Origin: Terriglobia bacterium
Lineage (GTDB): Bacteria; Acidobacteriota; Terriglobia; 2-12-FULL-54-10
Reading direction: 5' to 3'
NCBI GenBank assembly: GCA_963666975.2
Contig: CAXVYR010000004.1
Coordinates: 1,760,001-1,824,000 of the forward strand
Length of the DNA: 64,000 nucleotides
A program made the position numbers and the translations under genes. Under the pieces are notes generated by a model. The model was not told where the DNA came from, searched no databases, and saw only the letters and a program-made list of their open reading frames with translations. Shown here one piece after another: positions 1 through 64,000 of the stretch. Within the stretch, counting starts at the first letter, position 1, and the number at the start of each line of letters is the position of its first letter.

Positions 1-2432
1 TGGACCATATAGGGTGTACCCGATCGGAGCGTTATGTTTCCCGAGGCTTGCCAACCTCCGAGCAACTGTGTCAGGAGGCCCCGGGACCGGCCAGGACCCG
101 GGAGTTGAAAGCGATAGGCGATCGCCAGAGCGTGGGGCGTGTCAAATGCCGAGGGCCCTTTCAGGTCCCCGATGATGTCGTCGTCCATACTGATATGGCG
201 CCCGGTGCCGATGTCCGCAAAGGTCGCGTCCCCAGAGTTGATGGCTTTGCTGAACGTGTAGCGCGCGCTCCATGTCAGTCTCTGGCCGAGGCGCTTCTCC
301 GCGGCAACCTGCAACGCATCAAAGTAGGCAATGCTGCCGTTGGTGACGGTGTTGATCTCCAGGAAACCTGGGTCGGGACGCCGCTGGTTGATGGTCCGCG
401 TGTTGGTTTCGATTCCCGGAACTGGTTTGGCCCGGTTGGAGACCACTTCCCAAGGCAATTGGAACGTCCGGCTTCCCATATAGCCGACCCGCAGAGAGAG
501 GCCGGCCGGCAGTTCTCGTTCGATTGTCAGCGTATAAAGATGCGTGTAAGGAGCCACGAGGTCTGGGCTGAGCAAATTCAGTCCTGACCTTTGGGTTCCG
601 CTGCTTGCCAATTCCATTCCTCCCAAGGGATCAATCAGATTGGGATCGTCGATGGATATGACTCGTACAGCGGGCGGGTTGAAGCGAGCTCGCTGGTACA
701 TCACAGGGAAAATGGTTCCAAAGGCTATCCCGTATCCGCCGCGCACTACCGTCTTTCCGCCCCCGGGATTCCAGGCGAAACCAAACTGAGGAGCGAAGTT
801 GTTGGCGTCGGTGCGATACGGAATCGCCGTCAACTGGTTCACCTCGCTGGGCACCGTGATGACCTCGTGTCGGAGGCCAAGGGAGAGCGTCCAGCCGGTC
901 TTCAGTTGAATTATGTCGTGGAAATAAAAGCCGTGTTCCCAGTTGCGGAAGCCGCGATAGAACTCGCCCAAATTGATCTTGAACCGTGTTGGACGGCCTA
1001 GCAGGAAATTCTCCACGGCAGAGCGGCCGAAGTTGGTGTTGAAGTCGAATACCCCGCGAGAGTTGTCGCTCTGCAAATCGTTGATCTGAAGTCGGGAGAG
1101 CAGGAAGCCGCCTGACAGCCTATGGCTGCCCCGGACGTGGCTTACTTCGGGAGCAATGTGAAATCGGTTTTCCACGCGTTTCCGGGGGAAGCTGAACCCC
1201 GGACCCAGGTTTTGAAGGTCTCCGCTTCGCCCAAACGAAATTTCCGGAACCGGGCTGATGCCCAGGGGAGCCAGTAAATTCTTATATTGCTCCGTCACGT
1301 CGAGTCGAGCCGCAAGCCGATCGAAGTTGTAGGAAAGACGTGCTAAAGTCTGTGGCGAGTGAGTGTAAATATAAGTCAGGTGGTAACTCTGCGGGCGCAG
1401 AAAAGTGACCGGGTTCTGCCCGGCAACGAGCTCAAAAGGCTGTTCGGTGGAATCGAAAAACCGTTGCTCAAAGGCCAGTTGATCCATTGCGCGCGGCCGA
1501 TAGTCCAGGCGCGTGGAGAATGCCGTGCTCCGGATATCCCGCACTGCGTTGGTGTTGAGATGCCGTGGGCTTAGATGGGGCAAGTTCGGGAGTTCCTTGG
1601 GATAGCCCTCCAGCATTCGGGCAATCAGCGCGTTGACCCTAGGATCGGGGGAACGCGGAGCCCGCTCCTCCAGCAGAGGCACCTGAACGTTCCCGTTGAC
1701 ATAGCCGGAATCCCTCACCTGACTCCCGGCAAAATAGATCGATGCCTTGTCGCGGGAAAGAGGCCCGCCGATTGTCCCTCCATACTCGTTACGCCGGGCG
1801 GGGCGCAACTTGCCCACCGTGAAGAAAGAGCGCGCATTCAAGGCACTGTTCTGGTGGAACCCGTAGAGCGATCCGTGAAACGCTGGCAGCAACGTGCGGG
1901 GTCGTACCAATTCCACCTTTCTCAGCGGGTAGCCATAGAGCGCGCCATAGGAATTCTCTTGTGAACGGAACTCTCTGGGGAACTGTGGATTAGCCCCCCG
2001 ATTGTAAAGCTGCCGGACAATCGCATTGGCATCCAGCTTGACGACAAAGACGTTGGGATTGAGTTCCTCGGCCCCCGACATCCCCGTCTGCCTTCGGTTC
2101 GACCCCACCCGCAGGTTGAGCTGGACCGCTCCGTCCCCATCGCCCACGGTGACATTCTTCTGGACCAGCGGGTTGAAACCCGACTTTCGCACAGTAACCG
2201 CATAGACGCCTGGAGGCAGGGAATCGAAAAAGTAGCTACCGTCTTCTTGCGTCACAGCAGCCCTGGAAAAATCGGATTGATCCTCCCGGACATTGATTTG
2301 GGCTCCGGGAACTGGCGCACCCTCTGTATCCGTGATCCGTCCGGTGATCGAGGCGCCGCGCACGGTCAATACCGAAACGAATACCGCCCCAACAACCAGC
2401 AGAGTTCTCAGGAGATATTGCCGTCGTTTCAT
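1..2432 (-). CDS. TonB-dependent receptor with N-terminal carboxypeptidase regulatory-like domain (3' end beyond window)
   Basis: Manual translation from ATG 2432: signal peptide MKRRQYLLRTLLVVGAVF, ITGRITDTEGAPVPGA, YFFDSLPPGVYAVTV, NSALNARSFF, NEYGGTIGGPLSRDK; apparently open to the window edge, which explains its absence from the ORF track. Confidence 0.85.
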   Translation of the reverse strand, partial: MKRRQYLLRTLLVVGAVFVSVLTVRGASITGRITDTEGAPVPGAQINVREDQSDFSRAAVTQEDGSYFFDSLPPGVYAVTVRKSGFNPLVQKNVTVGDGDGAVQLNLRVGSNRRQTGMSGAEELNPNVFVVKLDANAIVRQLYNRGANPQFPREFRSQENSYGALYGYPLRKVELVRPRTLLPAFHGSLYGFHQNSALNARSFFTVGKLRPARRNEYGGTIGGPLSRDKASIYFAGSQVRDSGYVNGNVQVPLLEERAPRSPDPRVNALIARMLEGYPKELPNLPHLSPRHLNTNAVRDIRSTAFSTRLDYRPRAMDQLAFEQRFFDSTEQPFELVAGQNPVTFLRPQSYHLTYIYTHSPQTLARLSYNFDRLAARLDVTEQYKNLLAPLGISPVPEISFGRSGDLQNLGPGFSFPRKRVENRFHIAPEVSHVRGSHRLSGGFLLSRLQINDLQSDNSRGVFDFNTNFGRSAVENFLLGRPTRFKINLGEFYRGFRNWEHGFYFHDIIQLKTGWTLSLGLRHEVITVPSEVNQLTAIPYRTDANNFAPQFGFAWNPGGGKTVVRGGYGIAFGTIFPVMYQRARFNPPAVRVISIDDPNLIDPLGGMELASSGTQRSGLNLLSPDLVAPYTHLYTLTIERELPAGLSLRVGYMGSRTFQLPWEVVSNRAKPVPGIETNTRTINQRRPDPGFLEINTVTNGSIAYFDALQVAAEKRLGQRLTWSARYTFSKAINSGDATFADIGTGRHISMDDDIIGDLKGPSAFDTPHALAIAYRFQLPGPGRSRGLLTQLLGGWQASGNITLRSGTPYMV

Positions 2433-2534
2433 GGTTTCCCAGGTGGACAATTTCCGCCGCAGATTCAAATCAGATTTACAAGCATAACCCAATCTGCCCG
2501 GCGCTTCCAATTGATATCAGCCGGGGGTAGTGGG

Positions 2535-2714
2535 CTAGTTTGAATTTCTCTTCTTTCTCCGATAATAAGCATCCCGATGGCAGGATTTGCATCGGCAATG
2601 TCTGCCGCCCTGAGAAGTTGAATGCGTTGGATCGGTTGGAAAGTCCGCTAACGGTTTCCACTGTTTGCAAGTTGAACACTTTTTCCCTGGAACCTTATCA
2701 ATCGTGATAATCAA
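2535..2714 (-). CDS. small CxxC...CxxC zinc-finger-like protein, passenger of IS1-family element
   Basis: KKCSTCKQWKPLADF...HCRCKSCHRDAYYRRKKRNSN; TTG start overlaps the transposase stop, with GGAGGGAG upstream. Confidence 0.6.
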   Translation of the reverse strand: MIITIDKVPGKKCSTCKQWKPLADFPTDPTHSTSQGGRHCRCKSCHRDAYYRRKKRNSN

Positions 2715-3327
2715 GCCGCTCTTTCTCCCCTCCGCTCTTCGGCTTCCCAAAGAGCAACGAGGTCTGAGACTTCCCACAGCCGATTTGTTACGCCAGCGGC
2801 CATTGCTGGGGAAGTCCGCAGTGTGCCATGAATCTTGATGAAGTTGTAGGAGAAATAGTAAAGCGCCACAGCTGCCGCATGGTTCTCAACCTTCTTTGAA
2901 AACCCGTTTGTGAGGCGGGTAAACCGGCGCATGGACATTCTCCTGGTGAGATTCTGACGCTCAATGTAGCTGGTAGAAACGTGCCGTGGATCGGGGTTTC
3001 CAGTAACCCGCTTTCGCTGGCAACCGATGCACTCGCCTGGGCTATAGCGCGTCTCGCTTTCTGGTGCTGCCCCATACAGTTTGACCAATTGGCTGTAATC
3101 AACATCTACCCCAAACGCAGCTTCCGCGGCCTCTAAATATGCCTTGAGACCATCAGTTGTTAACTGCACTCGACTTTTCAACCGCGAGGCAAGGTCCGCT
3201 ACAAAAACACTTGCGGCCCCGCTGTCTCGGTTCCCAAGCATCCCGGACGGCACGAGCTTTGTATCCGCGTCGATTGCGATCCAGAGCCAAATGTCTCCGA
3301 GAGCACCACGGGCGACAGCGGCCGTTC
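2711..3327 (-). pseudogene. IS1-family DDE transposase, N-terminally truncated
   Basis: GDIWLWIAIDADTKLVP, QLTTDG, STSYIERQNLT..MRRFTRLTNGFSKK; in-frame stop just upstream of TAAVARGALGDIW and no N-terminal domain. Confidence 0.8.
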
Positions 3328-3399
3328 AGGGCGCGATTAATCTCTCGGAAAAGATTCTGATAGTTGACTCAGTTTCTGGTATGGCGACGATGGGTCCAC

Positions 3400-4430
3400 T
3401 AGAGCATTTCTCCCGATGGTGTATACTGTGGAACGAGGTTCTCTGGCGATCCAAGAACACCATGGCGAAAGCATACTCGGACGATTTGCGTCGGAAGATT
3501 TTGGAGGCGTACGACAGGGAGTTAGGGAACCTGCGGGAGTTGGCGGAACGGTTTGGCGTGAGCTATGCCTGGGCGCGGAAGATTTCCTGGCAGCGGCGGC
3601 GAACGGGTCGGATGGAGCGGGTGGAGCAGCGACACGGCTCGCCGAGCCGGGCGACGGCGGAAGTGGAAGCGCGGTTGCGCCGCCTGTTGCGGGAGCAGCC
3701 GGACCGCACGCTGGTGGAGTTGCAGCAGGGGTTATGGGAAGCCGAGGGGGTGCAGTTCAGTATTCAGCATCTGTGGCGACTGCTCCGGCGGATGGGCTTG
3801 CCGCTAAAAAAAAGTCGCTCCGCGCCCAGGAGCAAGACACGCCGGAAAACCGGGAGCGCCGCGAGGCGTGGCAGGAGCAGAGCCAGCTGATGGATCCCCG
3901 GCAGTGGGTGTTTGTGGACGAGCGAGGCGCGACCACCCAGATGACCCGGCGCTACGGTCGCGCCCCTCGCGGGGAACGGATGCGGGAAGCTACGCCCGCC
4001 GCCCACTGGAGCACACTGCCGCTTCTGGGAGCGATGAGCACCGAGGGATTGTTGGCGACCCTGACCGTGGAGTCGCCCACCGACGGAGATGTCTTTTTGG
4101 CTTACCTGGAACACGTGTTGTGTCCCCGGCTGGAACCGGGCCAGATCGTGGTCATGGACAACCTGGGGGCGCATAAAGTTCAGGGAGTCGGAGAACTCAT
4201 CGAGGCCACCGGAGCCCAACTGCGGTACTTGCCGCCGTACTCGCCCGACTTCAACCCGATAGAACCATGCTGGGGGAAGGTGAAACAGAAGCTCCGTTCG
4301 CTGAAGGCCCGCACCGTGGACGCGCTGCAGGAGGCGATCTCCGAAGCCATCGCCACGATCACCCCCAACAACGCCTCCGCCTGGTTCGCCCATTGCGGCT
4401 ATGATCTACACTAACAGGAGAAATGCTCTA
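3400..4430 (+). mobile_element. IS630-family insertion sequence
   Basis: Terminal inverted repeats TAGAGCATTTCTCC / GGAGAAATGCTCTA, both ends in a CTAG context (TA duplication). Confidence 0.92.
3462..4414 (+). CDS. IS630 transposase, two ORFs joined by -1 frameshift at A8G (3806-3814)
   Basis: orf[14 protein letters not shown] domain; orf[30 protein letters not shown] motifs. Confidence 0.9.
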
Positions 4431-4588
4431 GCACCCACACCAGTCTGTCACGCCCCTTTTTTGAGCGCGACAATGGGGCGCCAAGCAAGTTTTTGCCGAA
4501 CTAATCTTTAACTAACACCCCATCCTTGCCGGCTTCTCCGAACACCCGTTGACCCGCTGACCCCAAAAACCCTATAGTCGATGTCCTT

Positions 4589-5626
4589 ATGAATTCTTAT
4601 GACGTGATCGTTGTCGGAGGAGGCCCCACCGGGCTGGCCTGCGCTATTGAGGCCAAGCGGAGGGGGTTGACGCATCTGGTGTTGGAAAAGGGCTGCGTGG
4701 TGAACTCTCTCTACCGCTATCCGGTCAACATGGTCTTTTTCACCACGCCGGAGCTGCTTGAGATCGGCGAGCTTCCCCTGGTGTGCCAGCGGGAAAAGCC
4801 GACCCGCCTGGAGGCGCTAAAGTATTACCGTCTGGCCGCCCGGCACTTTGAGCTAAACATCCACCAATACGAGCGGGTGGAGAAAATCCGAGGCTCGGAT
4901 GGAGCCTTTGAATTTTCGACCCGCGACCGCCTGGGTGTTCCCCAGCACTACCGGTCGAAGAAAGCGATTCTTGCGACCGGATACTACGACCTGCCGAACC
5001 GGATGGGGATTCCGGGAGAAGACCTGCCCAAGGTCTCGCACTACTACAGCGAAGCTCACCCTTACTATGATTCCGACGTCGCCGTCATCGGCGGAAAAAA
5101 CTCAGCCGCCGAGGTGGCGCTCGATCTCTACCGCCACGGCGCACGCGTGACGCTGATTCACCGCCAGGCGGCGGTTTCAGACCGCGTCAAATACTGGGTC
5201 CGCCCGGACATCGAGAACCGCATCCGCAAGGGAGAGATTCAGGCCTTTTTCAATACACAGGTAACGGAGATCCTTCCCGACTGCATCCGGCTGGCCCCGG
5301 CGGAGGGAGCCGCGAAGGGAGTTGGAGTTAATGATAAGGGAGAGGCACAGACGCTGCAGAACGACTTCGTGCTGGCGCTGACGGGCTACCATCCGGACAT
5401 GGAGTTCCTCCGGAGCGAGGGCGTCGAGATGGAGCCAACCCGCATGCGTCCCCGCTGCCATCCGGAAACTTTAGAGAGCAACGTGGCCGGGCTGTATCTG
5501 GCGGGCGTGATTATTGCGGGCCTGGAAACTGCGGAAATTTTTATTGAAAACGGCCGCTTTCACGGCAAGCAGATCGTGGCCGATATCGCCGCCAAGCTCA
5601 AAAGCCATTCGTCGTCTTCCGGGTAG
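4589..5626 (+). CDS. ypdA: YpdA-family FAD-dependent (putative bacillithiol) disulfide reductase
   Basis: GGGPTG, YPVNMVFFTTPELLEIG, ATGYYD, GGKNSA, FIENGRFHG. Confidence 0.88.
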   Translation: MNSYDVIVVGGGPTGLACAIEAKRRGLTHLVLEKGCVVNSLYRYPVNMVFFTTPELLEIGELPLVCQREKPTRLEALKYYRLAARHFELNIHQYERVEKIRGSDGAFEFSTRDRLGVPQHYRSKKAILATGYYDLPNRMGIPGEDLPKVSHYYSEAHPYYDSDVAVIGGKNSAAEVALDLYRHGARVTLIHRQAAVSDRVKYWVRPDIENRIRKGEIQAFFNTQVTEILPDCIRLAPAEGAAKGVGVNDKGEAQTLQNDFVLALTGYHPDMEFLRSEGVEMEPTRMRPRCHPETLESNVAGLYLAGVIIAGLETAEIFIENGRFHGKQIVADIAAKLKSHSSSSG

Positions 5627-5662
5627 TCCGGCAGCTCTCTGCTGCCGGGATTCCTACAAAAC

Positions 5663-6388
5663 CTATTTCTCCGCAGCCGCCACGTGCAGTCCGCATTCTT
5701 TTTGGAGGTCCTGTTCCCACCACCAGCGGCCCGCGCGGGGATTTTCTCCCGCCTGCGTCGGGCGCGTGCACGGCAAGCAACCGATGCTGGTGAAGCCCTT
5801 CTCATACAAGGCATGGCTCGGAACGTTGTGGACCTTGATGTAATCGGCGAGCTGCTGGTCGGTCCAATCGGCGATAGGGTTCAGCTTGACGATGCCGTTA
5901 TTCCCCGCATCGGTTTCGATCTTGCTGATGGCGGAGCGCGTCGCCCACTGGTCCCGGCGCAGGCCCGTCACCCAGCAGTCCACCCCGGAGAGAAATTTCT
6001 TCAGCAGGTTCACCTTCCGCACGCCGCAGCATTCGTGCCGGTTTTCCGTGCTCTGGTAGAACAGGTTCAGGCCCTTGGAGCGCACCATGGCCTCCACCTC
6101 CGCGGAATCCGGGCAAAGAATTTCCAGGCTCATGCCGTATTGATCCCGCACGCGGTCCATCATGTCGTAAGTTTCCTGATGCAGACGGCCTGTGTCGAGC
6201 GTGAAAACGCGCACCTTCGGCTGAATGCGCCACGCGATATCCAGCACCACCATGTCTTCGGTCTGGAAGCTGGTGGCGAGCGCCATCTTGGGATGGAAGC
6301 GGTTGAGCGCCCAGCCCAGCACCTCTTCCGCCGATTGATTCACGAACTCTTTCTCCAGTTTCTGGACTTCTCCTGTAGATAACACCAT
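5663..6388 (-). CDS. cysH: APS/PAPS reductase (4Fe-4S type)
   Basis: LDTGRL, CCGVRK, SIGCLPCT, GRWWWE, ECGLH. Confidence 0.93.
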   Translation of the reverse strand: MVLSTGEVQKLEKEFVNQSAEEVLGWALNRFHPKMALATSFQTEDMVVLDIAWRIQPKVRVFTLDTGRLHQETYDMMDRVRDQYGMSLEILCPDSAEVEAMVRSKGLNLFYQSTENRHECCGVRKVNLLKKFLSGVDCWVTGLRRDQWATRSAISKIETDAGNNGIVKLNPIADWTDQQLADYIKVHNVPSHALYEKGFTSIGCLPCTRPTQAGENPRAGRWWWEQDLQKECGLHVAAAEK

Positions 6389-6484
6389 AGATATTTCCTC
6401 GCTCCTACATTTTCAGAATGATTTCAAACTCGAACCAACAAGAGTGGCCGACGCAGAAAGCCTGCCGCAGAAGGTCTTCCTGAG

Positions 6485-7687
6485 TTATTTGCCTCCGGCT
6501 GCTGCCGCCGCCATGCTCTCAATCAGAATCCGTCCCACTTCCTCCCGTGTAAACTCGGGCGGAGGCAGCAAGCCTTCCCGCAGCATGTCTCGCACCTGAG
6601 TGCCGCTCAACTGGAGGTGGGACTCCTTGCCGTGGGGACATGTCTTGAGAGTCCCCATGCCGCCGCACGACTTGCAGAAAAAGACCATGTCAAAGAACAG
6701 CGGCTCGATCCCCAAATCCCCGGCGGGAAATTGCCGAAAGATCTCCTGGGCCTCAAACGGCCCGTAATAGTTGCCCACGCCTGCATGGTCGCGTCCCACG
6801 ATGAAATGAGTGCAGCCGTAATTTTTCCGGACTAAGGCATGAAAGATCGCCTCCCGCGGGCCGGCATACCGCATCCATGTAGGGTAGAGCGCCAGCAGGG
6901 TCCTCTCCGGAACAAAGTAATGATCGATCAAGGCCCGGTAGCACCGGAGCCGCACTTCGGCAGGTATGTCGTCGGATTTGGTCTCCCCCACCAGGGGATG
7001 AATCAGGATGCCGTCGCAGCCCTCGAGCGTCACCTTCAGCACGTACTCGTGGGCACGGTGAATGGGGTTCCGTGTCTGGAAACCGGCCACACGCTTCCAT
7101 CCACGGTCTGCAATCACCTGCCGGGTCTCCCGGGGCACGGCAGGATAACCTTCATAGGGATGCGGCCGCCATCCGGGAAAGACGCTCACCTTGCCTCCCA
7201 GGGCGGTGTCCCCGCTGCCGTGGAGCCATGCCACGCCGGGATGCTTCTCCTCTTTGGTGCGAAACACCTGCCCGGCATACTCCGACTTCGGCAATGGGAA
7301 TTTTTCTTCCATGTGGAGAACCCCTACCGGGTCCGCGCCGGAGTCATACAGAAGCACATTGGCGCCCGGCTTCCAGTCCTTCGCTTCATTTCCTACCAGC
7401 AGAACGACCGGGATGCTCCACACCAAGCCGGAGCCCAACCGAAAATCGCGCAGCACGCTCTGTACTTCGTCGCGGTTTTGAAAGCCTTCCAGCGGACTGA
7501 AGGCCCCTTCGCCGAGAAGGTAGAGGTCGGAGAGCTGGCGAAAATCCAGCTTTAGGCGAGGCAGTTCCCCCGCCCGGCCGGTCCAGTCGGCGGCCTCTTC
7601 GGCGCTGAGCATGCGATTGACCAGCCGCCCGCCGTGTGGTTCCCAGCTACTTTTGTTTCCGTCGTCGTTGCTCACGCTTACCCCCAA
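6485..7687 (-). CDS. sat: sulfate adenylyltransferase
   Basis: PHGGRL, FQTRNPIHRAHE, MRYAGPREA, VGRDHAGVG. Confidence 0.95.
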   Translation of the reverse strand: MGVSVSNDDGNKSSWEPHGGRLVNRMLSAEEAADWTGRAGELPRLKLDFRQLSDLYLLGEGAFSPLEGFQNRDEVQSVLRDFRLGSGLVWSIPVVLLVGNEAKDWKPGANVLLYDSGADPVGVLHMEEKFPLPKSEYAGQVFRTKEEKHPGVAWLHGSGDTALGGKVSVFPGWRPHPYEGYPAVPRETRQVIADRGWKRVAGFQTRNPIHRAHEYVLKVTLEGCDGILIHPLVGETKSDDIPAEVRLRCYRALIDHYFVPERTLLALYPTWMRYAGPREAIFHALVRKNYGCTHFIVGRDHAGVGNYYGPFEAQEIFRQFPAGDLGIEPLFFDMVFFCKSCGGMGTLKTCPHGKESHLQLSGTQVRDMLREGLLPPPEFTREEVGRILIESMAAAAAGGK

Positions 7688-7736
7688 ATTTCCCTATTGA
7701 AAGATGATTCCGTTACCGAACACCAAATAACCGCCT

Positions 7737-7774
7737 GAAAACAAAAATCCCGCCGATTCAGTTGTACCGGCGGG
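7737..7774 (-). terminator. intrinsic terminator/attenuator upstream of sat
   Basis: Stem CCCGCCG/CGGCGGG (7774-7768/7755-7749) followed by AUUUUUGUUUU on the minus strand. Confidence 0.75.
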
Positions 7775-7815
7775 CCCGTTTCCTTCCTGACTGCTCAGAT
7801 GCTATTGCGCGTCTT

Positions 7816-7908
7816 TTATCCGGCTGCGTATTCCGTCTGAGGGCACCTTCGATACGACTCCCTGCAAGGACAACAACAGCCCCTCTCGAAGGCGAGTCTT
7901 AACGGCAT
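7816..7908 (-). CDS. Cys-rich leader peptide (30 aa) of the sat-cysH operon
   Basis: MPLRLAFERGCCCPCRESYRRCPQTEYAAG*, located between promoter and terminator. Confidence 0.7.
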   Translation of the reverse strand: MPLRLAFERGCCCPCRESYRRCPQTEYAAG

Positions 7909-7916
7909 GACAGTGT

Positions 7917-7945
7917 AGATTAACAAAGATTACCGGGTGCGTCAA
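7917..7945 (-). promoter_or_regulatory. sigma70 promoter of the leader/sat-cysH transcript
   Basis: TTGACG-17 bp-TAATCT with extended TG; ATG of the leader 8 nt downstream. Confidence 0.65.
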
Positions 7946-8025
7946 TATGGCAACTGCGTCAATAGATGAAACGGCAACAGCGCTAACGGTCAAAGAAAGA
8001 AGCGTCTATAGAAGCTGCTCGCCTG

Positions 8026-8739
8026 CTATTCCACGAAGACCACTTCCGACGGGAGTGTTTGCCGCTCTTCCGAGGGGAGTGCCTGCCGCTCCCCTGGGGG
8101 AACTTCCTCTAACGTACGGAACGACACCGGCCGGGTCAGTTCCAGCACGATCTCGCTTCCGGCGGGCAACACCGCGTCCTTGCCTCTTTTGAAGATCCTG
8201 TGGAACAGGGCGACGGCGCCCACGGCTCCGGCGCCAATCAAGGCGCCCTTGCCCCCGCCCAGGGACGCCCCAATGCCGGCGCCCACGGCGGCTCCGGTCC
8301 CTACCGTCTTCCCGCTGATGCCGTCCTTGCCGGGGCCCGTGATGGTTCCCTCGTCCGGGTCCACGTCGATCTCTCCGCCGGTCTGCGCGCCGGTCACCGA
8401 CGCCCGCAAGGAGAGGGTGCGACCATCCGGGAAGGTCAATTTTTCAGGGCGCAGTTGCATCTGAGCCTTGCCCTTCACCCGTCCGGGAGTTTTCATGCCG
8501 GCCAGCGTGCCTTCCACCACGCTTCCTATAGGAAGCGCCTCCCGTTCGTTAATGAAGACCGGGATCACCAGGCGAGCGGTGAACGGGTCGCCCGCGTTGC
8601 TTTCCTTTGTGCTGAGCGTCGTCTCCAGCACCACGCGAAGTTCGGTGCCAGCCGGCATGACAATTTCCTCTGCTGGAGCCGGGGCTGCCATTCCCCAGCA
8701 AGCAAACAGGACCCCTGCAATTCCTATGGCCTTGTTCAT
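8026..8739 (-). CDS. secreted TrbI/VirB10-like domain protein
   Basis: Signal peptide, MPAGTELRVVLETTLST, GDPFTARL, Gly-rich GAAVGAGIG segment, LPAGSEI; purine-rich RBS. Confidence 0.7.
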   Translation of the reverse strand: MNKAIGIAGVLFACWGMAAPAPAEEIVMPAGTELRVVLETTLSTKESNAGDPFTARLVIPVFINEREALPIGSVVEGTLAGMKTPGRVKGKAQMQLRPEKLTFPDGRTLSLRASVTGAQTGGEIDVDPDEGTITGPGKDGISGKTVGTGAAVGAGIGASLGGGKGALIGAGAVGAVALFHRIFKRGKDAVLPAGSEIVLELTRPVSFRTLEEVPPGERQALPSEERQTLPSEVVFVE

Positions 8740-8866
8740 CCGATCTCCTCCCACTCTGGACATAAGCCGTATCCCGAAAAGTTGAGAGCCTCTGCCGTAA
8801 CTCCAATTTACCTCTTTGGTAGTATTAGACGCAAGAATTTCCCGGAAGGGAGCAGCGACGGTCCGC
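8735..8866. repeat. direct repeat copy 1 (start and upstream region of TrbI-like gene)
   Basis: 132 bp aligning ungapped with 10766-10897, about 17 mismatches by manual count. Confidence 0.9.
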
Positions 8867-8984
8867 AGCGCCGATCTGTAGAGATTTGATCCGCCCTCCC
8901 CCTTCCGGTCACTCACAGATACCCCTTACTGACTGAGGTGAGAGGCTAAGCCATTTTCAGGGTTGGTGTAGCGCCGCCGCCAAA

Positions 8985-9041
8985 GTAGGGACAGGCCTCC
9001 AGGCCTGTCCTCTCAAGGGCAGGCAGGAATGCCTGCCCTAC
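8985..9041. repeat. GTAG-type REP doublet
   Basis: GTAGGGACAGGCCTCCAGGCCTGTCC ... GGGCAGGCAGGAATGCCTGCCCTAC, two inverted palindromic units. Confidence 0.7.
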
Positions 9042-9309
9042 CTGCGGGCTATACAGCAACGCCGAAAATGGTCTAGTAGGTGCCTGATAAACAGCGTAAG
9101 AACAGCCGAAACCGCAACGCGGGTGGAAACTGAATTGGAATGCCACGAAGAACTGTTGAATTGCCTGGCGTAATACCCAGGGTTTGGTGGGGTTATCCCT
9201 CGGAATGCTCTTGAAATCAAAGGCAAAGACGTTTATAAGCAGGCTAGACTTGCTGTTCGTGTCCTCCAAGGGTTAGGAGAGTTCAAGCGTTGAAATAGAG
9301 GGAGGCCAA

Positions 9310-9894
9310 ATGAGCACCCATATTCGTTTGTCGCTGGTTGGAGTTTTGTTCTTGGTGTTGGCATCTACACAAGCATCCGCCCAAGACACGCTATGGGAAA
9401 GGTACTACACCGCTGGGAGGAAGGCTTATCGGCAAGGCCGTAACGCCGAGGCTGAGAAGCAGTTGCTGGCCGCGCTCCAGGAAGCAGAAAAGTTCGTGCC
9501 AGAAGACTCACGCCTCGTAAGGAACCTCAACAGCTTAGCGACGCTGTACATTAAGCTGGGCAATTACGCCGAGTCCGTGACGTTCATCCGGAGGTCGCTG
9601 GTAATCCAGGAGAAAGTCCCCGGGCCAGCACATCCGAACCTGGCCACGACCCTCAACAACTTGGCGACGCTCTACCGTTTCCAGGGAAAGTACACTGAGG
9701 CCGAGCCGCTTTTCAAGCGGTCGTTGGAGATTTGGGAGAAGGCCCTGGGGCCGGAGCACCCCCAAGTGGCCCTCAGCCTGGCGAGCTACGCGGACCTTCT
9801 ACGCAAAACGGGGCTGGAGGCCGAGGCAGAGGAAATGGACACCCGCGCCCAGGCCATCCGCGCCAAACAGTCCGAACAGGATAGGGCGCAGTGA
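9310..9894 (+). CDS. exported tetratricopeptide repeat protein
   Basis: Signal peptide; LNNLATLYRFQGKYTEAEPLFKRSLEIWEKALGPEHP repeats. Confidence 0.88.
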   Translation: MSTHIRLSLVGVLFLVLASTQASAQDTLWERYYTAGRKAYRQGRNAEAEKQLLAALQEAEKFVPEDSRLVRNLNSLATLYIKLGNYAESVTFIRRSLVIQEKVPGPAHPNLATTLNNLATLYRFQGKYTEAEPLFKRSLEIWEKALGPEHPQVALSLASYADLLRKTGLEAEAEEMDTRAQAIRAKQSEQDRAQ

Positions 9895-9944
9895 AAAAGG
9901 GCTTGCCCGCATGGACTCCAAACAGGGAGCTTTAGGGAGGCATC

Positions 9945-10727
9945 ATGGTGGATTACGCGAATACCTATGCAGAGATGTACGACGGCGAACTGCTGAGACT
10001 GGCAGCAGAGCCGGATTCGCTCACCGAGAGCGCTCGAATTGTTCTCTTTGACGAGCTTAGCAGGAGGGGCTTGGGAGAGAATGAAATCCGAGCGTGGCAG
10101 CATAGTTCTGTGGATGCTGCACCGGTCCCTAAGAATGAAAGAAAAGAAATGACCGAAGAATTGGGGGGCCACCCTGGGTCCTGGTCCATGTTCGGCCAGT
10201 CGCACTTGAAACAGCCCGAGACGGAGGAATCCTTAGGCAGCGAAGACGAGGAAATGGCTCGCGAAAAGCCGGAGGAGCTATACGTGGACCAGGACAAGTT
10301 GGCTGAGGCCGAGCCGCTACTCCAGCGTTCACTGGCGATCTGGCAAAAGGTTTTCGGCCTGGAGCATCCGAACGTGGCCCAAAGCCTGAGTTTGCTGGCG
10401 GTGCTGTACAACGCTCAGGAGAAGTACGAGGAGGCCGAACGGCTCTTCCAGCAGGCTCTGGCAATCTGGGAGGCGGTCTGGGAAAAGAACCCCGAGGCGA
10501 GTCATGGTTTTACGGCGATGAACGGCATGAGCTTCAACCTCGCCATGCTGTTTATGCTCTACGAGCGGTGGCTGCCGATTGCGGAAAAGGCCCTTGGGTC
10601 CGAGCATCCGAACGTGGCCCAGGTTCTGGAGAACTACGCAGCCCTTCTACGCAAAATGAGGCGCGAGGATGAGGCAGAAGAAATGGAAGTCCGCGCCAAG
10701 GCGATCCGAGCACAGCACTCCCAATGA
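9945..10727 (+). CDS. tetratricopeptide repeat protein
   Basis: AEPLLQRSLAIWQKVFGLEHPNVA, ALGSEHPNVAQVLENYA. Confidence 0.82.
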   Translation: MVDYANTYAEMYDGELLRLAAEPDSLTESARIVLFDELSRRGLGENEIRAWQHSSVDAAPVPKNERKEMTEELGGHPGSWSMFGQSHLKQPETEESLGSEDEEMAREKPEELYVDQDKLAEAEPLLQRSLAIWQKVFGLEHPNVAQSLSLLAVLYNAQEKYEEAERLFQQALAIWEAVWEKNPEASHGFTAMNGMSFNLAMLFMLYERWLPIAEKALGSEHPNVAQVLENYAALLRKMRREDEAEEMEVRAKAIRAQHSQ

Positions 10728-10765
10728 GAAGGGCGGCAACAGGACCAGCAACGCCGATCATCATC

Positions 10766-10897
10766 TTCATCCGATTTCCTCCCACCCTAGACATAAGCCA
10801 TATCTCGAAAAGTTGAAAGCCTCTGCCGAAACTCCAATTTACCTCTTTGGTGGTTTTCGATGCAAGAATTCCCCGGGAAGAGGCAGCGGCGGTCCGC
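10766..10897. repeat. direct repeat copy 2 with decayed gene start (MKMMIGVAG)
   Basis: Aligns to 8735-8866; the adjacent minus-strand remnant resembles MNKAIGIAG. Confidence 0.9.
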
Positions 10898-10923
10898 TTA
10901 GCCTACGATTCACCTGGAAGGCG

Positions 10924-13077
10924 CTATCTCTTTTTATTGCTGTTGGTTACAGATGGCGGAGGGCATTGCTCCGAGTTGAAAGAACAGGCCGGTCCGGGTG
11001 TCTGCCCTGGCCCGAACTCAGCGGGCCACATTCGAGACTGCAACGCCGGATTATAGGGGAGCCGTTCCGAACCTTGTACCGAAAGCTTATCCCTATCGCA
11101 CTGCGCGCATGCCGCCAGCAGCCTGTCCACCTCCGGGCCGTCTAACGGCTTAGAGAAAAAATATCCCTGCCCGTACTCGCAATTCAGCTCCCTGAGCTGT
11201 TCCATTTGCTGCGCTGTCTCCACGCCTTCCGCAATGACTTCCATGCCCAGGTTATGGGCGAGCGCCACGATGGTCCGGGCAACGGCCGAATTTTTCCCAT
11301 TCACCCCCATCCCGGCAATAAAAGAGCGGTCGATCTTCAACACATCGATCGGAAAGCGATGCAGTGTGCTCAAGGAGGAATACCCGGTTCCAAAGTCATC
11401 CATGTGGGATTGCACGCTCAGGTCCCGCAGTTGCGAGAGCGTGTCGATGGCGGATTCGGCATTTTCCATGACCATGCTTTCGGTGATCTCCAGCTTCAAG
11501 CATCGTGCATCGAGGGCGGTGCCAGCCAAGGTTTCATTTATTTCATCAATCAGATTCGGTTGCGCAAGTTGTTTTCTCGACAGATTTACGCTGATGGACA
11601 ATTGCAAGGGATCGGAAATTTCGGCCTGCCAGGCGCTCATTTGGCGGCAGGCCTCGCGAAGAACCCACCTGCCGATGGGAACGATCAGCCCGGTTTCTTC
11701 CGCCACCGGGATAAATTCAGCGGGAGAAGATATCAACTCACAATTCGAATGCATCCAGCGCAGCAGCGCCTCAAACCCGATGAGCCTGCCTGTTTTCAGA
11801 GACACAATCGGCTGGTAGTGAATCAGCAGTTCTTGACGGTCAATGGCGCGCCGCAGGTTATTTTCCATCTCCAGGCGCGCCATGGCACGGTCGTGCATAT
11901 CGTTGTCGAACACCACATGGCGGCCTTTGCCCATTGCCTTTGCCTGGTACATGGCCGTGTCCGCGTCGCGCAGGACATTCTCCGGCTGGTCATAACTGGG
12001 CGAGATCAGGGTGATTCCAATACTCGCGTTGGTGAACACCTCGTGACCGGCAAACTGGAAAGGAGAGGACAGCGCTTCGTGGATCCGTTTGGCAACCAGC
12101 GTGGCGCCATAAATGTCCTCCAGCTTTTCCAGGAGGATCGTGAATTCATCTCCTCCCAGACGGGCAACCGTGTCTCCGGGCCGCAGGCACGTCTCCAGCC
12201 TGCGAGCCACCTCGATGAGCAATTGATCCCCGATCAAATGGCCGAGACTGTCGTTGATGACCTTGAACCGGTCGAGGTCCAGAAAGATCAAGCCGGCAAG
12301 GCTGGCCCCGCGCCGTTTTCCGCGTTTGACCGCGAGCGCGAGCCGGTCCATGAACAAGGTGCGGTTGGGGAGGCCCGTCAGCGCATCGTGGAAAGCGGCG
12401 CTGAGCGATGCCTCCTCGGCCGCTCTCCTCTTGGTGATGTCGGTCTGAGAGCCCGTCATGCGGACGGCCTTCTCATATGCGTTCCGGACTACAATTCCCC
12501 GGCTGAGCATCCAACGGGTTTGTCCGTTCTTGTGGACCATGCGATGCTCGTGTTCAAAGGAGGCAGTTTGTCCTTCCAGATGGGAAGCGATGGCCGCCTT
12601 CAACGGTCCCGGGTCCTCGGGATGAACCCGGCGGAACCACTCCTCCGGGCTGTTTCCAATCTCGCGCTCGTCGTACCCCAGCATGGATTTCCAGCGGGGC
12701 GAGAAGTAGACTTTGTCGCTTGTCAGATTCCAGTCCCAAAGTCCGTCGTTGGCGCCGCGGGCAGCAAGCCGGTACCGCTCGGCTTCCGCTTGTTGCTCCA
12801 GATGCTGGCGCAAGAAGAGGCCATAGGCCATCAACAGCTCCATCAGCAGCTCCGACGTAGCTCGCGCGGCGTGAATCATCGTTTGGTCCACAGATTCCCT
12901 GGCCCAGCGCTCCAGCGCTTGTGCATGAACTTCCGCGCTCTCTTCCAGCGGCGTGCCGCTTGCCAGCAGATCGTGTCCCAGCTCCGCAACCGCAACCAAG
13001 CGCTCCTCGGTTGGCTCTGCAACGTAGAGTTTCATCAAGTTGTAGTACTGCTCCGCAATGGGCTGTTGTTGTTTCAT
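10924..13077 (-). CDS. RsbU_N-like + PAS + GGDEF + EAL diguanylate cyclase/phosphodiesterase
   Basis: GANDGLWDWNL PAS domain; RPGD I-site and GGDEF; FEALLRW; DDFGTGYSSL; N-terminus resembles the RsbU N-terminal helical domain. Confidence 0.9.
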   Translation of the reverse strand: MKQQQPIAEQYYNLMKLYVAEPTEERLVAVAELGHDLLASGTPLEESAEVHAQALERWARESVDQTMIHAARATSELLMELLMAYGLFLRQHLEQQAEAERYRLAARGANDGLWDWNLTSDKVYFSPRWKSMLGYDEREIGNSPEEWFRRVHPEDPGPLKAAIASHLEGQTASFEHEHRMVHKNGQTRWMLSRGIVVRNAYEKAVRMTGSQTDITKRRAAEEASLSAAFHDALTGLPNRTLFMDRLALAVKRGKRRGASLAGLIFLDLDRFKVINDSLGHLIGDQLLIEVARRLETCLRPGDTVARLGGDEFTILLEKLEDIYGATLVAKRIHEALSSPFQFAGHEVFTNASIGITLISPSYDQPENVLRDADTAMYQAKAMGKGRHVVFDNDMHDRAMARLEMENNLRRAIDRQELLIHYQPIVSLKTGRLIGFEALLRWMHSNCELISSPAEFIPVAEETGLIVPIGRWVLREACRQMSAWQAEISDPLQLSISVNLSRKQLAQPNLIDEINETLAGTALDARCLKLEITESMVMENAESAIDTLSQLRDLSVQSHMDDFGTGYSSLSTLHRFPIDVLKIDRSFIAGMGVNGKNSAVARTIVALAHNLGMEVIAEGVETAQQMEQLRELNCEYGQGYFFSKPLDGPEVDRLLAACAQCDRDKLSVQGSERLPYNPALQSRMWPAEFGPGQTPGPACSFNSEQCPPPSVTNSNKKR

Positions 13078-13652
13078 CGCTGTAGGTTCTTGAAAACGAG
13101 AACTGCCGCATCGTCTCTTGCTTTGCCCCAGTCCTCCAAAAGTTTCCAGGCCAGCGGTTCCACCTCTCGGAGAACCGCGGAGTCATAACCGGACATATCC
13201 ATTATCTCTGCTACGCCATCCGTGGAGAGGATGACTAGATCGCCGGGCACGAGCGGCACAATTTCAGGCAACAAGGTTTTGTAGCCTCCACCGACGATGC
13301 CGGGGTCGCTGTTCAGTCTGCGGACCTTCTGGCCGGCGATTATCCCGCGCGTGTTGCCGACGCCGGCGTAGGTCAAAGTCGCCGCATCCGGCTCGATCAC
13401 GGCAATCCCCATTGCCACGCCTCGCGTGTGGCGAATGGCCGACTCGCAGCCGGCAAAGATGTCGGGCAGCGAGTCCTGGAGATGAACCGCTACATAGTCG
13501 AGCGCAGCGCTGGCCGCGACCTCAGCGCCCTTGCCGTGCCCCAGGCCGTCGATGATGCATAGGATTGTCCTTCCGCCGGCTTGCCAGTGGCCGCCCGCAT
13601 CGCCGCAATGCGGGCCGTCATCCAGAGCGCGTTTGGCGAACGATACCTGCAC
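13074..13652 (-). CDS. rsbX: PP2C/SpoIIE-type phosphatase RsbX
   Basis: CGD, IDGLGHG, TRG, GVGN, STDG, DDA motifs; stressosome context. Confidence 0.85.
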   Translation of the reverse strand: MQVSFAKRALDDGPHCGDAGGHWQAGGRTILCIIDGLGHGKGAEVAASAALDYVAVHLQDSLPDIFAGCESAIRHTRGVAMGIAVIEPDAATLTYAGVGNTRGIIAGQKVRRLNSDPGIVGGGYKTLLPEIVPLVPGDLVILSTDGVAEIMDMSGYDSAVLREVEPLAWKLLEDWGKARDDAAVLVFKNLQR

Positions 13653-14106
13653 TTTTCCACTTCCTTGTCACAATCCGTGTTCCAACGTCAACCTTGGAAG
13701 AGATCTCGAATTCGTCCATGAGCCTTTTGACCCCGGGCAAGCCTCCACCCAGGCCGCCTCGGGTGGAATATCCGTCTTGCATCGCAAGGCTGATGTCCGG
13801 GATGCCTGGACCCTGGTCTTCCGACAGAACTTCCAGCCAGAAACCGCCCCGTTCTTCCACGGCCGAAATTTGGATCATGCCTCCCCCGCTGGCATGGAAG
13901 AACAAGTTGCTGGCCAGCTCGGAGACGGCGGTGGCAACTGCGAAGGTGGCTGCCCGAGAAAAACCTGTTTCTTCCGCAAGCGCCGCGGCCGCCTGGCGCA
14001 CCTGCGCGATGTGATGTTCCTGGGTGACCCGGAAAACCATCCGCTTTTCTTGTTCAGAGCATTGCAGGCCGTAGTCCTCTCCGGCTATGCAAGTTTCGGC
14101 TCTCAT
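13618..14106 (-). CDS. rsbT: RsbT-like serine kinase, second paralog
   Basis: SELASN, DQGPGIPD, DGYSTRGGLGGGLPGVKRLMDEF. Confidence 0.8.
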   Translation of the reverse strand: MRAETCIAGEDYGLQCSEQEKRMVFRVTQEHHIAQVRQAAAALAEETGFSRAATFAVATAVSELASNLFFHASGGGMIQISAVEERGGFWLEVLSEDQGPGIPDISLAMQDGYSTRGGLGGGLPGVKRLMDEFEISSKVDVGTRIVTRKWKSAGIVRQTRSG

Positions 14107-14513
14107 GGACGGCGCCCGCCTATCAGGATGCTGATTTTTGTATGCCCCGGCTCGGATTCGATCACGAACTCATCCACCAATCTTTTGGTGCCGGGCAGGC
14201 CGGCCCCGAGACTGCCTCCCGTAGAGAACCCCTCGGATAACGCCTGCTCGATGTCGGAAATGCCGGGGCCATGGTCTTCGATTGTGACCCGGAGCCAGGG
14301 CCCGGTTCCATTGGATTCACCTGTAATGTGGCAAACCCCATTCCCGGCGTACACAACCACGTTGCGTGTCAGCTCGGAGATCGCCGTAGCCAAACGCGTC
14401 TGGGCCGCGACACCAAAACCGAGGTTCCGCGCCATGTCCCGCCCCGTTCGGCGCGCGACCACAATGTCGGCAGAGCTGTTGATGGGAACTTCAAGCGGTT
14501 CCATGGACGGCAT
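14103..14513 (-). CDS. rsbT: RsbT serine/threonine kinase
   Basis: ATAISELTRN, DHGPGI, GFSTGGSLGAGLPGTKRLVDEF. Confidence 0.88.
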   Translation of the reverse strand: MPSMEPLEVPINSSADIVVARRTGRDMARNLGFGVAAQTRLATAISELTRNVVVYAGNGVCHITGESNGTGPWLRVTIEDHGPGISDIEQALSEGFSTGGSLGAGLPGTKRLVDEFVIESEPGHTKISILIGGRRP

Positions 14514-14880
14514 CCCTTTTTCTTATCATGCTCTGGAGTTTCTCCATGCCTTGATCGAGGTCGAGCGCGGTCTCGGCGCCGATCAATTCCCGGCCCATTT
14601 CGACCAAAGTGAGCGCCACGGCGGGCTGCATGCCGCAGATGACGGCCTCGGCCCCCAACAGCTGGGCCATACTCGCCGTATCATTCAGTGACCGAGCCAT
14701 AAAGGAGTCCACTACTTCGAGCGCTGTAATATCGATCACGATCCCCCTCGCTGCGGTTTCCGACACCATGCGCAACACGTCGGTCTGAAATTCGACTATC
14801 TCATCGTCCGACAGATCGATCTGGATCGAGGTTAAAAGGACGTCTTTGAGTCGCAGGATAGGAACTCTCATGGCACTCAC
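14491..14880 (-). CDS. rsbS: RsbS STAS antagonist
   Basis: VPILRL, SIQIDLSD, DITALEVVDSF, GMQPAVALTLVEMG. Confidence 0.92.
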   Translation of the reverse strand: MSAMRVPILRLKDVLLTSIQIDLSDDEIVEFQTDVLRMVSETAARGIVIDITALEVVDSFMARSLNDTASMAQLLGAEAVICGMQPAVALTLVEMGRELIGAETALDLDQGMEKLQSMIRKRDAVHGTA

Positions 14881-15791
14881 TCCGAGCTGGCTTGGACCTT
14901 GTATCCAATCAGGGCGAAGGCTTCCGCAACTCCCCTCGCCAGTTTGCCTCCCGAATTCAAAGCAGACGACTGGACGCCGATCTGGACCAGCGTTTGGGCG
15001 GCTTCCGGACTGATGCCGGTGATGATCACTTCCGACCCAAGCATCTTGGCGGCGCCGATAGCTTTGACCAGATGTTGTGCAACTTGAGAGTCGATCACGG
15101 GCACGCCGGTTACATCCAGGATGGTGACTCGGGCCTCGTTATCGACAACGGCCTGCAGCAGCGTTTCGTTCATCTGGGCCGCGCGGGCTGTGTCGATGAC
15201 ACCCACCAGGGGCAGAAGGACTATCTTGTCCCAGATTTTGATCGCCGGCGTGGACAGTTCCATGATGGAGCGCTTCTGCTGGTCGATGAGTTCGTCGCTT
15301 TTGCTATGGAAAGAGCTGGCTACAACTTCTGTATCGAATTCAATCAGTGCCGTCAGTGAGCGCAGAACATTTAGGGGCTCCAGCCTGGAAGAGTCCAGAG
15401 CGCACAAGAACTCGGTAAACCAACGCCGCGCAAAGGACATCGAGGAAAGGTACGCTGCGATCGGGAGCCCGATGCTCATGTGCACTTCCCCGATTATTTT
15501 CCGCCGTGCTATATACCGCTCGTCCACTCGGGCAGCCAGGAATTCGCGCCAATAGCTCTTCTGGAGGCCCTTGACACGTTCCAGAGTCTCCTGCTTGGAA
15601 AAGAACTGCCCGAATTCGGGCTGAGGGCGCAACCACACGTAGAAGTCCTCCACAAGATCATCCACGTGAGCTGACGCCATCTCACCGAAACGGCGAATCT
15701 CCTCGAGATTCGCCTCGGTTAGTCCGTATTGCTCTAATAGGCTCGCGGAGTTCGTGTAATCAGCGGAGTTCGTGTAATCAACGGAACTCAT
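14877..15791 (-). CDS. rsbR: RsbR with N-terminal sensor-globin (protoglobin-like) domain
   Basis: DFYVWL, RKIIGEVHMSIGL globin motifs; ELSTP..LPLVGVIDTAR STAS domain. Confidence 0.88.
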   Translation of the reverse strand: MSSVDYTNSADYTNSASLLEQYGLTEANLEEIRRFGEMASAHVDDLVEDFYVWLRPQPEFGQFFSKQETLERVKGLQKSYWREFLAARVDERYIARRKIIGEVHMSIGLPIAAYLSSMSFARRWFTEFLCALDSSRLEPLNVLRSLTALIEFDTEVVASSFHSKSDELIDQQKRSIMELSTPAIKIWDKIVLLPLVGVIDTARAAQMNETLLQAVVDNEARVTILDVTGVPVIDSQVAQHLVKAIGAAKMLGSEVIITGISPEAAQTLVQIGVQSSALNSGGKLARGVAEAFALIGYKVQASSE

Positions 15792-16156
15792 AGCTTGTCT
15801 CCTCTCTTCCTTACCTGTGCTATTCGCTTTGATATCAGCTTCCTGATCCCGCCAGGGGACAACCCGGCCAGATATGATCCAATGGGGAGGGAGGGGGGCA
15901 GATCAGCCTCACCTAGGTTCATCAGCAACTGCTGAAAGGACTGTTGTCCAGCGATCTAATTTATTGGACCCAAAGATCCTAAGACTTAGTGTCGTCGAGG
16001 ATTGTCTTTTCCTCACGAGCCTTGAGTATGAATCGTGCCGGAGAGCAGCTAAAATTTTGCCTGTAAGTTTTAGGCCTGGACTGCATGGGCACAGCCTTCG
16101 ATAATAGGAGTTTGCCTTTTTGAACTAATCAGATACCGTACGGGAGGGGGATTTTC

Positions 16157-17179
16157 ATGAAGATCACCGAAGGAAAACTAAAGCGCATGGGCGCCGTCGC
16201 CGGCGAGAACGGAGTCATCTCTGCCGCCGCCATGGATCAGCGGGGTTCCCTGCAGAAATCTATCGCCAAGGAAAAGGGGGTTGATAAGGGCGCCGTGACG
16301 CCGGAGATGATGTCGGAGTTCAAGACCGCGGTGACGCGCGTTCTCACCCCCCACGCCAGCGCCATTCTTCTGGACCCGGAGTTTGGCCTGCCCGCCATCC
16401 AGCAGAAGGACCCCAAAGCGGGGGTGCTGCTGGCTTACGAGCAAACCGGCTACGATCAATCCCAGCCGGGCCGTATTCCCAGCTTGATTCCTTACTGGAC
16501 GGTAAAGAAAGCCGTAGAGGCCGGAGCCGACTGTCTGAAGTTGCTGCTCTATTACAGTCCGGAGGAGCCGGAAAACGTCAAAGAGATCAAGCATGCCTTT
16601 GTGGCGCGCATCGGGGCCGAGTGCGAACACTGCCAGGTGCCGTTCTTTTTGGAGTTTGTGGGCTATGACTTCCATGGCGGCGATGAAAGCGGCGTGGAGT
16701 ATGCCAAAAAGAAACCGGAGATCGTCTCCAAAAGCATGGAGGAGTTCTCCAAGCCGGAGTATTGCGTGGACATCCTGAAGGTGGAGGTCCCAGTCAACAT
16801 GCAGTTTGTGGAAGGGGCGCGAGCAAACAAGAGCGGCCAGGCAGCCTACAGCAAGAAAGAGGCGATGGATCTGTTTCGCGGGGCGGCTAAGGTGGCGACA
16901 AAGCCGTTTATCTATTTAAGCGCCGGGGTCAGCGACGACCAGTTCCGCGAAAGCCTGGAGATGGCGATTGAAGCCAAGGTGAACTTCGCCGGGGTCCTCT
17001 GCGGACGGGCCACATGGAAGGAAGGCATCCCGGTCTATGCCAAACAAGGGCTGAAGGCCTTTGAGGACTGGCTGAGCGACCGCGGCGTGCAGAACATCCA
17101 GGCTCTCAACGAAGTCCTGAAAGGCGCTAAACCGTGGCATGCCAAGTACGGCGGCATGGCTAAGATCCAAAAAGGCTGA
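16157..17179 (+). CDS. lacD: tagatose-1,6-bisphosphate aldolase family (LacD/YihT)
   Basis: AMDQRGSL, AILLDPEFG, LAYEQTGYD, DILKVEVP, YLSAGV, GVLCGRATW. Confidence 0.85.
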   Translation: MKITEGKLKRMGAVAGENGVISAAAMDQRGSLQKSIAKEKGVDKGAVTPEMMSEFKTAVTRVLTPHASAILLDPEFGLPAIQQKDPKAGVLLAYEQTGYDQSQPGRIPSLIPYWTVKKAVEAGADCLKLLLYYSPEEPENVKEIKHAFVARIGAECEHCQVPFFLEFVGYDFHGGDESGVEYAKKKPEIVSKSMEEFSKPEYCVDILKVEVPVNMQFVEGARANKSGQAAYSKKEAMDLFRGAAKVATKPFIYLSAGVSDDQFRESLEMAIEAKVNFAGVLCGRATWKEGIPVYAKQGLKAFEDWLSDRGVQNIQALNEVLKGAKPWHAKYGGMAKIQKG

Positions 17180-17280
17180 TCAAGCTGCGGAGAGGAAATC
17201 CGTTGTCGCTGCCCTTCTCCGTCCGGTGAAGGAACCCGCATATTGCCGGGCGTTGCAATCGCAGGCAAGGGAATCTGGAA

Positions 17281-18390
17281 ATGTCATCTGTTTTCTTCGG
17301 TATTAACTTCTTCCCCACCGTTCTGCTCAGCCAGAAGAGCGGCGAGCAATATTACGAAGAGACTTTGCGGCTGAGCGTCCTGGCCGACCAACTCGGCTAC
17401 AGCCACGTGCGCACCGTGGAGCATTACTTTCGGCCGTACGGAGGGATGACGCCAAACCCGATTGTGTTCCTCACCATGGTGGCGGCCCGCACGGAGCGCA
17501 TCCGCCTGGTGACGGGCGCCGTCCTCCCCATCTTCAACCACCCGATCAAGCTCGCGGGAGAACTGGCCATGCTGGATTGCATCTCCCATGGCCGCCTGTG
17601 GGCTGGTTTTGCGCGGGCCTTCTTGCCGGAAGAGTTTGACGCCTTCCAGCGCAGCATGGATGAGAGCCGCGCCCGGTTCGAGCACGGCTTGGAGGCTATC
17701 ATCAAATTGTGGACCCAGGACGAGGTGATCCATGAGGACCCTTTCTGCCGTTTCGGACCGATCCGCATGATGCCGAAACCAGTCCAGCAACCACACCCTC
17801 CGATTTTCGTTGCTGCCATCGGCACACCGCGCAGCTTCGAGTGGGCGGGTCGTCAGGGCCACAACCTCATGGTCGTGCCTTACCTTGCAAAGTTCGAAGC
17901 CTTGCAGGAAAATCTGCAGCGCTATCGTGAGGCGTTTGCCGAGTCGCATCCGGACAAGAGGCCGTGGCCCATTCAGATGTCGTTTCACCTCCACGTCGCG
18001 GAAACGGATGCCCAGGCGCAGGCTGAGACGCAACCGCACATGGAACAATACCTGCAACTCTTCCGGGAAAGCGCCAGCGCCTGGGAGAACCGTTCCTCCA
18101 GCAACTACCCCGGCTACACTGAGCTGATTAACGAACTGGACCGAATGACGCTCGACCGAACTATAAAGGAGACGCGGGCCTTCATCGGCAGTCCCGACAC
18201 CATCGAGCGGCAAATCCGCTACATCTTGGAACAGTTCGGTGATATTGAACCCAGCCTCTCGATGCTGTACGGCAACATGCCCCTGGAGACGGCAGAGCGC
18301 AGTCTCCGCTTGTTTGCCGAGCAAGTGATGCCCCGCTTTCAGCAGCCCACCTTTGCGGCGGCTAGACCTAAGACTGCGGGAACCCGGTGA
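17281..18390 (+). CDS. LLM-class flavin-dependent oxidoreductase
   Basis: EHYF, AARTERIRL, HPIKLA, LDCISHGRL, PKPVQQPHPPI. Confidence 0.9.
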   Translation: MSSVFFGINFFPTVLLSQKSGEQYYEETLRLSVLADQLGYSHVRTVEHYFRPYGGMTPNPIVFLTMVAARTERIRLVTGAVLPIFNHPIKLAGELAMLDCISHGRLWAGFARAFLPEEFDAFQRSMDESRARFEHGLEAIIKLWTQDEVIHEDPFCRFGPIRMMPKPVQQPHPPIFVAAIGTPRSFEWAGRQGHNLMVVPYLAKFEALQENLQRYREAFAESHPDKRPWPIQMSFHLHVAETDAQAQAETQPHMEQYLQLFRESASAWENRSSSNYPGYTELINELDRMTLDRTIKETRAFIGSPDTIERQIRYILEQFGDIEPSLSMLYGNMPLETAERSLRLFAEQVMPRFQQPTFAAARPKTAGTR

Positions 18391-18476
18391 CCATCAGTTA
18401 TCACCATCAGTTTTATGGGCAGCTATCACCATCAGCTATCACGGGCACCGCAGACAGGGCAGAGGAGAGACGAGCC

Positions 18477-19604
18477 ATGAGCATGGAATCAAAAGCACCC
18501 ACCACCGCCGGAACCGGCAGTTCGCCGGGCGACCGAGAGCAGTTCTACGCTGATCTCGAAAAGCTCCAAATGGGGCCATTGTGGGAGGTCTACCAACGCG
18601 TCCTGACCCGGGAACCGAGCCGGCGCGAAGTTCCCTACCTCTGGCCATGGAGCAAGGTCCGGCCTCCGCTCCTGCGGGCGGGAGAGTTGGTTTCCACAGA
18701 CGAGGCCGAGCGGCGCGTGTTGATGTTCCTGAATCCCGGCAATCCCGCGCGGATCGGAGCCACGGCAACGCTCTATGCCGCCGCGCAATTGATCCTGCCT
18801 GGCGAATCGGCGCGCGCTCACCGGCATTCCCCAGCGGCCTTGCGCTTCACCATCGAAGGCAGCGGAGCCTTCACCTGCGTCGATGGGGAAAAGGTCCGGA
18901 TGTCGCCGGGAGACCTGGTCCTGACGCCCTCCATGGTCTGGCACGATCACGGAAACGAGCAGGATCATGCGGTGATGTGGCTCGACGGATTGGACCTCCC
19001 TCTGATGGCCTCTTTCAATTGCATGTTTCTCGATGAATTCACAAGCGATGTCCAGGAAGAGCGCATGCCGCCATCCCGTTCGGAACGGCTGTATGGGCGT
19101 GGCCTGTTTCCGTCCGGCTCTACTTCGGAAATAAAAGGACCGCACTCGCCGGTCTGGGCCTATCGTTGGACCGAGGCTCGGGAGGCTCTGGAGTGTCTCG
19201 CAAAGAGCGCCGGCCCGGATGAGTTTGACGGCTATCTGATCCGGTACGCGAATCCGGCCAGCGGCGGCGAGGTTTTCCCGACCATGGGCTGCCGTGTTCA
19301 GTTGATTCCCAAGGGCGTGCATTGCCGTGCGCGACGCCGGACATCGAGCTCCGTTTATCATGTGGCCGAAGGCAGTGGGTTTTCAATCCTGGACGGTGTG
19401 CGGTTCGACTGGCAGAAAGGGGATACCTTTGCCGTGCCGATCTGGTGCTGGCAGGAACACGCCGCCGCGTCGGGCGACGCCGTGCTGTTCTCGCTGACCG
19501 ACCAGCCGCTGCTGGCTCCGCTCGGCCTGCTGCGCAGCCAACCCTATCCTGAAAACAATGGATTTCAGGCTGTCCGTTCTGTTTTTGGAGAACAGCCGCA
19601 CTGA
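18477..19604 (+). CDS. gentisate 1,2-dioxygenase-like bicupin
   Basis: AERRVLMFLNPG, QLILPGESARAHRH, WHDHGN, WLDGLD, YANPASG. Confidence 0.88.
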   Translation: MSMESKAPTTAGTGSSPGDREQFYADLEKLQMGPLWEVYQRVLTREPSRREVPYLWPWSKVRPPLLRAGELVSTDEAERRVLMFLNPGNPARIGATATLYAAAQLILPGESARAHRHSPAALRFTIEGSGAFTCVDGEKVRMSPGDLVLTPSMVWHDHGNEQDHAVMWLDGLDLPLMASFNCMFLDEFTSDVQEERMPPSRSERLYGRGLFPSGSTSEIKGPHSPVWAYRWTEAREALECLAKSAGPDEFDGYLIRYANPASGGEVFPTMGCRVQLIPKGVHCRARRRTSSSVYHVAEGSGFSILDGVRFDWQKGDTFAVPIWCWQEHAAASGDAVLFSLTDQPLLAPLGLLRSQPYPENNGFQAVRSVFGEQPH

Positions 19605-19660
19605 GCCGCAGTCCTCTGTAGAAAAAACCAGGCAGGCACAATCACCAGGAAGACCTTCAA

Positions 19661-20617
19661 ATGAAACTGGTCAGCTACTTCACCTCTGGACGGATCAGGC
19701 TCGGCGCCCTGAGCGGCGATTTTATCGTAGATCTGAACCGCGCGCAGATCAGACTGAAGATGGCGAGCGGCCGGAGCACGGGAAAACTCCTGCCGTCCGA
19801 GATGGTGCCGTGGCTGGAGGAAGGCAAAGTGGCCTTTACCGCTGCCCAGGAAACGCTCGCTTTCGTGGAGCAGCAACTGGAAAGGGGTTCCACCGAATCC
19901 CTGCTGCGCCAGGGTCTTATCGTGCCCGCCTCGTCCGCCGCTCTGGCCGCTCCGGTTCCGCGCCCGCCAAAATTAATCGCCGTGTGGGTGAACTACACAG
20001 AGCACGGCCAGGAAGCTGCTATCGAGGCTCCCAAGAGCGCTCCTCTGTTTTTCACCAAGTTTTCGACAGCGGTCATCGGGCACGGCCAAGCCATCATTCT
20101 GCCCCGGATCAGCCAAAAAGTAGACTACGAAGCGGAGCTTGCGCTGGTCATCGGAACCCGGGGAAAGGACATCCCGGCAGAAAAAGCTTACGAACATGTC
20201 GCCGGTTATACGATCCTGAACGACGTCAGCGCGCGCGATTTTTCTTTGAAGGCATTGATCGGCGTGGTGGGGCCGTCGGACGTGCAAAAGTCGTTTGACA
20301 CTTTCGCCCCCATGGGTCCGTATCTGGTGACCGCAGACGAAGTTCCCGACCCCCATGCGCTGCGCATTCAACTCCGCATCGGGGAGGAGCTATTGCAGGA
20401 TTCAAACACCGGTTGCATGATCCATCGCATCCCCGAAATCATCGCTTACATCTCCGCCATTGCCACCCTGGAGCCCGGAGACGTGATTACAACGGGGACG
20501 CCTCCGGGAGTCGGCTTTACGCGGACTCCGCCGCGATGGCTCCGGCCAGGTGAAACCGTCCGGATCGAGATCGAAAAGATCGGGGTTCTCGAGAATCCGG
20601 TGGCCGCCGAATCATAA
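19661..20617 (+). CDS. fumarylacetoacetate hydrolase family protein
   Basis: DYEAELALVIG, NDVSARD, KSFDTFAPMGP, TGTPPGVG. Confidence 0.92.
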   Translation: MKLVSYFTSGRIRLGALSGDFIVDLNRAQIRLKMASGRSTGKLLPSEMVPWLEEGKVAFTAAQETLAFVEQQLERGSTESLLRQGLIVPASSAALAAPVPRPPKLIAVWVNYTEHGQEAAIEAPKSAPLFFTKFSTAVIGHGQAIILPRISQKVDYEAELALVIGTRGKDIPAEKAYEHVAGYTILNDVSARDFSLKALIGVVGPSDVQKSFDTFAPMGPYLVTADEVPDPHALRIQLRIGEELLQDSNTGCMIHRIPEIIAYISAIATLEPGDVITTGTPPGVGFTRTPPRWLRPGETVRIEIEKIGVLENPVAAES

Positions 20618-20667
20618 GAAAGACGGCTCCTTTCTGTGTGCCAAAAAACCGAAGCGAGGAAAAAACG

Positions 20668-20964
20668 ATGCCGGTTCCCGAAAGAATCGACCCCGGCGGC
20701 AACGTCGTGGGGAAAGGAGATATGCGGGCGCAAAGCCAGCGGGTTTTTGAAAACATCGCGGCCATCCTGCAACAAGCCGGCGGCACGCTGGACAACCTGG
20801 TCCGCATCACCGCTTATCTGACCGACATGAGCCGGTATCCGGAATATAATGAAGTGCGGACAAAGTTTCTGGGCGCCCGCCCGCCGGCAAGCACCACCGT
20901 CCAAATCTCTGGCTTGGCGTTCGAAGGACTTTTGGTGGAAGTGGACGCGGTGGCTTATCTTTAG
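20668..20964 (+). pseudogene. RidA-family protein, apparently with an internal in-frame deletion
   Basis: C-terminal RidA motifs (PPASTTVQISGL, LVEVDAVA) present; N-terminal YS..A / SGQ segment missing; only 98 aa. Confidence 0.6.
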
Positions 20965-20986
20965 TCCGTCTATGAATTATGTATTC

Positions 20987-21121
20987 CGTCAGGGCACGGT
21001 TTTAACCGTGCCGAAACGCTCTCCAGCCAAGTGTGCTTCAGCGCCTGAGGTGAGTCTCAAATTCTACGTATTCCAGCGATTCAACCTCGATCTCAGCAGC
21101 CTGTAAAACCGTGCCCTGACG
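20987..21121. repeat. 135-bp REP/MITE-like element with perfect 18-bp inverted ends
   Basis: CGTCAGGGCACGGTTTTA / TAAAACCGTGCCCTGACG. Confidence 0.8.
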
Positions 21122-21208
21122 AGAGCCTAATATGGGATACACGAACTGTGAAACAGGTCTAGCGCAATGACCTCGCCCTCATTTAGTAATCAGTGAGCAG
21201 GAACCAGG

Positions 21209-22384
21209 ATGGACAAAGCCGGAATATACCTCAGCGTTCCCTTTTGCAGGCAAAAGTGCAGCTATTGCAATTTCGCCTCCGAGGTTCATCCCTTTTCTCA
21301 GTTGCCCCGATACCTGCACGCCTTGCAAACCGAGATCACCGATAGAGCGCGGCTTTGGCCGATGGCCGGCATTGCTTCGCCGGGAGACCTCCCGGTAAAT
21401 ACCGTCTATCTCGGCGGCGGCACGCCGGGGCTCATCGAGCCGGAGGCGCTAGGGAAGCTGCTCGGCACGGTCCGGTCCTGTTTCCCGGCGGACCCGGATA
21501 CAGAGATCACCCTGGAGACCAGCCCGGAAAACGTAACGGCCGCAAACGCCCGCTGCTGGACGTCGAGCGGCGTCAACCGTATCAGTATGGGAGTGCAGTC
21601 GATGGTCGAGCGTGAGTTGCGGGCAGTAGGCCGCCGCCACAGTGCGGAGACGGTTGGCCGGGCATTCTCCGTATTGAAGCAGGAGGGCATCTCCAACATT
21701 TCCGTTGATCTGATCGCTGGACTACCCCATCAAACCGAACAAAGTTGGGAGGCCTCGCTCGAAGCCCTGCTCCGGCTGGAGCCCGGCCATATTTCTGTTT
21801 ACATGCTGGAGGTGGATGACGACAGCCGGCTGGGCAGCGAAATCCTGAAGCACGGCCACCGCTACCGAGCGGCGGAAGTTCCCTCGGAGGAACAGGTGGC
21901 TGCCTTCTACTCCGCGGCGGTGGAGCGTTTACGCGCAGGCGGCTACGAGCATTATGAGGTCTCGAACTTCGCACGGCCGGGAAAAGCATCGCGCCACAAT
22001 GAGAAGTATTGGACCGGCGCGCCGTATTTCGGCTTCGGGGTCGATGCCCACTCCTACGACGGCGAACGCCGCTGGGCCAACACCGATTCTCTGGAGCACT
22101 ACCTGGAGAAGATGGCGCAAGCCCAGCCGCCCATCGTGGACTGGAGGACATTGTCCACACAGGAAAAACTGGAAGAAAGGTTTTTCCTGGGCCTGAGACG
22201 CAGGCAAGGGATTCGGGCATCGCGCCTGAACTCGGATTTTGATGTGGACATCCACCAAAAATACTCGGCGCAGATTCACCAGTTCCGCGAGGCCGGATGG
22301 ATGGAAACCGACGGCGACTGGCTGCGCCTGACCGACCAGGGCTTGCTGTTCTCGAACGAAGTGTTCGCGGGCTTTCTGGCCTGA
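21209..22384 (+). CDS. hemW: radical SAM heme chaperone HemW
   Basis: PFCRQKCSYCNF, GGGTP, RISMGVQS, HYEVSNF, HNEKYW. Confidence 0.88.
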   Translation: MDKAGIYLSVPFCRQKCSYCNFASEVHPFSQLPRYLHALQTEITDRARLWPMAGIASPGDLPVNTVYLGGGTPGLIEPEALGKLLGTVRSCFPADPDTEITLETSPENVTAANARCWTSSGVNRISMGVQSMVERELRAVGRRHSAETVGRAFSVLKQEGISNISVDLIAGLPHQTEQSWEASLEALLRLEPGHISVYMLEVDDDSRLGSEILKHGHRYRAAEVPSEEQVAAFYSAAVERLRAGGYEHYEVSNFARPGKASRHNEKYWTGAPYFGFGVDAHSYDGERRWANTDSLEHYLEKMAQAQPPIVDWRTLSTQEKLEERFFLGLRRRQGIRASRLNSDFDVDIHQKYSAQIHQFREAGWMETDGDWLRLTDQGLLFSNEVFAGFLA

Positions 22385-22429
22385 GAGGAAGCCCCCTGAA
22401 GAACAAGCCGAAGATGCTATACTCTCGTC

Positions 22430-23161
22430 ATGGCAAAGGGGGATTTCAACTTCTACAAAGGTAAGGACCCACGCGAATTACCGACTTATGGGATTGTGGA
22501 GGCATCTCGGTATCTGCGGATACCCGAGGCAACGCTGCGATCCTGGGTTCAGGGCCGCACTTACCAAACTAAAACGGGGCCACGTTTCTTTAAGCCCATT
22601 CTCACCCCCCCCGACAAAAAACATCCTTCTCGGCTCTCCTTCATGAACTTGGTGGAGGCCCACGTTCTCAACGCGGTCCGCCGATGCCACAGGGTTCCCT
22701 TACCTAAGCTTCGAAAAACACTTGAATTCGTTAAGACTGAATTCCCTTCAAAACACCCATTGGGTGACCGTAAATTTGCAACCGTTGGAATAGACCTTTT
22801 CATCCAGAAGCTTGGCCACCTGACGAATATCTCTGAAAGTCGCCAACAGGCCATGCAAAAACTCCTCAAGGCGCATTTACGTCGGATCACGCGAGACCCA
22901 TCCGGTCGTGCTACTAGACTATATCTGCTCACAAGTAACCTCAGACCCAAACCACCATTCGATGCTCCAAAGGCGGTTGTGATTGATCCGTTTGTTTCCT
23001 TTGGGCAGCCTGTTCTTGCAGGGACTGGTATCGCTACGGCTCTAATTGCAGCGAGGTATAAGGCTGGGGAATCGATTGGGGAACTGGCAGACGACTATGC
23101 ACGCCGACCCGCCGATATCGAAGAAGCGATCCGGTGCGAGCTCCAACTCGAAGCTGCCTGA
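22430..23161 (+). CDS. DUF433-domain putative antitoxin (VapB45-like)
   Basis: HTH N-terminus, LSFMNLVEAHVL, VVIDPFVSFGQPV..GTGI. Confidence 0.8.
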   Translation: MAKGDFNFYKGKDPRELPTYGIVEASRYLRIPEATLRSWVQGRTYQTKTGPRFFKPILTPPDKKHPSRLSFMNLVEAHVLNAVRRCHRVPLPKLRKTLEFVKTEFPSKHPLGDRKFATVGIDLFIQKLGHLTNISESRQQAMQKLLKAHLRRITRDPSGRATRLYLLTSNLRPKPPFDAPKAVVIDPFVSFGQPVLAGTGIATALIAARYKAGESIGELADDYARRPADIEEAIRCELQLEAA

Positions 23162-23518
23162 ACCCCTTGTATTTTTCCTGGACCGGTCCATAGGAAAGTT
23201 GAAGGTCGCGGTCGCACTCCGGCAGGCAGGCGCTCAGGTGGCCATTCACGACGATCACTCTGGACAGAAAACCTAAAGGATGAGAACTGGCTCAAGGAAA
23301 CCGGGAAGAAAAGGTGGATTGTTTTGACAAAGGACCAGCGCATCCGGTACCGTCCAAGGGAAAGTAAAACTCTTACGCAAGCGGGAGTGCGCGCGTTTGT
23401 GCTCACAGCCGGAAACATTGACGGCACTGAGATGGCGGAGATATTTGTGAAAGCGCTTCCCAAAATCAGGCGGTTTGCAGTCAAATACTCCCCTCCTTTT
23501 ATTGCTACAGTGTCCTGA
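23136..23518 (+). pseudogene. PIN-like (VapC45-like) toxin, frameshifted
   Basis: FFLDRSIG..HDDH then TAA at 23274; continues in another frame as DENWL..WIVLTKDQRIRYR. Confidence 0.75.
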
Positions 23519-23581
23519 AGCGGGTCCGTGTCGATGCTGGCCATTGCGCGCTGAGCAATTCTCTGAAAACGGAATGCTCCC

Positions 23582-24688
23582 ATGAAAGAACACTCCAACC
23601 CCAAAAGCACCGCCACCCTGGAACAGGAGGGCAGGTCTCAGACAACCGTGGACCTGCGAAGCGACACCGTAACCAAGCCCACACCGGAAATGCGCCGCGC
23701 CATGGCCGAGGCCGAGGTGGGCGATGATGTCTACGGCGAAGACCCCACCGTCAACCGTCTGGAGCAGCGCGCCGCCGGGATGTTCGGGCGGGAGGCGGGG
23801 CTGTTTGTTCCCTCCGGCTCGATGGGGAACCTGGCGGCCATGAGGGTGCACATCCGTCCCGGGCAGGAGATCATCTGCGAGGAGCGGGGTCATGTTTACA
23901 ACTTTGAGATGGCCGCCATGGCCGCTATTGCGGGCGGTTTGGCCCGGCCGGTCCGGGGAAACGACGGGGTCCTGTCCTGGGCTCTGGTGAAAGAAGCCAT
24001 ACGTCCCCAAAGTCCCTTTCGCGCGCAGACTGGCCTCATCGCCTGCGAGAACACGCACAACATAGCGGGGGGCCGCGTGCTCCCTCCGGAATTGGCCGAT
24101 GAAATTTGCGACGAAGCGCACGCCCTGGGGCTGCGCGTTCACCTAGATGGCGCCCGCATCTTCAATGCCGCCGTCGCGCTGGGCCGGCGGGTCGATGAAA
24201 TCACCCGGAAGTTCGACTCGGTGATGTTTTGCGTCTCGAAGGGCCTGGGAGCCCCGGTGGGTTCGCTGCTGCTGGGAAGCCGGGAGTTTATCAACCAAGC
24301 CCGCATCGAACGGAAGGTGCTGGGAGGAGGGATGCGCCAGGCGGGCGTATTAGCCGCAGCGGGGCTGGTGGCGCTGGAAAAATCTCCCGCGCGTTTGCAT
24401 GTCGATCATGAAAACGCCAGGCTGCTGGCCGAAGGGCTGGCCGGGCTTCCCGGCATTCGGCTGGACCCGGCCAAGGTCGAGACCAACATCGTTGTATTCG
24501 ACATCTCCGGCACGGGCATGACGTCAGCGGAAATCTCCGAAAAACTCCGGGCCCAGCAGGTGTACGCGAACGGGGTGAGCCCCGCGGCCATGCGCATGGT
24601 CACCCACTGCGACGTGGACCGGGCCGGTTGCTTGCGGGCCATTGAACTCATGGACCGTATCGTGCGCCGCGTTTCGTCAGCCGGGTAG
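23582..24688 (+). CDS. ltaE: low-specificity L-threonine aldolase
   Basis: [44 protein letters not shown]. Confidence 0.93.
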
Positions 24689-24798
24689 GGCGGTTTCGAC
24701 CAGTTTCTCCTGATGGGAACGCCCCCTGTTCGGGAAATTCGGCGCCAGCAGGCTCAGCGAAGTTGGAACGGAAATTCGGGAGTGGCTCAGGCAATAAA

Positions 24799-26613
24799 CT
24801 ACGGAGACTGCAAGCCGGGGAAAACTTCTTGCTGCACTTGCGGGACGAAGAAGCGGACCAACTCCGGGTCGAACTGGCTTCCAGCACACCGCTCCAGCTC
24901 CCCCACAGCCTCCCCGTGCAGCAGAGCGGAACGATAGGGACGGCGTGAAACCATTGCTACGTAGGCTTCGCAGATCGTCAAGATCCTCGATCCCACGGGT
25001 ATTTCCTTCCCTGACCGCCCCGCGGGATATCCCTTTCCGTTGAAAAATTCATGGTGGCATTGCACCATCTCCGTTACCCGGGCATCGACTCGCGCCGCCT
25101 GTAACAGACGAACTCCCTGCTCCACGTGTTGCCGCAGCGGCAAGTAGCCGCCGGGAAGGAGACGCTCCTGGTCCCGGAGCACCGTTTCCGGGATGCCTGC
25201 ATGTCCCACACCCAGAAGCAAAGCGGCACGACGGATGCGTTTGATCTCCTCCTGGGCGAGACCCGCCTCGCGGGCCAGCTCGGAAGCGTAATGGTGCACT
25301 CGCTGATGGTGCCCGTGATGGAGGAGAATCTCTTCCTCGAGCAGGGTCGTCAACTCCATCAGCGCTTGCTCGGCCACATGGTCCCGGTCCGGCCTATGGT
25401 CCGACTGGCTTTCGGCCTGGACAAGCTGCTCCAATTTGCTTACAGCCTCCTCCATCACCTCCGGGCCGGTGAAACCGGTGTACAAGGTAAAGGGAACACG
25501 GTGCTGCGCGGCGACAGGAACCGCTCCGGGAGGCTGGGACGGCTCGGCACAGGTCACGCAATTTCCGCCGCGCCCTTTGGAAAGATACAAGTTGGAGTCG
25601 GCTGCCCGAAGGATATCCTCCGGCGTAGCACCGTGCCAGGGAAAGGTGGCAATTCCGAAGCTGACCGTAAGATTCCTTTTCTGAAAGGTGGGCTCGCTGG
25701 CAATCCACAAACGCATCCGCTCAGCCAGCGTCTCGGCCTGTTCTGTAGAGGCCTCCGGCATCATGATGATAAATTCGTCACCGCCGTAGCGGGCCGCCAC
25801 GTTGCTTTGCCGCGAGCGGTTCCCCAGCAGCCTTCCCAGCTCGGCCAGCACCCGGTCTCCTTCCAGATGTCCTTCCGTGTCGTTAACGGATTTGAACTTG
25901 TCCACATCCAGAAGTAGAAGGGAAAATTGACGTCCCGTACGCGTGGCGCGTTTCCATTCCGCCTTCAGGACTTGGGAGAAGTAGCGCCGGGTCTTCAGCC
26001 CGGTCAAGCTGTCGGTGATGGCCTGCTCCTGCGTTCGCTGAAAGACGAAAGCGTTTTGTAGAACAACCGCCAGGTAACCGGCTAAGCTGCGGAATGTCTC
26101 TATTTCTTCCTCCGGGAAAACCTTCGGCGGGAGTTTCTCCATGTAGAACGCGCCCAGGTTTTTTTCCCCGTGGACAATAGGAAGGTAAAGCTGGGAACTG
26201 CTGTTTGGCTGTGCGCCCTCGCCGACGGATTCCGGAGGATCATTCTGCTTTTGGCCCTTCTCGCCCGGCTCCTTCCGCAATTCCTGTTTCCAGGGAAGCT
26301 GTTTGCCCGGCATGGGAACGGCAGTTCCGGCTTCTGTTTTCCATTCAATCTCCTCGTGCCGGGGGCCTGCCAGGCCGATCCCTGCGTATTCGCAATCAAA
26401 ATTGCGCCGAATCTCCTGCGCAATTTCTGCCAGCAGCTCTTTTGCGTCCCAGGTAGAGACCGCAAGACGTTGTATCCGGTTCAAGAACCCCAGGTGGCGG
26501 GACCGCAACTGTTCCTGGCGGAGCTTCCGTTGTTTCCGCAGGTATCCGTAGAAGAGCGCGGCTACTGCCAAAGCCAGCAAGTAATAGAGCGGTTCTACGG
26601 AGGATGGAATCAT
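24799..26613 (-). CDS. membrane GAF-GGDEF diguanylate cyclase with degenerate HD-GYP domain
   Basis: TM segment, GAF, RYGGDEF; HHEFFNGKGYP present but HD replaced (LLLGVGH). Confidence 0.85.
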   Translation of the reverse strand: MIPSSVEPLYYLLALAVAALFYGYLRKQRKLRQEQLRSRHLGFLNRIQRLAVSTWDAKELLAEIAQEIRRNFDCEYAGIGLAGPRHEEIEWKTEAGTAVPMPGKQLPWKQELRKEPGEKGQKQNDPPESVGEGAQPNSSSQLYLPIVHGEKNLGAFYMEKLPPKVFPEEEIETFRSLAGYLAVVLQNAFVFQRTQEQAITDSLTGLKTRRYFSQVLKAEWKRATRTGRQFSLLLLDVDKFKSVNDTEGHLEGDRVLAELGRLLGNRSRQSNVAARYGGDEFIIMMPEASTEQAETLAERMRLWIASEPTFQKRNLTVSFGIATFPWHGATPEDILRAADSNLYLSKGRGGNCVTCAEPSQPPGAVPVAAQHRVPFTLYTGFTGPEVMEEAVSKLEQLVQAESQSDHRPDRDHVAEQALMELTTLLEEEILLHHGHHQRVHHYASELAREAGLAQEEIKRIRRAALLLGVGHAGIPETVLRDQERLLPGGYLPLRQHVEQGVRLLQAARVDARVTEMVQCHHEFFNGKGYPAGRSGKEIPVGSRILTICEAYVAMVSRRPYRSALLHGEAVGELERCAGSQFDPELVRFFVPQVQQEVFPGLQSP

Positions 26614-26844
26614 AAGATAGCTACCCAGGACAAACCGGGGCTCCAGCTATTTAACACCACACCTGAAGTTATTCCCTGAAGTTATTCAATGACACATTCG
26701 GAGGGAAGTCAAGGTTTTCAGAGTTCGCCGAGTGTGTCTTATGGGAGATGGCGGGAAATTGTAAAAAGGCTGGAACTCTGCGGAAAAAACATTCTGGGAA
26801 CGGAGCCTTTTGCGCCGCACGGCGCGAAGCTTGCGGCTTCCGGC

Positions 26845-27192
26845 TCAGGGTTCCCTCACGAATTCATACCGTTCAATCGTGGCTGCAATTCCAACACGGT
26901 TGCCCTGCTCGGAGGTCTGATCCACCCGTACGACCTTGCCCATGCACCGGATCCGCACGGAACTGCCCTTGGTGATTTCTCCCGGCAGGGTGAGAATAAA
27001 TTCGAGCGACGTGCCCACTTCCAGGTGAGATTCATATTCAAAATAGACACCGCCGGAGCTGACGTCGCGGGTTTGGACAGCTTCAATATCCGCCCCGCCC
27101 AACTCTTCCACCTTCAGGTTGACGGGCAACGTCATGGGGAAACGCTGCGACCGCCGCTTGTCATTTACACTCATCAATAACCTCTGCGCCAA
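26845..27192 (-). CDS. PilZ domain protein
   Basis: KRRSQRF and DVSSGG motifs. Confidence 0.88.
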   Translation of the reverse strand: MAQRLLMSVNDKRRSQRFPMTLPVNLKVEELGGADIEAVQTRDVSSGGVYFEYESHLEVGTSLEFILTLPGEITKGSSVRIRCMGKVVRVDQTSEQGNRVGIAATIERYEFVREP

Positions 27193-27272
27193 CTAATATG
27201 ATTTTGAGCAACAACCACAGCTAACACAATAGCCTCCTGGTCTCATTTTCCCAATAGTACGAACGTACTAAG

Positions 27273-30200
27273 CTAACCTGGGACTGCATCGCCTTGGCCG
27301 GAGTCCTCGTATGCCGGACAAATGGGCCGAAAATCGCAGTATCGGCAGTGATATGCCGGCAGGGCCGGAAACTTCCCCGCGAGAATATCACGGCTCACTT
27401 GGCGAATTTGCCCCTGGAGATCCCTGAAATCATCCGGCCCCCGTGTAGTCCGGAAACCCTCCTGGGCAGTTAAGGTTAAGCTATGGAGGACCAAGCTGAG
27501 CGGCTTTAAGCCCAGCACTTCCCGGCAAGCCAGCGCATAAAGGGTCAACTGCAAGCTGCGATCCGCTTCTTTTTGCGTTTGCGCCCGGCCCGTTTTGTAC
27601 TCGATCAACTCCGCATCCCCGCCGGCGAGCTGGTTGATCTGGTCAATTCTTCCCAGCAGCTTCGTCTCGCCGCCCTGTTTGACGCCGGCGCCTATATCGA
27701 TGTTGAACTGGAAGCCCTTCTCCTGATGCAAGAGTTGAAACGGATGGCCCTCCAGCGAACGCCGGAGTCCGGCGAGTTGTTCCCGGCCCATGTCCTTATA
27801 TTTGCTTTCCTGGTGCGGATCGGTAAAACCAGCCGAGGACCAGTGCTGGTTGAGGATCGCTTCGACAGTTTCCGGTTGCTGCACTTTTCCACCTGCGTCT
27901 CTACCGGCTTCTTTACTGGCGGCGAGACGGCTGACAAGCTCTCGCACGGCCCGGTGCATGATAGACCCAAACAGCAAGGCGGGAGAAGGGCTCACGGGAA
28001 GGCGGCATACGTAACTGTATTGATACTTTCGCGGACATTGCCGGTAGGTATCGAGGCCGGATGCGCTCATCGTCAGGCTGCCCGCAGGCGGAGCCGCCAT
28101 GGCGCCGGCCCATCTGTCAATCTGCGAAAAGGGCGACCGGCGAATAGTATCTTCTTGCCGGAGAGCCTGCGACACCGGTTCCGGTGACGCCGAGAGCTTC
28201 TTCCATTCTATGTTCGCGACGGCGTCTTCCCGGAGTTCGTCCAGGAAGCGGGAAGGCTGCTGCCGTTTGTTCGACACCGTGCAGAGCGTCAGCGTGCTGC
28301 GCGCGCGGGTGAGCGCCACGTAGAACAGCCGCCGTTCCTCTTCGATATGGAAGTCGCCCTGCGGCAGGGGGCCCTTCAGCAAAGCGTCGGGAAAAGAGAT
28401 GAGCGGGCGGCGATGAGAAGTGGGAAAGGCCCGCCGCAGCAGATGCAGGACAAAAACATTTTCGAACTCCAGACCCTTGGCCCCGTGCACGGTCATCAAC
28501 TGCACCTTGCCCCAGGGCCCGGCGCCGGCTGCTTTGTCCCAAAGAGTTCCCTGGCGGGGCTCCTCCAAGGAGGCCGCGCCCGGCGATGCTGGGCCGTCCT
28601 CATCGGGAAGAGAAATCCTTCCCCCGGCTTCTTCAAAGTAACCGAAGTACTCCAGGAATTCCCCCAGCAGCCCCCCCGTGCTTTTATCTTGATCCCATTG
28701 AATGACGAAATCGGTGAAGGCTCCGAGAGCCGCATCATAACCTTCCTCTTCAAAGCCGAACAAACCCAGCTCCTGCCGCAACGAGGGGAACCAGGAGCGG
28801 AGCCGCTGTTCGCGGGAAAGTTTTTGATACCGGGTGAGGAAGCCGAGCAGTTTCGGTTTGCCCGTCCACTGGCCGCCCCAACCGCTATCCTCGACGACCT
28901 TCCGCAAGCTGCACTTCCGGTCGCTCGCCAGACGGCAACCCTCCCACAGCAGGCTCGCCTTCATCTCCCACTGCGGGCCCGCCAGCACGCGAGCCAGGCT
29001 GACACTGTCCTCCGGGCGGCCAATGGCGCGCAGACAGGCCACCATGTCCCGCACCGGCGGCAGATTATCGATGGCCAATTTGCGAATGGCAAAAGGAACG
29101 CCTCTTCGCCGGAGAGCCTCCACTAACCGGTTCCGGTGGCGATGGGCGCGATAGAGAACTGCAAAATCGGAATAGGCTTTGGCTTCCCCCGCCTGTATCT
29201 GGCGTGCAATTTCTTGCGCCACGAATTCCGACTGCTGGATATCGCCGGGAAACTCCCAGACCTCCACCTTCCGCCCCTGCGGGTTGGAGGTCTCGAGGCG
29301 CTTGCCGGGCTGGTAGCGGTCCTTGGAATTGGGAGCGATGGCGGCGGCGGCCACCTCCAATATTCTTTTTGTCGAGCGGTAGTTCTGGCGCAGGACCACG
29401 CGGGGGTGTCCCGGAAACCGCTGCTCGAATTGATGGAAGCTGGCATAGGAAGCGCCCCGGAAGCGGTAGATCGCTTGGTCGTCATCCCCCACCACGGTCA
29501 GGTTTTTTCTCTCGCCCGCCAGGCGCACCAGCAACTCGATCTGTGCCAGGTTGGTATCCTGAAACTCATCCACCAGAATGAAGCGGTAGCGGCGCTGCAG
29601 ACGCGCCAGCAGTTCGGGAGTGGCATCGAGCAGGACGAGGGTGCGGGAAATCATCGCCCCAAAGCTGAGCAGATGCTCCTGCTCTTCCAGCTCAGCCGAC
29701 CGGCTGAGCATCCGCGCTACCTCGCGTTGCCGGGCGATCTCCTCCTCCGCGCACTCTTTTTGAGGAGGCCCCTGGCGGGAAGAGCGCAGGCAGTCGTCCG
29801 CCACTTTTTCCACGTAGGCAGTGTACTCCTCCGGTGTCACCAAGTTGTCGTGGCAGCGGGAGCAGAAGTCGACCAGGTCTCCCAGAAAGCGGCCAGGCTC
29901 GGAGACCTTGAGATAGGTATCGAGATCCAGGCTTTCCAGATGGCGGCGAAGAAAGATCCAATGGTCGATTCGGTCGAGCGCCTTGCCGGGAGATTCCTCC
30001 AAGAGCAACTCGTAGCAGAAGGCATGAAAGGTGGAGAAGCGGCAGCCGAGCGCGCTCTCTCCGAAGCGCTCCCCGGCGCGCTGCCGTATCTCCTCAGCCG
30101 CTTTATTGCCGAAGGTGATGGCCAGGATGTTTTCGGGTTGCAGCCCCGGCACCGTGCGCAATAGATAACCGACACGCTCCACAATCACGCGCGTCTTGCC

Positions 30201-30281
30201 GGTGCCAGCGCCCGCCACGATCAGCAGCGGTCCCTCGCCGTGCTCCACCGCCGCTCGTTGCTCCGCGTTCAGTTGCACCAT
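27273..30281 (-). CDS. UvrD-family helicase fused to RecB/PD-(D/E)XK nuclease with 4-Cys staple
   Basis: AGAGTGKT, VDEFQD, GDDDQAIYRFRGA, HGAKGLE, EERRLFYVALTRA; QCP..GRID..EYKTG..CRYCDFRPIC. Confidence 0.9.
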   Translation of the reverse strand: MVQLNAEQRAAVEHGEGPLLIVAGAGTGKTRVIVERVGYLLRTVPGLQPENILAITFGNKAAEEIRQRAGERFGESALGCRFSTFHAFCYELLLEESPGKALDRIDHWIFLRRHLESLDLDTYLKVSEPGRFLGDLVDFCSRCHDNLVTPEEYTAYVEKVADDCLRSSRQGPPQKECAEEEIARQREVARMLSRSAELEEQEHLLSFGAMISRTLVLLDATPELLARLQRRYRFILVDEFQDTNLAQIELLVRLAGERKNLTVVGDDDQAIYRFRGASYASFHQFEQRFPGHPRVVLRQNYRSTKRILEVAAAAIAPNSKDRYQPGKRLETSNPQGRKVEVWEFPGDIQQSEFVAQEIARQIQAGEAKAYSDFAVLYRAHRHRNRLVEALRRRGVPFAIRKLAIDNLPPVRDMVACLRAIGRPEDSVSLARVLAGPQWEMKASLLWEGCRLASDRKCSLRKVVEDSGWGGQWTGKPKLLGFLTRYQKLSREQRLRSWFPSLRQELGLFGFEEEGYDAALGAFTDFVIQWDQDKSTGGLLGEFLEYFGYFEEAGGRISLPDEDGPASPGAASLEEPRQGTLWDKAAGAGPWGKVQLMTVHGAKGLEFENVFVLHLLRRAFPTSHRRPLISFPDALLKGPLPQGDFHIEEERRLFYVALTRARSTLTLCTVSNKRQQPSRFLDELREDAVANIEWKKLSASPEPVSQALRQEDTIRRSPFSQIDRWAGAMAAPPAGSLTMSASGLDTYRQCPRKYQYSYVCRLPVSPSPALLFGSIMHRAVRELVSRLAASKEAGRDAGGKVQQPETVEAILNQHWSSAGFTDPHQESKYKDMGREQLAGLRRSLEGHPFQLLHQEKGFQFNIDIGAGVKQGGETKLLGRIDQINQLAGGDAELIEYKTGRAQTQKEADRSLQLTLYALACREVLGLKPLSLVLHSLTLTAQEGFRTTRGPDDFRDLQGQIRQVSRDILAGKFPALPAYHCRYCDFRPICPAYEDSGQGDAVPG

Positions 30282-30654
30282 GCTAACCTGTAGCTTCCCG
30301 GGTCACTCCCCAGCGGATAGAACTTTTCGGGTCCATTGCCCACTCTGTCTTAGGTACTGAATGATTTTCTAACTCTAAACTCCGAACCCCTGAGCAGGCT
30401 GGAATCATTTCCTAGAATACGCGGTAAGACCCGGAAAAGGGCCAACAGAATGGACTCGAACTTTTCAGTCCTTCTAGCATCCAACAGTTCATGCCGAACC
30501 TCGTTGTCGCTGCTGTCGCTCAAAAAGTTCTTGACTACCCATTTGCCCCAGCGGCTTGACCGGGCAGGGGAGAGATGCTAGCGTAGGCTTCCAGATTCTC
30601 ATAGCCAGCTTTTCATAGCATGCCGGGCGTGCTTTAGTAAGGTCCACTGAAAAA

Positions 30655-31827
30655 ATGAGCCATCCAATGCTCTCCTTGTTTCCCGAACCGGAACCTGGGT
30701 TAGAGAACAAAGAGGTCCGCGAGTCACGCACCACCGGAGTCTATCCCTCGCAAAAGATCCAAGAGTCCATTCACGCCGACCGGATTCGCGCCTCCTCGCC
30801 CATTACCGGCGTGCAGATTCAGCCGGCCAGCCTGGACCTGCGGTTGGGGCCGGTGGCCTACCGGGTGCGGGCCAGCTTTCTGCCGGGAAAATTTTCCACG
30901 GTCGAGAACAAAGTTCGGGAACTCCAGATGAACGAGATTGATCTGCGCCCGGGGGCCGTTTTCGAGAAAGGGTGTGTCTACATTGTCCCGCTGATGGAGG
31001 AGTGGTTTCTCCCCGAGGACGTCTCCGGCAAGGCCAACCCCAAGAGCACCACCGGGAGGCTGGATATCTTCACCCGCTTGATTACGGACTCTGGGACGGA
31101 ATTCGAGCGGGTGGGACAAGGCTACAGGGGCAAACTGTACGTGGAGGTCGTGCCGCGCACCTTCACCGTCCGCGTGCAGGAGGGGATGCGGCTGAACCAG
31201 TTGCGGTTTGTGCGAGGCACCCCTCTGCCGCTGCGGGAGGACAACACTCTGGGCAAGATTCATGAGCAGGAACCCCTGGCGTATGCTCCCGACGACACTC
31301 CCGCCGATTCTGAGATTCGTCACGGGCTGCCCATCTCGATTGACTTAGTGGGCAGCGGAGGGTCTGAGGTGATTGGCTACAAAGCCAAGCGTGATGCCCC
31401 GCTGATTGATCTAGCTAAGGTGAATTATTACGACCCGGCAGAATTTTGGGAGCCTATCCCACCTACCCCGCGGATCATCCTGAACCCGGACGACTTCCAC
31501 ATCTTGGTTTCCAAGGAAAAGGTGGATATTCCGCCCCACTTGGCAGGCGAGATGGTCGCCTACGATCCTTCGGTGGGGGAATTTCGAATTCACTACGCGG
31601 GATTCTTCGATCCTGGCTTCGGCCATGGCCTGGATCAGGCGAAGGGCACGCATGCCGTCCTCGAGGTGCGGTCCCACGGGGTCCCTTTCGTGATCGAAGA
31701 CGGCCAGGTAGTGGGCCGGCTGGTGTACGAGCGTTTGATGGAGCCCCCGGATAAAATCTACGGTGCGAGCATCGGTTCTTCCTATCAATCTCAGGGACTG
31801 TCTCTCAGCAAGCAATTCAAACGGTAA
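30655..31827 (+). CDS. dcd: dCTP deaminase (long type)
   Basis: IQPASLDLRLG, ANPKSTTGRLD, HYAGFFDPGFG. Confidence 0.88.
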   Translation: MSHPMLSLFPEPEPGLENKEVRESRTTGVYPSQKIQESIHADRIRASSPITGVQIQPASLDLRLGPVAYRVRASFLPGKFSTVENKVRELQMNEIDLRPGAVFEKGCVYIVPLMEEWFLPEDVSGKANPKSTTGRLDIFTRLITDSGTEFERVGQGYRGKLYVEVVPRTFTVRVQEGMRLNQLRFVRGTPLPLREDNTLGKIHEQEPLAYAPDDTPADSEIRHGLPISIDLVGSGGSEVIGYKAKRDAPLIDLAKVNYYDPAEFWEPIPPTPRIILNPDDFHILVSKEKVDIPPHLAGEMVAYDPSVGEFRIHYAGFFDPGFGHGLDQAKGTHAVLEVRSHGVPFVIEDGQVVGRLVYERLMEPPDKIYGASIGSSYQSQGLSLSKQFKR

Positions 31828-31903
31828 AGTCGGCTTCCTGCCGAAGGAGGCTGTCGAGAGTGCGGTTTTACCCCTTGGCCCGCTGCGGCGAACTGCGCTC
31901 GAT

Positions 31904-32098
31904 TCACTTCCTTTGATTTTCGAGCGCCAATACTCCTCCCCGTGCGAATCCAGCCGTCGAGACCTCTACAAAAACCACCGAAACGGCGTCACGCGTGGTG
32001 CCGGTCTCCTCGACCATTGTCTCGGTGACGCGCTCTACAATCTTTCGCTTCTGCTCCAGCGTTCGCCCTTCGAGCAGCGTAATCTGTACGTGCGGCAT
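31904..32098 (-). CDS. 4-oxalocrotonate tautomerase family protein
   Basis: N-terminal MPHVQITLLEGRTLEQK (Pro1); GGAGG RBS. Confidence 0.88.
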   Translation of the reverse strand: MPHVQITLLEGRTLEQKRKIVERVTETMVEETGTTRDAVSVVFVEVSTAGFARGGVLALENQRK

Positions 32099-32369
32099 GA
32101 ACAATCCCTCCTGTTTTGCGGATGAAAGTCCGCTCAATATAGCATGGGGGGGCAATTCAGAAGCTGTGAAATGGCGGCAACTGTCATTGACAGAATGAGA
32201 TAGGGCTGCCAGAAAAACGCCGTGCCGGGAGCTGGCTTCCTGTGTCCGGCACGCGCTTCTTCTGCTGCCTGTCTGTTTTCTTTCCCCCCTCAACTCCCCT
32301 CAGCCAAAAGTGGAAAAAAAAGTGAAGATAACCCTTTACAACGTCTGCAGCTTGTGGCAGCATTCCAGT

Positions 32370-32549
32370 AATTGGATGCAGTTTTTTGGGAGGTGTTAAG
32401 CAACTTCACAGAGAAGCAAGAGCATCCAATAACCACACACACTGACTAGACTTGACCAAAAGCCATCCGCCCCGGATGGCGCGTCCGTTGAGTCGGGGGC
32501 GCTAACCAAGACCTACCCAAAAAGGTTAGAGCCTCCGGCTCATTTTTTG
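32370..32549 (+). ncRNA. candidate structured small RNA
   Basis: Promoter TTTACA-17-CAGCAT with TG; hairpins 32371-32430 and 32462-32479; long terminator stem 32489-32542 followed by T6. Confidence 0.55.
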
Positions 32550-32589
32550 TATAAGGGAGCTTTTGCGGATGGGAGACGCGAGCATACCG

Positions 32590-32964
32590 ATGGAGAACCA
32601 GAGGCCATGCATTCTGGCCGCCGTCCAAGATATGTTTTTCGCGGCGAAGATCACCGCCGCGGCTAAACGGGCGGGCGTGGAGGTCAGGTATGTTCTTGAT
32701 GAGAAGGAGCTTTTGGGAGCAGAACCACCGCCGCAGATGATTATAGTCGATCTGAACAACTCGAGTCTGAACCCTGTCGAGTTGATCGGCAAGTTGAAAG
32801 CAGACCCTACGGCACGCGAGGTCCGCGTCATCGGATTCCTGTCTCACGTGCAACAGGACCTGAAGCGCGAGGCGGAACTGGCCGGATGCGACTTGGTGCT
32901 GCCGCGCTCCGTGTTTTCCCAAAACCTGGAGGACCTGCTGCGCGGGCGCTCCTGCCACCTTTAA
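32590..32964 (+). CDS. single-domain response regulator-like protein
   Basis: DMFFAAKI, MIIVDLN, IGFLSHV, AGCDLVLPRS. Confidence 0.7.
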   Translation: MENQRPCILAAVQDMFFAAKITAAAKRAGVEVRYVLDEKELLGAEPPPQMIIVDLNNSSLNPVELIGKLKADPTAREVRVIGFLSHVQQDLKREAELAGCDLVLPRSVFSQNLEDLLRGRSCHL

Positions 32965-33206
32965 GCGTGTGTGAGTCCTGCCGCTTTTGCAGAGGAAACC
33001 CGGGTGCGCGCTTGGCGTGAGTCACCACTCGGTCTCGAGATCCCTGCCTAACAAACCTACCTTATTGCATAGGCCGCAGGTCCCATCGAAAAACGTTACC
33101 TTTGCGCTATTGGCGCGAAAGCGAGCATGCCTTATCGTGTGAAGTGTTCGCAGGGTAAGACGGAACTGAGGAACGCCGGGGGGACGAACTTCAGTTTAGG
33201 CTTACC

Positions 33207-33241
33207 GGGGCTGGCGGCGTCGCCAGCCCTTTTTATTTTTG
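33207..33241 (+). terminator. intrinsic terminator between convergent genes
   Basis: GGGCTGGCG-GCGT-CGCCAGCCC followed by T-rich tract. Confidence 0.75.
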
Positions 33242-33253
33242 CAAGACGCTCCG

Positions 33254-33898
33254 TCAATCCCCTTCCCTGGCTTCCTCGACCGCCTCCCATCCTTCCTTGA
33301 CGATGAACCAGACCATCACCAGGGCCGCCAGCGGGTCCATCCACCACCATCCGAGCAGGGCGTTCAGGCTGAGACCAATCAGCAGAGTGAAAGACAGGTA
33401 GGCGCAGATCAGCGTCTCCCAGGCGTCGGCCTCCAGCGCCCGGCTTCCCATCTGCAGTGCTACCTTCTTTTTGGACAAGCCCAGCAGCGGCATCACCACC
33501 AGGGAAGCAACCGCCAGCGCAATCCCGATCCGGCTGGTTTCCGCAGCCTCCTGCCTGAGCAGCGCGCTTCCCGCCTCAAACACAACGTAACCGGCCAGCA
33601 GGAAGAAAGTGAGTCCCACCAGCAGGAGGGCTTTTTTCTCCTTCTTCGATTCTTCTTCCAGCGAACCGGAGTCGCGGAGCCTCCATACCAGAATCCCCGC
33701 CGCCAGCACTTCAATCACGCTGTCCAGGCCGAAGCTTACCAGCGCAACGCTGCCGGCCCGCCATCCGGCTGCGATGGCGATGACCGCTTCCAGCGCGTTG
33801 TAGGAGATCAGCGTGTATTCCAGGCGGAGCGCCTTCCGCCGCAATGCATCTTGGGTATGCACAGGGGTATGCACGGTATGGAAGAGTGGCCCGGACAA
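33254..33898 (-). CDS. cation efflux (CDF-like) transmembrane protein
   Basis: YNALEA, SVALVSFGLDSVIE, SRALEADA, WWWMDP. Confidence 0.82.
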   Translation of the reverse strand: MSGPLFHTVHTPVHTQDALRRKALRLEYTLISYNALEAVIAIAAGWRAGSVALVSFGLDSVIEVLAAGILVWRLRDSGSLEEESKKEKKALLLVGLTFFLLAGYVVFEAGSALLRQEAAETSRIGIALAVASLVVMPLLGLSKKKVALQMGSRALEADAWETLICAYLSFTLLIGLSLNALLGWWWMDPLAALVMVWFIVKEGWEAVEEAREGD

Positions 33899-33938
33899 TG
33901 TTCTGTGTCGAGCAGGAAAAGCGGCGGGTGCGCTTCGT

Positions 33939-34454
33939 TCAAGGCAACGCCTTCTCCATCAGGTAGGCGTCCGATCCGTCGGCGTAGTAGCTTCGCAGCA
34001 GGCGTTTGATGGCGTAGCCGCGCCGTTTGTAAAAGCGCAGGGCAGGTTCATTTTCCGTTCCCACTTCCAGTATGATGCGGCGCACTCCATTTTGCCTCAG
34101 GCGCTGCTCGGCCGACTCCATCAGCCGGTTGCCGATGCCCCGCGCACGGAACTCCTCCACGACATCAATTGTGACAATATGTCCGGCAGAATTTTCCTGG
34201 GACCGCTTCTTTTGGTAGGCGAGCACAAAGGCGATGATCTGCTCTCCGGCTTCAGCGACCAGGGCAAATGCACCCGGCTGGACCAGCCCCAGGGCCATCT
34301 CCTCCGGCGTGTAGGCGATGGCCTCGGAATAACAAAGGCGGTCAATCTCACACAGGCGGGCAAAATCCCGTTTGCGGTAGTCCCGCAACTCGACATTGGG
34401 AAACTGAGGGGGAAGCTGACGGGGAAGCATGTTGGGAAGCTCATTCGAGGGCAT
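33939..34454 (-). CDS. RimI-like GNAT N-acetyltransferase (start uncertain)
   Basis: HIVTIDV..FRARGIG, LEVGTENEPALRFYKRRGY, YYADGSDA. Confidence 0.85.
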   Translation of the reverse strand: MPSNELPNMLPRQLPPQFPNVELRDYRKRDFARLCEIDRLCYSEAIAYTPEEMALGLVQPGAFALVAEAGEQIIAFVLAYQKKRSQENSAGHIVTIDVVEEFRARGIGNRLMESAEQRLRQNGVRRIILEVGTENEPALRFYKRRGYAIKRLLRSYYADGSDAYLMEKALP

Positions 34455-34749
34455 GGCGGATGGATTCGCGAAACACGATGGCGGTGCAGGAAAGCCCGTT
34501 GATGGAATAGGATGTTTCCTTCCCCGTATTGCCCCCCGTGTCGCTCTTCGTGTCACTCATTGTTTCGTCCGAACCGGCTGGGGCAGACGGGATCAGCACA
34601 AAGTGCCGGTGCAGGTGATAGTCTTCATCCCACCCCGCGACCATTGCTTCAATCTCTTCCTTCGGGAGGCCAAAGCGGGAGAGCGGCATCGGCTGGCCAA
34701 ATTCCTTCACCACCTCCCGGTATCTTTCGACAGCAGCTTTCAGGTCCAT
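34441..34749 (-). CDS. hypothetical protein
   Basis: ORF MDLKAAVERY..WDEDYH overlapping the GNAT start. Confidence 0.55.
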   Translation of the reverse strand: MDLKAAVERYREVVKEFGQPMPLSRFGLPKEEIEAMVAGWDEDYHLHRHFVLIPSAPAGSDETMSDTKSDTGGNTGKETSYSINGLSCTAIVFRESIRHALE

Positions 34750-34928
34750 AATCCGATGCTTCAGCGATTCGTTCGAGGGGGAAATCCTTACCCGCGCCGC
34801 CGGTGGAACTTTGCCGGCTTTCCTATGGTGCAAGACCGCAATTTCAGGGTTTCCCGGCCCCAGTCAAGAAAATAGTCCGGAGAATTGTCAAGAAGAGATA
34901 GGTATTAACGCCAATTTTTTAACAAGCT

Positions 34929-36908
34929 CTATGCCAAGCCCTGCCGTTGGAGGTCAGCTTTGATTTTCGGGTCCAGCACGCCTGCTTTGTGGAAGGCGGC
35001 GCGCGCCTCGCCCGGCTGGCCCAATTTTCGGAGCACGACTCCTTTGTTGTACCACGCATCGGCGTAGCGGGGCTGTATCCCCAGGGCCCGGTCATATGCG
35101 GCCAGCGCCTCGATCAGGCGGTTCTGCTTTCGCATCGCCACGCCCTTGTTCATCCATGCCTCGGCGTATTGCGGGTTGAGGGCCACGGCGCGGTCGTAGC
35201 ATTGCAACTCCTCGTGCGGGCGGCCCAGTTTTCTGAGGGCGACTCCTTTGTTGTGCCAGGCCACCGAGGACTGCGGATTCAGGGCCAGGACCCTGTCGTA
35301 GCAGGCCAGCGCCTCCTCGGTCTTCCCCAGTTTCCGCAAGATGACGCCCTTGTTCAGCCATGCGGAATCATAGCGCGGATTGAGTTCAATCGCCTGTTCG
35401 TAGGAGTGCAGGGCCTCATCGAGAGGGGTCCGGTTACCGTAGATCATGCTGGAGCGCCCGCCCCTTTCCGAGCGTCGCAGCAGCGCCTCCGCTTCGGGCC
35501 CGGCCGTTCCCAGAAGGATGCCCCGGTTATACCAGGCGTGAGCCGACCGCGGGTTAAGCTCGAGCGCTTTTTCGTAGCACTCCATCGCTTCCATTTCCTT
35601 GCCCTGCTTGGCGAGGATGACACCCTTGTTGAGCCATGCGCCGTCAAAGCTGGGATAAATCTCCAGCGCTTTATTCATGCAGGCCAGGGCTTCTCTCGTC
35701 CGCCCCAAATTGCCCAGAGCCGCCCCCTTGTTGAGGATTTCCCATGCCTCCAGCGCCTTCGGTTCTGCGGTGGCAACTTCCTCGTGATGCTCCTGCTGCA
35801 GAATCCGGGACAGGTCCAGCTCCAGGGTGGAGAAGTTGGGGTAGCGGTCTTCCGGCTTCTTGGCGAGGCATCGCGATATTAATTGGACCAACTGTGGGCT
35901 GACCTCCGGATTCAGATCGGCGAGTACCGGCGGAGCAACCTTGAGATGCTTATAGAACCATTGCTCCGGGCCCTTGGCCGAAAAGGGGCGCTCGCCGGCC
36001 AGCATCTCAAAGAGCATAATGCCGAAAGAGTAAATATCCGCGCGCGCGGTCACATGAGCGAAATCAGTGAATTGCTCCGGGGCCATATAAGGCAGCGTGC
36101 CGACGCCCATCTCGCCCACTTGCGTCTTAAAAACCCGTGTATGGTTCTCCGACAGCCCTTTGCCGGAGGCCTGCTGCTGCTGCGGGAACTTATCGGAGCC
36201 GGACAGCACCTTCACCAAACCGAAGTCGGTCACCTTCAAAACGTCGTCCGGGGTGAACATGCAGTTCTCCGGTTTGACGTCGCGGTGGACCAGCCCGGGA
36301 ACTTTCTCCTGTGCATAGTCCATTCCCCGGCAGAAATGGATTGAGTATCGCAGCGCGTCGCGGACAGGAAGCGGGCCGGCAGCCATTTTTTTCCGCAGGT
36401 CCGACCCGGCAACGTATTCCAGGAAGACGTGAGGCTGGCTGTTGATGTTGCCCACATAGAAGGCCCGCACAATATTCTGGTGTTGTTCCAGCTTGATCCA
36501 GGTCTCGACTTCGCGTAGAAACCGCTGCACCAGAACGGGGGTTCCCAGGCACCACTGCTGGAAGGTCTTCACGGCGAAAGGTGTCATGGAGCTTTCGTCC
36601 AAGACGATGTAGACGACGCCCATGCCGCTTTTGCCGACCCCGCCCTTGATGTCGTGAATCAGGAAATCGCCTAAGCCGGGCACCGACAACGTCTGGCCGG
36701 GTTTGAGCCCTTCCTCTCCCGAAACGGCTGGCCCGGACTTGCCGGGCGATTTCTTCGGTGTAGCGGCTGCAGGGGACTCCGCCGCAGGCGCGATGGTAGC
36801 CATTGGGTCATTAGGTTTCTGAGGGGATTTCTGAGCGGGGGTCTGTGGAGTCTTCTCGCCGGGAGCCGTGTGTTCCTCTTTGGGTTTCCGTTTGAAAAAG
36901 TTAAACAT
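34929..36908 (-). CDS. Ser/Thr protein kinase with C-terminal TPR array
   Basis: GMGVVY, AVK, HRDVKPEN, DFG, GTLPYMAPE; AWxNKG TPR repeats. Confidence 0.92.
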   Translation of the reverse strand: MFNFFKRKPKEEHTAPGEKTPQTPAQKSPQKPNDPMATIAPAAESPAAATPKKSPGKSGPAVSGEEGLKPGQTLSVPGLGDFLIHDIKGGVGKSGMGVVYIVLDESSMTPFAVKTFQQWCLGTPVLVQRFLREVETWIKLEQHQNIVRAFYVGNINSQPHVFLEYVAGSDLRKKMAAGPLPVRDALRYSIHFCRGMDYAQEKVPGLVHRDVKPENCMFTPDDVLKVTDFGLVKVLSGSDKFPQQQQASGKGLSENHTRVFKTQVGEMGVGTLPYMAPEQFTDFAHVTARADIYSFGIMLFEMLAGERPFSAKGPEQWFYKHLKVAPPVLADLNPEVSPQLVQLISRCLAKKPEDRYPNFSTLELDLSRILQQEHHEEVATAEPKALEAWEILNKGAALGNLGRTREALACMNKALEIYPSFDGAWLNKGVILAKQGKEMEAMECYEKALELNPRSAHAWYNRGILLGTAGPEAEALLRRSERGGRSSMIYGNRTPLDEALHSYEQAIELNPRYDSAWLNKGVILRKLGKTEEALACYDRVLALNPQSSVAWHNKGVALRKLGRPHEELQCYDRAVALNPQYAEAWMNKGVAMRKQNRLIEALAAYDRALGIQPRYADAWYNKGVVLRKLGQPGEARAAFHKAGVLDPKIKADLQRQGLA

Positions 36909-37232
36909 GCCGGCCTATCCGCAGTTGAGGAATGCGACGACCACGCTACAGTTGACTTCTGGGGGCGGCGTGCACTGGGCACTAAGGCGCTCGCCGGGAA
37001 TTTTTACGCTTCTGCTAGCCTTTCAATCCGCGAACCGCACAATTGCTGGCGCAGCCCTGTTACACTGCTATTATACATTCATTTCGAGACCCTCGAAATC
37101 TCCATTTTGGCCGGAGACGTCTCCTGAAAGTCACTTCAAAAACACAAAATCCGATTACTTTTCCCGCACGCGATTCTTGACCGGCCCGATCGCTGGCTTG
37201 ACGATGGAAAGCCGCCATACGTAATATAGGCG

Positions 37233-37511
37233 TTGATGGCTATTCTTCCTCCAGGCATACGGTCGTTGTTCATCCGCCACGCAGCCCGAACGCTGTTTCA
37301 TAGCGGAAAAATCCTGCGCCGGTTGTGGCTGGAGGTGACGGGAGCGGTATTTTTGGGTTTGGCGATACTCGCTGCCTTCTCGATTCTGCGCCAGTGGCGC
37401 GCCTATCAGGAGGGCGCCTCGGTGCTGCAGCCCCTGGCCGTTACTCTCTTTTCGGCCATGATGGTCGGTTTTGGCATCTATTCTTTCTGGAAAGCGCGGC
37501 GGTACCGGTAA
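37233..37511 (+). CDS. small two-TM membrane protein
   Basis: LWLEVTGAVFL and a second hydrophobic segment. Confidence 0.6.
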   Translation: MMAILPPGIRSLFIRHAARTLFHSGKILRRLWLEVTGAVFLGLAILAAFSILRQWRAYQEGASVLQPLAVTLFSAMMVGFGIYSFWKARRYR

Positions 37512-37554
37512 CCTTTGAATTCTTGATTTTGTTCCTTTCCTAAAAAAGCGCAGG

Positions 37555-39195
37555 GTGGCTATGGCAGCGGAACGAGCAGACATTCCCGAAAAAGACTCCT
37601 CAGAGACGCCCGGGGAAAAGTTACAAACTTCCTCCGGCATTGAGATCAGGCCCGTCACAACGCCCCAGGATTTGGAAGGCTTCTCCGAAGAACGCGACCT
37701 GGGGCGTCCAGGCGAGTATCCCTTCCTGCGCGGCGTGCGCCCGACCATGTACCGGGGACGGCTGTGGACGATGCGGCAATATGCCGGCTTCGGAACCGCA
37801 GCGGAATCCAACCAGCGGTACAAGTATCTGCTGGGACAGGGGCAGAATGCGCTCTCGGTGGCTTTCGACTTGCCCACGCAGATCGGCATGGACTCGGATC
37901 ACTCGCTGGCGGCGGGCGAGGTCGGCAAGGTGGGCGTGGCGATTGACAGCCTGGAAGACATGGAGACGCTGCTCGAGGGCATCCCCTTGCAGAAAATCTC
38001 CACGTCGATGACGATCAACTCGACGGCCGCCGTTCTGCTGGCGCTCTACGTGGCTGTGGCCAAAAAGCAGGGGGCCCGGCTCGCGAAACTTTCCGGCACC
38101 GTGCAGAACGACATCCTGAAGGAGTACATTGCGCGGGGCACCTACATCTACCCGCCGCGGCCGTCCTTGCGCCTGGTGACCGACCTGTTCGCGTGGTGCC
38201 AGCAGGAGCTGCCCGAGTGGAACACCATCTCGGTCAGCGGCTACCACATCCGCGAGGCCGGATCGACCGCCGTTCAGGAGCTGGCCTTCACGCTGGCCAA
38301 CGCCGTCGCCTACGTGGAGGCGGCGCGGGAGGCGGGTCTGGAGGTGGACTCGTTCGCCCCGCGCCTGTCATTCTTTTTTAATTCCCACAACAATTTTTTC
38401 GAGGAAGTGGCCAAGTTCCGGGCGGCGCGCCGCCTGTGGGCTCGCATCATGAAGGAGCAGTTCGGGGCGCGCGATCCCCGCTCGCAGATGCTGCGGTTCC
38501 ATACTCAAACGGCCGGCTCCACGCTCACGGCGCAGCAGCCGGACGTCAACGTGGTGCGCACGACGCTCCAGGCCCTGGCGGCAGTTCTCGGGGGCACCCA
38601 GTCGCTGCACACCAACTCCAAAGACGAGGCGCTGGGACTGCCCACGGAAGATGCCGCCCTGCTGGCCTTGCGCACGCAGCAGGTGATCGCTCATGAAAGC
38701 GGGGCTCCGAACACCGCCGATCCGCTGGGCGGCTCCTACTTCGTCGAGAGTCTCACGCGGGAAATCGAGACGCGCGCGCGGCACTACATCGAGCAGATCG
38801 CCGAGCGCGGCGGGATGTTGCGGGCGATTGAGACAGGATTTGTGCAGAAAGAAATTCAGCAGGCCGCCTTCCACCACCAGAAGGAGGTCGAGAACGGCAG
38901 GCGGGTGGTGGTGGGCGTGAACCGCTTCCAGAGGAACGAGGAAAATCCGTATCCGGCTCTGCGTGTCGATGCGGCTCTGGAGGCGGCGCAGGTGGAGCGT
39001 CTGCGCCAACTGCGCGCCAAACGCAATGCGGAGCAGGTCCAGAAGACGCTGTGGCGGGTGGAAGAGGCCGCGCGGGGCACAGAAAACCTGATGCCGCCGC
39101 TGCTGGCGGCTGTGGAAGCTTACGCCACGGTGGGTGAAATCTCCGACATATTACGCGGTGTGTTCGGGGAATACAAAGAGGCTGTGGTGGTTTAG
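37555..39195 (+). CDS. methylmalonyl-CoA mutase family, substrate-binding subunit (no B12 domain)
   Basis: [44 protein letters not shown]. Confidence 0.93.
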
Positions 39196-39271
39196 AGGGA
39201 TGGTTTATTAGAGGAACCGATGCAGCGCCGAGCCATTGCTTTTCAACCCGCCCAGGAATAAAATTCCCCTC

Positions 39272-40048
39272 ATGGATTCCAAACTAAAAATCGCTGACCG
39301 CGAATTCTCTTCGCGTCTGATTGTCGGCACCGGCAAGTACAAGACGTTTCCCGAGATGGCGCGGTGTCTGGAGGCCTCCGGCTCCGACATGGTCACCGTC
39401 GCCGTGCGGCGCGTCAACCTGACCGACCGCAGCAAGGAATCATTGCTTGACTACATCGACACCAAGAAATACTTCATCCTGCCGAACACCGCCGGATGTT
39501 ACAGCGCCGACGAGGCGGTTCGCGCGGCGCGGATGGCGCGCGAGGTGGGGCTCTCCAACTGGATCAAGCTGGAAGTGATCGGCGATGAGGCCACGCTTTT
39601 CCCGGATAACGCCGGGCTGCTGGAGGCGACCAAGACGCTGGTTAAGGACGGTTTTGTGGTCCTTCCCTACACCAACGATGACCTGGTGGCTGCTCTCCGG
39701 CTGATCGACGCGGGTGCCGCCGCCGTGATGCCCTTGGGCGCGCCGATCGGCTCCGGTATGGGAATTCAGAATATTCCCAACATCCGCATCCTACGGGAAA
39801 GGATCACCCAGGTGCCGCTGATCGTTGACGCGGGCGTGGGAACGGCCTCCGACGCCGCCACTGCTATGGAATTGGGAGCCGATGGTGTGCTGATGAACAC
39901 CGGCATCGCCATGGCCCACGATCCGGAGGCGATGGCCGGGGCCATGAACCATGCCGTGCAAGCAGGAAGGCTTGCCTATCTGGCCGGCCGCATTCCCAAG
40001 AAGCTCTACGCCACGGCCTCAAGCCCGCTCGAAGGCGTCTCGCGCTGA
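39272..40048 (+). CDS. thiG: thiazole synthase
   Basis: [37 protein letters not shown]. Confidence 0.95.
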
Positions 40049-40131
40049 GACGCGCCTGTCAAAGCGCTTACTGAGACAAAGAACTTTCTTCCTCTGTTTG
40101 CTGAATTAATGTCGGCGACAGCCCCTGTTAG

Positions 40132-40299
40132 TCAGGGCCGGGTTTCCGCTGTGTAGCCGCAAATTTCCCGGCAATCGGCGCAATAGTAGCAGCCGTCCTC
40201 ACAGAGACGAACCTGGTAATCGGCCCGGCAGAGCATACAGAAGCGGTCACACTGGCATTTTTCCTCTGGCGCGCCACAAACCGTGCATGAGTAAGCCAT
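40132..40299 (-). CDS. 55-aa Cys-rich putative metal-binding protein
   Basis: MAYSCTVCG..CQCDRFCMLC..CEDGCYYCADCREIC, 11 Cys. Confidence 0.65.
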   Translation of the reverse strand: MAYSCTVCGAPEEKCQCDRFCMLCRADYQVRLCEDGCYYCADCREICGYTAETRP

Positions 40300-40643
40300 A
40301 TCGATTCCCAGCCTTGATCGGTTTTCCCACTCGTCTATTTTCCACTTTATGAGTTCCCACCCTATGGTAATGCCGCTCCACCCGGCCCGGCAAGTTTCAC
40401 AGGCCGCCACTCATTTGATACGCCCGGATGTCGATCAGAGGGTTTCCACAAACCGGCTCTGCAGTAGGATGACTTTGCACATATAGTCATTTGTAATCAT
40501 CAAGTTATAGCCGCCCCACTCGGCGGAAATTTCCTCAGCGAGCCCAACGGCTGGAGCACTTGCTTGTGGAAGCTCTTGCTCCTGGGCCAAAGCAGTTTTC
40601 TCCCTTCCAAACTGCTTTTCTTTCCCGTTAGTTTGCTTTAGAC

Positions 40644-41753
40644 TTGATTTCCATGATGGAGTCTTTGCCCATTGAGAGAGCCATTCCGGAAGCAGGCTCC
40701 CCTCGTCCCTTTTCTATAAAAAATGGGGCGATCCAGGTGCTGAAGCTGGCGGTGGCCACCGGGGTGATTCTGGTCCTGGTGTTTCGCGGAGATATTGGCT
40801 GGGAGGCATTGCAAGCGTCGCTCAGTAAATGGCATTACAGTATCCCCGCCTTCCTGCTACTGGCTCTGACGCCGGTCGGCCACCTCTGGCGGTGGCAGAG
40901 TCTTCTGCGCGCCAGCAGTGTAGTTCTGCCCCACCGCGAAGTTTTTTCTTATCTAATGATCTCGAAGTTTTTCAATATGGCGTTTCCCAGCTACTTGAGC
41001 GGCGACATCATCCGGGGATTTTATGTATTGCGACGGGCCGCAAAGAGCAAAACAGGCTCTGCGGGGGCGGCCGAGGGCAAAGACAAGGCCGGATCGTCCT
41101 CCGTAGTTACCAGTATTTTGTTCGACCGTTTGGCGGGACTTTTACCTCTGTTGCTGATCTGCCTGCTGGGATTGCTCGGCTCGCTGTGGTACGCATTGCC
41201 GCCTCGCATGGTAAGCTCGGTCGGAGCGGGGGCGGGCACCGGAGTGTTGCTGCTTCTCTTCCTATTTCTCCTGGCGTACCGGCTGCCGCAACCGCCCGGC
41301 TTTCTGCTCAAAATCAGCACGAGATATAACGTCCACCATTCCGTCAATTCCCTTTTTCGGGGCACCCATCACTACGTCCGCAATCTCAAGTTGATTCGGA
41401 ACATTCTGGGAATCTCGTTCCTGAATCACGCACTGGCGATTGCCAGCTTCGTTCTGTTCGGCCTGGCGCTGGGGATTCATGTGCCGCTGATGGGTTATCT
41501 GATCTTTGTGCCGCTGGGATTGATGGTGACCGCCATTCCGGTGGCTCCAGCCGGATTGGGGGTTGGCCAGGTCGCTTTCCTGGCTCTGTTCCACACGCTG
41601 GGGACCTCGCAGGGCGCCAATCTATTCACACTCTTCATGGCTTCCCACATCTTGATTAACCTGAGCGGAGCCGCACTGTATCTGCTGGCTCAGGTTCACG
41701 TTCCTTTGTCGCAACAGGTGATTCCAGCCGAAGCAGAAGCCGGAAAACATTAA
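40644..41753 (+). CDS. lysylphosphatidylglycerol synthase TM / flippase-like membrane protein
   Basis: RWQSLL, FFNMAFPS..GD, DRLAGL, IPVAPAGLGV. Confidence 0.85.
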   Translation: MISMMESLPIERAIPEAGSPRPFSIKNGAIQVLKLAVATGVILVLVFRGDIGWEALQASLSKWHYSIPAFLLLALTPVGHLWRWQSLLRASSVVLPHREVFSYLMISKFFNMAFPSYLSGDIIRGFYVLRRAAKSKTGSAGAAEGKDKAGSSSVVTSILFDRLAGLLPLLLICLLGLLGSLWYALPPRMVSSVGAGAGTGVLLLLFLFLLAYRLPQPPGFLLKISTRYNVHHSVNSLFRGTHHYVRNLKLIRNILGISFLNHALAIASFVLFGLALGIHVPLMGYLIFVPLGLMVTAIPVAPAGLGVGQVAFLALFHTLGTSQGANLFTLFMASHILINLSGAALYLLAQVHVPLSQQVIPAEAEAGKH

Positions 41754-41898
41754 GGGTCCCAGGTTAGGTTCCGATAGCGAGGGAGGCTGAAGAGGTTGTT
41801 GGAAAACTGGTGTAGGGGTTCGCTTGCTAATCCCTCGGGGCAGGCTGTGAGGGAGCGGACAAATGGTGTTTTTCAACAATCTGTTAAGGATAGAGCGT

Positions 41899-42459
41899 CT
41901 AGGGAGGAGCGATCGTCCCGCCGATAGGCCAAGTGGCGGCGCACCCGGTGGCGTCAGCGATGGTCTGAGTTCCCGCGCTGTCTTTCAGCATGCTGTTGGT
42001 GTGGTCGATACAGAAGGTGCTTGTGCCGTTGCTGCCCGGCAATACCGGCGTGGCGACCACCGCAAAGGCGGGGTTTGGCGCGGCGGTGGTGGGCGTGGCG
42101 TTGGCTGCATAATAAGTGAACCGATAACCGTTTTTCACCGGAGTTGGGGTGGCAGGAGTGACCCCGGATAACAGCGAGTCCAGCAGGTCGGCGCACCCGG
42201 AACTGAAGCTGGCACAGGCGCCGCCGGGAGGACCCAATTGCGCCAGGCTTCCGGCGTAGCCCTGGTCAAAAGAAATGTAATAGGTCGCGTTCGCCTTGCC
42301 CACCTGCGCAATCGAATTGGCTGCGGAAGTTTCATTGGCGACGGCCTTGGATCGGAGCAGTCCGGGAACTGCAATAGCCGCCAGGATGAGGATGATAGCA
42401 ACAACGATCAGCAACTCTACCAGGGAAAAGCCGGTCTGTCTTCTGATGTTCTTTCCCAA
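41899..42459 (-). CDS. type IV pilin-like protein
   Basis: Prepilin motif G|FSLVELLIVVAII; ANE.SA; KNGYRFTY; FC.D. Confidence 0.9.
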   Translation of the reverse strand: MGKNIRRQTGFSLVELLIVVAIILILAAIAVPGLLRSKAVANETSAANSIAQVGKANATYYISFDQGYAGSLAQLGPPGGACASFSSGCADLLDSLLSGVTPATPTPVKNGYRFTYYAANATPTTAAPNPAFAVVATPVLPGSNGTSTFCIDHTNSMLKDSAGTQTIADATGCAATWPIGGTIAPP

Positions 42460-42769
42460 TTTCTGTGCTCCGGTCCTTTTTGGAGATTAGCCTTTGGGGC
42501 CTAGTTCAACGTTCAACGGGCTGCAAACACACCGCGTGACAATCTTCTTAATAACATCAATTGGAAACGGTTACGGAGGGTTTACTTTAACGTAACCACA
42601 AGGGCTTAGCAAGCGTAGATTATGACAAGACTATTCACTCCCTGCGGGGGAGGAAACACCCTGTTTCCTTATGATGTGGGCGCATCTGACCGGGGGACTA
42701 TTGACGCTTGCAAAGGGTAAGGCTTCTCAAGAAGAGTCGGTTTGGAGGCACGGCTTTTACCGATTGCCG

Positions 42770-43321
42770 TTAAAGGGGAGCAACGCTCCCGCCGAGGGGC
42801 CAGGTGGCGGCGCAGCCGGTGGTGTCAGCGGTGGTCTGGGTTCCTAAACTATCTTTCAATATGCTGTGTCTGTGGTCGATACAGAACGTGCTCGTCCCGT
42901 TGACGCCCGCCACGACCGGCGTGGCGACGACTGCAAAGGTGCCATTCTGAGCTGCGAGGGTGGGATTGGAATTGACTACATAGTAGGTAAACCGATAACC
43001 GTTTTTCAGTGGAGTTGGGTTGGCAGGATTGACCCCGGATAAGACAGCGCCCACCAGGTCGGCGCAGCCGGAATTGACGACTGCACAGCCGCCGCTAGGG
43101 GGGCCCAATTGCGCCAAAGTTCCGGCAAAGCCCATACCGTAAGTAGCGACATAAGCCAGGTTCCCTTTGCTCAGCGCTGCCAGCGAATTGGCTGCTGAAG
43201 CTTCGTTGGCGGATGCCTTGGAGCGCAGTAAGCTGGGCACTGCCAAGGCAGCGATAATCAGGATGATGGCCACAACGACCAATAGTTCGATCAGGGAGAA
43301 GCCATTTTGTTTCGTCATCAC
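42770..43321 (-). CDS. type IV pilin-like protein, tandem paralog
   Basis: G|FSLIELLVVVAII; same Cys pattern as its neighbour. Confidence 0.9.
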   Translation of the reverse strand: MMTKQNGFSLIELLVVVAIILIIAALAVPSLLRSKASANEASAANSLAALSKGNLAYVATYGMGFAGTLAQLGPPSGGCAVVNSGCADLVGAVLSGVNPANPTPLKNGYRFTYYVVNSNPTLAAQNGTFAVVATPVVAGVNGTSTFCIDHRHSILKDSLGTQTTADTTGCAATWPLGGSVAPL

Positions 43322-43380
43322 GGTTGCTCTGCCCGGCTGAGGGGCTGATCTTTTGCGAATCTTTACCTCAAAGAAGTATT

Positions 43381-43396
43381 AGCAATCCGCATACCG
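43381..43396 (-). promoter_or_regulatory. putative sigma54 promoter of the pilin genes
   Basis: CGGTAT-GCGGA-TTGCT, i.e. GG-N10-GC, about 60 nt upstream of the pilin start. Confidence 0.55.
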
Positions 43397-43947
43397 CTTT
43401 TGCCTTCTTGCGGCAATCTGCCAACATGAATGATCGGCACTTGCGTCATTTTATTTAGATTGCAAGGACTTAGCAACCCTGTACGGCATGCATGAACATA
43501 ATTACAACACCCCCCTTGCCGAATCTCGGCTTTCCGAAGAATGCCTTTTTTTGTCACTCTGTTTGGACATTTTTTCGCCCTCTGCCTTTCATTTTCTCAT
43601 CTTCTTCTGGGAAACTTCACACCATACTGTGTTCCTGCGTTTATAATTTTCAGGGATTTTCATCGCGATTTCCGGGGCGATTTCCGGAACCAACTCCAGG
43701 CGGCGGCATCAAAAAGCTCCGCCGAACCCTCGCAAGAGCGGTGAATGCAAAAGGGGACGTAATGGGAGGAAGGCGGATTTTACTTGAAAACAGCGATGTA
43801 ATCGAGTATCTGTAACGATTCGCGCCCGGCGGGGACCGGGACTCGGCTGGGCCGGCAAATGGGTCAAGCTATGGAAAGAATCTATGGGTACAATCTGCGA
43901 GTCCGGGGTTGGCGTCTAATCCGGACCAGGAAAAAAAGCCAGGCAGA

Positions 43948-44913
43948 ATGAAGATACGAATTTTTTTTCATGACCGCTGTTTTGACGGGGCAGCTTCGGC
44001 GGCGACCTTTACCCGGCTCTATCAAACCTGCATTGATTCCCAAGCCGAGTTTTTCTACACCGGCCTGGCCCACCGCGCTACCCAACTGTTCGACGAGAAT
44101 CTGTTCGACGGTGAAGAAAACGCCATCGTGGACTTCAAGTACTGCAACTCGCCGCGTCTCACCTGGTGGTTTGATCATCACCAAAGCGCCTTTCTCACGG
44201 AGGAGGACGCCGCCCATTTCCGCAATGACCGCAGCGGCAAGAAATTCTACGATCCGGACTTCCGGTCCTGCACCAAGTTTATTGCCACCGTGGGGCGGGA
44301 AAAATTCGGGTTTGACACCACGGACCTGAATGATTTGATTCACTGGGCTGACGTTGTGGACGGCGCGATGTTCCCGGATGCGGAGACCGCCGTCCAGATG
44401 AAGATGCCGGCGCTGCAACTGGCCCTGGTGATGGAAGCCGGCTCCGAGGACGACCTTCCCCGGTGGCTGATTTCCCAGATGGCCAGCCGGTCGCTGGCCG
44501 AGATCGCAGCGGATAAAAAAATTGCCGGCCAGTTTCAGCCGTTGTTCGAGCGCCACCTCCGCTCGCTCGATTACATCCGCCAGAACGCGCATTGCGATCA
44601 GGGAGTTGTCTTTTTTGATCTCACCGGGCAGAACATGGAGGTCTATAACAAGTTCGGGCCGTACTATCTGTTTCCGGAATGCGTCTACACCGTCAGCATC
44701 TGCCCGTCCAGTTTCCGCGCCAAGATTTCTCTGGGGTCCAATCCCTGGAACCGGGCGGCTGTCCAGCACAACCTTGCCACCATCTGTGAGCGGTATGGCG
44801 GGGGAGGACACCCTCGCGTCGGGGCGATCTCGCTCGAACCCGGAGGGCTGGAACAAGCCCAGAAGATTGCCCGGGAGATCGTAGCGGAATTAAAGACGCC
44901 CCCCTCCTCCTGA
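43948..44913 (+). CDS. DHH-family phosphoesterase
   Basis: HDRCFDG, IVDF, WFDHH, GGGGH. Confidence 0.85.
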   Translation: MKIRIFFHDRCFDGAASAATFTRLYQTCIDSQAEFFYTGLAHRATQLFDENLFDGEENAIVDFKYCNSPRLTWWFDHHQSAFLTEEDAAHFRNDRSGKKFYDPDFRSCTKFIATVGREKFGFDTTDLNDLIHWADVVDGAMFPDAETAVQMKMPALQLALVMEAGSEDDLPRWLISQMASRSLAEIAADKKIAGQFQPLFERHLRSLDYIRQNAHCDQGVVFFDLTGQNMEVYNKFGPYYLFPECVYTVSICPSSFRAKISLGSNPWNRAAVQHNLATICERYGGGGHPRVGAISLEPGGLEQAQKIAREIVAELKTPPSS

Positions 44914-45142
44914 GACTCCTCCCGCCACGCGCCCTTCCGGCTCGCGTTGAGGGCTGCTCTGGCTTCTGACACATGTCTTCAGTTTTTCCTTGCAGCGTTC
45001 GGGGCGCTGTTCCATCTTTAGAATTTGCCAGCGCTTTTGGCGCGGCGAATCAACAAGAGTCCGGCGGCATGACAAGCCAGCCCGGCCACGACGCTGCCGG
45101 GCCGGGAGCCATCCGGCTTGAATACAAGATTGGGGTGGAAGG

Positions 45143-45646
45143 ATGCCGTTAGAAGACCAACCAACAGTACGACCAACAGTACGGTTGATACCCAGCACCA
45201 ACCTTTGTTACGTCTGCGGCCCTGACAACGCCGCAGGATTGCATGTTCAGTTCGTTGCCGACGGCGACCACGGCAGCCGTGCCTCCTACACGGCCCGCGC
45301 CGAGCATGACGGATGGCCCGGACTGCTGCATGGCGGCGTGACGTTTGCCCTCATGGACGAGGCCATGGCCTGGGCACTCCATTTCCAGGGGCTGTTCGGC
45401 GTCACCGCGCGCGTCGAGACGCGGTTCCGGCAGCCGGTTCGGGCGGGAACGGAATTGACGATCCGGGCATGGACGCTGGGCCGGCGCCGGCGGCTCATCG
45501 ATGCCCGCGCGGAAATACGCATTGACTCCGAACAGAAGCCGTTGGTGGCCGAAGCCGACGCCACCATGTATCTGCAAAAGCCGGCGGAGAGCCAGGACCA
45601 AGGGAAACCTAACCAGGAAAACCTAACCAATGAAAAGGACGCTTGA
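45143..45646 (+). CDS. PaaI-family thioesterase
   Basis: CYVCGPDN, HGG..ALMDE. Confidence 0.85.
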   Translation: MPLEDQPTVRPTVRLIPSTNLCYVCGPDNAAGLHVQFVADGDHGSRASYTARAEHDGWPGLLHGGVTFALMDEAMAWALHFQGLFGVTARVETRFRQPVRAGTELTIRAWTLGRRRRLIDARAEIRIDSEQKPLVAEADATMYLQKPAESQDQGKPNQENLTNEKDA

Positions 45647-46368
45647 AACGCATCCCTCGAATAGAACCTGACAGCCGCATGGAACCTGACAGCATACGCC
45701 ATCACTTCAAAGCGCAAGTCCCGGACTACCCAGGCCTGATGAAACGGCTGGTGCCGTTCTTTGACGAGCAACGGGAAATCCTGCTCGGTCTCATTCCTTT
45801 CGACCGGGAAACACCCCTTCGCGTACTCGACCTGGGATGCGGGCCGGGTCTGCTGGCTGCGCGCCTGCTGTCGGAATACAAACGCGCGGAGTTGACGGCC
45901 TTCGATCTGACGCAGGAAATGCTCGACTCCTGCCGCTCCCGACTTTTGGGAGTCGATCGGGTGAGTTACCAACTGGGAGATTTCCGCTCCGACGATCTTG
46001 GCGAGAACTTCGACCTCGACCTTATCGTTGCTGCGCTCTCCCTGCATCACATGGAACTGGAGGAACGCTACGGTTTTTTCCAGCGTGCATACCGCAGCTT
46101 GAAGCCCGGCGGAGTCTTCCTCGCCTCCGAGGTGATTGTCGACGAATCGACAACAGTGCGAGAGCAGCAGTATCAGTTGTGGCGTGAATTCATGGAGCGG
46201 AACGGAGAAGACAGCGCCGCATGGTACCGCAGGCACTGCGAAAAGGACCACCCGGCGACGATTTCCTTTTTGGTGGCAACGCTCTCTAAAACGGGTTTTC
46301 AGGCTCCAGGCTGTTTCTGGCGCTACCTGAACTTTGCCATTCTCCGCGCCCGCAAGCCCGCCGCCTGA
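45643..46368 (+). CDS. class I SAM-dependent methyltransferase
   Basis: LDLGCGPG, SLHH, LKPGG. Confidence 0.88.
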   Translation: MKRIPRIEPDSRMEPDSIRHHFKAQVPDYPGLMKRLVPFFDEQREILLGLIPFDRETPLRVLDLGCGPGLLAARLLSEYKRAELTAFDLTQEMLDSCRSRLLGVDRVSYQLGDFRSDDLGENFDLDLIVAALSLHHMELEERYGFFQRAYRSLKPGGVFLASEVIVDESTTVREQQYQLWREFMERNGEDSAAWYRRHCEKDHPATISFLVATLSKTGFQAPGCFWRYLNFAILRARKPAA

Positions 46369-46535
46369 TAATCGGTGGATGATCTTACCCCTTAGATTTC
46401 GACATTCTAACCCCTTGTTGGAGTGGCTCCGTCCCGTGCGGTTTCGTGTTACGCTGCACGGGAACGGGTTCTGTTGCGGGTCAGCCGGAACAAGACATGA
46501 GCAAGAATCGCACCGCTCGAAAGGAGGGTCAACCC

Positions 46536-47015
46536 ATGCGAATCATCTGGATTGTGCTGACAATGATCGTACTGGCAACCCTGCTGGCGGGAACCGCCAC
46601 GCTCCATGCACAGCAATTGGACAAAGAAAATGATAATAATGACGCCATCTTCATGAGCGGTTACAGCGCGGGCATGGTTGCCATGTACGAGTCGCAGATA
46701 TCGGACGCTTTCCTGGGCTGGTCCGTTCTGAAAGACGTGAAAGGGACTGCTCCCTACCGGAAGATACTTGCCAGCCAAATGAACACCGCGTTGCTTGCGC
46801 TCGCCCATGCGGTGGGTGAGGTAAAACAAAAGCCCGAGATGCTGAAGCTGCTGGAGCGCATGGCCTCAGCCGACCGAAAGGAGTTCTACCAAAAGCTGAA
46901 AGACGCCAGGCAGCAGAATGGCTGGTTGCTGACGAACCCCGAAAACGAGCAGAAAGTGCAATGGGTGATTGACCAGCACCTCCAGTACGGCAATGTCTAC
47001 GGCTTCCAGTTCTAA
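46536..47015 (+). CDS. secreted hypothetical protein
   Basis: AAGGAGG RBS; signal peptide ending LHA|Q. Confidence 0.65.
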   Translation: MRIIWIVLTMIVLATLLAGTATLHAQQLDKENDNNDAIFMSGYSAGMVAMYESQISDAFLGWSVLKDVKGTAPYRKILASQMNTALLALAHAVGEVKQKPEMLKLLERMASADRKEFYQKLKDARQQNGWLLTNPENEQKVQWVIDQHLQYGNVYGFQF

Positions 47016-47047
47016 AGGGGTGGGCACCTATGCGGGACAGCTGAACA

Positions 47048-47185
47048 AGAGCGGGCCGTGGGCTTTGCTCTAGCGTTTGTGGCCGCTTGCTGATCCCTCG
47101 GCTTCGCTCGGGACAGGCGCGCACGGCTCGGATTGGATTTACGAACCCACGGCAAATTGAAACTGCCAAATTGCCGTGGCTACCA
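47048..47185. repeat. composite REP-like repeat; parts recur at 49514-49592 and 50162-50202
   Basis: AGAGCGGGCCGTGGG, CTTCGCTCGGGACAGGCGCGC and the palindrome CCCACGGCAAATTG..AATTGCCGTGGCTAC. Confidence 0.75.
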
Positions 47186-47325
47186 GATGGGACCAAGATT
47201 GACTGTACCGCATAACACGGCCTTGCATCCGCCCGCGCGACTGCTCCCAGTAGCGATTCCGTGTTACGCTTCCGGCACGGGCTCTGCCGCGGGACATCAT
47301 AAATACTATTCGGGGACGGACGAAT

Positions 47326-47661
47326 ATGAATGTCACATCTCCAGGCACCGCTTCCTGGCGAGGTGACATGCATATGGACCGGCTGATCACCAAGAACAAC
47401 TCAGCAACGCTTCGTGTCGAGGCCGGCCAGTTGGTGCTTGACGGGCCTCGCGGACGTCACTTTGTATTGCCCAAGGCGGAAGTCACCGAGGTTCGGCAGG
47501 CGGTAGCCAGATTCTGGAGATGGTCCTGGCCGGTTTCCAATGGCATCCGCATCTGTCACTCGGTTTCCGGAGTGCCCGAGAAGCTGGTTTTCCGCTCCCG
47601 CGACGCCTCTGCCGGGCAGATGCTCGAAAAGCTGAAGGCATGGGAGTATTCTGTGCCCTGA
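47326..47661 (+). CDS. hypothetical protein
   Basis: ORF with GAGGTG RBS before an internal Met; no motif recognised. Confidence 0.45.
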   Translation: MNVTSPGTASWRGDMHMDRLITKNNSATLRVEAGQLVLDGPRGRHFVLPKAEVTEVRQAVARFWRWSWPVSNGIRICHSVSGVPEKLVFRSRDASAGQMLEKLKAWEYSVP

Positions 47662-47998
47662 CAGGATACATAATCCATAAAAACGGTCTGGACTACAACA
47701 TCAAGCAACGGTCGTGCCGGGCGGAACGCTCGCAGCGGTCAGATTGTCGGGGAGCGCCGCCGCAGGAGGGGCGGGCTTACTGCGGAAAGTTCATGCGGCG
47801 GAGCAGGCTTTGGTAGCGAGGGTCTGAGCGGACGTTATCGAAAAACAGCTCCATTTTGCGGAACAAGCTAGAAAGACTCGTCCGGAGCGCATTGGTGATT
47901 TTGAAGCGCGGTTGAATCGGCCCAGTCCCAGCCGTATACTATCTGCCCAAAACACTTCAGTCTGAATTCCACAAAGAGATTTCATCAATGGAGGATAA

Positions 47999-48628
47999 AT
48001 GGATAAATGGATGATTCGCGGCGTCGAGTACGCAAACTGCAATTGCAACTATGGCTGTCCGTGCCAGTTCAGCGCTCCCACCACGTACGGCCATTGCGAG
48101 GCCTTAGCCGGCGGGCACATCGAAGAGGGATATTTCAATGACGTTCGCCTCGACGGCCTGAACTGGGCGTTGACCCTGTATTGGCCCGGAGAAATTGCCG
48201 CAGGCAACGGGACGCAGCAGGCGATTGTTGACGAGCGCGCCAATGATGCCCAGAGGGAGGCGCTGCGCAAGATCCTCCATGGCGAATCCACCGCGCCGGG
48301 CGCAACCCATTTCTTTGTCTATAACAGCACGATGTCCAAGGTGCTCCCGACACTCTTCAAGCCCGTCGAGGTCAAAATCGATGTCGAGGCGCGCCAGGCT
48401 ACCCTCCAGGTGCCGGGGCTCATTGAGTCCAAGGGCGTTCCCATCATCCATCCAATCACTGGGAAAGCCCACCGGGCGCGCATCAACCTGCCCGACGGCT
48501 TTGAGTACACCGTCGCGGAAATGGCCAGCGGAACCTCCAAGACCTCCGGGGAGATCAAGCTCAATCTGAACGGCAGCTATGGACAGTTCAACATCCTGCA
48601 CATGAATCAGGACGGGGTGATTCGGTAA
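47999..48628 (+). CDS. DUF1326 domain protein
   Basis: NCNCNYGCPC, PTTYGHC, VDERANDAQREAL. Confidence 0.85.
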   Translation: MDKWMIRGVEYANCNCNYGCPCQFSAPTTYGHCEALAGGHIEEGYFNDVRLDGLNWALTLYWPGEIAAGNGTQQAIVDERANDAQREALRKILHGESTAPGATHFFVYNSTMSKVLPTLFKPVEVKIDVEARQATLQVPGLIESKGVPIIHPITGKAHRARINLPDGFEYTVAEMASGTSKTSGEIKLNLNGSYGQFNILHMNQDGVIR

Positions 48629-48632
48629 GACC

Positions 48633-49457
48633 ATGCCCGCCTCACTGCGCGGACCTGCGGCGGTTTTCCTCCCGCGCCGCGACCGCATTGCGATATGGAC
48701 GGGACTGCTCGGCGTCGCCGCCGTGTCGTGGCTGTACTTGCTTCGGCTGGCGGCGTCCATGCAGTCTATGGCGGATTCTATGCCGGAATCCATGCCGGGA
48801 ACCATGCCCGTCGATCCGGCGCTCCTCCTCCAAATCAAACCCTGGACCGCAGCGGACTTTTCGCTGATGTTCCTCATGTGGGCGGTCATGATGGTGGGCA
48901 TGATGGCGCCATCGGCTATCCCCATGACCCTCATCTACGCCGCCATCGCCCGCAAAGCGGCGGGCCAGGGAACTTCTCTGGCGCCGTCGGCGGTGTTTGT
49001 TTCCGGATACATTTTCATGTGGACGCTGTTCAGCGTCAGCGCCACATTCGCTCAATGGGCGCTGGAGCAGGCGTCGCTGCTCTCTCCCATGATGGTGACG
49101 ACCAGTCCGCTGCTGGGAGCAGCGTTGCTGACCGCTGCCGGAGTTTATCAGTTGACGCCCGCCAAAAACGCCTGCCTGGAGCATTGCCGCGCTCCCGCGC
49201 AGTTCATCTCAAATCACTGGCGGCAGGGGACGTGGGGCGCGTTCCGTATGGGAATACACCATGGCGCGTACTGCCTGGGCTGCTGCTGGGCCTTGATGAT
49301 CCTGCTGTTTTTCGGCGGCGTCATGAATTTAGTTTGGATCGCGGGAATCGCCCTATTCGTGCTGCTGGAAAAAGTGATCCCGTTCGGGGTTCTGGGTGGC
49401 CGCTTGGCGGGTGCCGGGATGATTTTGGCTGGGCTGGCGCTGCTCGTTTCACTGTGA
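48633..49457 (+). CDS. DUF2182 putative metal-binding membrane protein
   Basis: MWAVMMVGMMAPS, YQLTPAKNACLEHCR, YCLGCCWALM. Confidence 0.88.
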   Translation: MPASLRGPAAVFLPRRDRIAIWTGLLGVAAVSWLYLLRLAASMQSMADSMPESMPGTMPVDPALLLQIKPWTAADFSLMFLMWAVMMVGMMAPSAIPMTLIYAAIARKAAGQGTSLAPSAVFVSGYIFMWTLFSVSATFAQWALEQASLLSPMMVTTSPLLGAALLTAAGVYQLTPAKNACLEHCRAPAQFISNHWRQGTWGAFRMGIHHGAYCLGCCWALMILLFFGGVMNLVWIAGIALFVLLEKVIPFGVLGGRLAGAGMILAGLALLVSL

Positions 49458-49611
49458 GCAAACAGCGGGTGAGCAAGCCACGGCGAAGGGTTTATTTCGC
49501 CGCCCTGCGGCCCAGAGCGGGCCGTGGGTCTTTTACTTCCCTGATTTTACAAACCCACGGCAAATTGGAGCTGCCAATTTATCGTGGCTACCCAGGAAGA
49601 AACGATTTCTT

Positions 49612-49662
49612 CTACTCGCTGAGCTTCAGCACCGCTGAAAAAGCCTCCTGGGGAGTATCGAC
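49612..49662 (-). repeat. decayed duplicate of the lepA 3' end
   Basis: Reads VDTPQEAFSAVLKLSE* versus Lep[17 protein letters not shown] (50248-50298). Confidence 0.88.
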
Positions 49663-49671
49663 CCACACCGG

Positions 49672-49941
49672 TTAATACGTTGCGGATGTCCGGCGCTCCA
49701 CGCGATATACATACACGACTTTCTCGCCCGCGACAACCTCGTAGAAGATTCGATAGTCGCCGACTCTGCGTCGCCACACATCTTCCTGGCCTTGCATTTT
49801 CGCAACGTCGCCGAAATACGGGTTCGCCGCCAAATCGGTTATGGCGGAGGAAATTCGTTCTGCATCCCTCTTGGGAATTCTTCGGAGCTGCTTCGGAACG
49901 TCCCGGTCAACGAGTACGGTCCAGGGTGCGGTGGAGTTCAT
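49672..49941 (-). CDS. RelE/ParE-family toxin
   Basis: L..NP, WRRRVGDYRIFY, VERR. Confidence 0.88.
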   Translation of the reverse strand: MNSTAPWTVLVDRDVPKQLRRIPKRDAERISSAITDLAANPYFGDVAKMQGQEDVWRRRVGDYRIFYEVVAGEKVVYVYRVERRTSATY

Positions 49942-50137
49942 GAAGTGTGAGATGGCTCCCGCGAACGCGGTTTTTTCTTGCCTTGGCGAGCGCCTTTTTC
50001 TCTGCGGCAGTGGGGACGAACGTTTTCCGAGACTTCAGTTTTTTCTGCCATGCGACAAATTGCTCGAAGGCCTCGCGGGGGACCGCCACCAGGTCTTTGC
50101 GCTCGGCGAATTCTTTCGGGATGGTGAGGGTTGCCAT
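49907..50137 (-). CDS. putative antitoxin
   Basis: 76-aa ORF overlapping the toxin start; TGcTATAGT 6 nt before its ATG. Confidence 0.7.
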   Translation of the reverse strand: MATLTIPKEFAERKDLVAVPREAFEQFVAWQKKLKSRKTFVPTAAEKKALAKARKNRVRGSHLTLHELHRTLDRTR

Positions 50138-50247
50138 GCGTTTACTATAGCACACAGCGTTCCGCTTGCTGATACCTCAGCTTCGCTCGGGACAGGCGCG
50201 CGCAGGATGTCCGCTCCATTACTGTCGCGGCTCGGAAACAATCCCTT

Positions 50248-52047
50248 TCACTCGCTGAGCTTCAGCACCGCCAGGAACGCTTCCTGGGGAATATCGACGC
50301 GCCCGACGCGCTTCATCCGCTTTTTGCCTTCCTTCTGTTTTTCCAGAAGTTTCCGTTTGCGGGAGATGTCGCCGCCGTAGCACTTGGCGATGACGTTTTT
50401 CCGTATGGCGGAGACGGTTTCCCGCGAGACGATCTTGCTGCCGATGGCGGCCTGCAAGCTGACCTCAAACATCTGCCGGGGGATCAGTTTTCGCAGCTTC
50501 GCGACCAGCGCCTTGCCGCGCGGATGCGCATGGTCCCGGTGCACAATGGTGCTGAGGGCGTCCACCGGATCGCCGGCCACCATGATGTCCAGCTTCACCA
50601 TCGGCGACTCCTGGTAGCCTTCCATGTGGTAGTCGAGCGATGCATATCCCCGGGAGGTGGTCTTCAGGCGGTCGTAAAAATCGAGCACCATTTCGTTCAG
50701 CGGCAGGATATAGGTCAGCACCACGCGGTTGGACGACAGGTACTCGAACGACTTCTGCACGCCGCGTTTTTCTTCGAGCAACGCCAAAATGCCGCCCAGG
50801 CTGTCATCGCGCGTCAGAATGGTGGCGGTGAGGATGGGCTCCTCCACGCGGGCGATCTCAACCGACGAAGGGAACCGCGCGGGGTTGTCCACCTCAATCA
50901 CCTCGCCGTCGGTCCGCGTCACCCGGTAGCGGACGCCCGGCGCGGTGGTGATCAGGCTCAGGTTGAACTCGCGCTCCAGGCGCTCCTGGACAATCTCCAT
51001 GTGCAGCATGCCGAGGAAGCCGCAGCGGAAGCCGAAGCCGAGCGCGACGGAACTCTCCGGCTCGTAGGATAAAGAGGAGTCGTTCAGGCGGAGTTTTTCC
51101 AGCGCATCGCGCAACGGCCCTTGATGGTCGGCGTCGGTCGGGTAGAGCCCGGCAAAGACCATCGGCTTGATCGCCTCGAAGCCGGCCAGCGGCTCGGTGG
51201 CGGGCCGCGCGTCCTCCGTAACGGTGTCGCCGATCTGCGTGTCGGAAACCTTCTTAATGTTGGCGACCAGATAGCCCACCTCGCCGGGCCCCAGCTCGCG
51301 GACAACCACGGGCTTGGGCGTGGAGATGCCCAGCGTCTCGGCGGTATAGACCTGGTTGTTGGACCACAGGCGGATGCGCATGCCTTGCCGCAGCGTGCCC
51401 TCGCGAACCCGCACCAGCACGATGACCCCGCGGTAGGGATCAAACCAGGAATCAAACAGCAGGGCTCGCAGAGGCGCGTCAGGAGAACCACCCGGCGGCG
51501 GAATGCGCTGCACGATAGCTTCCAGCAGCTCCTCGATTCCCTTTCCCTGTTTCGCGCTCACCAGCAAGGCGTTGTGCGCCTCCAGGCCGATGGCGCTTTC
51601 AATCTGCTGAATCACGCCTTCCGGATCGGCGCCGGGCAGATCGATTTTGTTGATGACGGGGATGATCTCGTGGTTGTGGTCCAGCGCCAGGTAGGTGTTG
51701 GCCAGCGTCTGCGCCTCCACGCCTTGCGAGGCGTCCACCACCAGCAGCGTTCCCTCGCAGGCGGCCAGGCTGCGCGAGACCTCGTAGGAAAAGTCCACGT
51801 GGCCGGGCGTGTCAATCAGATTCAGTTGGTATGTCTTCCCATCCCGCGCCTTGTAGAGAATCCGCACGGCATGGGCCTTGATGGTGATGCCGCGCTCCCG
51901 CTCGAGGTCCATGTCGTCGAGCACTTGGGCGCGAAGTTCCCGCACGCTCAAAGCGCCGGTCACCTCCAGCAGGCGGTCGGCGAGGGTGGACTTGCCGTGG
52001 TCGATGTGGGCCACGATGGAAAAGTTGCGGATGAATTTGGTGTCCAT
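50248..52047 (-). CDS. lepA: elongation factor 4
   Basis: [46 protein letters not shown]. Confidence 0.97.
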
Positions 52048-52308
52048 AGCCTGAGCGTACGCAGGTCCGTGAGAACCGCGCGGGGATTCCTCAATTCGAT
52101 TTTGCGAGGAGCGGAAGGATGGGGCTTCCCTCTGCCGGCAATCCAGAACCGGCCGGCAGCAGGCACGATCCGTGCAAATGCGCGTGCCCCGCACCTCTAC
52201 ATCTATCAGACGCCAGGCAGGTTGTCAATTTGGGCGCTGTCTTTGAGAACGGTCTGGGGCATTGGGCCATCCGTTGAACTTCCCCGGTGAATCTTCCATA
52301 CTGAGTGT

Positions 52309-52765
52309 GGGTGAGCAGGCTGGGCGATCGCCTCGTCCCTTGCGGGCGGGGAGGAAAGTCCGGACTCCGCAGAGCAGTGTGCTGGCTAACGGCCAGGATT
52401 TGCCGGGCCTCTTTCGTTTCGGCGCGAGGGGTTGGGCAGGTACGGACAGTGCCACAGAAAATATACCGCCCTGTCGCAAGACGGGGTAAGGGTGAAAAGG
52501 TGCGGCTCCTTCGGGAGCTTAATGTAAGAGCGCACCGCCCGGACGGTGACGGCCGGGGCAGGGCAAACCCCACATGGAGCAAGACCAAATAGGAGAGGAG
52601 GAGTGGCTCGCTCCGCCCCACTCCGCCCGGCAACGGGCGGGGATCACTCTCGGGTAGGTCGCTAGAGCCCGGAAGTAATTCCGGGCCCAGACGAATGATC
52701 GCCATCCCGCTTCCTCGTTTCGGCGGGGGCGGGATACAGAATCCGGCTTACAGGCCTGTTCACCT
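52309..52765 (+). ncRNA. rnpB: RNase P RNA, type A
   Basis: GAGGAAAGTCCGGACT, AGTGCCACAGAAA, GGCAAACCCC, ACAGAATCCGGCTTA; P1 GGGTGAGCAGGC/GCCTGTTCACCT; promoter TTGAAC-17-CATACT. Confidence 0.96.
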
Positions 52766-52951
52766 ATTGAATGTTTTCTCTGGAGTTGGTCCATGCACGC
52801 TGGCTGAAGCCCGGAAGGACAATAAGCCAGCAGGCTTTACAGCCGGTTGGGCATTGCCCTTTTCCTCCAAGACCTTTCAGACGTGACTTGAGAAACCTAG
52901 AACTATGCCCCTCATCTTCCAATACGGGTCCAACCCCTTCCCCAGCGAATT

Positions 52952-53707
52952 ATGAACACTCAACTTCAACTTAGCGGCTTCCGGCGACTCCATGATTTCT
53001 TCCAATCACGGCTCCGACACCCTGATACCGACACGTTCAATCTTTTGAACACCAGCATTGGCGCTTGGCTGCGGTACTACGGTTTTTTGCAAATTGTTCG
53101 AGCGAGATATCAGCAGGCAACCGTGGAATTTGTCGAGGCGATGCAGCGCCAGTACGAGGCTAGGAAGTCAGAGCCCTCCGGATCGCGGCCAGTGACACCA
53201 GAAGAGTTAGCGGAAATGCAGCGCACAACCGAGATCGGGAATAGACTGCATTTGGAAATAGAGAGCTTTTATATTTTTGCGAACATTCTGCTCGACCGCA
53301 TCGCGTCGACCTTCAGGTTCTACTTCTGGAAAAAAAATCCACAATGGAACCACAGGCAGCTTACGAGCCACATGGAGAGAATCTGCACAAAAAAACAATT
53401 GACCGTTACGCCAAACTGCATCTTACAGATGCCAGCAGACCTCGAGAAGCAAATTGTCTCATACCGAAATACACGCATTGAGCATGTCGAAGAACCACGG
53501 CTTCAATTCGCTACCATGTGGAATTCAGACAAGAAAACAAAGATTTCTCCGATTTTCCTCTACCCGCAGCCAGGCGAGGCAGAATCGCAACAGAACCCAA
53601 CGGGAGACCTCGAAGAAATTCTGCGGCTACTTGATAGCTACGTAGTCGCAATGCTCGACTTTTTCGACGCCAACGCCGACAAGTCAATCCTGCCATCAAA
53701 TCCTTGA
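52952..53707 (+). CDS. hypothetical protein, HEPN-like
   Basis: ESFYIFANILLD and RNTRIEH (Rx5H); visibly more AT-rich than flanking genes. Confidence 0.55.
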   Translation: MNTQLQLSGFRRLHDFFQSRLRHPDTDTFNLLNTSIGAWLRYYGFLQIVRARYQQATVEFVEAMQRQYEARKSEPSGSRPVTPEELAEMQRTTEIGNRLHLEIESFYIFANILLDRIASTFRFYFWKKNPQWNHRQLTSHMERICTKKQLTVTPNCILQMPADLEKQIVSYRNTRIEHVEEPRLQFATMWNSDKKTKISPIFLYPQPGEAESQQNPTGDLEEILRLLDSYVVAMLDFFDANADKSILPSNP

Positions 53708-53753
53708 CACCCCTCCGCCATTGCCAGCAACCCACACGACACGCTCAACTCCA

Positions 53754-53815
53754 CCCCCTACCATCTCCGGCATCAGGGCGGCGGGCTCGCCCAGGTTCCT
53801 AAGTTCCGCTTAGCT
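53754..53815. repeat. direct repeat, left border of the mutagenesis cassette
   Basis: CCATCTCCGGCATCAG..CGGGCTCGCCCAGGTT..AAGTTCC recurs at 56601-56668. Confidence 0.85.
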
Positions 53816-53835
53816 ATCATGGAATATTGGGAACG

Positions 53836-54516
53836 TTAGGGAACGTCGGCAACGGGTTTTATGATGTCGGGGATGTCGACCGATGCGCGGTTCACAGCCC
53901 TCGACACTTCATACGCATGCATAGCCAGGGCTGGCGCAGCCTCCAGCAGCGCAATGAAATCTCGCGATGTTCCCTTGTTGGCCAGCCATGCCTGTTCCCT
54001 CTCCTCATCCAATATCACAGGCATTCGCGAATGGATGGGTTGCATCAGTGCATTGGCCGCCGTGGTGATAATGGCAAAATGCGGCGCCGGACCTCCCTTT
54101 CCCTCTTCCTCTTCTGGACTTTCCTGCCAAATCCCGGCAAAGGCGAACAGTTTTCCATCCTTCCGAGTGATTCGGAACGGAACCTTTTTCCCGCCGGGCA
54201 GAGTCTTCCACTCGTAAAAACCGTCTGCCGGGACCAGGCACCGGCGCTTCTCCAGGTCCGCCCGGAAGGTATGTTTATCGCGCAGCGTCTCAAACCGGAC
54301 GTTGATCAACCCGCTCTTTTTGGCGACCTTGGCAAGCCATTCGGGTTTGATCCCCCAGGGAGTCAAGACGATCTTGCCCGCATCGGCATTGAGGATGACC
54401 GGCAGCTTTTGTGATGGGGCGGCGTTGTAGCGGGGCTTCATCGGCTCCGTAAACGCCGCCCGAAAGCGCTCCTCGACCTCCGTGGACTCCACCGCAATGG
54501 AATAGCGTCCGCACAT
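53836..54516 (-). CDS. SOS response-associated peptidase (SRAP/YedK/HMCES family)
   Basis: MCGRY, RYNAAP, RCLVPADGFYEW, FAGIW, IHSRMPVIL. Confidence 0.93.
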   Translation of the reverse strand: MCGRYSIAVESTEVEERFRAAFTEPMKPRYNAAPSQKLPVILNADAGKIVLTPWGIKPEWLAKVAKKSGLINVRFETLRDKHTFRADLEKRRCLVPADGFYEWKTLPGGKKVPFRITRKDGKLFAFAGIWQESPEEEEGKGGPAPHFAIITTAANALMQPIHSRMPVILDEEREQAWLANKGTSRDFIALLEAAPALAMHAYEVSRAVNRASVDIPDIIKPVADVP

Positions 54517-54559
54517 GGCCCCATCCTACCATCGCCCCGGCGTGATCCGCAGGTAGGTA

Positions 54560-54589
54560 TTGACAAGTGAACGTTCGTTCACCTATACT
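54560..54589 (+). promoter_or_regulatory. sigma70 promoter with GAAC-N4-GTTC SOS box in the spacer
   Basis: TTGACA-18-TATACT enclosing GTGAAC-GTTC-GTTCAC (54567-54582). Confidence 0.8.
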
Positions 54590-54602
54590 GCCTACGAGAA
54601 CT

Positions 54603-55175
54603 ATGCCACCGCTTGAGGCCTGCAAAGAGAAGCTCCTGAAGTTCTACCGCCGTCACCGGCGCATGCCTTCCTATGCCGAGATCATGGAGCTGGCGGGATT
54701 CAAGTCTAAAAATGCGGCCTATAAGCTGGTTGGGAAACTGATCGAGCTGGGCGTTGTGGCCAAGGACGCCAAAGGGCGTCTGGTTCCAAAGCGGCTGGAG
54801 TCGGCGATTCCGGTGCTCGGCGTGGTGGAGGCCGGCTGGCCCTCTCCCGCCGAGGAAGAGCTTCTGGACACCCTGACGCTCGACGACTACCTCATCCGGA
54901 ACAAGGAAGCGACCTACCTGCTGCAGGTGAAGGGAGACTCCATGACCGAGGCCGGCATCCTGCCCGGCGACCAGGTGCTGGTGGAGCGCGGAGCGGAGCC
55001 CAAAGACGGCGACATTGTCATCGCGGAGGTGGACGGCGCCTGGACGATGAAGTTTTTCCGCAAGCGCGGCGGCAAGGTTATCCTGACGCCCGGCAATCAG
55101 AAGTACCAGCCGATCACGCCGAAACACGAGCTGCGCATCGCTGCCGTCGTCAAAGCCGTAATCAGAAAATACTAG
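54603..55175 (+). CDS. lexA: LexA-family repressor/peptidase S24
   Basis: wHTH MPSYAEI, VEAG cleavage site, VKGDSM, TMK. Confidence 0.82.
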   Translation: MPPLEACKEKLLKFYRRHRRMPSYAEIMELAGFKSKNAAYKLVGKLIELGVVAKDAKGRLVPKRLESAIPVLGVVEAGWPSPAEEELLDTLTLDDYLIRNKEATYLLQVKGDSMTEAGILPGDQVLVERGAEPKDGDIVIAEVDGAWTMKFFRKRGGKVILTPGNQKYQPITPKHELRIAAVVKAVIRKY

Positions 55176-55203
55176 CCGTGGCGCTCCGGTACAGCAACGC
55201 ACT

Positions 55204-56526
55204 ATGCAAATGCGCGACACTCCGCTTTCCATCCACGGCTTCCCGCGCGCCATCCTGCACATTGATGGCGACGCGTTTTTTGCGTCCTGCGAGCAGGCGG
55301 GCAACCCGGCTTTGCGAGGCAAGCCGGTCATCACCGGCAAGGAGCGTGGGATTGTCGCCTCGATGAGCTACGAGGCCAAGGCCAGGGGCGTAACGCGCGC
55401 CATGCGCCTGTTCGAGGTCAAAAAACTCTGCCCCGACGCCGTCATGCTCCCATCCGACTACGAGACCTACAGCCTGCTCTCCAAGCGTTTCTTCTCGATT
55501 GTGCGGCGGTACACGCCGGAGGTGGAAGAGTACGGCATCGACGAATGCTTCGCCGACCTGACGGGCCTGCGAAGAACCCTGCGCATGAACTACCTGGAGA
55601 TTGCGCGCCGCATTAAGCGTGATCTCGACACGGAGTTGGGCTTCACCTTCTCGGCTGGTCTCGCGCCAAACAAAGTCGTCGCCAAGATCGGCTCCAAGTG
55701 GAAGAAACCTTCCGGGCTGACGGCGATCATGGCGCGGGACATTCATGTTTACCTCAAAGCGCTGCCGGTTGAAAAAGTGTGGGGCATCGGGCCGCAGACG
55801 GCCGCATATTTCCAAAAGCAGGGCATAAGGACCGCGCTCGATTTCGCACGCCGCGAGGAGGAATGGGTGAGAGCACATCTCAGCAAGCCCTTCTGCGAGA
55901 TATGGCAGGAACTGCGCGGGGAATTTGTGATTCCGCTGGAAACTTCGGAAAAGACCACCTATGCCAGCATTCAGAAAGCGAAAACTTTCACCCCGCCTTC
56001 CGGCGACAGGGAGTTTGTGCTGGCGCAGTTGTCGAAAAACATCGAAAACGCCACCATGAAAGCCCGCCGCTACCGGCTGGCCGCGAAGGGCGCGGTGATC
56101 TTTATCAAGACGCAAGATTTCCGAAGCGTGGGCATGGAGGTCCGCCTCTCCCGACCGACGGCCTTCCCGAATGATATTCTCCGCGCCGTCACGCCAGCAT
56201 TTGACGAACTCTTCAACCCAAAAATGGAGTACCGTCAGACGGGTGTTGTACTAGTCGGGCTTGAGGAGGACCGTACAGTGCAACTTGATCTGTTTGGAGC
56301 GGTACTGAGGGCAGAACAAATGCGGCGGCTCTACGGCAGTGTGGATGAGGTGCGCAGGAAGTATGGGAAGCACGCGGTGCATCTTGGCTCCAGTTTCCTG
56401 GCAAACCAATTCGCTCAACATTTAGGCGAGCGCGGCGACGTTCCGAAACGGAAAGAGACGCTGTTCAAGGGAGAAAGCGAACGTAAACGACTAGGTATTG
56501 CCATGTTCTTCGCAGATGTGCAGTAG
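55204..56526 (+). CDS. dinB: Y-family DNA polymerase IV
   Basis: HIDGDAFFASCE, SYEAK, YGIDE, KKPSG, VWGIG, QLDLF clamp-binding motif. Confidence 0.9.
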   Translation: MQMRDTPLSIHGFPRAILHIDGDAFFASCEQAGNPALRGKPVITGKERGIVASMSYEAKARGVTRAMRLFEVKKLCPDAVMLPSDYETYSLLSKRFFSIVRRYTPEVEEYGIDECFADLTGLRRTLRMNYLEIARRIKRDLDTELGFTFSAGLAPNKVVAKIGSKWKKPSGLTAIMARDIHVYLKALPVEKVWGIGPQTAAYFQKQGIRTALDFARREEEWVRAHLSKPFCEIWQELRGEFVIPLETSEKTTYASIQKAKTFTPPSGDREFVLAQLSKNIENATMKARRYRLAAKGAVIFIKTQDFRSVGMEVRLSRPTAFPNDILRAVTPAFDELFNPKMEYRQTGVVLVGLEEDRTVQLDLFGAVLRAEQMRRLYGSVDEVRRKYGKHAVHLGSSFLANQFAQHLGERGDVPKRKETLFKGESERKRLGIAMFFADVQ

Positions 56527-56600
56527 GGGCGAAGTAACCAACGCCTAGCCCAGCATCCCCGAAATCGGGCCAATTCCCACAGCGTCAAATTGACGGCAAC

Positions 56601-56668
56601 CCCCCTACTCCATCTCCGGCATCAGCGTGACGGGCTCGCCCAGGTTGCAATGAAGTTCCAATTAAGCT
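56601..56668. repeat. direct repeat, right border of the mutagenesis cassette
   Basis: Matches 53754-53815 with small indels. Confidence 0.85.
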
Positions 56669-56869
56669 CCACTGCGCCCAGCGCAGGTTCATACCGGAGA
56701 GCGAAAGCCGCTAGGAGTAGCACTCCTGCACGGAAATGCCCGGTGCGAGGCCGCCCGCCAAAGCAAAAGGATATTTTATTCTTGAAACAATTTTTCTGAA
56801 TAGACTCATGCTGCGGGGATTTGCGCAGCATGGCCTATTCACTTGTTTCCCTATGTGCCTGCCTCGTGT

Positions 56870-57481
56870 CTACTTGCCTGAGGTAAAGCGCTTTTCCGCT
56901 TCGCTCCAGTTGACGACTTTCCACCAGGCTTCAACGTACTCATTTCTCCGGTTCTGATATTTCAAGTAGTAGGCATGTTCCCAAACGTCCAGGCCCAAAA
57001 CGGGGAAATGACCCTCCATCTGAGGGCTGTCCTGATTCGCCGTCGATGTGATCTCAAGTTTACCGGACTTGTTCTGCAGCAGCCACGCCCACCCCGAGCC
57101 GAAGCGGCCCATCGCGGCGGCGGCGAATTTCTCTTTGAATTGGTCAAAACCGCCGAAGGCGCTCTTGATGGCCTCGGCCAGCTTTCCGCCGGGCTGCCCG
57201 CCGGCCTTGGGTCCCATGATGGTCCAGAAAATGGCGTGGTTCATGTAGCCGCCGCCATTGTTGCGGACCGCAGTCCGGATGTTTTCGGGAACCGCTTTAC
57301 AATTATCGGCCAGCAGTTGCTCGATGCTCTGGTTGGCCAGGTTGGCCGACTCCAGGGCCTTGTTCAGGTTCGTGATGTAGGCATTGTGGTGCTTGCCGTG
57401 ATGGATTTCCATCGTGGTCTTGTCGATATACGGCTCCAGGGCATCGTGCGCGTACGGGAGCTGCGGAAGTGAAAACGCCAT
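56870..57481 (-). CDS. sodA: superoxide dismutase (Mn-type signature)
   Basis: [27 protein letters not shown]. Confidence 0.92.
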
Positions 57482-57723
57482 AGATCCTCCTCATTGCAAT
57501 TTAGACTTTCTGACTTTCTGACTTTCTGAAAGATATGCCGGAAATGGAAAACAGCTATTCTATAATAAATCGTTGCGAACTGGCCTCATGATTCCAGGCA
57601 GGTGCGCTGAACCGGCGTGGAAAGGTTCCAAACGGCGGGTCTGTGCGGGTGTGGCCGTCTGGAAAGCAAGGGAGGGACGCACGGAAGGAAACAGCTACAG
57701 CGCGGAGGAGCCTGTTGGATGCC

Positions 57724-58488
57724 ATGAATCGCAAGACCCCTGCATTTTTGATCTCTAAAGAAAAATATGATGCCATCCTGTTCGACCTGGACGGCGTGAT
57801 CACAAAAACGGCGAAGACCCACGCCGCGGCGTGGAAGGCGCTGTTTGACGAATATCTGAAAGAATGCGCCGACCGCAGCGGGGAGCCGTTCCGGCTTTTC
57901 GATGCGGAAAAAGACTACCTGCAATACGTGGACGGAAAACCCCGCTACGAAGGCGTCAAAAGCTTTCTGGAATCTCGCGGCATCCAGCTTCCTTTTGGCA
58001 CTCCGCAGGACACTACGGATCAGGAGACCGTATGCGGGCTGGGGAACCGCAAGAACCGCCTGCTGGTGGAGCAACTGAAAAAGCACCGTGTGGAGGTCTT
58101 CGACTCCTCCATCGAACTCATTCGCGAGCTGCAATCGAAGGGCTTCCAAACGGCAGTGGTCTCCTCCAGCAAGAACTGCGCGGAGGTTCTGAAGTCGGCG
58201 GGTTTCCCCGGCCTGTTCGGCGTCCAGGTCGACGGCAACGACGCGGAGCGGCTGGGTCTGGAAGGCAAGCCCGCGCCCGGAACCTTTCTGGAAGCGGCAC
58301 GGCAGCTTGGCGTGGACCCGGCGCGCGCCATCGTCGTGGAAGACGCCATTGTGGGGGTCCAGGCGGGGAGGCGAGGGAACTTTGGCGGCGTCATTGGAGT
58401 GGATAGAACGGGCCAGGCCGCTGCCTTACAGGCGAATGGAGCGGATGTCGTGGTGAGTGATCTTTCGGAGGTTGCTTGTGAGCAATGA
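57724..58488 (+). CDS. beta-phosphoglucomutase-family HAD hydrolase
   Basis: FDLDGVIT, VDGKPRYEG, SSSKN, GKPAP, VEDA. Confidence 0.88.
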   Translation: MNRKTPAFLISKEKYDAILFDLDGVITKTAKTHAAAWKALFDEYLKECADRSGEPFRLFDAEKDYLQYVDGKPRYEGVKSFLESRGIQLPFGTPQDTTDQETVCGLGNRKNRLLVEQLKKHRVEVFDSSIELIRELQSKGFQTAVVSSSKNCAEVLKSAGFPGLFGVQVDGNDAERLGLEGKPAPGTFLEAARQLGVDPARAIVVEDAIVGVQAGRRGNFGGVIGVDRTGQAAALQANGADVVVSDLSEVACEQ

Positions 58489-59311
58489 AAAAGCTGCCGC
58501 CGAAGTCAGCGCCCAGACGCTACCCTCGGCATTGGAGCGTATCGAAGAGCTGCAACAACTCGCGCGGGGCAAGCGCTTCGCCGTCTTTCTCGATTATGAC
58601 GGCACGCTGACGCCGATCGTCGCCCGCCCGGAACTGGCGGTTCTTTCCGACCAGACGCGCCAGACTGTAATCGAGCTGGCCAGCCGCTGCACCGTGGCGG
58701 TCATCAGCGGCAGGGACCTGCGGGATGTGCGGAAGCTGATCGGGATTGACGGAATCTTTTACGCCGGAAGCCACGGTTTCGACATCGAAGGGCCGGAAGG
58801 CAAGGTGCAGGGGGCGAAGCAGGGAACCGATTTCCTCCCCGTGCTCGACCGCGCCGAGCAGGAACTCCGGGACCGTCTGACCTGGATCGCCGGTTCTCTT
58901 ATCGAGCGGAAGAAGTTCTCCATTGCAATCCATTACCGCCAGGTTCAGGAAAATGAGGCCGGAGCGGTGGAGGAGGCCGTCGATCAGGTGCTGGCGCTCC
59001 ATCCGGAGCTGCGCAAGACATACGGCAAGAAAGTGTATGAACTGCAGCCGAAGATCGATTGGCACAAGGGAAAGGCTTTGCTTTGGCTGATGGAGGCGCT
59101 GCATCTGCCCGAATCGGAAGTCCTGCCGATGTATATCGGCGATGACGTTACCGACGAGGATGCCTTTCGGGCGCTGCTGGACCGCGGCGCCGGCATCGTT
59201 GTCCGGGACACCCCGCGGCAAACGGTGGCGCGGTATGCGCTCGAGGATACCGACGATGTGCGGCGGTTTCTCCATGCGCTCACTTCCATACTGGACGGAG
59301 GGAAACGGTGA
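58478..59311 (+). CDS. otsB: trehalose-6-phosphate phosphatase
   Basis: FLDYDGTL, ISGRD, GSHG, HYR, WHKG, GDDVTDEDAF. Confidence 0.9.
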   Translation: MSNEKAAAEVSAQTLPSALERIEELQQLARGKRFAVFLDYDGTLTPIVARPELAVLSDQTRQTVIELASRCTVAVISGRDLRDVRKLIGIDGIFYAGSHGFDIEGPEGKVQGAKQGTDFLPVLDRAEQELRDRLTWIAGSLIERKKFSIAIHYRQVQENEAGAVEEAVDQVLALHPELRKTYGKKVYELQPKIDWHKGKALLWLMEALHLPESEVLPMYIGDDVTDEDAFRALLDRGAGIVVRDTPRQTVARYALEDTDDVRRFLHALTSILDGGKR

Positions 59312-61737
59312 CTGCTTGGTCTTTGGTCTATGAGAAGTTTGATCCAGGCAATGAGGGCCTGCGCGAGGCCCTATGCACGCTCGGCAACGGCTACATTGCC
59401 TCCCGTGGCGCCGCGCCGGAAGCCGAGGCCGGCGCGGTTCACTACCCCGGCACTTATCTGGCCGGTGGATACAACCGGCTCACCACAGAGATTGCCGGCC
59501 GTCCGATCGAGAACGAGGACCTGGTCAATTTCCCGAACTGGCTTCCCCTGACCTTCCGCATCGCCCGTGGAAAGTGGTTTAACCTGCTGGCGGTGGAGAT
59601 CCTCTCCTATCGCCAGGAGCTGGACTTGAAACGAGGCGTGCTGCTGCGCGAGGTGCGCTTCCGCGACAAGCAGGGACGGCAGACCCGGCTGACCAACCGC
59701 CGTTTGGTTCATATGGGGAACCCGCATCTGGCCGCGATAGAGACCACGCTGACCGCTGAGAACTGGTCGGGACAAACAGAGTTCCGTTCCGCGCTGGACG
59801 GCCGCGTAGTCAACGCCGGCGTGGAACGCTACAAGAATCTGAACAGCAAGCACCTGAAGCCGGTAGAAACCGGGGCGATCGGTGAAGACAGCATCTATTT
59901 GAAGGTTCAAACCACGCAATCGGAGATTCGCATGGCGCAGGCCGCCCGGACGCAGGTCTTCCAGGATGGCGACCCGGTCGAGGTCGAACGGCGCACGATC
60001 CGGGAAACCGGCTATATCGCTCAGCAGTTTTCCGTGAACCTCCGGGAAGGAATCGAGATCAGCATCGAAAAGGTTGTCACGGTATTCACCTCCAGGGATT
60101 TCGCCGTCTCCGAATGCGGACTGCAGGCCCGGGATACGCTCTCGCGGGCCGGGCGGTTTCCCGATCTGCTCGAGAGCCACACCCTGGCATGGGAGCATCT
60201 GTGGCGACGCTTCGATATTGAGGCCGAGCAGGCCAGCGGCCCCCGCACGGCGATGATCCTTCACCTGCACCTGTTCCACCTGTTGCAGTCCGCTTCGATG
60301 CACACGATTGACCTCGACGTCGGAATTCCGGCGCGGGGCTGGCATGGGGAGGCCTACCGGGGACATGTCTTTTGGGACGAGTTGTTCATCTTTCCTTTGC
60401 TGAACCTCCGCGTTCCTGAGATCACGCGCGCCTTGCTCCTATACCGCTATCAGCGGCTCGATGAAGCGCGCGCGGGCGCGCGGAAGGCCGGGTATCGCGG
60501 CGCCATGTACCCCTGGCAGAGCGGCAGCACGGGGCGGGAGGAAACTCAGCAGATGCACCTCAATCCCCGTTCCGGCCGCTGGATTGATGACAACTCCCAC
60601 CGGCAGCGCCATGTAAATGCGGCCATCGTCTACAATATTTGGCAGTACTATCAGACCACCCGCAATATGGAGTTCCTAGTCCTGCATGGGGCGGAGATGA
60701 TCTTGGAGATCGCCCGCTTTTGGGCCAGCATCGCGACCTACAATGCGGACCGGGACCGCTATGAAATCCTCGGGGTGATGGGCCCCGATGAATACCACGA
60801 CGGCTACCTCAACGGGGAAAGCAAAGGATTGAATAACAACGCCTACACCAACATTATGGCGGTGTGGGTCATATGCCGGGCGCTGGAAACCCTCGATCTG
60901 CTGCGCCGGGTCCGCCGCGCCCGCTTCTGGGAATTATGGGAGAAACTGGATCTCACCCAGGAGGAGATTGACCACTGGCAGGAGCTGAGCCGGAAAATGC
61001 GCATCGTTTTTCACGAAGACGGGATCATCAGCCAGTTTGAAGGCTATGAGCAATTGGAGGAGTTTGACTGGGAGGGCTATCGAAAAAAATACGGCGACAT
61101 CCACCGTCTGGACCGCATCCTCGAGGCGGAAGGGGACGCGCCGAACCGCTACAAGGCGTCAAAACAAGCCGACGTGCTGATGCTTTTCTATTTGTTTTCC
61201 TCCGAGGAACTGGGCCAGCTTTTTGAACAGCTCGGTTATCCGTTCGAATACGAAACCATACCGAAAAATATCGAGTACTACATGAAACGCACCTCGCATG
61301 GCTCGACCCTGAGCCGGGTGGTCCATTCCTGGGTGCTGGCGCGTTCGGACCGCGCCCGTTCCTGGCAACTGTTCAACGAGGCGCTCGAAAGCGACATCGC
61401 CGATATTCAGCATGGAACCACGGCCGAAGGCATTCACTTGGGCGCCATGGCCGGCTCGGTGGACTTGATGCAGCGCGCTTTTACCGGCCTGGAGACACGG
61501 GGCGACGTGCTTCGGTTCAATCCTAGCTTACCCGAGGAATTGAAGAGGCTGTGCTTGCAGATTCACTATCGCAGGCATCTGATGGAACTCGAGATCTCTC
61601 ATACCGAGGTGAAAATCAGGACTGTGACGGGTTCCCCAGGGCCGGTCAAGATCGGCTTCCGGGATCAAGTGTGTGAACTCTGGGAAGGCGAGACCAAAGA
61701 GTTCCCGCTCTCCGGTCCTTGCGAACCGAACGGGTAA
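59308..61737 (+). CDS. GH65 glycoside phosphorylase/hydrolase
   Basis: LGNGY, ARGWHGEAYRGHVFWDE, GPDEYH, KQADVLM, HGSTLS. Confidence 0.92.
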   Translation: MTAWSLVYEKFDPGNEGLREALCTLGNGYIASRGAAPEAEAGAVHYPGTYLAGGYNRLTTEIAGRPIENEDLVNFPNWLPLTFRIARGKWFNLLAVEILSYRQELDLKRGVLLREVRFRDKQGRQTRLTNRRLVHMGNPHLAAIETTLTAENWSGQTEFRSALDGRVVNAGVERYKNLNSKHLKPVETGAIGEDSIYLKVQTTQSEIRMAQAARTQVFQDGDPVEVERRTIRETGYIAQQFSVNLREGIEISIEKVVTVFTSRDFAVSECGLQARDTLSRAGRFPDLLESHTLAWEHLWRRFDIEAEQASGPRTAMILHLHLFHLLQSASMHTIDLDVGIPARGWHGEAYRGHVFWDELFIFPLLNLRVPEITRALLLYRYQRLDEARAGARKAGYRGAMYPWQSGSTGREETQQMHLNPRSGRWIDDNSHRQRHVNAAIVYNIWQYYQTTRNMEFLVLHGAEMILEIARFWASIATYNADRDRYEILGVMGPDEYHDGYLNGESKGLNNNAYTNIMAVWVICRALETLDLLRRVRRARFWELWEKLDLTQEEIDHWQELSRKMRIVFHEDGIISQFEGYEQLEEFDWEGYRKKYGDIHRLDRILEAEGDAPNRYKASKQADVLMLFYLFSSEELGQLFEQLGYPFEYETIPKNIEYYMKRTSHGSTLSRVVHSWVLARSDRARSWQLFNEALESDIADIQHGTTAEGIHLGAMAGSVDLMQRAFTGLETRGDVLRFNPSLPEELKRLCLQIHYRRHLMELEISHTEVKIRTVTGSPGPVKIGFRDQVCELWEGETKEFPLSGPCEPNG

Positions 61738-61909
61738 TCCGGTTTCCGAACTTCTGTTCGGACCGGGCAGGAGACTTCCCCTTCGCAAGCTGTCCCAGCA
61801 GAAAGGCGCTTTCCGGCGAGAGGTATGCCGGTCTGAGCGCCCTCATTTTTCGTCCCGTTTGTTCGGATTCATAACGGAAACAATGGAATCCGGCTGGTTT
61901 TCCCCGAAC

Positions 61910-63196
61910 CTATTTTTCTTTTTGCACCAAACTTTTCAAAAACTTCTTCTGCTCGGTCCGGGTTCGCACTTTACCCTCCAGAACCGCATAAAAATGCGTG
62001 TCGAGTATCTTTCGGTAACGAGGCGTTCCCGAAGCGACTCCCATCTCTTGCAGTTCCTGCTCGGGAAGCCTGGACCGCAGAGGTACATACTTCTGCACGT
62101 AGATTTTGATCCGGGCTTGAATTTTTTTCTGGGGAAAGAGGAGTTGCAAGAATAGGATCAGGTCGGCTGGAGCAGCCGTGAGCAATTGGTAGAGTTTCGT
62201 GGGGGTGGAGGCCGCTTTGCCGCCCAGTTGTTTGGCTAGCCGCTTGGCGTTTGTTTCCATGCGCCGCCAAAGCCCGGCTTCGGTTTTCCTGAGTTTCAGC
62301 CACTTCGCCAGCCGGGTTTGGTCCCGTGCCGGCAATTTGCGGGTCAGTAGATAGAAAAACAGAGGAAAGGACGGCGCCAGAAGCCCGGCCTGTGCCAGCG
62401 AATGGCTGATTTTGGACGCCCGGGCAATCTCCTGCAAGTTGAGCCGGGAGTCTCGCAGGCGGGGGCTCAGCACGAGGAGCAGTTTTGCTTTCTCCAGGGC
62501 CTTCAGCAGTTCTGCGGGGTTTCGCTCCCTGGCGATTCGGCGCAACTCGTGCGCTACGGCTTCTCCGGCAGCTCTCTCTGGCGCGTCATTTTCGATGGCA
62601 TTTTGATATTGCGTTGCGGTCTTCGGTTCGAAGGAAAACCGGAGGCGAGCCCGAAACCGGACCGCGCGGAAGATGCGAACCGGGTCATCGAGAAAGCTGT
62701 AATTATTTAGAGTCCGCAGCTCCCCCTTCTCAATGTCCGCTAAACCGTTGGTGGGGTCGAGCAACAAGCCCCGCGATTGCGGATTCAGGGAAACTCCAAT
62801 GGCATTGATGGAGAAGTCCCGCCGCTTCAGGTCCGTCACAATGGTAGCCGGAGCGGTAACCGGCGGCCTGCCTGGCTTGCCATAAGTCTCCGACCGGGCC
62901 ATGCTGACGCTGGCTGAAACTCCAGAGGGGAATTCCAACTCGGCCGCGCGCAACGTTTGACTTTGCCAGGTGACAAGAACCTTCTGGCGGCTTAATTCCC
63001 GCACGATTTTCAGGGCGTTGCCTTCCACCACAAAATCAAAATCCTCGATGGGAAAGCCGCCGATCAGGTCCCGAATCGCGCCTCCCACCAAGTAGAGGTT
63101 CATGCCGTGAGCCTCGGCGGCCTTTTGCATGCGCAAGACGACTTGCCATTGTTCCGGGTTGAGCCGGCTTTCTATCAAGAAGAGGTAATCGCTCAT
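61910..63196 (-). CDS. CCA-adding/poly(A) polymerase-family nucleotidyltransferase
   Basis: LVGGAIRD, DFD, RRDFSINA, DDPVRIFRAVRF. Confidence 0.88.
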   Translation of the reverse strand: MSDYLFLIESRLNPEQWQVVLRMQKAAEAHGMNLYLVGGAIRDLIGGFPIEDFDFVVEGNALKIVRELSRQKVLVTWQSQTLRAAELEFPSGVSASVSMARSETYGKPGRPPVTAPATIVTDLKRRDFSINAIGVSLNPQSRGLLLDPTNGLADIEKGELRTLNNYSFLDDPVRIFRAVRFRARLRFSFEPKTATQYQNAIENDAPERAAGEAVAHELRRIARERNPAELLKALEKAKLLLVLSPRLRDSRLNLQEIARASKISHSLAQAGLLAPSFPLFFYLLTRKLPARDQTRLAKWLKLRKTEAGLWRRMETNAKRLAKQLGGKAASTPTKLYQLLTAAPADLILFLQLLFPQKKIQARIKIYVQKYVPLRSRLPEQELQEMGVASGTPRYRKILDTHFYAVLEGKVRTRTEQKKFLKSLVQKEK

Positions 63197-63225
63197 GAGC
63201 AGCCGCGCTTTGCAGTTCAGCTTCT

Positions 63226-64000
63226 TCAGGCCCGTGGATGATGGCGGTAAATCTCCTTCAAACGGGCCGTCGCAATGTGAGTGTAAATCTGCGTGGTCGA
63301 GATGTCCGAATGCCCCAGCATCATTTGCAGAGAGCGCAGGTCGGCGCCGCGAGCCAGCAGGTGAGTGGCAAAACTGTGCCGCAGAAGATGAGGGGCGATC
63401 CGCTTGCGGATGCCCGCCTGTCTTCCATAGGCGGCCAGCCGCAGCCAGACGTTTTGCCGGGTCATGCGGGCGCCCCGCCGGTTGACAAACAGGAAGCCGG
63501 ACTGGCGGGGACCCAGCAGCCGTTCCCGCGCGCCTTTGTAGAGTTCCAGGGCGGCAATCGCAGCCTTGCCCACCGGGACGATTCGCTGTTTGTTCCCTTT
63601 GCCGAGAGTGCGCACGGCGCCAGCTTCCAGGTTCATGTCCGCCACCCGCAGGGAGATCAGTTCGGAAACACGCAAGCCGGTTGCGTACAGCATCTCCAGG
63701 ATGGCCCGGTCCCGTACCCCGATGGAAGTATCGGTCGCCGGCTGGGCCAGCAATATTTCCACCTCTTCCAAAGTCAGGTACTTCGGCAGGACCTTCCAGA
63801 TGCGAGGCGATTCAAGATTTTCCGTAGGATCGGAGGCAACCACCCCATCCTGGCGGAGGTAACGGTAAAAGCCACGCAGGCTGACGATCTGGCGTGCCAA
63901 GGTGCGGCTTCCCAACTCCTGCCCGTCTAACTGGAGTAAAAACTTGCGGATGCCGGTCGGTCCCGCGCTCTGAAAATCCAATCCGCTTTTCTCCAGAAAG
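63226..64000 (-). CDS. xerD: site-specific tyrosine recombinase XerD (5' end beyond window)
   Basis: YATGLRVSEL, GKGNKQR, HLLRHSFATHLL, LGHSDISTTQIYTH. Confidence 0.88.
   Translation of the reverse strand, partial: FLEKSGLDFQSAGPTGIRKFLLQLDGQELGSRTLARQIVSLRGFYRYLRQDGVVASDPTENLESPRIWKVLPKYLTLEEVEILLAQPATDTSIGVRDRAILEMLYATGLRVSELISLRVADMNLEAGAVRTLGKGNKQRIVPVGKAAIAALELYKGARERLLGPRQSGFLFVNRRGARMTRQNVWLRLAAYGRQAGIRKRIAPHLLRHSFATHLLARGADLRSLQMMLGHSDISTTQIYTHIATARLKEIYRHHPRA

Follow-up and report, generated by a model that had tools for sequence, protein, structure and literature searches.

A putative cysteine-reading leader-peptide attenuator upstream of sat-cysH in an acidobacterial genome

Transcription attenuation by translated leader peptides is classically represented by the trp, his, thr, leu, ilv and pheA leaders of Escherichia coli, and sulfur and cysteine genes in Firmicutes are controlled by S-box (SAM) riboswitches and T-boxes (as cited in PMC1262725 and PMC2965389). 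The Acidobacteria are a dominant soil phylum for which few genetic tools are available and in which, to our knowledge, the control of sulfate assimilation is essentially unknown. Short open reading frames (sORFs) with runs of cysteine codons have been described as leaderless polycysteine sORFs in mycobacteria, comprising Ms5788A and those at other loci (Canestrari et al. 2020, bioRxiv 10.1101/834739). Ms5788A is reported to act on translation, in that stalling of the ribosome prevents a duplex in which the downstream ribosome-binding site would be concealed. Cysteine leader peptides have also been predicted in Mycobacterium, P. acnes and B. longum (Seliverstov et al. 2005, PMC1262725), and both papers stress that these cysteine leaders have no terminator hairpin. 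A further element, uORFC-8-2, located upstream of cysS in Rhodobacterales, was predicted to be a ribosome-mediated attenuator (Brewer et al. 2021, PMC8632094); it has two tandem Cys codons at approximately positions 14-15, which lie in the earlier of its two stems, and its terminator has a U run.

Here, the leader of the sat-cysH operon was analysed within a 64,000-nucleotide stretch of DNA from a Terriglobia bacterium (GenBank assembly GCA_963666975.2, contig CAXVYR010000004.1, positions 1,760,001 to 1,824,000), which is referred to as the window and to which all coordinates relate. The features of the operon and its leader are as follows.

7940..7945, minus strand: -35-like hexamer TTGACG, read from the sequence and invariant in genomes G000, G001 and G002
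7917..7922, minus strand: -10-like hexamer TAATCT, 17 nt past the -35, of putative promoter function; TAAACT in G001
7816..7908, minus strand: leader sORF MPLRLAFERGCCCPCRESYRRCPQTEYAAG plus stop, 30 codons, without a Shine-Dalgarno sequence
7870..7878, minus strand: three consecutive UGU Cys codons, codon positions 11-13, the proposed stalling site
7886..7894, minus strand: segment 1, CGCCUUCGA, the 5′ arm of the stem around the Cys run
7841..7855, minus strand: segment 2, GUAUCGAAGGUGCCC, predicted to pair with segment 1 or with the 5′ arm of the terminator
7749..7777, minus strand: segments 3 and 4, the intrinsic terminator hairpin, with stem 7774-7766/7757-7749; 7777-7764 is also the predicted antiterminator partner
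7738..7747, minus strand: terminator U tract UUUUUGUUUU, 10 nt, read from the sequence and found by the terminator scan
6485..7675, minus strand: sat (sulfate adenylyltransferase), GTG start, Pfam ATP-sulfurylase (3.6e-94) and PUA_2 (4.8e-43), the putative first regulated gene
5663..6388, minus strand: cysH-like (P)APS reductase, Pfam PAPS_reduct (2.9e-44), the second gene of the operon

An earlier note on this DNA, made from the letters alone, had proposed that the region forms a cysteine-sensing attenuator that begins with a TTGACG-17-TAATCT promoter. Both hexamers and their spacing are indeed present, but the -10-like hexamer agrees with TATAAT at only three of six positions, and a sigma-70 promoter scan of the leader region called no promoter. 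The ATG that was said to lie 8 nt past TAATCT is read at 7908-7906, and a purine-rich Shine-Dalgarno sequence is absent upstream, as claimed; this spacing and the lack of a Shine-Dalgarno sequence are consistent with an mRNA that may be leaderless. The 30-residue sORF terminates at a TAA codon (7818-7816) and contains the five Cys codons, three of them consecutive UGU, that had been reported, although the UGU run (7878-7870) lies one base away from the position that the note implied. The two further Cys codons are both UGC, at 7866-7864 and 7845-7843. A 63-aa ORF that overlaps the leader (7802-7993) matched no family in a Pfam search.

The 9-bp stem that had been described around the Cys run (7894-7886/7852-7844) proved to comprise nine standard pairs (CG GU CG CG UA UA CG GC AU), with an energy of -11.3 kcal/mol as an isolated helix. 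The terminator scan likewise recovered the GC hairpin and U tract, the hairpin at 7774..7749 having nine pairs (seven of them G-C), a loop of 8, the tail ATTTTTGTTT and a folding energy of -17.3 kcal/mol; the distance from the end of the terminator to the start of sat is 63 nt. A second terminator-like match, at 7893..7879, was rejected since the U-rich Cys run merely acts as its tail. The Pfam assignments agree with the expected order of sat followed by cysH, and the ORF after the cysH-like gene is on the opposite strand. A search of positions 7400-8300 with the Rfam 15 covariance models returned two chance matches only (E values of 0.56 and 4.5), and the same models gave nothing at E ≤ 0.1 at six loci with sister leaders.

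On the promoter side of the leader, a co-directional upstream gene ends at 8026, and no terminator was found by the scan between this point and the leader. A direct repeat, TATTGACGCA, occurs at 7964-7955 and 7947-7938. Two metatranscriptomes, available as assembled contigs and searched over positions 5500-9000, provided no cover of 7745-7907, and a 200-nt contig from this material spans 7908-8107 at a depth of approximately 4, ending at the A of the ATG, although such contigs show neither starts nor ends of transcripts. Since there is no terminator between the upstream gene and the leader, and given the contig that extends from 8107 to 7908, read-through from upstream is possible.

The explanation that best accounts for these features, to which a probability of about 0.75 is assigned, is that the leader functions as a ribosome-mediated transcription attenuator, through which sat-cysH is controlled according to how much charged tRNA-Cys is available. 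The transcript would begin at the ATG at 7908 or slightly upstream of it, and its 30-codon sORF would be translated. With ample cysteine, the ribosome would pass through the UGU-UGU-UGU codons, segment 2 (7855-7841) would be either covered by the ribosome or re-paired with segment 1 (7894-7886), and the hairpin at 7774-7749 with its U tract would form, such that RNA polymerase would halt before reaching sat. When cysteine is scarce the ribosome would be expected to stall once a Cys codon occupies its A site, covering segment 1, and the free segment 2 could then pair with the 5′ arm of the terminator (7777-7764), which would block the terminator and permit transcription of sat-cysH.

Folding for the alternative antiterminator structures mentioned in the earlier note gave a candidate. 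A 12-bp helix between segments 2 and 3 (helix 2:3; 7855-7841 with 7777-7764) is present in folds of the nascent transcript in which the Cys region is masked, and the helix also forms in nascent folds of the sat leader when any one of the three Cys codons is occupied by a ribosome. Its energy of -14.2 kcal/mol, however, is not better than that of dinucleotide shuffles (mean -13.9 kcal/mol, p = 0.42). Shuffle testing of the helix between segments 1 and 2 (helix 1:2) gave p = 0.29, and the minimum free energy of the whole leader had a z of -0.73. The ribosome-free minimum free energy fold of the nascent transcript, taken to 7758, already has helix 2:3 beside another 5′ hairpin, and thus a role for segment 1 as an anti-antiterminator is not compelled by thermodynamics. 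With an assumed footprint, segment 1 would be covered by a ribosome whose A site contains a Cys codon. The stop codon (7818-7816) is 23 nt past segment 2; in contrast to the trp model, this segment would be left uncovered by a ribosome that pauses at the stop. Across the wider set of leaders, the antiterminator duplex was more stable than dinucleotide shuffles at p ≤ 0.05 in seven of 13 sat leaders and in eight of 12 sulfite reductase (sir) leaders.

Conservation of the leader was examined in the two congeners. Both retain the Cys run in the frame of the ATG, as MPFRLTFEMGCCCPC... in G001 and as MPLRLAFEMGCCCP followed by a stop in G002, and this check, named in the earlier note, thus did not refute the proposal. 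The spacing of 8 nt between the -10-like hexamer and the ATG is retained in all three genomes (G000, G001 and G002), and their alignment is nearly invariant from the -35 through the end of segment 2 and again in the terminator stem, the spacer between these blocks carrying indels. Within the terminator the stem is invariant and variation is confined to bases of the loop. The G001 peptide is identical at 25 of 30 positions. In G002 a 2-nt insertion stops the sORF directly after CCCP, leaving a peptide of 14 residues, yet the 27 nt that follow the early stop, which include segment 2, are identical, indicating that this stretch is kept as RNA rather than as peptide. Changes that keep a pair were seen in both helices, i.e. 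G-U to A-U in helix 1:2 of G001, and C-G to U-A at the pair 7841-7777 in helix 2:3 of G002; they number only two because the exact leader is known in just three genomes, all close kin. The upstream neighbour in G002 is a different, divergent gene, and the leader and terminator remain with sat, so that the leader travels with sat.

Two other units of this design were found in the same genome, comprising the sORF MRGKSHLRRIMCCCCCCCV and a terminator before a NIR_SIR sulfite reductase gene, and the sORF MRFCYSKPANTQTMVSGQMACCCMCCCTSAGAGGSGLN and a terminator before a gene for a TauE/SafE permease. Runs of at least three Cys codons are numerous genome-wide when all frames are counted (657), and only 15 of these lie in short ORFs outside any ORF of at least 100 aa; this filter misses the TauE leader, which is found by a terminator-anchored scan. 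The latter scan yielded 17 sORFs, and gene context was viewed for three of them, the sulfur leaders; among these viewed contexts, all units of promoter, sORF, terminator and gene precede sulfur-assimilation genes. The sister leaders all have TTGACA or TTGACT at the place equivalent to the -35-like hexamer, and those of the same genome and family have strong terminators (-15 to -28 kcal/mol).

The sir leader is present at each of the 12 family loci for which upstream DNA is available. RNAalifold analysis of these leaders predicted a stem enclosing the Cys run and a terminator, with eight of 17 pairs changed on both sides; covariation is thus seen in the stem that corresponds to helix 1:2 of the sat-cysH leader. 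In the alignment 87.5% of cells are paired, compared with 79.6% in shuffles, none of 500 shuffles reaching 87.5%, and sliding the partners reduced the figure to 60.8% or less. In one family member, G003, the Cys run of the sir leader does not share the frame of the ATG. Of the two Cys codons UGU, which is read by wobble, is the less used in the genome, accounting for 27% of Cys codons in ORFs of at least 300 aa, and it makes up 44 of the 65 Cys codons in 11 sir leaders; a single tRNA-Cys gene, tRNA-Cys(GCA), is present.

The design also recurs before sat in other families of the class. An ATG-initiated sORF in which three or more Cys codons follow one another was found upstream of sat in 14 of 92 loci of the same class on the sense strand and in none of the 92 on the antisense strand. 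The same criterion applied to sat loci of other phyla (from an outgroup set of 80 loci, 48-58% identical, drawn from many phyla, with the window's own genome and near kin excluded) gave 0/79 on either strand. This survey was limited to 500 nt upstream and misses a fifteenth leader, in G010, which lies approximately 1.1 kb upstream, before a gene that precedes sat. Cys is the commonest residue in triple runs within sORFs before sat (13/92 sense, 0 antisense) and before sir (9/28 sense, 1 antisense), with a share of only 1.03% of codons. The Cys run is all that the sat-cysH peptide has in common with the peptides encoded by the other sat, sir and TauE leaders. At two loci in the class, L013 and L162, the Cys-run sORF ends approximately 50-60 nt before the start of sat, where there is a GGAG-type site and no obvious terminator.

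Other explanations for the leader were considered. Control of the terminator could lie not with the ribosome but with another factor, for example an RNA-binding protein or a small-molecule riboswitch. Alternatively, it could serve behind the upstream gene as an insulator or as a constitutive terminator of partial effect, the Cys run then being a by-product of U- and G-rich sequence. This explanation seems unlikely. The failure of the whole-leader fold and of the leader's own antiterminator to improve on shuffles would accord with it, as would an upstream gene that has no terminator of its own, and the direct repeat TATTGACGCA could feasibly be a protein site. However, there is no Rfam match to the leader, an ATG-opened Cys frame occurs in 14/92 sense but 0/92 antisense sequences, Cys leads all residues for triple runs, and the leader and terminator of G002 stay with sat despite the different, divergent neighbour. 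It is also conceivable, with a probability that seems low, that control is translational, as in mycobacteria, with the stalled ribosome unfolding RNA in which the ribosome-binding site of sat would be concealed, and with the hairpin being incidental or only a partial terminator. Polycysteine leaderless sORFs are reported to act in this manner at Ms5788 (Canestrari et al., bioRxiv 10.1101/834739), and the position of the L013 and L162 sORFs near the sat start, with no obvious terminator, suggests that a translational form may exist in the class. The sat-cysH leader itself, though, has a canonical terminator (nine pairs, seven G-C, 10-nt U tract) that is invariant in three genomes and beyond which sat starts more than 60 nt downstream, and the terminators of its sister leaders are all strong (-15 to -28 kcal/mol).

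A functional small Cys-rich peptide, for example a metal or redox binder, that has its own terminator and is located before sat by coincidence or through co-regulation would explain the presence of five Cys in 30 residues and the identity of 25 of 30 residues in G001. Such a role is nevertheless very improbable, given that in G002 the peptide retains only 14 residues whereas the RNA past its stop is identical, that the other leader peptides have only the Cys run in common, that this run lies in the loop of a conserved stem, and that the units, in the contexts viewed, precede sulfur-assimilation genes only. Finally, the 657 runs of at least three Cys codons over all frames of the genome show that an intergenic ORF with three Cys codons could arise by chance near an ordinary terminator. 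Against this, the run is conserved in frame and recurs across families and before three sulfur operons, with none antisense before sat (0/92) and none in other phyla (0/79), and pure coincidence is accordingly regarded as the least credible of the explanations, with barely any weight attached to it.

The attenuator reading that is preferred here has consequences beyond the single operon. With at least three such units in the genome, these would together form a cysteine-responsive regulon that has no dedicated protein regulator. In its fullest form the proposal would be of a 'cysteine ribulon' in the acidobacterial host and its relatives, in which at least three operons (TauE-type permease, sat-cysH and sulfite reductase) would each lie behind their own poly-Cys sORF, Shine-Dalgarno-less and perhaps leaderless, and an intrinsic terminator. 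The arrangement would replace a CysB-type regulator, the preference for UGU would tune its sensitivity, and the units, being unlike in sequence, would probably have arisen several times; we place this broader proposal at even odds. If it is true, then a protein-free switch read by the ribosome before three operons, and common to many genera, would explain how sulfur reduction is matched to cysteine demand. Attenuation at cysteine codons would also be extended from the Actinobacteria, where the studied case is translational, to the classical terminator form. An annotation rule would follow as well, whereby operons for sulfur assimilation could be recognised by an unannotated Cys-run sORF and its terminator, even where, as with the TauE-type gene, a transporter's substrate is unknown. 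The literature search found no account of such cysteine leader-peptide switches in Acidobacteria or for sulfate assimilation, which agrees with the statement of the earlier note that none was known in this lineage. As the principle is a textbook one, and only its use for sulfate assimilation and in Acidobacteria has not yet been reported in the literature found, the surprise for a specialist is moderate.

Compared with known systems, the sat-cysH leader resembles S-box and T-box leaders in the proposed premature termination within the leader of a sulfur-metabolism operon. In those systems, however, a ligand or uncharged tRNA is sensed directly by a large conserved RNA, whereas here the sensor would be a translated sORF and no Rfam match was found. 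The likeness to the classical attenuators of E. coli is closer, extending to a short ORF rich in codons for the end product, mutually exclusive helices 1:2, 2:3 and 3:4 (putative in the present leader), a last helix that is an intrinsic terminator before biosynthetic genes, and a ribosome whose position would pick the fold. It differs from these in that cysteine would be sensed, the genes are for sulfate assimilation and the host is acidobacterial; in a start that lacks a Shine-Dalgarno sequence and is perhaps leaderless; in the placement of segment 1 upstream of the regulatory codons, with the Cys run in the loop of helix 1:2 and not within segment 1 itself; and in a stop codon well past segment 2. 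With the mycobacterial sORFs the leader shares an unannotated first sORF that contains a Cys-codon run, lacks a Shine-Dalgarno sequence and precedes cysteine or sulfur genes, and the occurrence of several independent loci per genome as a ribosome-read regulon ('ribulon'), which is putative in the present case; unlike them it has a canonical, conserved intrinsic terminator, and it is from another phylum and without sequence relationship. The same logic and a nearly identical layout are found in the predicted element uORFC-8-2, of which the sat-cysH leader is not a member: uORFC-8-2 has two Cys codons and precedes cysS in Alphaproteobacteria, whereas the acidobacterial leaders have three to sixteen Cys and precede genes of sulfate assimilation.

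Upstream of sat (sulfate adenylyltransferase) on the minus strand, the elements described in the earlier note, namely a promoter-like hexamer pair, a short ORF (sORF) without a Shine-Dalgarno sequence and with three consecutive UGU codons, a 9-bp stem, and a GC hairpin with a U tract ahead of sat and cysH, were all present, with terminator scanning and Pfam agreeing on the last of these.

Elements of the sat-cysH leader and operon
7945-7940, minus strand: -35-like hexamer TTGACG, read from the sequence
7922-7917, minus strand: -10-like hexamer TAATCT, after a 17-nt spacer
7908-7906, minus strand: ATG of the sORF, 8 nt past TAATCT
7818-7816, minus strand: TAA stop of the 30-codon leader sORF MPLRLAFERGCCCPCRESYRRCPQTEYAAG, read from the sequence
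7878-7870, minus strand: three UGU codons (Cys run), read from the sequence
7894-7886 with 7852-7844, minus strand: stem with the Cys run inside it, -11.3 kcal/mol over nine standard pairs
7774..7749, minus strand: terminator hairpin from the terminator scan (9 pairs, 7 of them G-C, loop of 8), then ATTTTTGTTT
downstream of the leader, minus strand: sat (ATP-sulfurylase, 3.6e-94; PUA_2)
downstream of sat, minus strand: gene of Pfam family PAPS_reduct (cysH)

The operon is taken to be sat-cysH, since the ORF that follows the PAPS_reduct gene sits on the opposite strand. A promoter scan of the leader region called none at TTGACG/TAATCT, because TAATCT matches only three consensus positions, and an Rfam scan of the leader matched no family. 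The -35 hexamer lies inside the second copy of a direct repeat, TATTGACGCA. The two copies, at 7964-7955 and at 7947-7938 on the minus strand, begin 17 nt apart; both are kept in the congener G002 (one as ATTGCCGCA) and one in the congener G001. The repeat may serve as a binding site for a protein or reflect duplication of the -35. In run X1, a metatranscriptome contig of 200 nt (zero mismatches) covers 7908-8107, the upstream side only, and terminates exactly at the A of the sORF ATG, although the ends of an RNA cannot be read from contigs. The window has a DDE_3 transposase gene at 3416-4414, and in the genome as a whole one 34-codon frame (RENITFWNWVPREPKK…CCCRWWI) is present in dozens of identical copies, distributed over all large contigs, which marks a highly repeated short element.

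Alignment revealed the same leader before sat in both congeners, whose sat is 93% (G002) and 87% (G001) identical to that of the window's genome. Hardly any variation is seen across the three genomes in the -35 and the 17-nt spacer after it, the 8 nt leading to the ATG, segment 1 (7894-7886), the Cys run, segment 2 (7855-7841) or the terminator stem; indels occur between segment 2 and the terminator, and two bases of the terminator loop vary. The G001 sORF reads MPFRLTFEMGCCCPCRESYRRCPQTDYAVE. In G002 a 2-nt insertion brings a stop directly after CCCP, yet the following 27 nt, including segment 2, are identical, indicating that this stretch is conserved as RNA and not as peptide. Two substitutions retain pairing: G-U to A-U in helix 1:2, the stem enclosing the Cys run, in G001, and, in helix 2:3, the proposed antiterminator, a switch of pair 7841-7777 from C-G to U-A in G002. 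Since the leader's upstream neighbour in G002 is a different, divergent gene, the leader belongs to sat.

Recurrence was assessed across the class, in which 90 of 301 genomes searched had a sat match (a tally that takes in three unpublished genomes, none of whose sequence was used). The survey comprised the 500 nt upstream of sat at 92 loci, of which 35 were among those first retrieved and 57 were fetched additionally, with one 110-nt piece excluded as too short; an ATG frame with a minimum of three Cys codons in a row was sought, starting at most 45 codons before the run and stopping at most 45 codons after it. The conservation in relatives that the earlier note had proposed checking was borne out beyond the two congeners: such sORFs occur in the sense orientation in 14/92 regions (three in the window's genus, ten in family f5 and one in family f7) and in antisense in 0/92. 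When all residues were compared, Cys gave the commonest triple-residue run in sense sORFs before sat (13/92 versus 0 antisense); its share of codons in long ORFs is only 1.03%. The same criterion applied to 79 sat loci of other phyla returned no Cys-run sORF on either strand. A fifteenth leader, beyond the 500-nt limit, was found in G010, a member of the window's family (sat 74% identical), in which a gene ahead of sat is itself preceded by MPSNHSKPAATRTAERSAMVCCCICCCRSTGSGGVFIG and a terminator. The f7 sORF, MKDQIQKTTSCCCASCCCDATCCCCACCCAVCCCTPASSGWILTS (locus L107, genome G259), lies ~230 nt upstream of sat and has 16 Cys codons in five runs, an enclosing stem of -26 kcal/mol (p = 0.000 versus shuffles) and a terminator after it. 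At two f5 loci, L013 (G025) and L162 (G171), sORFs ending …ACACCCCLC and …SACCCRIC, respectively, stop ~50-60 nt short of a fused, ~600-aa sat gene, and no terminator is obvious there; by analogy with mycobacteria, these may be a translational variant.

Within the window's genome, 15 short ORFs with Cys runs lie outside long ORFs. One of them, MRGKSHLRRIMCCCCCCCV (C4:1085345-1085286, on the window's contig but outside the window; unit C4:1085345-1085180, L174/L175), has a strong terminator and a -35/-10 pair, with 6 nt from the end of the -10 to the ATG, and precedes a gene for a 717-aa NIR_SIR sulfite reductase (sir). The 250-aa ORF directly after sir (L174 4292-5044, minus strand), for which a Pfam search returned no family, may be a further operon member. 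A terminator-anchored scan gave 17 sORFs, with contexts inspected for three; it includes a third unit, also outside the window (C4:1670943-1670760; L206 6943-6760, minus strand), with sORF MRFCYSKPANTQTMVSGQMACCCMCCCTSAGAGGSGLN (…MACCCMCCC…, C4:1670943-1670827) and a terminator of -23.2 kcal/mol, preceding a TauE/SafE-family permease. Because the similar G010 leader precedes the gene ahead of sat, analogy suggests that this permease imports sulfate. The sat, sir and TauE leaders are alike in design only.

The sir gene was found in 203/301 class genomes (again including unpublished ones), and upstream DNA was available for 28 of the 30 best loci. Strict Cys-run sORFs numbered nine in sense and one in antisense; one sense case is an f5 locus, and there were no sense cases among loci with upstream DNA from families f4 (0/12), f6 (0/2) and f13 (0/1). 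In the window's family, each of the 12 loci carries a Cys-rich sORF together with a terminator; runs account for three to eleven Cys codons in eight of them, and in three the Cys codons are split (CSRCC, CC..CC, CTCC). In G003, of the same family (L182), an eleven-codon TGY run is shifted +1 relative to the conserved ATG, leaving poly-Leu in the ATG frame; since a TGA interrupts the sir match internally and sat is without a match in that genome, the cause is either decay of the pathway or indel errors in the assembly. RNAalifold of the 12 leaders predicted the terminator and a stem in two parts with the Cys run inside it, with both-sided changes in 8/17 pairs and 87.5% paired cells, compared with 79.6% in shuffles (reached by 0/500) and at most 60.8% with slid partners; as this statistic was computed on related sequences, in the very alignment that yielded the structure, it is support, not proof.

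Alternative pairing was examined through the best duplex of the terminator 5' arm with the stretch between Cys run and terminator, against 300 dinucleotide shuffles of that stretch. The antiterminator duplex outperformed shuffles (p <= 0.05) in 8/12 sir and 7/13 sat leaders, and the f5 sat leaders have a partner 7 nt after the Cys run, with duplexes of about -15 to -26 kcal/mol. Support was weaker for the stem that encloses the Cys run (4/12 and 2/13, respectively). For the window's leader, neither helix 2:3 (-14.2 versus -13.9 in shuffles, p = 0.42) nor helix 1:2 (p = 0.29) was significant, and the whole-leader fold gave z = -0.73. Whichever of the three Cys codons a ribosome footprint is placed on, nascent folds contain a 12-bp helix of 7855-7841 with 7777-7764; it forms in the ribosome-free nascent fold too. 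Given these results, the kinetic scheme proposed for this locus, in which stalling at Cys codons would favour the alternative fold and so read-through into sat, would rest on analogy with the better-supported sister leaders and on the two pair-keeping substitutions.

By RpoB, the window's genome is probably a member of Acidobacteriota: the protein shares 67-70% identity, along almost all of its length, with three MAGs labelled Blastocatellia or Acidobacteria, and shows lower or only piecemeal similarity to a Nitrospirota MAG and an Armatimonadetes MAG. The genome has one tRNA-Cys(GCA) gene. UGU makes up 27% of Cys codons in ORFs of at least 300 aa versus 44/65 in 11 sir leaders, and occupies all three run codons of the window's sat leader; leaders of this genome and family prefer UGU. 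The -10-like hexamer lies 6-9 nt from the ATG in the window's leader and 5/12 sir leaders; in sir leaders overall, the distance is 6-11 nt in nine of 12 and 14-16 nt in three, while it is similar to the latter or longer in the TauE leader and in sat leaders of f5. Spacing of 6-11 nt would fit a leaderless or nearly leaderless start, which is plausible for the window's sat leader but not general among such leaders.

The best-supported reading of the sat-cysH leader, from sequence, is a candidate Cys-sensing leader-peptide attenuator. This is a known kind of mechanism, not a new one, and its value lies in its extending, like a regulon, over three operons and across many genera of a phylum that has been little studied. 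The full-text literature outside subscription journals yielded no paper on a Cys leader attenuator in Acidobacteria or ahead of sat, cysH or sir, in keeping with the earlier note's remark on the lineage. A terminator-type attenuator with two Cys codons is predicted before cysS in Rhodobacterales (Brewer et al. 2021, PMC8632094), and Cys leader peptides 'without obvious terminators' are predicted in Actinobacteria (Seliverstov et al. 2005, PMC1262725). In M. smegmatis, polycysteine leaderless sORFs were shown to act by attenuating translation via sequestration of the ribosome-binding site, a mode that the authors set apart from terminator-based attenuation (Canestrari et al., bioRxiv 10.1101/834739). 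Compared with that translational system, the window's leader would be a clean terminator-type counterpart.
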